A stretch of 31,707 nt of DNA from a virus (lineage: Duplodnaviria; Caudoviricetes): IMG/VR virus record IMGVR_UViG_3300025875_000079, positions 1-31,707 of that record; one strand, written 5' to 3'. Both the position numbers and the translations under genes were made by a program. Below, piece after piece: positions 1 to 31,707 of the stretch. The notes beneath the pieces were generated by a model. That model had not been told where the DNA came from. It searched no databases and saw only the letters and a program-made list of their open reading frames with translations. The stretch's first letter is position 1; each line of letters opens with the position of its first letter.

Positions 1-198
1 CACCCGCCCGCCGCTCCCGGTGCTGCCAGAAGCCAGAAAACCGCTACGCAGCCACCGCCCAAGCTGCGGCCCGCCTACCAGGTGGTGCCGTGGCCCGATA
101 GCAACGCCTTCCGCTTCGTGGCCCACAGCCTTACCGAGGAGCAGGTAGCGGTGCTTCGACAAGCCTGCGCCGCCGCTGGCATCCGAGAACAGCCCTGA
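1..198 (+). CDS. 3' end of a hypothetical protein, truncated by the window
   Basis: Frame 1 is open from base 1 to TGA at 196-198 (...YQVVPWPDSNAFRFVAHSLTEEQVAVLRQACAAAGIREQP*). Confidence 0.6.
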   Translation, partial: HPPAAPGAARSQKTATQPPPKLRPAYQVVPWPDSNAFRFVAHSLTEEQVAVLRQACAAAGIREQP

Positions 199-246
199 AT
201 ACTACCCTACCCAACCCCAGCACCGCCCACCGTATCCCCTACTGCT

Positions 247-492
247 ATGCGCCCCACGCTAACGGCTATCATCCTGCCCATCACCTGCCACGCCCCCGCA
301 CCGCAGCCCGGCTCCCGCACCTTCCTCATCTCGGAGATGACCACCGCCGCCCGCCGGGTAGCTGATATCAGCCGCAAGCATCCTTCGTGGCCCCAGTCAC
401 GCGTGCGGGCTACGGTGGCGCGGGAGCTCTCCATCAGCACCGTACAGCTACGGTACCTGCTACGCAAGGCCTCCGAGCAACTGCATTCGTAA
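247..492 (+). CDS. Small HTH DNA-binding protein, candidate late-gene activator
   Basis: 81 aa with C-terminal HTH pattern VARELSISTVQLRYLLRK. It ends directly at the tandem repeat upstream of the packaging operon. Confidence 0.6.
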   Translation: MRPTLTAIILPITCHAPAPQPGSRTFLISEMTTAARRVADISRKHPSWPQSRVRATVARELSISTVQLRYLLRKASEQLHS

Positions 493-570
493 TTGAGTTA
501 CGCTTTTGGCAGTTGAGTTACGCTTTTGGGCCGCGCCGTTTGCCAGGGCAGCTACGGAGTAGGAAGTTCG
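491..570 (+). promoter_or_regulatory. Putative late promoter with two tandem TTGAGTTACGCTTTTGG boxes
   Basis: 17-bp perfect direct repeat at 493-509 and 513-529 (20-bp pitch), then TTTG (539-542) and AGGAAGTTCG (561-570). The architecture recurs at 11832 (+) and 18051 (-). Confidence 0.75.
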
Positions 571-574
571 GGGT

Positions 575-1174
575 ATGGCATTATTCGACGCCCCCGATCA
601 TTTGCAATCCGACGCTATGCCGCCGGACAATCTGCGCCTGACCCGGCGTAATGCAAAAATAACGGCCCGCAAACCCAGGCAGACGGATGATGCCATCACG
701 CACCTTACGCCATTACCCGAATTCGAGGAATCGGTGCACATGGTCAGCAATGCGCGCTTTGACTTCTGGGACTTTGTCCCCGCTTTGATCAAAATGCGAG
801 AAGGCCAGCACATTACCCACCTGGTGGCCTCTACCTGGATTATCAACCGCATGAACCTGAAAGCCATGTTCGAGCTGTTCGACGCGGGCCAGATTCGCCA
901 AATCGACTTCATCACGGGCATCTATTTCAAGAGCCGCGAAACGGCCATCTTCAACGCGGCGGTGGAAGGGTTTCAGCAGCGTGGCCAGCGCTTCAAGGCT
1001 TTGCTCAACCACTCCAAGTTTATCAGCTGCCGTTTCAGCGACGGCGTATGCCTCACCATCGAAAGCAGCGCCAACTTCACCGAAAACGGCAACATCGAAA
1101 CCCATGTACTCACCAATAGCCCGGTGGTGTTCGCGTTTCACGCCGGTTGGATGCACAACTTACTCTCGAAATAA
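575..1174 (+). CDS. Phospholipase D-like (HxK) nuclease-fold protein
   Basis: NHSKF...IESSANFTENGNIE matches the PLD-superfamily HxK...(G/S)SAN...N.E pattern. Its stop overlaps the terS start (TAATG). Confidence 0.7.
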   Translation: MALFDAPDHLQSDAMPPDNLRLTRRNAKITARKPRQTDDAITHLTPLPEFEESVHMVSNARFDFWDFVPALIKMREGQHITHLVASTWIINRMNLKAMFELFDAGQIRQIDFITGIYFKSRETAIFNAAVEGFQQRGQRFKALLNHSKFISCRFSDGVCLTIESSANFTENGNIETHVLTNSPVVFAFHAGWMHNLLSK

Positions 1175-1596
1175 TGGCCGGCAAGAAGAGCAAAGCCACC
1201 GAAGCAGAAATCGTGGAGCGCGTCAACTTCGTGTTTGAGGCGCTCTGCGAAGGTGTGCTTAGCCGGGATATGTTCGAGTACGTAGCGAAGAAAAGGCCGG
1301 AGTGGGACGTAGCCGAACGCACCGTGCAGCGCTACGTGCAGCAGGCCAACGCCGAGTTCAAAAAGCTGGCCGCGAAAAACCGGGACCGGGAATTTGGGAA
1401 AGCTAACGCCCGGCTGAATACCTTGTTTCTGCGCAATCTGAAGGTGCAGGATTACAAGACAGCGCTGGCGGTGCAAAAGGAAATCAACAGCCTCTACGGC
1501 CTAAACGAACCAGAAAAGCACGAGGTCGAACACAGTGGCACCATGGGTCTCACCTGGAACGAGACGCGTACTTACGAGGGAGGGGAGACCGAATGA
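1174..1596 (+). CDS. terS: Terminase small subunit (putative)
   Basis: 140 aa from ATG 1174. HTH-like WDVAERTVQRYVQQA, helical core and KHEVEHSG-type tail. ATGA overlap with terL. Confidence 0.7.
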   Translation: MAGKKSKATEAEIVERVNFVFEALCEGVLSRDMFEYVAKKRPEWDVAERTVQRYVQQANAEFKKLAAKNRDREFGKANARLNTLFLRNLKVQDYKTALAVQKEINSLYGLNEPEKHEVEHSGTMGLTWNETRTYEGGETE

Positions 1597-3116
1597 AGCT
1601 GACGCTCAAACAGACGAAAGCCCTCGATATTTTGGAGGATGCTACCACCACGGAGCTGCTGTATGGCGGCGGCGCCGGCGGTGGCAAGTCTGCGTTGGGC
1701 ACCTACTGGGTGTTGAAGAACTGCTTCAAGTACCCCGGCTCCCGCTGGCTCATTGGCCGTGCCAAGCTCAAAAACCTGAAGGAGACGACCTTGCTCACCC
1801 TCTTCGAGGTGATGAACCGCCAAGGCATCACCGCTGGCCAATACAAGTACAACGAGCAGGCTGGCACCATCACGTTTCGCAACGGTAGCCTCATCTTCCT
1901 GAAGGACCTATTTCAGTACCCTTCGGACCGGAACTTTGATAGCCTGGGCTCTATGGAGCTTACCGGTGCTTTTGTGGATGAGTGTAATCAGATCGTCAGC
2001 AAGGCCTGGGGTATTGTCAAGTCGCGTGTTCGTTACCGGCTCAACTACTACTGCCACCAGTGTGGGCGGCCCAATGCGGCTGATCCAGACCCCGAGAAAA
2101 AGCAATCGGGTAACGAGGTGCTGAGCTATGACGACAACGGAGAACCCAACAAGTGGCACTGCCGTGGATGTGGCTGCATCACGAAAGGGCTGACACCGAA
2201 GATACTGGGTAGCTGTAACCCCGCTAAGAACTGGGTGTATGCCACCTTCTACAAGCCGAACAAAGATGGGGTGCTCAAGCCCTATCGTCGTTTCGTGCAG
2301 TCGCTGTTGTCGGATAATAAATATACGCCAGCAGTGTATCGTGAGTCGCTGCTGACACTTGATTCAGCTAGTATTCAGCGCCTGTTACACGGTAACTGGG
2401 ACTACGACGATGACCCCGCTACGCTGATTGCTTTTGCTCGCATTGTCGACTTGTTCACCAATGAGTTTATCCCCAGTGGGGAGCCTGCTATTACGGCTGA
2501 CGTGGCGCGTTACGGCTCAGACAAGGCCGTGATAGGCCTGTGGTTGGGCTTTCGCTTGATGCAGGTAGTGGTTATGGACAAGAGCAAGACCACCGAGCTA
2601 GCGCAGGCTATTCGCAAGCTGGCCACCGACTTCAAAGTACCCATGTCCCGCATCGTAGTCGACGAAGACGGCGTGGGTGGTGGCGTAGTCGACCAGCTGC
2701 CCGGCTGCATTGGCTTCCTGAATGGCGGCCGCCCTATGCCTTCACTAGAAGAGATCGAGCGCGCCAAGCGTGAAGGACGTGAGCCGAAGCCCGAAAACTT
2801 CGAAAACCTCAAGGCTCAGTGCTACTACCTACTCGCTGGCTGCATCAATGCTGCTGGCATGTACATCGCTGAGAAGGCTACCACCGCAGAGCAACGCGAG
2901 TTGATCATGCAGGAACTAGGCGTCATCAAGCGGCGCGACATGGATAAGGACGGCCCTTTGCGCATCCTGAGCAAGGATGAGGTGAAGGAAATCATTGGCC
3001 GCTCACCTGACTACTCGGACATGATGGCCCAGCGCATGCGCCTGGAGCTTCAGCCACCACCACCAACTCCCATCCGTCACTCCCAATCCTTCGGCGCTAT
3101 GTCGCGCCGCCGCTAG
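1593..3116 (+). CDS. terL: Terminase large subunit
   Basis: Walker A LLYGGGAGGGKS, Walker B GAFVDE, motif III GSCNP, and RNase H-like nuclease motifs ITADVARYGSD and RSPDYSD. Confidence 0.96.
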   Translation: MKLTLKQTKALDILEDATTTELLYGGGAGGGKSALGTYWVLKNCFKYPGSRWLIGRAKLKNLKETTLLTLFEVMNRQGITAGQYKYNEQAGTITFRNGSLIFLKDLFQYPSDRNFDSLGSMELTGAFVDECNQIVSKAWGIVKSRVRYRLNYYCHQCGRPNAADPDPEKKQSGNEVLSYDDNGEPNKWHCRGCGCITKGLTPKILGSCNPAKNWVYATFYKPNKDGVLKPYRRFVQSLLSDNKYTPAVYRESLLTLDSASIQRLLHGNWDYDDDPATLIAFARIVDLFTNEFIPSGEPAITADVARYGSDKAVIGLWLGFRLMQVVVMDKSKTTELAQAIRKLATDFKVPMSRIVVDEDGVGGGVVDQLPGCIGFLNGGRPMPSLEEIERAKREGREPKPENFENLKAQCYYLLAGCINAAGMYIAEKATTAEQRELIMQELGVIKRRDMDKDGPLRILSKDEVKEIIGRSPDYSDMMAQRMRLELQPPPPTPIRHSQSFGAMSRRR

Positions 3117-3119
3117 TCT

Positions 3120-3839
3120 ATGCCCTACGCCCTCGAACTTCCGCTATCCGGACGCCTCGTCCTCCTGCCCGACTGCTGGCAGGACGTAACGCTGGCCCAG
3201 GCCGATGCTTTGCAGCACACCCAGGACCTCTACGACACGCTGGCTATCCTGTGTGGTGTCGCTCCGGAGCATGTGATGCAGTGGCCCGCTGCGGTGCTCA
3301 CGGACGAACTGCAGGAGGCGCTGAGCTTCTTGCAGGTTCCCATGCCCGAGCTGACCGGCCTACCCGTACCCTCGCACCTGGTGCTACCTGGCACTGGCAA
3401 GTACGGCCTGGTGTCACTGCCCCTGCCGCAGGATATCAGCGCCCACAGCTTCGGGCAAGCGGCCGACCTGGGCGCCGTGCTCTCGGACGCCAGCCTGAGC
3501 CCCTTCCAGCAGCATGCCCGCGTGCTGGCCATCTACTTCTACTCAGCCTACTACCGCTGCGCCTACGACTCGGACGGGGTAGATGCCTTTGCGGCTATCT
3601 GCAGCCAGGCCACCCTCGCCGAGGCGCTGCCGCTCACTGCTTTTTTTTTGGGCAGTACGAGCGCATCCGGCAAGCCCATGCCCAGCAGCTCAAGCGGGTT
3701 CCGCTCACGGCTGCGGAGCGCACGGCGGGCGTGGACAAGCTGGTGCAGCAGTGGGATACGGTGGCCGTCGTGGATGCGCTGGCCAGTGGCGACAAAACGC
3801 GTTGGCCGTATTTCTTCCGCCTCTCGTGGGCCGAAGTGA
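3120..3839 (+). CDS. Putative tail assembly chaperone, 0-frame (G-like) product
   Basis: 239-aa ORF. The sequence turns low-complexity (S/R-rich) after AFFL at the T9 tract. Confidence 0.6.
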   Translation: MPYALELPLSGRLVLLPDCWQDVTLAQADALQHTQDLYDTLAILCGVAPEHVMQWPAAVLTDELQEALSFLQVPMPELTGLPVPSHLVLPGTGKYGLVSLPLPQDISAHSFGQAADLGAVLSDASLSPFQQHARVLAIYFYSAYYRCAYDSDGVDAFAAICSQATLAEALPLTAFFLGSTSASGKPMPSSSSGFRSRLRSARRAWTSWCSSGIRWPSWMRWPVATKRVGRISSASRGPK

Positions 3840-3919
3840 ACGTGATGATTGAGTACGAAAACCATCAGGCGCACGTCCGCTACCGGCTGCGCCAGCAACA
3901 GGAGAAACAGAGGAAATGA
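3120..3919 (+). CDS. Putative tail assembly chaperone, -1 frameshift (GT-like) product, ~266 aa
   Basis: A -1 slip at T TTT TTT (3641-3649) joins to ...GQYERIRQ...VVDALASGDKTRW...QEKQRK*. The stop at 3917-3919 overlaps the next ATG. Confidence 0.7.
3641..3649 (+). other. Slippery T9 tract (programmed -1 frameshift candidate)
   Basis: GCT TTT TTT TTG in frame 0 fits the X XXY YYZ heptamer, and the -1 frame stays open for 90 codons. Confidence 0.7.
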
Positions 3920-4530
3920 CCGACATGGAATGCAGGATAGGCTACATCCTCCATAAGCTCAAAAAGGAATTCAACCAACCCGCCAACACGATGAATCTAT
4001 CTACCGCTCAACTTACGCTAAGGTCAGCACTATTTCTTGACTTAGACCACACCCTTATTCGCCCCAAGTCTGGCGAAACCTTTCCAAAGGATGCAGATGA
4101 CTGGGAGTTCATGCCCAAGATGCTCAATGCACTGTGGTATGACATTCACCACACTGAACGGCCTATTGTTATCGTCACCAACCAGGGTGGCGTACAGGCT
4201 GGCTATCATACGCAGGAAGAGATAGAAGCCAAGCTAACCAAGGTGGAAGCAGAGTTGGTCACGTTCCTGCGGGGAAACTTCGAATACAAATACCCTGTCG
4301 AGGTATACAGCTATGCGGCATATGCTGACAATTATTACCGCAAGCCGCTGCCCGGCATGGCCTATCAGGCGGCGTGTGAGATCGGGCTTGATCTGAGTAA
4401 GTCGCACATGATTGGAGACATGGAGTCTGACCGGCAGTTTGCCAAGAACGCAGGCATGAGCTTTCAGTATGTAGATAGTTATCTGGGTAATCTGAGTTAC
4501 ACGGCGCCTACGCGGGTGCGCCAAGGCTAG
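3916..4530 (+). CDS. HAD-IIIA phosphatase, polynucleotide 3'-phosphatase (PNK3P)/GmhB-like; alternative start ATG 3991
   Basis: Motifs LDLDHTLIRPKSGETFPKDADDWEF, VTNQGG, RKPLPGM and MIGDMESD. Confidence 0.88.
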   Translation: MTDMECRIGYILHKLKKEFNQPANTMNLSTAQLTLRSALFLDLDHTLIRPKSGETFPKDADDWEFMPKMLNALWYDIHHTERPIVIVTNQGGVQAGYHTQEEIEAKLTKVEAELVTFLRGNFEYKYPVEVYSYAAYADNYYRKPLPGMAYQAACEIGLDLSKSHMIGDMESDRQFAKNAGMSFQYVDSYLGNLSYTAPTRVRQG

Positions 4531-4536
4531 GAAACG

Positions 4537-5001
4537 ATGAACCTACCCCACACCCTCCTGCAAGCCGCTGCCACTGCCGTGCTTCCTGGCCTCACCTGGC
4601 TACACGGAGAGCAGGCGTTTGCCAACATCCAACTGGATCAGACCAGCAGCGCCGACCGCATCGTGTTCCTCGATGACAAGATGCCCTACCAGTTCGTGGT
4701 CAACAAGTTCGGGCAGCTAACGGGTGTGCGCTATTCGTGCCTGCTCATGCTGTTGGTGCCCTCCGACCTGAACGATACCCCCGAAGCACGCCTACCCCGC
4801 GTGTCGGCCATGGTGGAGGCCTCGGCCCGGCTGCTGGCAGCCCTGGCTGGCCAGGTGCAAGCTGTGCGGCAAGTGCGGCCCGCGGAAGTGGTGAACGTAG
4901 GCCCCTTCGACCGGCCGGTGGATGGGGTGGTACTCTACCTTGATATCACGCTGAAAGGCAGCGTGAATGTGTGCCTACCCTTAGAGCAACCACAAGTATG
5001 A
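4537..5001 (+). CDS. Phage structural protein, possible tail terminator
   Basis: 154 aa with phage-like GC-rich codons, located among neck and tail genes. Function is positional inference. Confidence 0.45.
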   Translation: MNLPHTLLQAAATAVLPGLTWLHGEQAFANIQLDQTSSADRIVFLDDKMPYQFVVNKFGQLTGVRYSCLLMLLVPSDLNDTPEARLPRVSAMVEASARLLAALAGQVQAVRQVRPAEVVNVGPFDRPVDGVVLYLDITLKGSVNVCLPLEQPQV

Positions 5002-5243
5002 CGAATAAACTCAAAGCAATTATCTGGGCTCTCACGATTAGCCTGTTTGTGGTGCCGCTTGCTGAACTGTTTTTCAGCCTGATTTTCTACGACTATACCA
5101 CCATGCTCCGCAACCAGTGGACTATCATTATCTGTTTCTGGCTAAGTGGCACCCATACCACCGACGAAGCGGTGTACCGCCATGATGTGGAGTTGTACCG
5201 AGTTCCGACTTGGATGCGTGGTAGGCGAAACGTTGGTTGGTGA
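4998..5243 (+). CDS. Small membrane protein
   Basis: ATG 4998 overlaps the previous stop (ATGA). 81 aa with hydrophobic segments AIIWALTISLFVVPLAELFFSLIF and WTIIICFWL. More AT-rich than its neighbours. Confidence 0.6.
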   Translation: MTNKLKAIIWALTISLFVVPLAELFFSLIFYDYTTMLRNQWTIIICFWLSGTHTTDEAVYRHDVELYRVPTWMRGRRNVGW

Positions 5244-5244
5244 T

Positions 5245-5694
5245 ATGACCGACTTCTCCGAAATCCTCAGCCGCGAGCTGCTGCGCCTCAAGCAGGACGT
5301 AGGCGACCAGATGGCGGCCAATGACCAGATAGCCACCGGCCGCACCCTGGCCGCCGTGCGTGAAGTAGTAGCGCCCAACCTGGGCCTGCTGTTGGGCCCC
5401 ACCCACGTGCGCTACCTGCGTGATGGCCGCGGCCCCGGCGGCGTGTCGGTGCAGGCTATCCGGGAGTGGATTGCCGCCAAGCGCCTGCCGCTGAACCCCT
5501 ACGCGGTGGCGGCCAAGATCAGCGCGGAGGGCACCCGCCTGTTCCGCGGCGAAGACCCGCGCTTCAGCAAGCCGACCGATACGTTTCAAGCGCCGATTCA
5601 GGCCGCCCTGCCCCGCCTGCGCCTGGCCCTACGCGACGCCGTGCGCAGTAGGCTCAAAAGTGAGATTGCCACTGTCCTCCCCCGAACGCTGTAA
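5245..5694 (+). CDS. Neck/tail-completion protein (HK97 gp10-like)
   Basis: 149 aa from ATG 5245. ATGRT...YLRDGRGPGG...IREWI...AVAAKISAEGT pattern typical of this family. Confidence 0.6.
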   Translation: MTDFSEILSRELLRLKQDVGDQMAANDQIATGRTLAAVREVVAPNLGLLLGPTHVRYLRDGRGPGGVSVQAIREWIAAKRLPLNPYAVAAKISAEGTRLFRGEDPRFSKPTDTFQAPIQAALPRLRLALRDAVRSRLKSEIATVLPRTL

Positions 5695-5697
5695 GCC

Positions 5698-7158
5698 ATG
5701 CCCGCCCAGGAATTCTCCATGCTGCCGAATTTTCCCGCCGTTGCCTGTGGCGCCGGCGGGGGCGGCAGCATCACGTTTACGCTGCGCACGGCCCGGCCGG
5801 CTAGCAATGGGCAGTATACGCTGGGCTACGAGCTCAGCACCCAGGCCGGCGCCTACGTGAACAGCTACGCCTACCTCGATGGCAACACCGAGCACCAGTT
5901 CACGGTCACGGGCCTAAAGGATGGCGCCTACGCGCTGCGCGTCTACAACCACTACGGCGACGAAATAACGCGCACCTTCTCCGTGGCGTGTGGCGTTAGC
6001 AGCAACCCTACCACGTCCCCCGGCGCGCCCGCCTGCGACCTGTCCATCAGCAACGTGGTGCCCGCGCTACCCAGCGGTGCCCGCTATGGCTCCCTCAGCT
6101 TCACGGTGGCCACCAGCGCCGCGTACTTCGAGGCCGCCATCACCGAGCGCGCCACCGGGCAGCAGGCAGGTGTATTCGGCAAGCTTTCCTCCGGCACGTA
6201 TGAGCAGCAGGTCCTACCTATTGGCAGCTACCGCCTCTCGGCTACCGATGCGCGCGGCTGCACGAAGTCGGCTGACTTCGAGATAGCCGCCCCGGTGGTG
6301 TCAGGCTGCACGAATCCGTTTGCCAGCAATTACAACGCCGCCGCTACCCAGGACGATGGCAGCTGCCAGCTGCCCGGCTCCGAGTGGTTTGCCGTCGGCG
6401 CGTTGTGGCCCCGGCCGGCGCTGCTGCCCACCCCCGTTACCAGCCTGCTCGATGCCCAGCGGCAGCCCCGCCGGGGCCTGGTGGTGGAAGTGGAGCTCAC
6501 CCGCCTAGGCGAGTCGACGCCCTTTTTCAGCCTGCGCAAAGCCGTGCGCAATACGGCAACGTCCGTGGATGCTGAGCCCTACCTGCGCAGCCAGCTGGAC
6601 ACCGAGGCCGCACCCGTTCGCACCGATGTGCGCGTCGACTACACCGCTACCCTGGCTTTCACCTACCGCTACCGCGAAGTAGATGCTGTGGGGGCTGGTG
6701 AGTGGCGTCAGCATCCGGCTACTCATTACGCCGTGCTCAGCGCGCCGGAGAGCCGGCTAGCCCCTTACGTGGCCGGCAACAATGCCCTGCCCTTGTCGGC
6801 CTTCGTGGAACCCACGCAGTTCGTAGGGCTCCCGCTGGAGGTGTCGGCTATCCTGCCCGCCGGCCGCGCGGGCAACTGGTACGCGCAGTGGCGCTACCTG
6901 CAAGCGGGCCGCGAAGTGGAAATCCGCAGTGTGGCCCTGGCCGCGGCCTTACCCGCGGGCCTGGTGCGTCTGCGCGTGCCGCCCGACCCACCGGTGTGCG
7001 CCGATAGCGTGGAGCTAACGCTAACAGACGTGAGCCGCGCCTACCAGGGTAACTGCCTGGCTATGGTGGCGGCTCCTGCCCCTTCCTCCAAGCCCACCCG
7101 ACCGCAGGCAGCCCGGGACTTCTCTTCCCTCGACTTCAACCCGACCGATTACCGCTAA
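5698..7158 (+). CDS. Tail structural protein: N-terminal Ig/SprB-like beta domains plus a distal-tail-like region
   Basis: YRLSATDARGCT (SprB-like), GCTNPFASNYNAAATQDDGSC repeat and C-terminal DFSSLDF motif. TAATG-coupled to the fibre gene. Confidence 0.6.
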   Translation: MPAQEFSMLPNFPAVACGAGGGGSITFTLRTARPASNGQYTLGYELSTQAGAYVNSYAYLDGNTEHQFTVTGLKDGAYALRVYNHYGDEITRTFSVACGVSSNPTTSPGAPACDLSISNVVPALPSGARYGSLSFTVATSAAYFEAAITERATGQQAGVFGKLSSGTYEQQVLPIGSYRLSATDARGCTKSADFEIAAPVVSGCTNPFASNYNAAATQDDGSCQLPGSEWFAVGALWPRPALLPTPVTSLLDAQRQPRRGLVVEVELTRLGESTPFFSLRKAVRNTATSVDAEPYLRSQLDTEAAPVRTDVRVDYTATLAFTYRYREVDAVGAGEWRQHPATHYAVLSAPESRLAPYVAGNNALPLSAFVEPTQFVGLPLEVSAILPAGRAGNWYAQWRYLQAGREVEIRSVALAAALPAGLVRLRVPPDPPVCADSVELTLTDVSRAYQGNCLAMVAAPAPSSKPTRPQAARDFSSLDFNPTDYR

Positions 7159-10100
7159 TGGCTACCCAGCAACAATACGATCAACTCATTGCCGCCTTCG
7201 AGGATGGGGGCGGCAACACGGCCAAGGAACTGCGAGATGCCCTCAGTGCTTTTCGTGATGACCTCCTAGGTCTGAAGCAAAACGGCGCGGCCCTCATCCC
7301 CCTGTTTGGGGGTGGCGCGCCCTCATCTGCCATTGGCAGCAATGGCCAGACCTACACCAACACGGTGAATGGCTACGTCTACCAAAAGCAGGCTGGGGCT
7401 TGGCAGTTCCAGTACATCGCCAAGGGCAAGGACGGCAGCACGCCGCGGGCGGGTATTGACTACCAGCAGCCCGGCGCCGGTGCCGATGGCGAGGATGGCA
7501 ACCGCATCCACGATAAGAACTACGCGCCCAGAACATCCGACAACGCGAGTGTGGGCGGGCAGGCGAACCTGGAAGGGGACCAGTGGTTTTACACCATCAG
7601 CCTGAGCAGCTACGAGCGCTACGCGTTTCTGGCGGGGCAGTGGACACTGGTTTTTCGGAAAGCTGAGAGTGCGGCGTCCGCTCCAGCCACCAATCAGGCG
7701 CCTACGCTTACCCAGGCCTCTCCCGCGTCCGGCCCAGCTGGTACCCAAATAGTGCTGACCGGTACCAACCTGTCAGGCGCCATTGTGGCCTTCAACGGCA
7801 CAGCAGCGGCCCCCATCTCCAATACGGCCACGCAAATTGTGGTAAACGTACCAACCGGTGCCACTACGGGTAACATAACAGCCACTACCAGTAACGGCTC
7901 GGCTACGCTGTACTTCGTGGTAACGGTACCGGCTACTACCACGCCCGCTAACCAAGCGCCAACGGTAACCATAGCCGGATCCAGTTCTACGGTTAATACC
8001 GGCCAAAGTGTAACCCTCACGGCTTCGCCCTACGACGCAGACGGAACCATTGCCAAGGTCGAGTATTTCGACAACGGCGTAAAGGTTGGTGAAACGACTA
8101 GTGCGCCACATAGCATCCTGACGCCCGGCCTCTCGCAAGGTGCCCACAGCTTCACAGCCAGAGCCACCGACGATAAAGGTGCCACAGGTATTTCGGCCAC
8201 TCCCTTCTCGGTGAGTGTTTCTACGCCCCAGACGGTGTACAATGGCAGCTACACCGCCCGGTGCGGGGTAGATAAGGCGGGAACCGGTAGTGATGTAACG
8301 CGCACGGCGCAAGGCGCTACGCAGGCGGAAGCTGATGCAGCGGCGCGCAATGCGGCTATTGCGGCGCTGGTGTGCACGGTGTCACAGGATACGCCCGTGG
8401 TCTACACGGCACAATCTTCCGATTTCCACAACAACGCCTACGACGAGTCGATTAGCGGCACCACGGCCCGCCGTCGTTCAGCGCTGGCCTACGTGACACA
8501 CCAGTTCAGCAACGGCCTGCCTGCCTATGCGGATATACGTTTTGTAGCGCCAGTTCACGGCACCACCTCGCCCAGCTCGCAGATTGGTATAGCTGTATTG
8601 ACGGATGGCAACTATACGGGCATGGCAACGGCGGCCTCCAAGGCCGAGCAAACCGTACGGCTAACGTTTAGTGTGGCTAGCGGCAGCCACACACTAACAT
8701 TTGGAGAAGGACTACAGGAGGAATTAAGCAACCTGAATTTCGCGGGTTGCCACATCATTGATATTACCTATCCTGCTAATACGGCCTACACGGTTGTTGC
8801 GCCCGACCTCTCAAAACCGCCTTTCTTCTTTGATACGGACAGCATCGGTGTTGGTGTGGGCGCGACCATTGCGCAAACACATGCATTTATTGTTCAGGTA
8901 GCGCAGTATCTAACGGGCTTTCGTTGTATTGCGTTAGGCGCGGGGCGTAGAAGAATTGATACGAGCTACGACACGGATGCCAAACGCACCGGTATGTTAG
9001 ACCGCATGGCTGCTTATGGCGGCAATATGAGCGGCGCGGCGCATTCGCTACAAATGACCTACAACGATGCGGGCAGTGGTGGCACGGTGGCAAACAGTTC
9101 GGCTATTGCTGGCACATGGTTGGATGCAATCAAGGGGCGCTTTCCGAATATGATACGAGTAGTGCAAACGGCGCTGCCTTCTACCAATGATTCAACGCTT
9201 AAACTACCAGACTGGCGTACGGCGCTGGCAAAAGTGGGCAACGACAGAAGCATCAAGGTTATCGACGGTTTGAGCCTGTTAGATAATCCAGCCCCGGGCG
9301 TTGATACAGTAGATGGTATTCATCCTGGAAGTGGGGCTATTAGCGCGAAATACGCCCCGCGTTGGTTGGCTGCCTACAATGCAAAAGCAGTGCTGGGGCA
9401 GCCCTTGATTCTTCATGGCTGGGAGGGCAATAACAGCGGCGCACGGTGGGAAGACATCGGCGGCGGGGGCAATCATGCTATACAGGATATTGTGTCCAGG
9501 CAGCCAAGTTTTAACGGTACTGTTTTCGGGAAAAAAGCAGCCCTTTTCACCCAAGACACCTTGCAGTTTATGATGGTAAACGCGCTGGCTCAACAAAGCG
9601 GCGCGTACACGATCATCTTTACCTGTCGCTCAACGTCGGCACAAACGAGCCAGTTTATTTTCGACACGGAACGGGGTCGGATTGCGGCGTATGCGAAAGG
9701 GTTGGACAACGACCAGTCTGGTTACTATTCTGCAGCAACAGGCGGCACGATCAGCGGCGTACGAGGCGTACGCTTCAATGCCGAACAGGACACGTTTGTA
9801 GCTATTGTACTCGGGGCCACTAGTAGCACAATGATTGTGAACGACACTGTAACAACAGGTATCCCGCCCGGAGTGACACGTTTTCAAACGAGTATCCGAC
9901 TCGGGGCCGCTATCGATAAGACGGATGCTAATGGGACGCTAGGGCGCTTTTTTGGTCCGATAGGCTGTTATGAGGTGTGGCCGGGTGAGTTGACATTGGA
10001 GCAAATAAACGTGCGAAAAGCCATTGCCACAACGGGCGGTTCTGGTGGGGGAGGTAGCACCCAAGATGTCCTGATCCAGCAAACGGAAGCCTCTACACCA

Positions 10101-10463
10101 AACGGTGTCACCCGAACCGAAACCAACACCATACTCTATAGTGGTGGTACGGGATTCGTTCTATCGCAACTCAATCAGACAGTGATTTACCCAGCGCGTA
10201 CCATGACCGGGTTTCAATTGGTATCACCGAAGGCCAACGGGGTAGGGCACGTATTGGTAACGATGCGAGACAGCTCCGGAAACGTGGTACATCAAGTTAG
10301 CGTGGATATTTCGCAAGCGGCCAGTACACCTACTAATTCGGCCGTGGTATATACTTCGCCAACGTTTGCCAGTGCCGCCTATACGATTACCTGTCAGATA
10401 GACCCGGCCTATCCTTCGGCCATTTTCGTCGATGCGATTATTGCCAACGGGGTGCCCGTGTAA
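7158..10463 (+). CDS. Modular tail fibre/receptor-binding protein (IPT/TIG, Ig-like, SGNH esterase, LamG-like and CBM-like domains)
   Basis: Fibre-type GAPSSAIGSNGQTY...YQKQAGAW; IPT SPASGPAGTQIVLTGTNL; Ig NQAPTVTI...DADGTIAKVEYF...ARATDDKG; SGNH motifs DTDS562IG, YND and D719GIH722P; beta-rich C-terminus. Confidence 0.8.
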   Translation: MATQQQYDQLIAAFEDGGGNTAKELRDALSAFRDDLLGLKQNGAALIPLFGGGAPSSAIGSNGQTYTNTVNGYVYQKQAGAWQFQYIAKGKDGSTPRAGIDYQQPGAGADGEDGNRIHDKNYAPRTSDNASVGGQANLEGDQWFYTISLSSYERYAFLAGQWTLVFRKAESAASAPATNQAPTLTQASPASGPAGTQIVLTGTNLSGAIVAFNGTAAAPISNTATQIVVNVPTGATTGNITATTSNGSATLYFVVTVPATTTPANQAPTVTIAGSSSTVNTGQSVTLTASPYDADGTIAKVEYFDNGVKVGETTSAPHSILTPGLSQGAHSFTARATDDKGATGISATPFSVSVSTPQTVYNGSYTARCGVDKAGTGSDVTRTAQGATQAEADAAARNAAIAALVCTVSQDTPVVYTAQSSDFHNNAYDESISGTTARRRSALAYVTHQFSNGLPAYADIRFVAPVHGTTSPSSQIGIAVLTDGNYTGMATAASKAEQTVRLTFSVASGSHTLTFGEGLQEELSNLNFAGCHIIDITYPANTAYTVVAPDLSKPPFFFDTDSIGVGVGATIAQTHAFIVQVAQYLTGFRCIALGAGRRRIDTSYDTDAKRTGMLDRMAAYGGNMSGAAHSLQMTYNDAGSGGTVANSSAIAGTWLDAIKGRFPNMIRVVQTALPSTNDSTLKLPDWRTALAKVGNDRSIKVIDGLSLLDNPAPGVDTVDGIHPGSGAISAKYAPRWLAAYNAKAVLGQPLILHGWEGNNSGARWEDIGGGGNHAIQDIVSRQPSFNGTVFGKKAALFTQDTLQFMMVNALAQQSGAYTIIFTCRSTSAQTSQFIFDTERGRIAAYAKGLDNDQSGYYSAATGGTISGVRGVRFNAEQDTFVAIVLGATSSTMIVNDTVTTGIPPGVTRFQTSIRLGAAIDKTDANGTLGRFFGPIGCYEVWPGELTLEQINVRKAIATTGGSGGGGSTQDVLIQQTEASTPNGVTRTETNTILYSGGTGFVLSQLNQTVIYPARTMTGFQLVSPKANGVGHVLVTMRDSSGNVVHQVSVDISQAASTPTNSAVVYTSPTFASAAYTITCQIDPAYPSAIFVDAIIANGVPV

Positions 10464-10477
10464 GACGCTATACCCGG

Positions 10478-10514
10478 ACAAAAAAGGCCCCCCATCACGG
10501 AGGGCCTTTTTTGT
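10478..10514. terminator. Bidirectional intrinsic terminator
   Basis: ACAAAAAAGGCCC...GGGCCTTTTTTGT, 13-bp inverted arms between convergent genes. Confidence 0.9.
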
Positions 10515-11591
10515 TTACTTGAAAGCGGCATGATACAGCCTGCCCGCGTACTTCATACAGCCAGCGCGATTCGGGTGCAGGCCATCCGCGTAGTCAGCTT
10601 CGCTATCTGTTAAAGCCAAGCCATCTACCAAGTGCACCCAGGTTCTAGCTGCTGCAATTTTACTGAGTGCCGCGCGCATAGGGGCTATGTTGCGCTCGTT
10701 ATACGAGTCGGTGCGAAAGGTCCGTAACGGCGTTTGTAGCGTGATAGGCAGGGTAGGCAATGTGCGGTGCAACTCGTCCAGAAACAGTGCTGCATAGCTC
10801 GCGGCCTGCGCTACGTTCTTGCCAGTGCCGGCGTCATTGTCGCCCAACTCCATGATATAGCGCGGGTGCTGCGAGCCTTTAACAACCTGCACGATACGCT
10901 GTACCATCGCGTGTCGTTTCGTGGCCGTTTCGTAGCTGGTGCTGAGCTGGCGGCGCCCAGCACCTAGACTAACGAACCGCATACCCGGCATGAGCTTGGC
11001 CAGCTGCGCTTGCACACCATCCCGCTGCGCTACGGGCGTTCCAATGCCGAGGCCGATACTATCCGTGTCTTCTAATACTACCTCTGCGGTAGTGTCGCGC
11101 ACAACGGTATAGCCGAAATTTCCTCCATAATCGGCGCTAATAAGGGATGTGCCAGCGTAAAAGCCCGGTATGGTTTCTTCCTGTAGTGCCTCTACCAAAG
11201 CTACCGTGTGCGGGCCTGGTTCGCCGCTCAGCTCAACTCGGATTTCCTCTTCCTCATTGGCCTCCTCCGGATTAGCCATGCCAACTAAGGCACCGTCAAC
11301 GAATACGGCAATGCCAACCTGAGAATCCGGGTACGTGTTGCCATATACTGTGGAATACAGTGTTATGTCCACATAGTCAGGCAATCCATCAGGAAAATGG
11401 TGCGCGATGCGTGCCAGCGCAGAACGATGGTGCGCCGCGGTTCCCGGCAGTATGTCATCGTAGATCGTGTTTTGGAAATCAGCCGACCTGGCAATGTACT
11501 CGTCTGTGATAGTGCTGGCGCCGTCGTTTTGCTCCTGTTGCGTGCAAGAGAATAACGCTGTAACGAATACGAATAGAATAAAATGCTTCAC
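10515..11591 (-). CDS. SGNH/GDSL hydrolase lipoprotein (moron), paralogue of the fibre esterase module
   Basis: GTG 11591 gives the signal MKHFILFVFVTALFS-C16. Catalytic motifs DTDSIG, LGDND and DGLHP; 358 aa. Confidence 0.85.
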   Translation of the reverse strand: MKHFILFVFVTALFSCTQQEQNDGASTITDEYIARSADFQNTIYDDILPGTAAHHRSALARIAHHFPDGLPDYVDITLYSTVYGNTYPDSQVGIAVFVDGALVGMANPEEANEEEEIRVELSGEPGPHTVALVEALQEETIPGFYAGTSLISADYGGNFGYTVVRDTTAEVVLEDTDSIGLGIGTPVAQRDGVQAQLAKLMPGMRFVSLGAGRRQLSTSYETATKRHAMVQRIVQVVKGSQHPRYIMELGDNDAGTGKNVAQAASYAALFLDELHRTLPTLPITLQTPLRTFRTDSYNERNIAPMRAALSKIAAARTWVHLVDGLALTDSEADYADGLHPNRAGCMKYAGRLYHAAFK

Positions 11592-11617
11592 GTGTAGAAG
11601 ATCTATAAAGTGAAGTA

Positions 11618-11650
11618 TAAAGGTACTACCAGCCAAATACTGCAACCAAA
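11618..11650 (-). promoter_or_regulatory. Putative host-type (-33/-7) promoter for the lipoprotein
   Basis: The minus strand reads TTTG-N21-TACCTTTA, versus the Bacteroidota consensus TTTG-N19-21-TAnnTTTG. Confidence 0.5.
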
Positions 11651-11780
11651 ACAGCGAAGGCTATTATTACCCCGCCAGCTAGCAGCCACGGCAGCCGGCG
11701 CCACAGGGTAGCATATTTACGAGGGTGGCGCGGGTTTCTCATAATAGAGATACGTTGCTCACTGAAATTGAGGTTGCCCT

Positions 11781-11811
11781 AAGCTGCCTGCTACCCGCAG
11801 GCGGCTTTTTT
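11781..11811 (+). terminator. Intrinsic terminator
   Basis: AAGCTGCCTGC-TACCC-GCAGGCGGCTT followed by TTTT. Confidence 0.75.
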
Positions 11812-11831
11812 GTATCCTATCCCAACATCCC

Positions 11832-11884
11832 GTTACGCTTTAGGCAACTTCTTTTGGACTGGTTCTGAGCACGTAGGATATTTA
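11832..11884 (+). promoter_or_regulatory. Putative internal late promoter
   Basis: GTTACGCTTTAGGCA (14/15 match to the box at 497-511), then TTTG-N18-AGGA as at the other two sites. Confidence 0.6.
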
Positions 11885-11888
11885 CCCT

Positions 11889-12305
11889 ATGCCCTATACC
11901 CAACCACTCCTGATTCACATAGACCTGTGCCCGCCGGCGGGCCTCTACCTGCGCTGGCTTTCGCCCCTGGGCAACCTGGAAGGCTTCCTGTTCAGTGGGG
12001 CCACCGACCAGAAAACCGATATCCGCGGCGCCACCAGCTACCAGCCCGCCCCCGGCCGCCATACGGTCGCGGTACGCCGCCCCGGCTACACGACCCAAAC
12101 CCTCTATGCTGGCAACCTCGACACGCAAACCGTCACTGCCCTTACCACCCTGCTCGACAGCCCGCAGGTGTACCAGCAGGACTACAGCGGCCAACTAAGC
12201 CCGGTGTTCCTGGTACCGAACTCGGCCGTGTTCACGCCCCAGGACGGCCGCCACGAACTGAGCTTTGAAATTGAACTGCCCGCCCGGCAAGCCCTTAGCA
12301 ACTAG
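11889..12305 (+). CDS. Tail-tip protein, distal-tail C-terminal-like domain
   Basis: 138 aa. CPPAGLYLRWLSPLGNLEGFLF resembles the YLRWLN.LGG.D.W.F motif I recall from Bacteroidota phage tail proteins. It precedes the hub gene. Confidence 0.55.
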   Translation: MPYTQPLLIHIDLCPPAGLYLRWLSPLGNLEGFLFSGATDQKTDIRGATSYQPAPGRHTVAVRRPGYTTQTLYAGNLDTQTVTALTTLLDSPQVYQQDYSGQLSPVFLVPNSAVFTPQDGRHELSFEIELPARQALSN

Positions 12306-12308
12306 GCC

Positions 12309-14324
12309 GTGAACGAACTGCTCCTCCCCGAATCGGATAGCACCTTCCTGGTGGGCCGCGTGGCCTACACCCGCTGCGACAACGACCTGACGCAGCCCGA
12401 CTCGGTGCAGTCGGACTACTCCACTTCCATCAGCCTGCCCGATGCCGCCGCCGTGCGCCGGGCCCTGGAGCACAGTGAGCAAGGCACCAGCACCACGCAG
12501 CTGCCCTACCGCCGCGTGCCGGCCGTGCTCAAGCTCGGGGGGGTGGAGCTCGTGCCGCGCGGGCAGTTCCTACTCGACAGCCACACGCGTAGTAGTGGCT
12601 TCGAAGGCCGCGTGGTAGGCGGCAACGTGGAGCTGTACGCCGCCCTGGGGGATAAGAAGCTACGGGAGCTGGACCTGAGCCAGTACGATCACAGCTGGAC
12701 GTTACCCAACATCGTAGCCGGTGCCCAGCGCACCACCGGCTACCGTTACGACCTCTACGACCGGGGGCAAGGCGCCCCAGCAGCAGATGCGCTTTTGAAC
12801 GTATTCGAGGCGGGCCTGTGGCCGACAGTCTACGCGCAGGCCATTTGGGCCCAACTCTTCACCGAGGCGGGCCTACCCATGCCCGAACTACCCGAACCCG
12901 CCCGCGCCCTGGTGGTGCCCGCCACGGCCCCGTTTGGCTACGGCGAGGACCTGCGCAAGCAGCACACCAGCGCGGCCCTGCGTACTGGCGGGCTGGGCAC
13001 CGCCCAACGCGGCTACTTCACCAGCGAGTTTCAGCGCACGCTCATCTACGACTCGGTGGCCGCGCCCCGCTACAGCGACCCCGCCGGGGGCTACAGCGCC
13101 GCCGCCGGCATCCGTACCATCCAACTGGCTGGCTACTACCGCCTGAAAGCGGGCCTGGGCCTGTTTCTGCGCTGCGATGTGGGCCGCGTGTCGGGCACGC
13201 TGGAGGTGCTGGTGAACGGCAAGCCCGTGGTGCAGGATTTCGTCAGCACCGGTAGCGCCGCGGTGGCCCTGTCTGCCCAGAAGGATACGATTCTGTTGCA
13301 GGCCGGTGACACCGTATCGGTGCGCCTGACGGGTAAGGAGCGCACCCGCCTCGTGGTAGGGGAGCGGTGGGAGTACGGCAACAGTCTGGCCGACGAAGCG
13401 GACGTATTCGAGGTAGAACTACTCGAAGAATTCCCGCCCGGTGGCCTGGTGCGCCTGCAGGACTGGCTACCCGACCTACCCCAAAAGGACTTCGTGAAGG
13501 CGATCATCGGCCTGTTTGGCCTCACCCAGCGCACCGACCCAGCCAGCGGTACTATTTCCTTTACGCCCACGGCGCAGCTCATGCAGCGCCTGGCCTCCGC
13601 CCCCGACTGGAGCCCGCGTGTAGACCTCTCGCAGCCTGTGAAGCGCAGCTGGCGGGTAGGCAACTATGCCCAGGCCAACTATTTTACCTGGAAAGAGGAC
13701 AGCACCAACCCCGAAACGGCCGCAACCCTCGGAAATGGGGCCATTTTGTGCCCAAACAGCACCTTAGAGGCCGAAAAAACGGTGTTAACCCTGCCCTTTA
13801 CGGCCTCTGCTACGGGCGCCGCCGGCCTGCCCTACCTCGCATTTTGGCACGAAAAGGACGCATTTGATGCCCAAAAACTGGCGGATTTCCAGAAAACGGC
13901 CGCGGATACCACCAAAACCACCGCTGAGCGGGCCGAAGCCCGCCGGGCCGCCCTGGAACTGCGCTACGACACCCAGCAACCCCAGCCGCGCCTGCTCTAC
14001 GCGGGCACGGCCACGCGGCCGGTTGATCTGACTGATGGTGAGAAGACCGTGAAGGACGTGTTATTACCGGTGGCCACCTTCGCGGGGCTGGATTTCGCCT
14101 CCGTCTTGCTACCCACCTACTACCCGCACCTGGCGGCCGTACTGCGCCGGCCGCTGGTGCTGACGCCTTCGGTGCGGTTGCGGGCCGTTGAGGTCGTCAG
14201 CTTCGATCAGTTGCAGCCGGTGTGGCTGGAAAGCGAAGGGGCGTGGTTTTACTGTAACAAGATCAATCAGTTCGAGGATGACCAGCCGAGTACGGAGGTG
14301 GAGTTGCTGCGGCTGAGTGAATAA
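12309..14324 (+). CDS. Baseplate hub/tail-tip protein
   Basis: 671 aa with N-terminal NDL...SDYSTSISLP, LPDLPQKDFVKAI, YAQANYFTWKED and C-terminal FYCNKINQF...TEVELLRL. Confidence 0.7.
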   Translation: MNELLLPESDSTFLVGRVAYTRCDNDLTQPDSVQSDYSTSISLPDAAAVRRALEHSEQGTSTTQLPYRRVPAVLKLGGVELVPRGQFLLDSHTRSSGFEGRVVGGNVELYAALGDKKLRELDLSQYDHSWTLPNIVAGAQRTTGYRYDLYDRGQGAPAADALLNVFEAGLWPTVYAQAIWAQLFTEAGLPMPELPEPARALVVPATAPFGYGEDLRKQHTSAALRTGGLGTAQRGYFTSEFQRTLIYDSVAAPRYSDPAGGYSAAAGIRTIQLAGYYRLKAGLGLFLRCDVGRVSGTLEVLVNGKPVVQDFVSTGSAAVALSAQKDTILLQAGDTVSVRLTGKERTRLVVGERWEYGNSLADEADVFEVELLEEFPPGGLVRLQDWLPDLPQKDFVKAIIGLFGLTQRTDPASGTISFTPTAQLMQRLASAPDWSPRVDLSQPVKRSWRVGNYAQANYFTWKEDSTNPETAATLGNGAILCPNSTLEAEKTVLTLPFTASATGAAGLPYLAFWHEKDAFDAQKLADFQKTAADTTKTTAERAEARRAALELRYDTQQPQPRLLYAGTATRPVDLTDGEKTVKDVLLPVATFAGLDFASVLLPTYYPHLAAVLRRPLVLTPSVRLRAVEVVSFDQLQPVWLESEGAWFYCNKINQFEDDQPSTEVELLRLSE

Positions 14325-14356
14325 AAAGCCCCGACTGTTGCGAGCGGCCGGGGCTT
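14323..14356 (-). terminator. Intrinsic terminator for the inverted tape-measure operon
   Basis: AAGCCCCG...CGGGGCTT stem with an A-run on the left (U-tract on the minus strand). Confidence 0.7.
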
Positions 14357-14401
14357 AGAGAACTGGACAATGAGAAAGGACTGAAAGGTATAGAAAAACC
14401 T

Positions 14402-14647
14402 TCACACGCGCTGCTGCATTTCCCGCACCGCCCGCCAAACACTGCGCTCCGAGACACCGCACTGCCGAGCGGTTTCCTGCGCCGCCTCCTCCGAGCGGTC
14501 CACGTAGCGGGGCGTGCTGCGCAGGGCCTGGTAGTACTCGAAGATATCCTTGTGGTTGTAACTCTTCAGGTTGAGCAGCCCCCGGTGGTAGAGTGCTGTC
14601 AGCGTGCCCGCGGCTTCCAGGCTGCGCAATAGTTCGTAGGTCGTCAT
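14402..14647 (-). CDS. Small HTH transcription regulator (Mor-like C-terminus)
   Basis: AQETARQCGVSERSVWRAVREM HTH, 4 bp downstream of the tape-measure stop. Confidence 0.75.
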   Translation of the reverse strand: MTTYELLRSLEAAGTLTALYHRGLLNLKSYNHKDIFEYYQALRSTPRYVDRSEEAAQETARQCGVSERSVWRAVREMQQRV

Positions 14648-14651
14648 AGGG

Positions 14652-17600
14652 CTAGTGGTTGCTTTGGGCCTGGGCCCGCTTCTCGTTTTCGGCTATCCGG
14701 TTGAACTCCGTAGCGCGGATGGTAGGCGCGGGCAGGGCGCCAGCCCCGGCCACGAAGGCGGGCGTGAGTTCCTGGGCAAGCGTAGCTGCCAAAAGGCCGT
14801 AATCAATCTGGGCAGAAGGCCCACTGCTAAAGCCCGCCGGCCTCCGCATCTCGTCCATGGTAGCCGGGTCGTAGCGCACAATACCGCCCTGCGCGTAGTG
14901 GCGCGGAATAGCGGCTATGCGCTGTAAGCCCTGCGCGAACGGCCGGCCCCCAGCGGCCACGTTCAGCGCGGAAGCTGCGGCGCGTAGGGCAGGAATGCGG
15001 TAGACGTTACGGGTCAGGATAATTTCCTCATCCTCCATCTCGCCTACATAGTGGCCGGACTTGTGGTACATGGGAATGCCGCCCTCGCTGTGGCGCCGGC
15101 CCCGCACCACACCCCCTTCCGCAAACTTCTGGGCGGGCGTCTTACTTAGTGATGCTTTCAGGCCCGCCGTGGCAGCCGTGAGGCCGGCAATGATAAGGCC
15201 CGCCTTCACGAAGCCCGCGGCGCCAAACGTGGCCACCGATTCGGGTGAGGCTAGTGCTTCCGTTAGAATCTTCACCTGCGCCGCAATCACGGCCTTGCTG
15301 ATCGTATCCAGAATCAGCACCAGGGCTTTCGCCGCGAAGTCCTGCAGCTGCGCGCCCGTGTCGCTCATGGTATCGGCAAACAGCTGGCCCAGCTGCTCAC
15401 CGAAGCTGATGGCAGTGCTTAGCTGCTGCTGCTTCGCGGCCTGGTCCTTCTGCGTTACCTGATCAATATGCTGGATCTTCAGTTCGGTGAGTTGTTGATC
15501 AATGGCGGCCGTATCCTGCCCGTAGGCGCGGGCTATTGCCAGCTGAGCCGATAGCCGGCCGAGTTCCTGCTGGTAAAGCGTGTCGCTGTACTGCTGCTCC
15601 GTGACCAGGCCTTCCGCCCGCACCTGCTCCAGTTGGTTACGCTCCTGTTGGTAGAAGGTAGTCGCCGCCTCGCTGCGGTTGCGGTAGATCAGGTCGGTGT
15701 TCTGCTTATCGGCCTGAGCATTGATGAGCATCCGTTGCGCGGAGGCCACCTCGGCGTCTTCCCGGTCGTTGATGGCGGCTAGCTGCTGCTGGCGCTGCTT
15801 TTCTAGGGCCTGCTGCTGCAAGCGTAGCTCCTCATCACTGCCCGCTTTCACGGCCACCAGCCGGGCGGCAATCACGGCTGCTTCCTGCTGCAAGGAAGCG
15901 TTGATGCGCTGCCGGGTGTGCGTGGCCACCAGCTCATCCACATCGTTCTCGTACTTCTCGTCGATGAGCTTCTTCTGGCCTACGGTAATACCTTTCTGGG
16001 CTAGCTCAATCTTACGGCTGTTCTCCAGCTTTTTCGCTAGTAGCTGTAACTGCTCATCCGAGCCGTCCGGGGTTTTGCGTAGCTGCTGATCGAGTAGATC
16101 ATTCTGCAATTTGAGTTCGGCCCGCAGGTTAGCCAGGCGCTGCTCGGCCGCTTTCGCCGCGGCATCAGCACGGGCCTTGGCATCGGCCTTTTCCTTGTCG
16201 GCCGCGCCCTTCTGAATAGCATTGAGCTGGTTATTGAGTTCAATGCGGCGCGTGTTGCTGTCGCGCTCCAGCGCATACAGCTTGATCTTTTCCTGACTCA
16301 GCAATTCGTTATCCGCCGTCAGGTTGTTGGTCAGCGCCTGCTCGCGTTCGATGTTGGCAATCCGATCCTGTTGCAGCTGCTGTTGCCGGTCCGCACTCTT
16401 TTCCTCCAGCGCAAAGGCTTCGCGGCCCGCGGCCAGCCGTTCGGCCGTGCTCTTGCTGGTGTCCTGCTCAATGAGCTTCAGGGCTTCGATCTGCGCTTTG
16501 CTCTGCTCCCGCTCCTGATTTATTTCCCGCTCCAGATCCCGAATGCGCTGGCTTTCGGCCGCTATCTGCTCCCCCGCTTTGGCCGCGTTGCCAAGCTCCT
16601 GCGTGAACTTTTGGGCTTTGCTGGTCGCATCCGCAATACCGGTACTGGCCTGCAGGAAGCCGTCACCAATCTTGCGCGGATCCAGATTAATAATGCCGTC
16701 GACGATGACGCCAAACGCTTTGAGCCGGTTGAGTAGGTTTTCGCCAATTAAATCTACCAGGTCGGAAATGGCTTGCCGGGGATTGTCGAACGCCTTGAAT
16801 AGCACCTCGCCTACAGCACTGACCTTATCCGTGAGCACGCCCACTACCACGCCGAGGCCCTTGGTTTTGCGCTCCAGAAAGTCAATGCCGGTTTGCGTTT
16901 TCGTCAGGAAGGTAACCAGCGCGCTAAAGGCCAGTACCAATAGGCCAATACCGGTGGCAGCTAGCGCAATTTTAAGCAGCCCCAGCGCCCCTACTTCAGC
17001 CAGGGTAGCGGCCTTGGCCAGGTTCGTAACGGCTGTGAACTTCGTTTTGACTTCGTTGTACTGCCGCGTGGCGCCGCCCAGCACGCCAGTGGTGTCGGCT
17101 GCCTCTGCCAGCGCCGCACTAACCTTCTTGGTTTCGGCGGGCACCTCAGCCAGCGTTTTTTCCACCGCTGCAATCTGAAAGCCAATCTTGCGGAAGGCAT
17201 CCGAGCCCTCGGCTACGTTCTCCTGCTCCTTTTCCAGCCGCACCAGGTTCTCGATGGCGGGTTGAATCTTCGCCGTGTAGTCGACTACCTTCGCCTCAGC
17301 CTGCTCAAACGAGAGCCCCGCCTGCGCGCCGGCCTTCACGGCCGCCGTCTGAAAGCCGATGGCCCGCTTTTCCAGTACCTGGTAGCCCTCGCTATCCTGC
17401 TCCAGCCCCTTCTGCTGTTCCCGGATTTTGGCCAGCTCCACAATCAGCGGCTCCAGGCCCTGCTTAAAGCTAGCCGCGTAGTTGCCCACGTTGCGGCTAG
17501 TGGAGCCTACGCTACCCTCGATTTCCTTTAGTGCATCCGAGATGGCCAGGGCTTGCTTTTGCAGCGCCTGCCCCTCGGCAGTCTTACGCTCTGCCTCCGA

Positions 17601-17951
17601 CATGGCGTAGAAGGCCGTGGTGGTTTCGCTCAGCGCGCTGCGTAGCTGCTCAGCGGAGCCAGCCGATGACTTGAAGGTTTTATCCAGTGTTTCCAGCCCC
17701 TTCTCCAACTCCCGCTGGTCGGCCTGCTGGCCCTTTAGCTGCGCGCGCAGGGCCACAGCCTGCTTGGCGTACTCGGCATCGGCAATGGTGCCGGCCTTGC
17801 GCTGCTCGTTGAGCTGCTTTTGCCGGCCTTTCGTCTTGTCGATATCCAGCACCAGCGCGGCCAGCGAGTCGCGGATGAGCTTGGTTTCCTGCTTGTACTG
17901 CTCGTCATCGAGCCGGATTTCTAGTAGGATCTTTTCAGTCTGGTCAGCCAT
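14652..17951 (-). CDS. Tape measure protein
   Basis: 1099 aa, helical and A/E/K/Q-rich. RNVGNY motif, hydrophobic ALAATGIGLLVLA segment and C-terminal KFAEGGVV.G..H..GG motif. Confidence 0.92.
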   Translation of the reverse strand: MADQTEKILLEIRLDDEQYKQETKLIRDSLAALVLDIDKTKGRQKQLNEQRKAGTIADAEYAKQAVALRAQLKGQQADQRELEKGLETLDKTFKSSAGSAEQLRSALSETTTAFYAMSEAERKTAEGQALQKQALAISDALKEIEGSVGSTSRNVGNYAASFKQGLEPLIVELAKIREQQKGLEQDSEGYQVLEKRAIGFQTAAVKAGAQAGLSFEQAEAKVVDYTAKIQPAIENLVRLEKEQENVAEGSDAFRKIGFQIAAVEKTLAEVPAETKKVSAALAEAADTTGVLGGATRQYNEVKTKFTAVTNLAKAATLAEVGALGLLKIALAATGIGLLVLAFSALVTFLTKTQTGIDFLERKTKGLGVVVGVLTDKVSAVGEVLFKAFDNPRQAISDLVDLIGENLLNRLKAFGVIVDGIINLDPRKIGDGFLQASTGIADATSKAQKFTQELGNAAKAGEQIAAESQRIRDLEREINQEREQSKAQIEALKLIEQDTSKSTAERLAAGREAFALEEKSADRQQQLQQDRIANIEREQALTNNLTADNELLSQEKIKLYALERDSNTRRIELNNQLNAIQKGAADKEKADAKARADAAAKAAEQRLANLRAELKLQNDLLDQQLRKTPDGSDEQLQLLAKKLENSRKIELAQKGITVGQKKLIDEKYENDVDELVATHTRQRINASLQQEAAVIAARLVAVKAGSDEELRLQQQALEKQRQQQLAAINDREDAEVASAQRMLINAQADKQNTDLIYRNRSEAATTFYQQERNQLEQVRAEGLVTEQQYSDTLYQQELGRLSAQLAIARAYGQDTAAIDQQLTELKIQHIDQVTQKDQAAKQQQLSTAISFGEQLGQLFADTMSDTGAQLQDFAAKALVLILDTISKAVIAAQVKILTEALASPESVATFGAAGFVKAGLIIAGLTAATAGLKASLSKTPAQKFAEGGVVRGRRHSEGGIPMYHKSGHYVGEMEDEEIILTRNVYRIPALRAAASALNVAAGGRPFAQGLQRIAAIPRHYAQGGIVRYDPATMDEMRRPAGFSSGPSAQIDYGLLAATLAQELTPAFVAGAGALPAPTIRATEFNRIAENEKRAQAQSNH

Positions 17952-17970
17952 AGGGAGAAGGGAATGCGTC

Positions 17971-18051
17971 CGAAAACTCCTCCTTGAATCGTGCTAAACC
18001 AAACCCGCTAGCCCAAAAACGTAACCGGGTTGCCAAAAGCGTAACACAATT
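17971..18051 (-). promoter_or_regulatory. Putative late promoter of the tape-measure operon
   Basis: The minus strand reads AATTGTGTTACGCTTTTGGCA (20/21 identical to 491-511), a second box GTTACGTTTTTGGGC 20 bp later, then TTTG-N18-AGGA. Confidence 0.75.
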
Positions 18052-18060
18052 TCCCGCGCC

Positions 18061-18115
18061 TGTCAAACTGCTGGCACCGATTCTTCCGTTGCCGCCCCCA
18101 TACGCGGGAATTTTG
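18061..18115 (+). promoter_or_regulatory. Putative head-operon promoter/operator
   Basis: Imperfect palindrome TGTCA-N6-TGGCA (18061-18076) and -7-like GAATTTTG (18108-18115), 4 nt before the ATG. Confidence 0.45.
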
Positions 18116-18119
18116 AGGC

Positions 18120-19319
18120 ATGGCAGAGGCTAAAGTCTATATCTCGGGTCCGATTGTGGCTGACAGCGCCGAGGCTGAGGCCTGCGGCTATGGCTATCCC
18201 TATACCACGCTCGAAGACGTGACCATGCAGCTCGAATGGCAAAAGCCGTTCGACAGCGTGCGCGCCGTCATCAACTCGCCCGGCGGGCGCGTCGACGTGG
18301 GCCTGGGTATCTACGACTTCCTGCGTAGCCTGCCCGGCGTCACCATCACCACCGAGGCATTAGGGCAGTGCTCCAGTATTGCCACCGCTATCATGCTGGC
18401 GGGTAGCGTGCGTCTGATTCACCAGCACACCGTTTGCCTGGTACACCTGCCCCGCGGCGGCGTAATCGGAGCCACGGCTTCTGAGGCGCAAAAGTGGGCA
18501 AATGAGATGGCCGCCTGCCAGCAGAAGCTTATCGACCTCTACGTGGATCGTACTGGCCGCTCAGAAGCGGAGATGGCGGCCGTCATGGCAGAGGAGGTGG
18601 AGCAATCTGCGGAATCTATGCTGGCCCTGGGCTTTGCCACGCAGATTGTGCAGCCCGTCACGGCGCTGGCCATTGCCCCTCCTAAAACCGCACTTGTTCA
18701 ACCTAAAACGGCCGCTGCCTCGTCAGATTCGGCCCTTACCACTATGGCCAACGAATTTAAAGACTTCCTCAAGTCCCTTAAAAACGCAGTTACCAACCTC
18801 GAAAAGGTGGCGACCACCAACCTCTCCGTCACGACCGTGGGTGGCGACTCGCTCACTATCGCCACCGGTGACCGGGACACCTACGCCGAAGGCGACATGG
18901 TAACGGATGCGGCCGGCGCGAACGTGGCCGATGGCAGCTACGACCTGTCGGATGGCAACACCATCACCACGGCCGCTGGCGCTATCACCAGCATCGTGGC
19001 GACGACTACCGACACGGCCACAACAGACAGTGCCGACCCGGCCGACGTGACTGCCCTGGCCGAGGCCGTGGTGGCGCTCACCGGCGTGATGACCAACATG
19101 GCCAATGATATTTCGGCCCTGAAAAACGACCGCACCGCCATCACGAACCTGACCACGAAGGTGAATGCGCTGGTGAAGTCAGGTGGTAAGGTGAACCTCG
19201 ACGACAACGCGGAGACGAAGACTACCAAGTCAGATACATCCGAGTCGATAAACCACCACGACGACGCGGCCAAGCGCCGCGAAGAGCGCGAAAAGAAAAA
19301 ACACGGCCGCACGCTGTAG
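18120..19319 (+). CDS. ClpP-like prohead protease fused to a scaffold-like C-terminal region
   Basis: INSPGG.V..G..IYD.L, CSSIAT (catalytic Ser) and LVHLP. T/A/D-rich coiled C-terminal half. Directly upstream of the capsid gene. Confidence 0.9.
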   Translation: MAEAKVYISGPIVADSAEAEACGYGYPYTTLEDVTMQLEWQKPFDSVRAVINSPGGRVDVGLGIYDFLRSLPGVTITTEALGQCSSIATAIMLAGSVRLIHQHTVCLVHLPRGGVIGATASEAQKWANEMAACQQKLIDLYVDRTGRSEAEMAAVMAEEVEQSAESMLALGFATQIVQPVTALAIAPPKTALVQPKTAAASSDSALTTMANEFKDFLKSLKNAVTNLEKVATTNLSVTTVGGDSLTIATGDRDTYAEGDMVTDAAGANVADGSYDLSDGNTITTAAGAITSIVATTTDTATTDSADPADVTALAEAVVALTGVMTNMANDISALKNDRTAITNLTTKVNALVKSGGKVNLDDNAETKTTKSDTSESINHHDDAAKRREEREKKKHGRTL

Positions 19320-19361
19320 TCGCAGAAGGCCCTTCCTCTAAACCTTTTATTTCTCTAAAAA

Positions 19362-20468
19362 ATGGCTAACACCATTCTCGACTACGGCTGGGTGAGCGGC
19401 AACGCGCCCTTCTACGGACCGGAAGAATTCCGCGCCTACATCCTTAAATCCATCATGGAAGACCCGTTGCTGACGGCCATCATGAAAATTGAGGATGGCA
19501 TCAAGGCCAAGATGGACGTGGGCTTTGTGGGCCGCTTCGAAAAGGTCACGCACCTCGACCCTGGTTGCGGCGCGGAAGCCACCACCCCGCGCATTCCCTT
19601 CGACAAGCTCACCTGGGACCCGAAGCCGATGCTGGCCTGGATTAAGGAGTGCGCGTACGACCTGGACAGCACCTTCCTGGCCTGGGGCATGGACAATGGC
19701 TACAAGCGCGATGATTTGCAAAACACGCTCATCAAAATCAAGCGTGGTAGCCTGGTGCCCGGCGACGCGGGTACCGAAACCGCCGTTTCCTACTGGTCGG
19801 AGTTCGTGCAGGACATGTTCGTGTCGGCCATCAAGCGCGACATCTACCGCTTCGTACTGCTGGGCGATACCGCCATCACGGCCGCTAAGCTCACGAACGG
19901 CGAAGATGATGTGAAGAACTACAACGCCATCAACGGCCTGTTCCAGCAGGTCTTCAACGCCGGCCCCGACCTGCGCGCCTACGAGATTGCTGCGAACGTA
20001 GCAGATGACCAAACGCTACCCGCTGGCGAGTCCTACAAGATTTTCAAGGCATTGGTGAATGCTGCCGAAGGGGAGCTAGAGGGCGCCGACGACAAGATTC
20101 TGCTGTGCACCAGTTCCATTGCCGGCAACTGGGTCGACTACCGCGAGAGCAACGACAAGCTGGAAACCAGCTGGAAATTACAGGAAGGTGTGCTGGTGTC
20201 GCCCACGTTCCGCGGCGTGCCCATCATCAAGGTGCCCGACCTCGACAAGATTTTGAAGCGCGACTTCAAGTTGGAGGGCAAGGTAGACCTGCCCCACCGC
20301 GCCGTGCTCACTACTCGTGGCAACCTGCGCGCCGGCTTCGATAGCTACGACGCTGCCACCGAGGTAGACGCTTGGTACAATCGCGAAACCCGCTACACGC
20401 ACATGCGCAGCATGTTCAAGTTCGACGCCAAAGTGATGACGTCCGACCTGATCGTGGCAGCCTACTAG
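19362..20468 (+). CDS. Major capsid protein
   Basis: 368 aa after the protease, strongly biased codons, FVLLGDT...YNAINGLF motif, followed by a terminator. Confidence 0.85.
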   Translation: MANTILDYGWVSGNAPFYGPEEFRAYILKSIMEDPLLTAIMKIEDGIKAKMDVGFVGRFEKVTHLDPGCGAEATTPRIPFDKLTWDPKPMLAWIKECAYDLDSTFLAWGMDNGYKRDDLQNTLIKIKRGSLVPGDAGTETAVSYWSEFVQDMFVSAIKRDIYRFVLLGDTAITAAKLTNGEDDVKNYNAINGLFQQVFNAGPDLRAYEIAANVADDQTLPAGESYKIFKALVNAAEGELEGADDKILLCTSSIAGNWVDYRESNDKLETSWKLQEGVLVSPTFRGVPIIKVPDLDKILKRDFKLEGKVDLPHRAVLTTRGNLRAGFDSYDAATEVDAWYNRETRYTHMRSMFKFDAKVMTSDLIVAAY

Positions 20469-20492
20469 GCTAGCCGCTCCGACTGCTTGAAT

Positions 20493-20522
20493 AGGCCCGC
20501 CCACGCCGGGCGGGCCTTTTTT
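20493..20522 (+). terminator. Intrinsic terminator after the capsid gene
   Basis: AGGCCCGCCC-ACGCC-GGGCGGGCCT followed by TTTTT. Confidence 0.9.
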
Positions 20523-20553
20523 CTTTTTCAGCAACCTCTTTTTCTCTACGACT

Positions 20554-21132
20554 ATGGCACTATCCTGTGGCCAACTCAAGCGCGGCTTGCCGCCCGTATG
20601 CGAGCCCGCCGCCGGCGGTCTGAGCACCAAGCTGGTATTGATCCGGAAGGATGATATCGTTTCCGCTACCCGCAACGCTACCGTGCGCAAGGGCGTGGCC
20701 CTAGCCTTGGCCGATACCAAGAAAGGCTTCCTCTTCCAGGGCCTGGCCGACAGCAACACGGCCCGCGTAACGCTGAGCCCCGGCAAGTACGGCCCGAAGT
20801 ACAACCACGAAATTGATTTCGCTACGTTCGCCAACACGCCCGAAAACGTGGAGACGATTGAAGACCTGGCCAAGGACAAGGTAGTGGGGGTGATTCTGGC
20901 CAACGATGGCTACTACAAAATATACGGCCTCGGTGCCGGCCTGGGCCTAAGCAAGGACACCAGCGACACCAGCAACGAAGATTTGGGCGCCGGCTCGGAG
21001 CAAACGCTTTCCTCGACGAAAGAAGGTGGCCGCGAAGATTTCCTGATGGTGTTTGACGTGGAGGGTAATTACGACCCGGCCGCTACTAAGGCGCTGTTTG
21101 ACAGCTTCTACGACGTTCCGGTAGCCGCTTAA
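20554..21132 (+). CDS. Major tail (tube) protein, putative
   Basis: 192 aa, N-terminal C...C..AGGL, YKIYGLGAGL, beta-rich; position after the capsid gene. Confidence 0.65.
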   Translation: MALSCGQLKRGLPPVCEPAAGGLSTKLVLIRKDDIVSATRNATVRKGVALALADTKKGFLFQGLADSNTARVTLSPGKYGPKYNHEIDFATFANTPENVETIEDLAKDKVVGVILANDGYYKIYGLGAGLGLSKDTSDTSNEDLGAGSEQTLSSTKEGGREDFLMVFDVEGNYDPAATKALFDSFYDVPVAA

Positions 21133-21142
21133 TTATCCGGTA

Positions 21143-21736
21143 TTGCACGTGGCATATTCTAGTGAATTGGGTGAGTGGGTGAACCGCGCCAGTCAGCTTC
21201 GGCTGACTGGCGCCAGCCACGCTACCCCCTCGGAAATAGCCGCCGTGCACGCCGGTATCTGGCCCCGCGCCGAAGCCGTGCGCGTGACTTGCCCGCGGTG
21301 TTATGGCTCCGCCTACTTCCGCATTCTACGCTGGCTGGGCAGCCAGTCAACTCCTTCCACTTCAACCCCTACGACTATGGCTGAGGCCACCCAGACTTCC
21401 CCGAAGAAATATCAGTTCCACCAGGACACTACCAGCTACCGCCCCTTCGGTTCGCCGGTGGTGTATTCGAATGCTAACCTGACGGACACCATTGCCGGGC
21501 GCATTCTGACCGCTGATCCTTCGGCAGAAAAGCTATTCAAGGTGAATGAGTCGGTCGAAGTACCGCCCGTAGCCCTTACGCTGGCTGAGCAAACGGCAGA
21601 ACTCGACAAGCTCAAGCGCGACGAACTGGACGCACTCTACCTGAGCGAAGTAGCCGACAGCGACCCCAAGGCCTTCGCCAATAAAGGCGACCTGATTGCC
21701 TCGTTGCTGCAGGTTCGTGCTACCCTGAAAAAGTAG
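21143..21736 (+). CDS. Phage protein with a CxxC N-terminal region and an HeH/Rho-N-like C-terminus (start uncertain)
   Basis: TCPRCYGSAY; C-terminal LDKLKRDELDAL...NKGDLIASLL; in-frame internal ATG at 21377. Confidence 0.55.
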   Translation: MHVAYSSELGEWVNRASQLRLTGASHATPSEIAAVHAGIWPRAEAVRVTCPRCYGSAYFRILRWLGSQSTPSTSTPTTMAEATQTSPKKYQFHQDTTSYRPFGSPVVYSNANLTDTIAGRILTADPSAEKLFKVNESVEVPPVALTLAEQTAELDKLKRDELDALYLSEVADSDPKAFANKGDLIASLLQVRATLKK

Positions 21737-21742
21737 TAGCCC

Positions 21743-22987
21743 GTGCCCCTGACCACGCAACAAGTGCAGAAGCAAGCTATTCGGGCGCAGGCACCCCTGC
21801 GCCCGAATATTGTGGTCTTCAACTCCAACGTCGACTATCAGCGCTGGGGAGATGATGACCGCTACCCGCAGCGCCTGATTGAGGCGTCAGCGGGCAGCGG
21901 GACGGCTTCGGTATGCGTGGATACGAAGGCGAAGTTTATCGAGGGCAATGGCTTCAACGACGAAACCTTCTACCAGGCGGAAATCAACGAAGATGGCGAA
22001 ACCGTCGACGAGCTGTTCAGCATCAGCACGCAGGACACGTCGCAGCTGGAGGGCTACGCCCTGCTGGTAAACATCAACGGCAACGGCCATCCCTGCGAGG
22101 TATTTCGGGCGCCATTTGAAAAGTGGCGGCCCGATAAAAGCAGCCCGAAGCAGTACGCCTACCTGCTCAATCAGATCAGCGACCCCACCAAGGGCCGTCG
22201 CTACCGCAAAGCCGACGCGGTGAAGCATCCGGTGTTCAACCCCAGGGAAAAGCCGGAAGAGCGGGCAGCCCGCGCCAACGGCTGGAAGGATAAGGAGGGT
22301 AACCTGGTCGGGCTGAAAGGCTACCCGGGAGAGGTGTACTACTGGTGGCGTAAGCGCCCCGGCGCGCATCACCACCCGCGGCCCATCTACGACTCGGTGC
22401 TGGAGGATATCTACGCGGAGGCCCGGCTGAAGGTGAGTCGCCACGGTGACATTGCCGAGGGCTTCGGTGGCCAGGTGCAAATCACGGAGTACGGCAATGC
22501 CGACCCTTCGGATGAAGTGCTGGAGGCCAACGCCGCCAAATACGGCAACATGGTAGGCGAAAACCGCGCGCGGGTAACCGTGCAATACGCGACCAGCAAG
22601 GACGTGAAGCCCGACATCGACTCGCTACCTGCCCCCGATGCCAGCAAGCGCTACGCAACGGATGAGGAAGCCATCAAGGTCAACATCCGGGAAGTATTCC
22701 AGCTGCCCAGCGCGGTCATTGGCCGCGAAGTAGCTGGCAAGCTCGGCACCTCGGATGAGTTCGGCAACGCCGTGAAGTACGTGCAGCGCATGGTCATCAA
22801 CCGGGAGCAGCGGGCGCTGGAGCGCGGCTACGAGGCCGTGTTTCGCACCTTCCAGCGCGCCGACGGCTCGCAGCCCTTCCTGCAACAGCAGGACTTCTCG
22901 ATCCAAAACCTGACCCTGGAACAGGCCGCCAGCCTGACCACCGGGGCCAACAACACCGGCGCGAATGCAGCAGCTACTACTTCTTAA
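21743..22987 (+). CDS. Portal protein
   Basis: 414 aa with WGDDDRYPQ.L......SGTA..C......FIEGNGF, PRPIY and IREVFQLP...G....GKLG. Confidence 0.85.
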   Translation: MPLTTQQVQKQAIRAQAPLRPNIVVFNSNVDYQRWGDDDRYPQRLIEASAGSGTASVCVDTKAKFIEGNGFNDETFYQAEINEDGETVDELFSISTQDTSQLEGYALLVNINGNGHPCEVFRAPFEKWRPDKSSPKQYAYLLNQISDPTKGRRYRKADAVKHPVFNPREKPEERAARANGWKDKEGNLVGLKGYPGEVYYWWRKRPGAHHHPRPIYDSVLEDIYAEARLKVSRHGDIAEGFGGQVQITEYGNADPSDEVLEANAAKYGNMVGENRARVTVQYATSKDVKPDIDSLPAPDASKRYATDEEAIKVNIREVFQLPSAVIGREVAGKLGTSDEFGNAVKYVQRMVINREQRALERGYEAVFRTFQRADGSQPFLQQQDFSIQNLTLEQAASLTTGANNTGANAAATTS

Positions 22988-23495
22988 GGAAGACTTCGCG
23001 GCCTACGCGGATCTGCCCGACTCGCTGGACATGAAGCGGCTCACCCCGCACATACTGGCCGTGCAGCGCGCCCGCCTACGGCCCCTGCTGACGGAAAATC
23101 TTTACGACGAGCTGCTACGCCTGCAAAAGGATGGCACGCTAACGGAGCCCTACCTGAGCCTGCTGGCTAAGGTGGTGCCGGTGCTATGCCTGGCCTCGCT
23201 GGCCCGCTACATGCCGTTTGCGCAAGCCACCATCACCAGCAACAGCCTGGTGCGCAAGGACAGCCAGTACAGCACCGCACTGGAGGGCCGCGACCTGGCG
23301 CGCATGGCCACTATCTACGACAACGAAGCGCTGGGCTACGAGGTGGAGCTCAGCGCCTGGCTGTTAGCCCACGCCAAAGACTTTGGGGAGTTCTACCCCG
23401 CCAATACCTGTGGCTGCGGAAGCGCTGCCCCCGGCCGCACGCCCTCGGTGGTGGTGCAGCCCATTCGCCGCCCGAACGCTTACCGCTACCGCTAA
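22965..23495 (+). CDS. Head-tail adaptor (DUF6712-like), putative
   Basis: 176 aa helical protein with LRPLLTENLYDEL, overlapping the portal 3' end. Confidence 0.6.
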   Translation: MQQLLLLKEDFAAYADLPDSLDMKRLTPHILAVQRARLRPLLTENLYDELLRLQKDGTLTEPYLSLLAKVVPVLCLASLARYMPFAQATITSNSLVRKDSQYSTALEGRDLARMATIYDNEALGYEVELSAWLLAHAKDFGEFYPANTCGCGSAAPGRTPSVVVQPIRRPNAYRYR

Positions 23496-23533
23496 GCTGC
23501 CCCGACACCTGCCCACTGCCACCGTGAAGCCTT

Positions 23534-24370
23534 GTGAATCCATGTCTGCTCTCGCTCTTCTGCTTTGCCTCTTCGCCGCCGGTAGTGGACACGCTGGCAG
23601 CGGTGGGGCGACTGCCCTCGCCCCCAGTGGACGTGAGCCAGCAGACCTTGCAAAACGATCTGTGGGCGTTCGTGAAGACGATGCCCCCATTTCTGGCCTT
23701 CTGCGCCATAGTGGTGTGGCTGCTACTCTACTTGTTCAAGAGCGAGGCCAAGGCCGCCGCCGTGCAGTTGGTCAGGTGGGTCATCGGCCTGGTGAAGGAG
23801 TCAACGGCCAGCCACAAGTCGCTGATGACGGTGCAGGAGCACGAAGCGCAGGCCGAACGGCAGGCCCGCCTGCACCAGTACACGCAGCATATTGCCGACC
23901 GGCTGGGCTGCGACCACGCCACGGTCTACGGCAGCAAGAACGGCGAGTACCTGAAAAATCAGGACTCTATCGAGAAGCTGTTCATGCTCTCGGAGGCCGT
24001 ACCGAATGCCGCGCCCGACGCGCCCCGCTACATGCAGATTCAGCGCGAAATCTACGTCTCCGACATTGCCGGCCTGTGGCTGGCCGTGTGTCGCAACCCC
24101 TACGTGGTGCGCCAGCAGGGCGAGGCATTGGACGCCTTCACCAACCTGACCATGCGCCAGCGCCGCTACCGCACCATCGTGTGCGTGCTTATTACCAGTC
24201 CCTTGCCCGGTGGTGGCCGGCTGGTGCTGGGGCTGCTGAGCTGCGCCTGGAAGGGCTTTCACCTGCACCCGGCGGGCGAGCCCCCGCCGTGCGTGACGCC
24301 GCAGATGGAAGCGTTGCTGCAGCAGTTCCACGCCGACTTGTCCGACTTACTGGCCCCCTTACCGCACTAG
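23534..24370 (+). CDS. Single-TM protein with a GAF-like soluble domain, holin candidate
   Basis: TM FLAFCAIVVWLLLYLF, then LGCDHATVYGSKNG...VLGLLSCAW. First gene of the lysis region. Confidence 0.5.
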   Translation: MNPCLLSLFCFASSPPVVDTLAAVGRLPSPPVDVSQQTLQNDLWAFVKTMPPFLAFCAIVVWLLLYLFKSEAKAAAVQLVRWVIGLVKESTASHKSLMTVQEHEAQAERQARLHQYTQHIADRLGCDHATVYGSKNGEYLKNQDSIEKLFMLSEAVPNAAPDAPRYMQIQREIYVSDIAGLWLAVCRNPYVVRQQGEALDAFTNLTMRQRRYRTIVCVLITSPLPGGGRLVLGLLSCAWKGFHLHPAGEPPPCVTPQMEALLQQFHADLSDLLAPLPH

Positions 24371-24371
24371 C

Positions 24372-24680
24372 ATGAGCAAACTCCTACTCATCCTGCGCAA
24401 GTCCTTTCAGGATGCCCGCGGCAACTACGACGGCAAGCTGCTCACCCTGGCCGGCTTTTCAGGGCTGGCCATGCTCCAGCTACCCATTGGCTGGATCTGG
24501 CAGCGCTGGATGCCCGAATACATCTGGAGCCCGCTGCTGCTATTTCTGGCCGCGGGCTTCGGAATTGACGCCTACGTGACGCGGGCCAAGATCAAAGCCG
24601 AGGCCGGGCCGGCGCTTGTCGAACAAGCCGACACGGTGAACGTGACCACTCAACCCGACCTACCACCATCAACACCCTAA
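24372..24680 (+). CDS. Two-TM membrane protein, holin candidate
   Basis: 102 aa with two hydrophobic helices, near the endolysin. Confidence 0.55.
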   Translation: MSKLLLILRKSFQDARGNYDGKLLTLAGFSGLAMLQLPIGWIWQRWMPEYIWSPLLLFLAAGFGIDAYVTRAKIKAEAGPALVEQADTVNVTTQPDLPPSTP

Positions 24681-24684
24681 CCCG

Positions 24685-24894
24685 GTGATCAACCTCAACC
24701 CCTGGCTACCCTGGCCGGCCACGCTGGAGCACCGGGCCTACGACGTGCACCTGATCGGGCCGGACAATGCCGTGCTCTACAACATCTGGCCTACCAACAA
24801 GGGCCGCTTTTACAAGCCCGGCACCGGCTTCGTGCCTGAGCATATCATTCAGGCCGTGCGCCTGAGCATTGAACCCGAATCCAGCCGACTATGA
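24685..24894 (+). CDS. Hypothetical protein
   Basis: 69 aa filling the gap; ATGA-coupled to the endolysin. Confidence 0.55.
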   Translation: MINLNPWLPWPATLEHRAYDVHLIGPDNAVLYNIWPTNKGRFYKPGTGFVPEHIIQAVRLSIEPESSRL

Positions 24895-25457
24895 AAAAGC
24901 CCTCTCTTACCCTCGCTGATTATAAGGCCGCCGCGCATGTGCTGGGCTGCGACGTAGCGGCCGTGCGCGCCGTAACCGCCGTTGAATCCAGTGGCCAGGG
25001 CTTCCTTGCCGATGGCCGCCTGGTGCTGCGCTTCGAGCCCCACATCTTTTCGCGCTACACCAAGGGACTCTTCGACGAGGCCTACCCGCACCTGTCCTAC
25101 CCCCGCTGGGTAACGGGCTACCCCAAGTCCATCAACCACAGCTACGAGCTGTTTCGGGAAGCGGTAAGCCTGAGCCCCTACTACGCGGGCCTGAGCTGCA
25201 GCTACGGGTTATTTCAGGTAATGGGCTTCAACTTCACCACCTGCGGCTGCAAGACTTTCAAGGAGTTCTACCAAAAGATGGAGGAAAGCGAAGCCTCCCA
25301 GCTGCTGCTGTTCTGCCGCTACGTGCAGCTGGCCGGCCTCGACGACGAATTGCGCGACCACCGCTGGGCCAGCTTTGCCCGCGCCTGGAACGGCGCCCTC
25401 TACCAGCGCAACCGCTACGACCAGAAGCTAGCCCAGGCGCACGCCCGCTACGCATAG
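24891..25457 (+). CDS. Endolysin, N-acetylmuramidase (DUF3380/Muramidase family)
   Basis: AVTAVESSGQGF...FEPHIF, SYGLFQVMGFN and W..FARAWNG..Y..N.YD.KL. Confidence 0.93.
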   Translation: MKKPSLTLADYKAAAHVLGCDVAAVRAVTAVESSGQGFLADGRLVLRFEPHIFSRYTKGLFDEAYPHLSYPRWVTGYPKSINHSYELFREAVSLSPYYAGLSCSYGLFQVMGFNFTTCGCKTFKEFYQKMEESEASQLLLFCRYVQLAGLDDELRDHRWASFARAWNGALYQRNRYDQKLAQAHARYA

Positions 25458-25491
25458 TCGCTTCACTCACTTCACTTATAAGCTAAGTACC

Positions 25492-25713
25492 ATGTCCAAC
25501 ACAACCCGTTTTATCCTGATTGCCTTCGGTCTTGCTGCCTTCCTGGCGCTGTTCGTGGTGGATTTCAACGTGCACGGCGTGGCCACCTGGTGGTCGTACG
25601 TGACCTTCGCTGCAGGCTTTGCGAGCGTGATGGGCCTCGTAATTCGCGCCGCAGGCAACGTGGCCAACGATAGCAAGAAAGCCGACAACATCACCCGCAA
25701 CGACTTCTTATGA
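25492..25713 (+). CDS. Small two-TM membrane protein
   Basis: 73 aa with two hydrophobic helices and a charged C-terminus. Confidence 0.65.
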   Translation: MSNTTRFILIAFGLAAFLALFVVDFNVHGVATWWSYVTFAAGFASVMGLVIRAAGNVANDSKKADNITRNDFL

Positions 25714-26108
25714 ACTGGTATCTACTTCTGCTACCAGCCTACGTGCTGGTGGATGCCTACGCCCAGGCCCACATCACCATGCTTTTCCGGCTCTACGTGC
25801 CGCCCGCCCATCAGGAGCTGATCAATCAGGTCCTGCACCGCGCCATACCGCTGCTCTACGTGCTGCTCACGGTGGCCGTGTGCCGCGGCTGGTGGCCTGG
25901 CTACGTGGTGGCGCTGCTGGTGCGGGTGGCGCTGTTTGACCCGGTGCTGAATCTGGTGAAGGGTGATTTCCTCTTCTATGTCGGTAGCAGTGCCTGGCTG
26001 GATAAGACGCTTCGTCAGCTCACGCCCGAGTCGGGTGGGGAGTTGGCCAGCGTGTTGCTGCGGGTGTTGGCGCTGGCTGGTGCTATCACACTCTTTTTTC
26101 TTCTGTAG
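25710..26108 (+). CDS. Multi-pass membrane protein
   Basis: 132 aa with 3-4 hydrophobic segments; ATGA overlap. Confidence 0.65.
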   Translation: MNWYLLLLPAYVLVDAYAQAHITMLFRLYVPPAHQELINQVLHRAIPLLYVLLTVAVCRGWWPGYVVALLVRVALFDPVLNLVKGDFLFYVGSSAWLDKTLRQLTPESGGELASVLLRVLALAGAITLFFLL

Positions 26109-26110
26109 CC

Positions 26111-26287
26111 ATGACCCAGACCGAAAAAGACCGCAAGGTGCGCGTGCTCGATGCCCGCATTAAGCTGCTGCAAGCCCAGAAAGCCGACTTGCAGGCCCGG
26201 CCAGCTGATAAGCCCAAGCCCGCTACTAAGCCAAAGGCTAAGCCCGTGGTGAAGAAGAAAACCCCGAAACGTACGCCGAAACCATGA
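26111..26287 (+). CDS. Small basic Lys/Pro-rich protein (absent from the ORF track)
   Basis: 58 aa MTQTEKDRKVRVLDARIKLLQAQKADLQARPADKPKPATKPKAKPVVKKKTPKRTPKP. It starts 2 bp after the previous stop and is ATGA-coupled to the next gene. Confidence 0.75.
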   Translation: MTQTEKDRKVRVLDARIKLLQAQKADLQARPADKPKPATKPKAKPVVKKKTPKRTPKP

Positions 26288-27084
26288 AACCATTCGCCTA
26301 CCTCTTCTCCGTGCTCTGGCTGGCCCTGCTGCTGGTGTGCTGCTCTCCTGCCCTGCACAACGTGCTCGACCCACCGCCGGGCAAACGGCCGCCTACCAGT
26401 AGCCCCACCGACGAGGCCAGCGCCAACCCCGACAGCGCCGCCGCGCCCTGGGAGCAGCCGGCGGTGAAGGCCGCCCCGCTCAGCTGGGCCGAACGCCTGC
26501 GCCGGCTGACCCGCACCAACAAGCCATTGGCCGCTGCGTACGGGGTGCTACCCGGCAAGAAGGTGAAGAACAGCACTATCATTATCCAGACGGGCACCGG
26601 TAACGGTACGGGCACGGTAGGCGACACCAAGCTAAAGGGCAGCCAGATGGCTACCGACAGCAGCGTGCTCAACGTGGCCGGCACTGGTGGCAACATTGCG
26701 GCCACCAGGGGCAACGGCAACAGCACCGAACAGAAGCCGACCGTAACCACCGAGGAAGCTCCAGACTGGAAAGCTACCCTAGCCGGCCCCGTAGGCTGGG
26801 TGTTGGGGCTGGTGGCGCTGGCGGCCGTGGTGTACGGGGGCGTGCGCTACTACAGTTGGCGCAAGGCCCGCGCCCTGGTAGCCATCTTGCTGCTGGTGAG
26901 CCTAAGCCTGCCCGCCCTGAGCTGCACCCGGCGCGGCTACTCCTATAAGGAAGCCCGCCAAACGGAACGCAAGTACAACCGGGTTGTGCGCTACTATAAG
27001 CAGAAGAACCGCCGGGACACTAGAGAGCTACGGCGCTACAACCGCACGCACCGGCTACCGAATGCGAGTGCGGAACGGAAGTAG
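26284..27084 (+). CDS. Unimolecular spanin candidate (N-terminal lipoprotein signal, C-terminal TM) with an extra C-terminal extension
   Basis: MKPF...LLLVCC signal, G/T/N-rich linker, TM WVLGLVALAAVVYGGV, second hydrophobic segment ending ALSC. Last gene of the lysis cassette. Confidence 0.55.
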   Translation: MKPFAYLFSVLWLALLLVCCSPALHNVLDPPPGKRPPTSSPTDEASANPDSAAAPWEQPAVKAAPLSWAERLRRLTRTNKPLAAAYGVLPGKKVKNSTIIIQTGTGNGTGTVGDTKLKGSQMATDSSVLNVAGTGGNIAATRGNGNSTEQKPTVTTEEAPDWKATLAGPVGWVLGLVALAAVVYGGVRYYSWRKARALVAILLLVSLSLPALSCTRRGYSYKEARQTERKYNRVVRYYKQKNRRDTRELRRYNRTHRLPNASAERK

Positions 27085-27128
27085 CTTCGCAAATAGCCTA
27101 GCAAAATTGAGAGGCTATTTGCGAAGCT
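27083..27128. repeat. Perfect 17-bp inverted repeat
   Basis: AGCTTCGCAAATAGCCT-N12-AGGCTATTTGCGAAGCT. Confidence 0.9.
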
Positions 27129-27149
27129 TTTGACAAGTAGTTGCTATAG

Positions 27150-27182
27150 AAACGCCCCAGTCGGAGAGGTTGGGGCGTTTTT
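27150..27182 (+). terminator. Intrinsic terminator ending the late operon
   Basis: AAACGCCCCA...TGGGGCGTTTTT. Confidence 0.8.
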
Positions 27183-27217
27183 GCGTAAAAATAAATCGTA
27201 AATAAATAGCAATAATA

Positions 27218-27248
27218 CTTGCTATGCCAAGAATATGTGTTATATTTG
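27218..27248 (+). promoter_or_regulatory. Host-type Bacteroidota sigma70 promoter
   Basis: CTTG-N19-TATATTTG (perfect TAnnTTTG) with an AT-rich upstream tract. Confidence 0.75.
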
Positions 27249-27277
27249 TATATACTCTAACAGCAAGTATTACCGCC

Positions 27278-27688
27278 ATGTGCCAGTCTACTACCGCCGC
27301 CCCCGCCAAACGCACACAGGGAATGAACTGGCTGAGTCAACATAAAAGACTGGCTATTTACCTGCGCGACGGTTTATGCTGCGCGTACTGCGGCGCATCG
27401 GTAGAGCAGGGCACCAAGTTAACCCTCGACCACCTGACGCCCTACTCGCTGGGCGGTTCGAACAAAGAAACCAACTTGGTTACTTGCTGCCTGTCTTGCA
27501 ACTCCGCTCGTGGCAACCGCGACGTGAAATCCTTCGCCGAGGGAGTCGCCGCCTACAAAGGCATCGAGGCTGGCGACATTCTCAAAGGCATCCGTAACCG
27601 CATTCGCCGGGTGCTGCCCTTGGCTGAAGCGAAGATGCTGGTTGCCCGTCGTGGCTCGTGTGCCAAGGCGATTGCCGAACTGAACTAA
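27278..27688 (+). CDS. HNH endonuclease (zinc-binding type)
   Basis: RDGLCCAYCG...LTLDHLTP...GGSN...NLVTCCLSCN. ATG 27278 lies downstream of the promoter; 136 aa. Confidence 0.9.
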   Translation: MCQSTTAAPAKRTQGMNWLSQHKRLAIYLRDGLCCAYCGASVEQGTKLTLDHLTPYSLGGSNKETNLVTCCLSCNSARGNRDVKSFAEGVAAYKGIEAGDILKGIRNRIRRVLPLAEAKMLVARRGSCAKAIAELN

Positions 27689-27810
27689 GACATTAAGATG
27701 AAGCTGAGGCCAAGCACGCATAAAAACCAAAACTTCCCGACTTCCGACTGACACGGATTGAACGTCTTGTTCAACAACTTCTACGCTGGCCCCGGAACGG
27801 CCAAAACTAT

Positions 27811-28158
27811 ATGCAATCCTTACAACTGCCCCGCATTCCCTACCTACGTTACGACTGGTTTAACTACGATTCCTTCCAGCGAGGAAAAGAAGTGGCTCGG
27901 GGAGAACACACCCGCTGCGACTATTGGCACGGCAGCAATGCCATCCGCGAAACAAGCAACTATTACTATCTGCTTGTAACTGGCTCTACATTCCATAGCG
28001 GCAGCTCTATTTTCATTCATCGCGTCTATAAGGTGGAAAAAGGGGCGCTGAACGGTGTAGACCTAACTCTACTGGTGAATGAGCTTGACAGTTTGCAGGC
28101 AGAGGATGGTGACCCGGATGAAAAAGCGGGGTTCCTTATAGAAGACCGTAACGACTGA
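27811..28158 (+). CDS. Hypothetical protein
   Basis: 115 aa, aromatic-rich. The frame is open upstream to 27724 without an ATG, so the start is uncertain. Confidence 0.55.
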   Translation: MQSLQLPRIPYLRYDWFNYDSFQRGKEVARGEHTRCDYWHGSNAIRETSNYYYLLVTGSTFHSGSSIFIHRVYKVEKGALNGVDLTLLVNELDSLQAEDGDPDEKAGFLIEDRND

Positions 28159-28167
28159 CCGCTACTA

Positions 28168-28443
28168 ATGTTCACTATCCTCTCCACTTACGATGAATGG
28201 CACCCCGACTACGACCTGTACCCCGACGGGCGGGCGTGGTCGGGAACCTTCCCCACCTACGCCGCTACCTGGGCTGCCCTGGAAGCCTACTTACTGGCTC
28301 AGCAGTGGTCCCGCATCGGAGGCCACGACCCAACCGACCTAACGGGTTGTCTCGCGCCCTACGGCCATGCGAAAGCACTGATCTGCTACGGGGACACTAC
28401 GATTCGCAACGACGCAGAAACCATTACGATAACGCAATTATGA
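28168..28443 (+). CDS. Hypothetical protein
   Basis: 91 aa; ATGA-coupled to the next gene. Confidence 0.6.
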   Translation: MFTILSTYDEWHPDYDLYPDGRAWSGTFPTYAATWAALEAYLLAQQWSRIGGHDPTDLTGCLAPYGHAKALICYGDTTIRNDAETITITQL

Positions 28444-28631
28444 CCTTAAAAGAGAAACTAAACCATTCGGGAATGCGGATGGACTTCGTAGCGGAAAAGG
28501 TCGGAGTAGCCTACACCACCTTCTCGAAAATCCTGAACGGAAAACAACCCTACGTCAGTCCCGACTTAGCACAGCGCCTACACGAGTACCTAGATAGAAA
28601 GATCGTTGAGAATAACATTGAACTGGAATAA
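28440..28631 (+). CDS. XRE/Cro-like HTH protein
   Basis: 63 aa from ATG 28440: LKEKLNHSGMRMDFVAEKVGVAYTTFSKILNGK. Confidence 0.8.
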   Translation: MTLKEKLNHSGMRMDFVAEKVGVAYTTFSKILNGKQPYVSPDLAQRLHEYLDRKIVENNIELE

Positions 28632-28678
28632 CAAAGGCCAGTACGTCGAAGCCGCTGTGCTCTTTTACCAGCAGTCGC

Positions 28679-28903
28679 ATGGCCCGCATATTTAACCCAG
28701 CTATTCTGCGCGGCAACTTGCGCCGCCTGCGGGTGCGGGCCGGACTTACTCAACCCCAGCTAGCCGAGCAGGTCGGCGTTACCTGGAGCAGTATTTCCGG
28801 CTACGAGTGCGGCAAGAACGTGCCCCCGCTTGTGGTACTCGTGCGGCTCGCGGACTGTCTCGACTGCAAGTTGGACGAACTGGTGTTGTACGAGATTCGA
28901 TAA
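28679..28903 (+). CDS. XRE-family HTH regulator
   Basis: NLRRLR...GLTQPQLAEQVGVTWSSISGYECGK..P....LVRLADCLDCKLDEL. Confidence 0.9.
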   Translation: MARIFNPAILRGNLRRLRVRAGLTQPQLAEQVGVTWSSISGYECGKNVPPLVVLVRLADCLDCKLDELVLYEIR

Positions 28904-28905
28904 GC

Positions 28906-28941
28906 AAAAGGCCCCTACCCGCAACGGTAGGGGCCTTTTTT
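28906..28941. terminator. Bidirectional intrinsic terminator
   Basis: AAAAGGCCCCTACC-CGCAAC-GGTAGGGGCCTTTT(TT). Confidence 0.9.
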
Positions 28942-28995
28942 GTGAATACTCTTCAGAAATGAAGACTTTTTTTAATTAAAAATATAATTAAAAAA

Positions 28996-29078
28996 CTACC
29001 CCGCCGCTTTCAAGTGCTCCGTAAATTCCGTCAGGAACGGCCGGCGCGAAGCCGTGATGCCCATGGTGGCCGCGCCTA
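28996..29078 (-). pseudogene. Displaced original 3' end of the integrase gene
   Basis: Translates GAATMGITASRRPFLTEFTEHLKAAG*, 14/26 identical without gaps to the integrase tail GAETLGIKSVVRPFLQVFSEQLKESG. Confidence 0.8.
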
Positions 29079-29828
29079 CTGATTGGCTAAGCGCAGTAAA
29101 ATATCCGCATGACAGGGGTTGTCAAGGCTACAGAAGCAGGCTAAGTTTTTGCCGCGTAGCGCCGCAAGCCAATCGGGATCAGCAGCCAGCTTTTCTTGTG
29201 CATAAATCTTGAACCGTTCTACAGCCTCAGTATAAGCGGCCGCAGGCGTCCGTCCGTACTCAGGCTTTTCTACTGGATAGGGGTTACCCCACTTGCCCGG
29301 CCGGCAGACAGACACAGTATTGGCGGGCATCTTGAAGCCCTTTGCCCGACGGCGCTGAATGCGTATTGGTGTGGTAGGCTCTACTTCTGGCATAATATCT
29401 TTTCGTTTACCAAGTCGGTTTTGGCGTTGGCTTTCGCTTGCACACGGGCGACAATACCACCTGCCTGATTCAGTATAGCGTGAATTCTCTTCATTTCTTT
29501 CGTGTCCCTTTGCACAGGTTTTGTTTTGCTGCCTAGGGGCCCTTCCTTTTCTAGAGCAATCCATCATGTTCTCCTTTTGGGTGCCAGCAAAAAGATGGTT
29601 AGGGTTTACACAGCTAGGCACGTCACACTTGTGACAAATAAACAAGCCCGCTGGAATGGCGCCATTGTGAAGCTCGAAGCTAAAGCGGTGTGCTAAACGG
29701 TTTTTACAGTCCACCCCTAATGATCCATATCCATTCGGATCACGATAGCCAGTCCACAACCAGCATGCATCTGTCTTATTAACCCTGGACCAAAACCTTT
29801 CTTCTGCGGTTGCGAGCTTGCTAGCCAT
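29076..29828 (-). CDS. HNH homing-type endonuclease fused to a DUF4326-like domain
   Basis: CWLWTG...GYG...LAHR...ICHKCDVPSCVNPNHL...N; C..GH...CRPC; then RIQRRR...RPGKWGNPY...LRGKNLACFC....CHADILL. Confidence 0.88.
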   Translation of the reverse strand: MASKLATAEERFWSRVNKTDACWLWTGYRDPNGYGSLGVDCKNRLAHRFSFELHNGAIPAGLFICHKCDVPSCVNPNHLFAGTQKENMMDCSRKGRAPRQQNKTCAKGHERNEENSRYTESGRWYCRPCASESQRQNRLGKRKDIMPEVEPTTPIRIQRRRAKGFKMPANTVSVCRPGKWGNPYPVEKPEYGRTPAAAYTEAVERFKIYAQEKLAADPDWLAALRGKNLACFCSLDNPCHADILLRLANQ

Positions 29829-29835
29829 TATGCTT

Positions 29836-29873
29836 TATCTTTGCGGTGTAACATACCACAAAGATACCGCAAA
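29836..29873. promoter_or_regulatory. Face-to-face -7 promoter elements and putative RHH operator
   Basis: TATCTTTG (+, 29836-29843) and CAAAGATA (-, 29859-29866) lie within a 12/14 inverted repeat. AYACCRCAAA boxes at 29840-29849 (inverted), 29853 and 29864. Confidence 0.7.
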
Positions 29874-29887
29874 TAGACCGGAATGCA

Positions 29888-30064
29888 ATGGCAACACAAC
29901 GTAAAAAAACTTCATTTACTATCTCGCAACTAGCTGATAATCTACTGGCTGCCCTTTCTGATAAAAACGACAGATCAAAAGCCTCTATGCTGGAAGTGCT
30001 GATTAAAGAAGAGGCCAACAGGCAGGGTATTACGCTGTCTTTAAAAGAGCCCCCGACTCTTTAA
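29888..30064 (+). CDS. Ribbon-helix-helix (CopG/Arc-like) protein (absent from the ORF track)
   Basis: 58 aa MATQRKKTSFTISQLADNLLAALSDKNDRSKASMLEVLIKEEANRQGITLSLKEPPTL, a beta-strand plus two helices pattern. Confidence 0.75.
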   Translation: MATQRKKTSFTISQLADNLLAALSDKNDRSKASMLEVLIKEEANRQGITLSLKEPPTL

Positions 30065-31370
30065 GTTGTTCACTAAACACCTGTAAAAAGGGTCGGACTA
30101 CACTCTTAATGCCTAGCGTTTCGGCGCCTAGGCATTTGCTCATTTCGTTGGTGACGGTTTCGGCTAGCACCTGCGCGTAGCTTTTTTCGGTGACGGTAAT
30201 GGAGCGATGCCCCAGTACCCGCGACACAATGGTAATGGGCACGCCATCCTGTAGCAGAATCATGCCGGCGGTCTTACGGCCTACGTGCGTGGTCAGATGC
30301 TTTTCCATGCCCAGCATCGAAGCAATCTGCTTCAGGTGGCTGTTGAACTTTTGGTTGCTGAGCACGGGTAGCTGCTCGCCACCGTAGCGGGCCAGGATAT
30401 CGGCCGCGGGCTTGAGTAGCGGCACAATAGCCGTGGTGCCGGTCTTTTGGCGCTGGATAACCAGGCGAATGGAGCCATCGCGTTGCGGCAGCAGGTGCCG
30501 AGAGCCGCGAAACTCGTACAAGTCGCGCCACGCCAGGCCCGTAAAGCAGGCGAAGGCAAAGCAATCCGCTACCCGCCGCAGGGCGGGGGAGGCAAACGGG
30601 TAGTTCCACAGCCGCACCAGCTCGACGGGCGTTAGGAATACCAGATCATCCGGCGGATCCAGCCGGGGGCGAAACTCGGCCAGTGGGTTCGACTCCAGCA
30701 GCTCGCGCTTCACGCACCAGCCCAGCAGCATCTTATACGTCTGCACGACTTTGAGCGCGTAGTTTTTCTTGCGGCCCTGCGCCCGCATCCACTGCACGAA
30801 CTGCTCAGCGCGCACCACCCGAAACTCGCGGGGCCGAATTTCCAGCAGCCCCACGTCGCGTAGCCAGTTTTCCAGCAGCCCGCGGCGCACGCGGTCCGCC
30901 GTGACGCTCTCGGGGCTGAGCTGCCCGCGCACGGCCAGCTGAATGCGCTCGGCTATGAACTCGTCGAACACGCGGATCAGCGCCGCTTGCCGGGCCTGGG
31001 GCTTCTGGTACTGAAGCACCACCCGCTCGGGCGTGATGTACACGCCTTCGCTCTGCAAGTCGTTGAAGGCGTTGGTGAGGCCGGCCTTGATATTTTCCAG
31101 CGTGGCCTTCTCGGCTTTAACCTGCGCCGAACGGCCGCGTATTTCCTGCGCCTTGGCGTCCCAGCTACCCTTGGTGGTGTACACGCCGGTAGCAAAATCG
31201 AAGTCGGCGCCGTCCACCGTCACGCGGGCCGTGATGGTGCCGGGGCGGCTGGGCAGGGCCTCGTCTTTTAGAACCCCGCCGTGGGCGGCGCGGTTGGCCT
31301 TGGCTTCCTTGAGGGTAAGGGGCGCTTTTCTAAACCAGAATCGAACGCGCATATGGTGTCGTAATTTCAT
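30030..31370 (-). CDS. int: Tyrosine integrase, Bacteroidota IntDOT-like
   Basis: Arm-binding-type N-terminus (ARVTVDG...FATG), FTGLAWRDL, RQKTG, HVGRKT and LGH...TEKSYA. ATG 31370 preferred; 446 aa. Confidence 0.95.
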   Translation of the reverse strand: MKLRHHMRVRFWFRKAPLTLKEAKANRAAHGGVLKDEALPSRPGTITARVTVDGADFDFATGVYTTKGSWDAKAQEIRGRSAQVKAEKATLENIKAGLTNAFNDLQSEGVYITPERVVLQYQKPQARQAALIRVFDEFIAERIQLAVRGQLSPESVTADRVRRGLLENWLRDVGLLEIRPREFRVVRAEQFVQWMRAQGRKKNYALKVVQTYKMLLGWCVKRELLESNPLAEFRPRLDPPDDLVFLTPVELVRLWNYPFASPALRRVADCFAFACFTGLAWRDLYEFRGSRHLLPQRDGSIRLVIQRQKTGTTAIVPLLKPAADILARYGGEQLPVLSNQKFNSHLKQIASMLGMEKHLTTHVGRKTAGMILLQDGVPITIVSRVLGHRSITVTEKSYAQVLAETVTNEMSKCLGAETLGIKSVVRPFLQVFSEQLKESGALLKTA

Positions 31371-31412
31371 AGCAGTTTGCCTAATAAGGTTAGTAATGTA
31401 CACTAACCTACG

Positions 31413-31487
31413 TGGCAAACCGCTTGTAACGGATACGTTGTAACTGAAACTTTCTGTTGCAACTGGCCTTGCAACGAGTTGGCAAAC
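31413..31487. repeat. Cluster of putative integrase arm-type sites
   Basis: TTGYAAC at 31424, 31438, 31457 and 31469; TGGCAAAC at 31413 and 31480; a similar pair at 31656-31675. Confidence 0.6.
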
Positions 31488-31531
31488 GCCCGGGCGGGGC
31501 CAAAAAAGCGGCTGGCGGGGCCTGGAAACGC

Positions 31532-31561
31532 AAAACGCCAGCCCGGTGGGGGGCTGGCGTT
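31532..31561 (-). terminator. Terminator downstream of the tRNA 3' fragment
   Basis: Minus strand AACGCCAGCCC-N6-GGGCTGGCGTTTT. Confidence 0.65.
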
Positions 31562-31582
31562 AGCTGCAAGAAACGCAGGTTG

Positions 31583-31606
31583 CAGAGGAGGAGGGATTCG
31601 AACCCC
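31583..31606 (-). other. att core: 3' fragment of a tRNA (T-arm, acceptor strand and discriminator G; probably tRNA-Ser)
   Basis: Minus strand GGGGTTCGAATCCCTCCTCCTCTG, with no tRNA 5' half upstream. Confidence 0.85.
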
Positions 31607-31707
31607 GCACTCTAACTACTTGGTTTCTTGCAGATTGCCAGCCGGCAAAGGGACATTGTAAGTAAAGTGGTAAACAACACCCCCGTTGCGGGCCCGCTGC
31701 GGACAAC

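Follow-up and report, generated by a model that had tools for sequence, protein, structure and literature searches.

A predicted splicing-free homing cassette, built on an HNH nuclease, with a replacement C-terminus inside the integrase gene of a temperate phage

The window, meaning the whole stretch of 31,707 nucleotides analysed here, represents part of the genome of a temperate phage and contains genes for terminase, head protease, portal, endolysin and integrase recognized by Pfam/PHROG-type annotation of its open reading frames (ORFs). Its tyrosine integrase gene, which matches the Pfam families Phage_integrase and Arm-DNA-bind_5, contains an insert close to its 3′ end. In the direction of the integrase, this insert consists of a new integrase tail, a 58-amino acid ORF on the opposite strand, a 59-bp spacer and a 250-amino acid ORF, beyond which a second, orphan integrase tail follows. 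The features of the locus are:

28906..28939, either strand: perfect 14-bp hairpin 3′ of the old integrase stop
28996..29078, minus strand: displaced original 3′ end of the integrase gene, 26 codons and a stop, still open; predicted downstream homology arm
29072..29078, minus strand: 7-mer of the orphan-side junction, the TAG of which is the stop codon of the HNH ORF
29076..29828, minus strand: 250-amino acid ORF with a His-Cys-box-like HNH domain, a zinc knuckle and DUF4326; its stop codon lies within the junction
29079..30130, minus strand: inserted cassette, 1,052 bp, GC content 0.48 (integrase body 0.63), contained within one unitig
29829..29887, no strand: spacer and predicted operator, with back-to-back TAnnTTTG motifs, an inverted repeat with 17-bp arms and TGYGGTA repeats 11 bp apart
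29888..30064, plus strand: 58-amino acid ribbon-helix-helix (RHH)-like ORF for a predicted repressor, which diverges from the HNH gene and shares 35 bp with the end of the integrase gene
30030..30130, minus strand: replacement (expressed) C-terminus of the integrase, 33 codons and a stop, with AT-richer third positions
30030..31370, minus strand: tyrosine integrase, 446 amino acids, host gene of the insert
30124..30130, minus strand: 7-mer of the integrase-side junction
31580..31606, minus strand: att core of 27 bp, the 3′ end of a tRNA-Ser(TGA), in an attP-like arrangement without a tRNA 5′ of the core

The named homologues of the integrase come from Hymenobacter (59–62% identity). Residues R265, K309, H362, R365, H388 and Y398 are invariant in the homologue alignment and are presumably the catalytic ones; all six lie upstream of the insertion point, L414/G415, which falls 16 codons past the tyrosine. 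An earlier account of the locus, made from the nucleotide letters without database searches (the sequence-only reading), had described an intron-less HNH insert that brings a replacement C-terminus and is bounded by the same 7-mer on both sides. That description stands: GCGCCTA was located at both 29072 and 30124, removal of 29079–30130 yields the predicted continuous integrase ORF, a single open frame with its stop at 28996, and in the allele as it is the frame closes inside the insert, without an intron signature. The 7-mer, as GCGCCTA or TAGGCGC, is found 14 times in the window, and five of its seven bases belong to Gly-Ala codons common to both tails. No inverted repeat was found to flank the junctions of the cassette, and Pfam and PHROG searches of the insert detected no recombinase.

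The expressed and the orphan tail are identical at 14 of 26 amino acids in an ungapped alignment, the same value on recomputation as had been reported, and at 46 of 78 nucleotides (59%), with different codons at nine of the 14 common residues. Against a profile derived from 20 homologue tails, with the rows of the window itself and P0022 left out, the expressed tail scores 47.2 bits and the orphan 44.8 bits; since the best unrelated match among 13,342 six-frame fragments reaches 7.2 bits, the orphan is not a chance resemblance, and it is the only orphan tail that the profile detects in the whole window. The codon contrast drawn previously between a GC-rich orphan and an AT-richer expressed tail was reproduced, with G or C at 21/25 third positions in the orphan, 313/398 in the integrase body and 12/26 in the expressed tail (Fisher test, orphan versus body, p = 0.62; expressed tail versus body, p = 0.0005). 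The orphan also outscores the expressed tail against 18 of the 20 homologues, with one tie and one loss, and a glutamate kept in 19/19 homologues (P0007, which has a gap there, left out) is replaced in the expressed tail. The hairpin beyond the orphan stop, 28906..28939, is likely the original integrase terminator; a terminator scan made no call at this position. On the basis of the body-like codons, the homologue scores, the lost glutamate and the hairpin, we regard the orphan as the displaced original end of the gene, as had been proposed. The companion proposal that the expressed tail was recoded is doubtful: the tails differ at 12 of their first 22 positions, and at 10 of these 12 the new residue occurs in natural homologues, which suggests that the new tail was captured from a divergent allele rather than recoded in place. 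Although the catalytic-type residues lie upstream, integrases of the close clade conserve the tail motif, and a replacement tail is therefore plausibly needed.

A Logan unitig of run X1, possibly the source sample, covers 28999–31606, including both junctions, with zero differences, and a piece from a second sample, X3, covers 29038–29210 and with it the orphan-side junction, which bears on the concern voiced earlier that reads might not span the joints. Neither an empty-allele joint nor the joint of a circular 1,052-bp form is among the joints listed in the three runs X1–X3; X2 and X3 consist of scattered pieces that are uninformative on the empty allele. A tRNA-Ser(TGA) lies directly upstream of the integrase in five of six related loci scanned. 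In run X1 the att core is a branch point for unitigs on either side, and the depth of the attP-type path, which joins the two phage arms, is 14.2 versus 29.5 for the integrase arm. Such a pattern would be expected if excised and integrated forms of the phage coexist in X1, and it suggests that the integrase is functional.

The 250-amino acid ORF encodes a predicted nuclease that lies outside any intron or intein and carries a separate C-terminal domain, with Pfam matches to HNH_3 at residues 44–89 and to a complete DUF4326 at residues 161–245. Residues C22, H66, C68, C73, H78 and N87 mark the HNH part, and C105, H109, C126 and C129 the zinc knuckle. When a profile of the HNH family was compared with the PDB, chains of I-PpoI were the only matches, and weak ones (E-value 0.027–0.058); the top fold matches of a structure model were I-PpoI and I-HmuI, again weak (E-value 0.011–0.015). 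The DUF4326 part of this model is of low confidence, as the alignment behind the model hardly reached it. H66, C68/C73/H78 and N87 align with I-PpoI, leaving the catalytic motif intact, and we take them to be the general-base histidine, the C-C-H zinc site and the metal-binding asparagine of a His-Cys box or I-PpoI-like HNH nuclease. The fold search also matched SMAD MH1 domains on GGCGC sites; the junction contains GGCGC, and we treat this match as a coincidence. DUF4326 has a possible start of its own at Met146 (29393), and its fusion to an HNH domain is unique among the top 120 HNH matches and 12 long DUF4326 matches.

Neither the 58-amino acid ORF nor the promoter/operator-like spacer had figured in the sequence-only reading. 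The ORF has no match in Pfam, PHROG or NCBIfam, and in an Atlas feature search it resembles clusters with RHH/Arc/CopG members at a feature similarity of 0.92–0.93. Its sole homologue in 274 genomes, at a locus designated L119 (49% identity over 37 amino acids), is again divergent from an HNH gene, and the product of that gene is the nearest relative of the HNH protein of the window (50%); no homologue was found in viral contigs. The spacers of the window and of L119 both contain TGYGGTA repeats 11 bp apart together with an inverted copy or near-copy. The TAnnTTTG motif is, we assume, the Bacteroidetes −7 promoter motif, and one like it precedes four of five other HNH genes checked, the exception being that of L119.

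The sequence-only reading had pointed to an empty allele in related prophages, and to other cargo at the same TAGGCGC junction, as the relatives to look for; neither was encountered. The integrase, whose nearest homologue is 62% identical, found no close empty allele among viral contigs, and none emerged from integrase alignments in viral, genome and metagenome contigs or from searches with a 22-mer of the orphan or a downstream gene as query. Seven distinct integrase loci of the close clade, with 2.4–6 kb downstream, have one tail each and no other cargo at this junction. In 30 loci among 97 integrase matches no orphan tail was present within about 1.4 kb, the matches there being tandem full paralogues. 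A second copy of the window cassette was not found, and each of the cassettes described below was likewise seen once.

A search of 165 genomes of the genus and 274 of the family retrieved 19 related HNH loci in 17 genomes; relatives in annotated phages amount to 367 records, all less than 60% identical. At three of the 19 loci (L116, L120 and L122) a gene end is duplicated across the HNH gene, versus 0/63 control anchors (Fisher test, p = 0.011), with a control threshold of at least 45% identity and at least 35 bits, two controls reaching 35 bits at lower identity; the HNH loci were judged by eye and the control script dropped matches that overlapped the anchor or contained stops, so that the two tests are close, not identical. 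L116, in a prophage of H. lapidarius, affects a TIGR02594 lysin-like gene with a 48-amino acid tail duplicated at 69% identity and the HNH gene inverted. L122 concerns a second, distant tyrosine integrase, duplicated over 22 amino acids at 64% from the position of the catalytic tyrosine, and in L120 it is the 5′ end of a gene without a family match that is duplicated (27 amino acids, 78%). At L119, which the duplicated-end test did not catch, the RHH-HNH pair lies inside the end of a small unknown gene. There, the 24 codons beyond the HNH stop agree with two uninterrupted relatives at 14/24 and 13/24 positions, against 5/24 for the expressed end, so that this locus is best described as an in-gene insertion without a homologous replacement. 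Four of the 19 related prophage loci, together with the window, thus have the HNH gene inside a gene end; no duplicated end was present at 15 of the 19, nor at any of eight viral HNH loci. A strong self-match at L126 and a weak one at L119 both proved to be repeated zinc knuckles inside the HNH ORF, and the former was not counted.

Uninterrupted relatives exist for all four targets. For L122 the relative is 69% identical and agrees with the orphan at 14/22 positions and with the expressed tail at 12/22; the gene affected at L120 is single-copy in all 14 loci fetched; and over its first 14 residues the lysin orphan of L116 is nearer to two relatives than the expressed tail is (11 versus 9 and 11 versus 8), whereas over 43 residues the two relatives are split between the tails. 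The codon polarity of the window is reversed in L122 (G or C at 16/20 third positions in the expressed tail, 9/21 in the orphan), and in L120 both copies of the end are AT-richer than the gene body. In all three 3′ insertions that have the HNH gene on the same strand, namely the window, L119 and L122, the stop codon of the HNH gene forms the downstream junction. The histidine, zinc-site and asparagine motif is kept in 5/5 in-gene HNH proteins versus 10/15 others, and DUF4326 is in none of the other four cassettes.

The recurrence of the layout at four related prophage loci, all with uninterrupted relatives, strengthens the earlier view of the insert as a selfish element but does not support the target assigned to it. 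The element had been said to target phage integrases, yet its relatives sit in a lysin gene, a small unknown gene and a gene 5′ end as well as in a second, distant integrase gene; and TAGGCGC is absent from the other four junctions, which have no common sequence and share only 2–4 bases. The family is therefore defined neither by the 7-mer nor by integrase genes. The in-gene HNH proteins do not form a clade, no branch separating them from the rest in any bootstrap tree (0%), though the tree is poorly resolved, and the layout may accordingly arise repeatedly instead of marking one family.

We consider it probable that the insert is a homing cassette that needs no splicing, works in the manner of the WHO elements of yeast and is built on an HNH nuclease. 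When related phages or prophages share a cell, the nuclease would cut or nick integrase alleles that lack the cassette near L414/G415, and the break would be repaired from the occupied allele, with upstream homology provided by the integrase body and downstream homology by the stranded old tail, so that the recipient would gain both the cassette and the new tail. We assign these roles to the replacement and the stranded end because the arrangement is the same as in the proposal of Coughlan et al. (PMC7282813), as presented in the available text of that paper. With 59% DNA identity to the old tail, the new one would escape cutting and prevent the cassette from looping out; by the same analysis immunity to the element's own nuclease is a plausible consequence of the replacement tail. 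The RHH protein may occupy the repeats that separate the divergent promoters and thereby hold down nuclease expression in the lysogen. As for the origin, a free-standing RHH-HNH pair beside a divergent integrase gene could have cut a relative, with repair by homology at one end and a short-homology join at the HNH stop at the other, carrying DUF4326 along; our analysis makes such an origin likely, in which a free-standing HNH nuclease cuts and one side is repaired by homology while the other is joined over a short match, as has been suggested for lysin A of mycobacteriophage Omega (PMC3706429). The open, body-like old tail fits either a recent insertion or renewal by homing.

On the main rival reading, nothing followed the origin event and the unit no longer moves: DNA of a divergent phage, comprising an integrase end, the RHH and HNH genes and DUF4326, would have entered through homology at one end and through an illegitimate join at the other, leaving a one-off recombination scar in which the HNH gene is a passenger or made the break once. 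This is unlikely in our judgement. In its favour, the residues of the new tail are seen in other homologues, DUF4326, complete and with a possible start of its own in a fusion unique among the matches examined, looks like a neighbouring gene carried along, and every cassette was seen a single time. An event of this kind is also how Pope et al. (PMC3706429) account for the new 3′ end of a lysin gene beside an HNH gene. A scar alone, however, leaves unexplained the in-register start of the displaced and the new pieces in five loci, the enrichment at HNH genes (3/19 versus 0/63), the intact nuclease motifs and the still open reading frame of the old tail, with its body-like codon usage.

Prophage e14 restores the end of the icd gene on integration, and 7 bp is the usual overlap length for tyrosine recombinases. 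A mini-element lacking a recombinase could by analogy have been integrated at a 7-bp core with the help of a tyrosine recombinase supplied in trans, with the gene end restored, and the 7-bp direct repeat at the two junctions and the presence of integrase genes among the targets (two of five) agree with this. It is nevertheless quite improbable: conserved Gly-Ala codons account for five of the seven repeat bases, there is no common sequence among the other four junctions, which share only 2–4 bases, the junctions lack a flanking inverted repeat, and neither a circular nor an empty joint is listed in the three runs. Hardly any more weight, and if anything less, falls on the idea that the cassette is kept for its cargo, either DUF4326 as a counter-defence function or the RHH protein and nuclease as an addiction or exclusion pair, with the site at the integrase end incidental. 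DUF4326 has been proposed, in the available part of one study, to process ADP-ribose-derived signals in viruses (PMC9503650), and the look-alikes of the RHH protein include antitoxin-type clusters; the other four cassettes, however, are without DUF4326, and the duplicated ends would still need explaining. Least probable is that the locus is a product of chimeric assembly or that the insert is a group I intron. The contig does come from a metagenome, with X1 as its possible source sample, but a single unitig spans both junctions without a difference and a second sample bridges one of them; for a group I intron, 0/8 registers give a U before the insert and a G at its end, there is no Rfam match, and the insert is filled by ORFs.

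Extending the homing reading beyond this locus, we tentatively suggest, as a possibility that is rather less likely than not, that a third class of homing elements exists in the temperate phages of Bacteroidota. These would be splicing-free, self-repressing RHH-HNH cassettes with a replacement terminus at either end of an essential gene, silent in the lysogen and firing on superinfecting or co-resident relatives, that swap integrase C-terminal tails between phages and carry neighbours of the DUF4326 type as cargo. With 4 of the 19 related prophage HNH loci and the window inside gene ends, the data suggest that the end-replacement strategy is common in phages yet hidden, since annotation shows an intact gene beside an HNH gene. 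End-replacing cassettes would offer a concrete route to mosaicism within genes at the termini of integrases and lysins, and they are small and testable, with cut sites predicted to the base and a candidate repressor-operator pair.

How the proposed homing cassette relates to known systems can be judged from several comparisons. Integrative elements of the e14/icd type restore the 3′ end of their target gene, and like them the cassette supplies a 3′ end and displaces the old one; unlike them, it has no recombinase and no common att core, the junctions differing among the five loci. In fungal mitochondria, end-replacing insertions use other nuclease families. Described examples with a foreign C-terminus are Allomyces atp6, Ophiostoma rps3 and Phlebia atp6/cox2 (PMC4019555), and the likeness to such insertions drawn in the sequence-only reading is upheld: in both settings an endonuclease inserted near the stop supplies another C-terminus and leaves the former one displaced. 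The fungal cases differ in being organellar, and the available text of that source describes no divergent repressor for them.

Among phages, a parallel outside introns is the "intronless homing" of the T4 mob and seg genes (PMC2988022), which also encode an N-terminal nuclease, of HNH or GIY-YIG type, with a C-terminal zinc or other domain; the T4 genes, however, are intergenic and their products cut hundreds to thousands of bases away, whereas the cassette lies inside a coding end. The layout of the cassette does not appear in the passages of PMC2988022 and PMC10448857 that were consulted for T4-like phages. At the lysin A gene of mycobacteriophage Omega, insertion of the HNH gene gp51 likewise gave lysin A a new 3′ end, according to the accessible account (PMC3706429); 35 bp of the target were lost there, while the cassette leaves the old integrase end in place and in register, where it could serve as a homology arm. 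In the literature covered, which included few subscription papers, no phage element emerged that retains the original gene end while supplying a homologous replacement, nor any RHH protein joined to a free-standing homing endonuclease. The principle of end-replacing homing is already known; what is new here is its frequency measured with a control, the uninterrupted relatives for four targets, the replacement of either end, the two integrase targets and the candidate repressor-operator pair.

The most extensive parallel is with the WHO elements at yeast FBA1, for which the available text proposes that the replacement end confers resistance and the stranded end acts as a second homology arm (Coughlan et al. 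2020, PMC7282813). A preprint by Osborne et al. (2026, 10.64898/2026.08.13.744650) places end-replacing homing elements in a category of their own, the third besides introns and inteins and "considerably more rare" than either. As described in the accessible parts of these two sources, WHO elements share with the cassette a nuclease gene flanked on one side by a full-length host gene whose 3′ end is a replacement and on the other by the stranded fragment of the old 3′ end, a diverged replacement end supplied by the element (46/78 nucleotides identical here, with insert-like codons), the absence of RNA or protein splicing, the integrase frame closing inside the insert, and independent transcription in either orientation (PMC7282813; 10.64898/2026.08.13.744650). 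They differ in their nuclease, an intein-derived LAGLIDADG-zinc finger protein rather than the HNH/His-Cys-box-like one seen here; in their target, FBA1 of yeast as against many phage genes including one 5′ end; in the length of the replaced piece, half a gene rather than 22–49 codons; and in forming tandem clusters, where the window has one orphan tail and a predicted repressor on board. Cleavage by the phage nuclease is, moreover, a prediction from sequence. As nuclease family, target and clustering all differ, we conclude that the cassette is not a member of the WHO family but probably works like one.

At the displaced original 3' end of the integrase gene (28996..29078, minus strand), left behind by the inserted HNH cassette, the Logan unitigs of the metagenomic run X1, possibly the source sample, end at window position 28997 and resume at 28999. 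This gap at 28998, the first base of the orphan stop codon, has the pattern expected of a one-base variant. Immediately 3' of the old stop lies a perfect 11-bp inverted repeat composed only of A and T (28968-28995).

Upstream of the integrase gene, the unitigs fork within 31577-31610, at the att core formed by the 3' end of tRNA-Ser(TGA), and the depth of the attP-type path is approximately one half that of the integrase arm. The N-terminal arm-binding region of the integrase carries a 20-residue insertion (about 31320-31260, minus strand) that, in the alignment, is present in none of the 20 homologues covering this region. In Hymenobacteraceae genomes (loci L162, L175 and L176), full-length tyrosine integrase paralogues are arranged in tandem pairs.

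Four other genes of the window were recorded:

3916-4530, plus strand, PNK3P-like phosphatase, near the terminase
10515-11645, minus strand, GDSL lipase
14652-17951, minus strand, ORF of 1,099 aa
27224-27688, plus strand, second HNH gene, of a different family (HNH_5/HNH)

The 1,099-aa ORF, without a match in Pfam or PHROG, and the lipase gene both run opposite to the structural genes. The HNH_5/HNH gene has the lysis region on one side and two small HTH genes on the other, and no duplicated gene end stood out.

Among the HNH relatives, those of L126 (844-2052) and L141 (1333-2523) are about 400 aa long, the former with several near-identical zinc-knuckle repeats. In L121, a distinct small ORF with only weak Pfam matches (1192-1500) is divergent from the HNH gene, and the two are possibly another controlled cassette. 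Two further loci have the HNH inside a gene end. In L119, the end that the invaded gene now expresses (1074-1202) bears no relation to its old end, and may be a tail brought along from an earlier target. The L122 HNH (1477-2232) has a long C-terminal extension that matches nothing in Pfam and reaches the junction, as is true of DUF4326's position in the window cassette.
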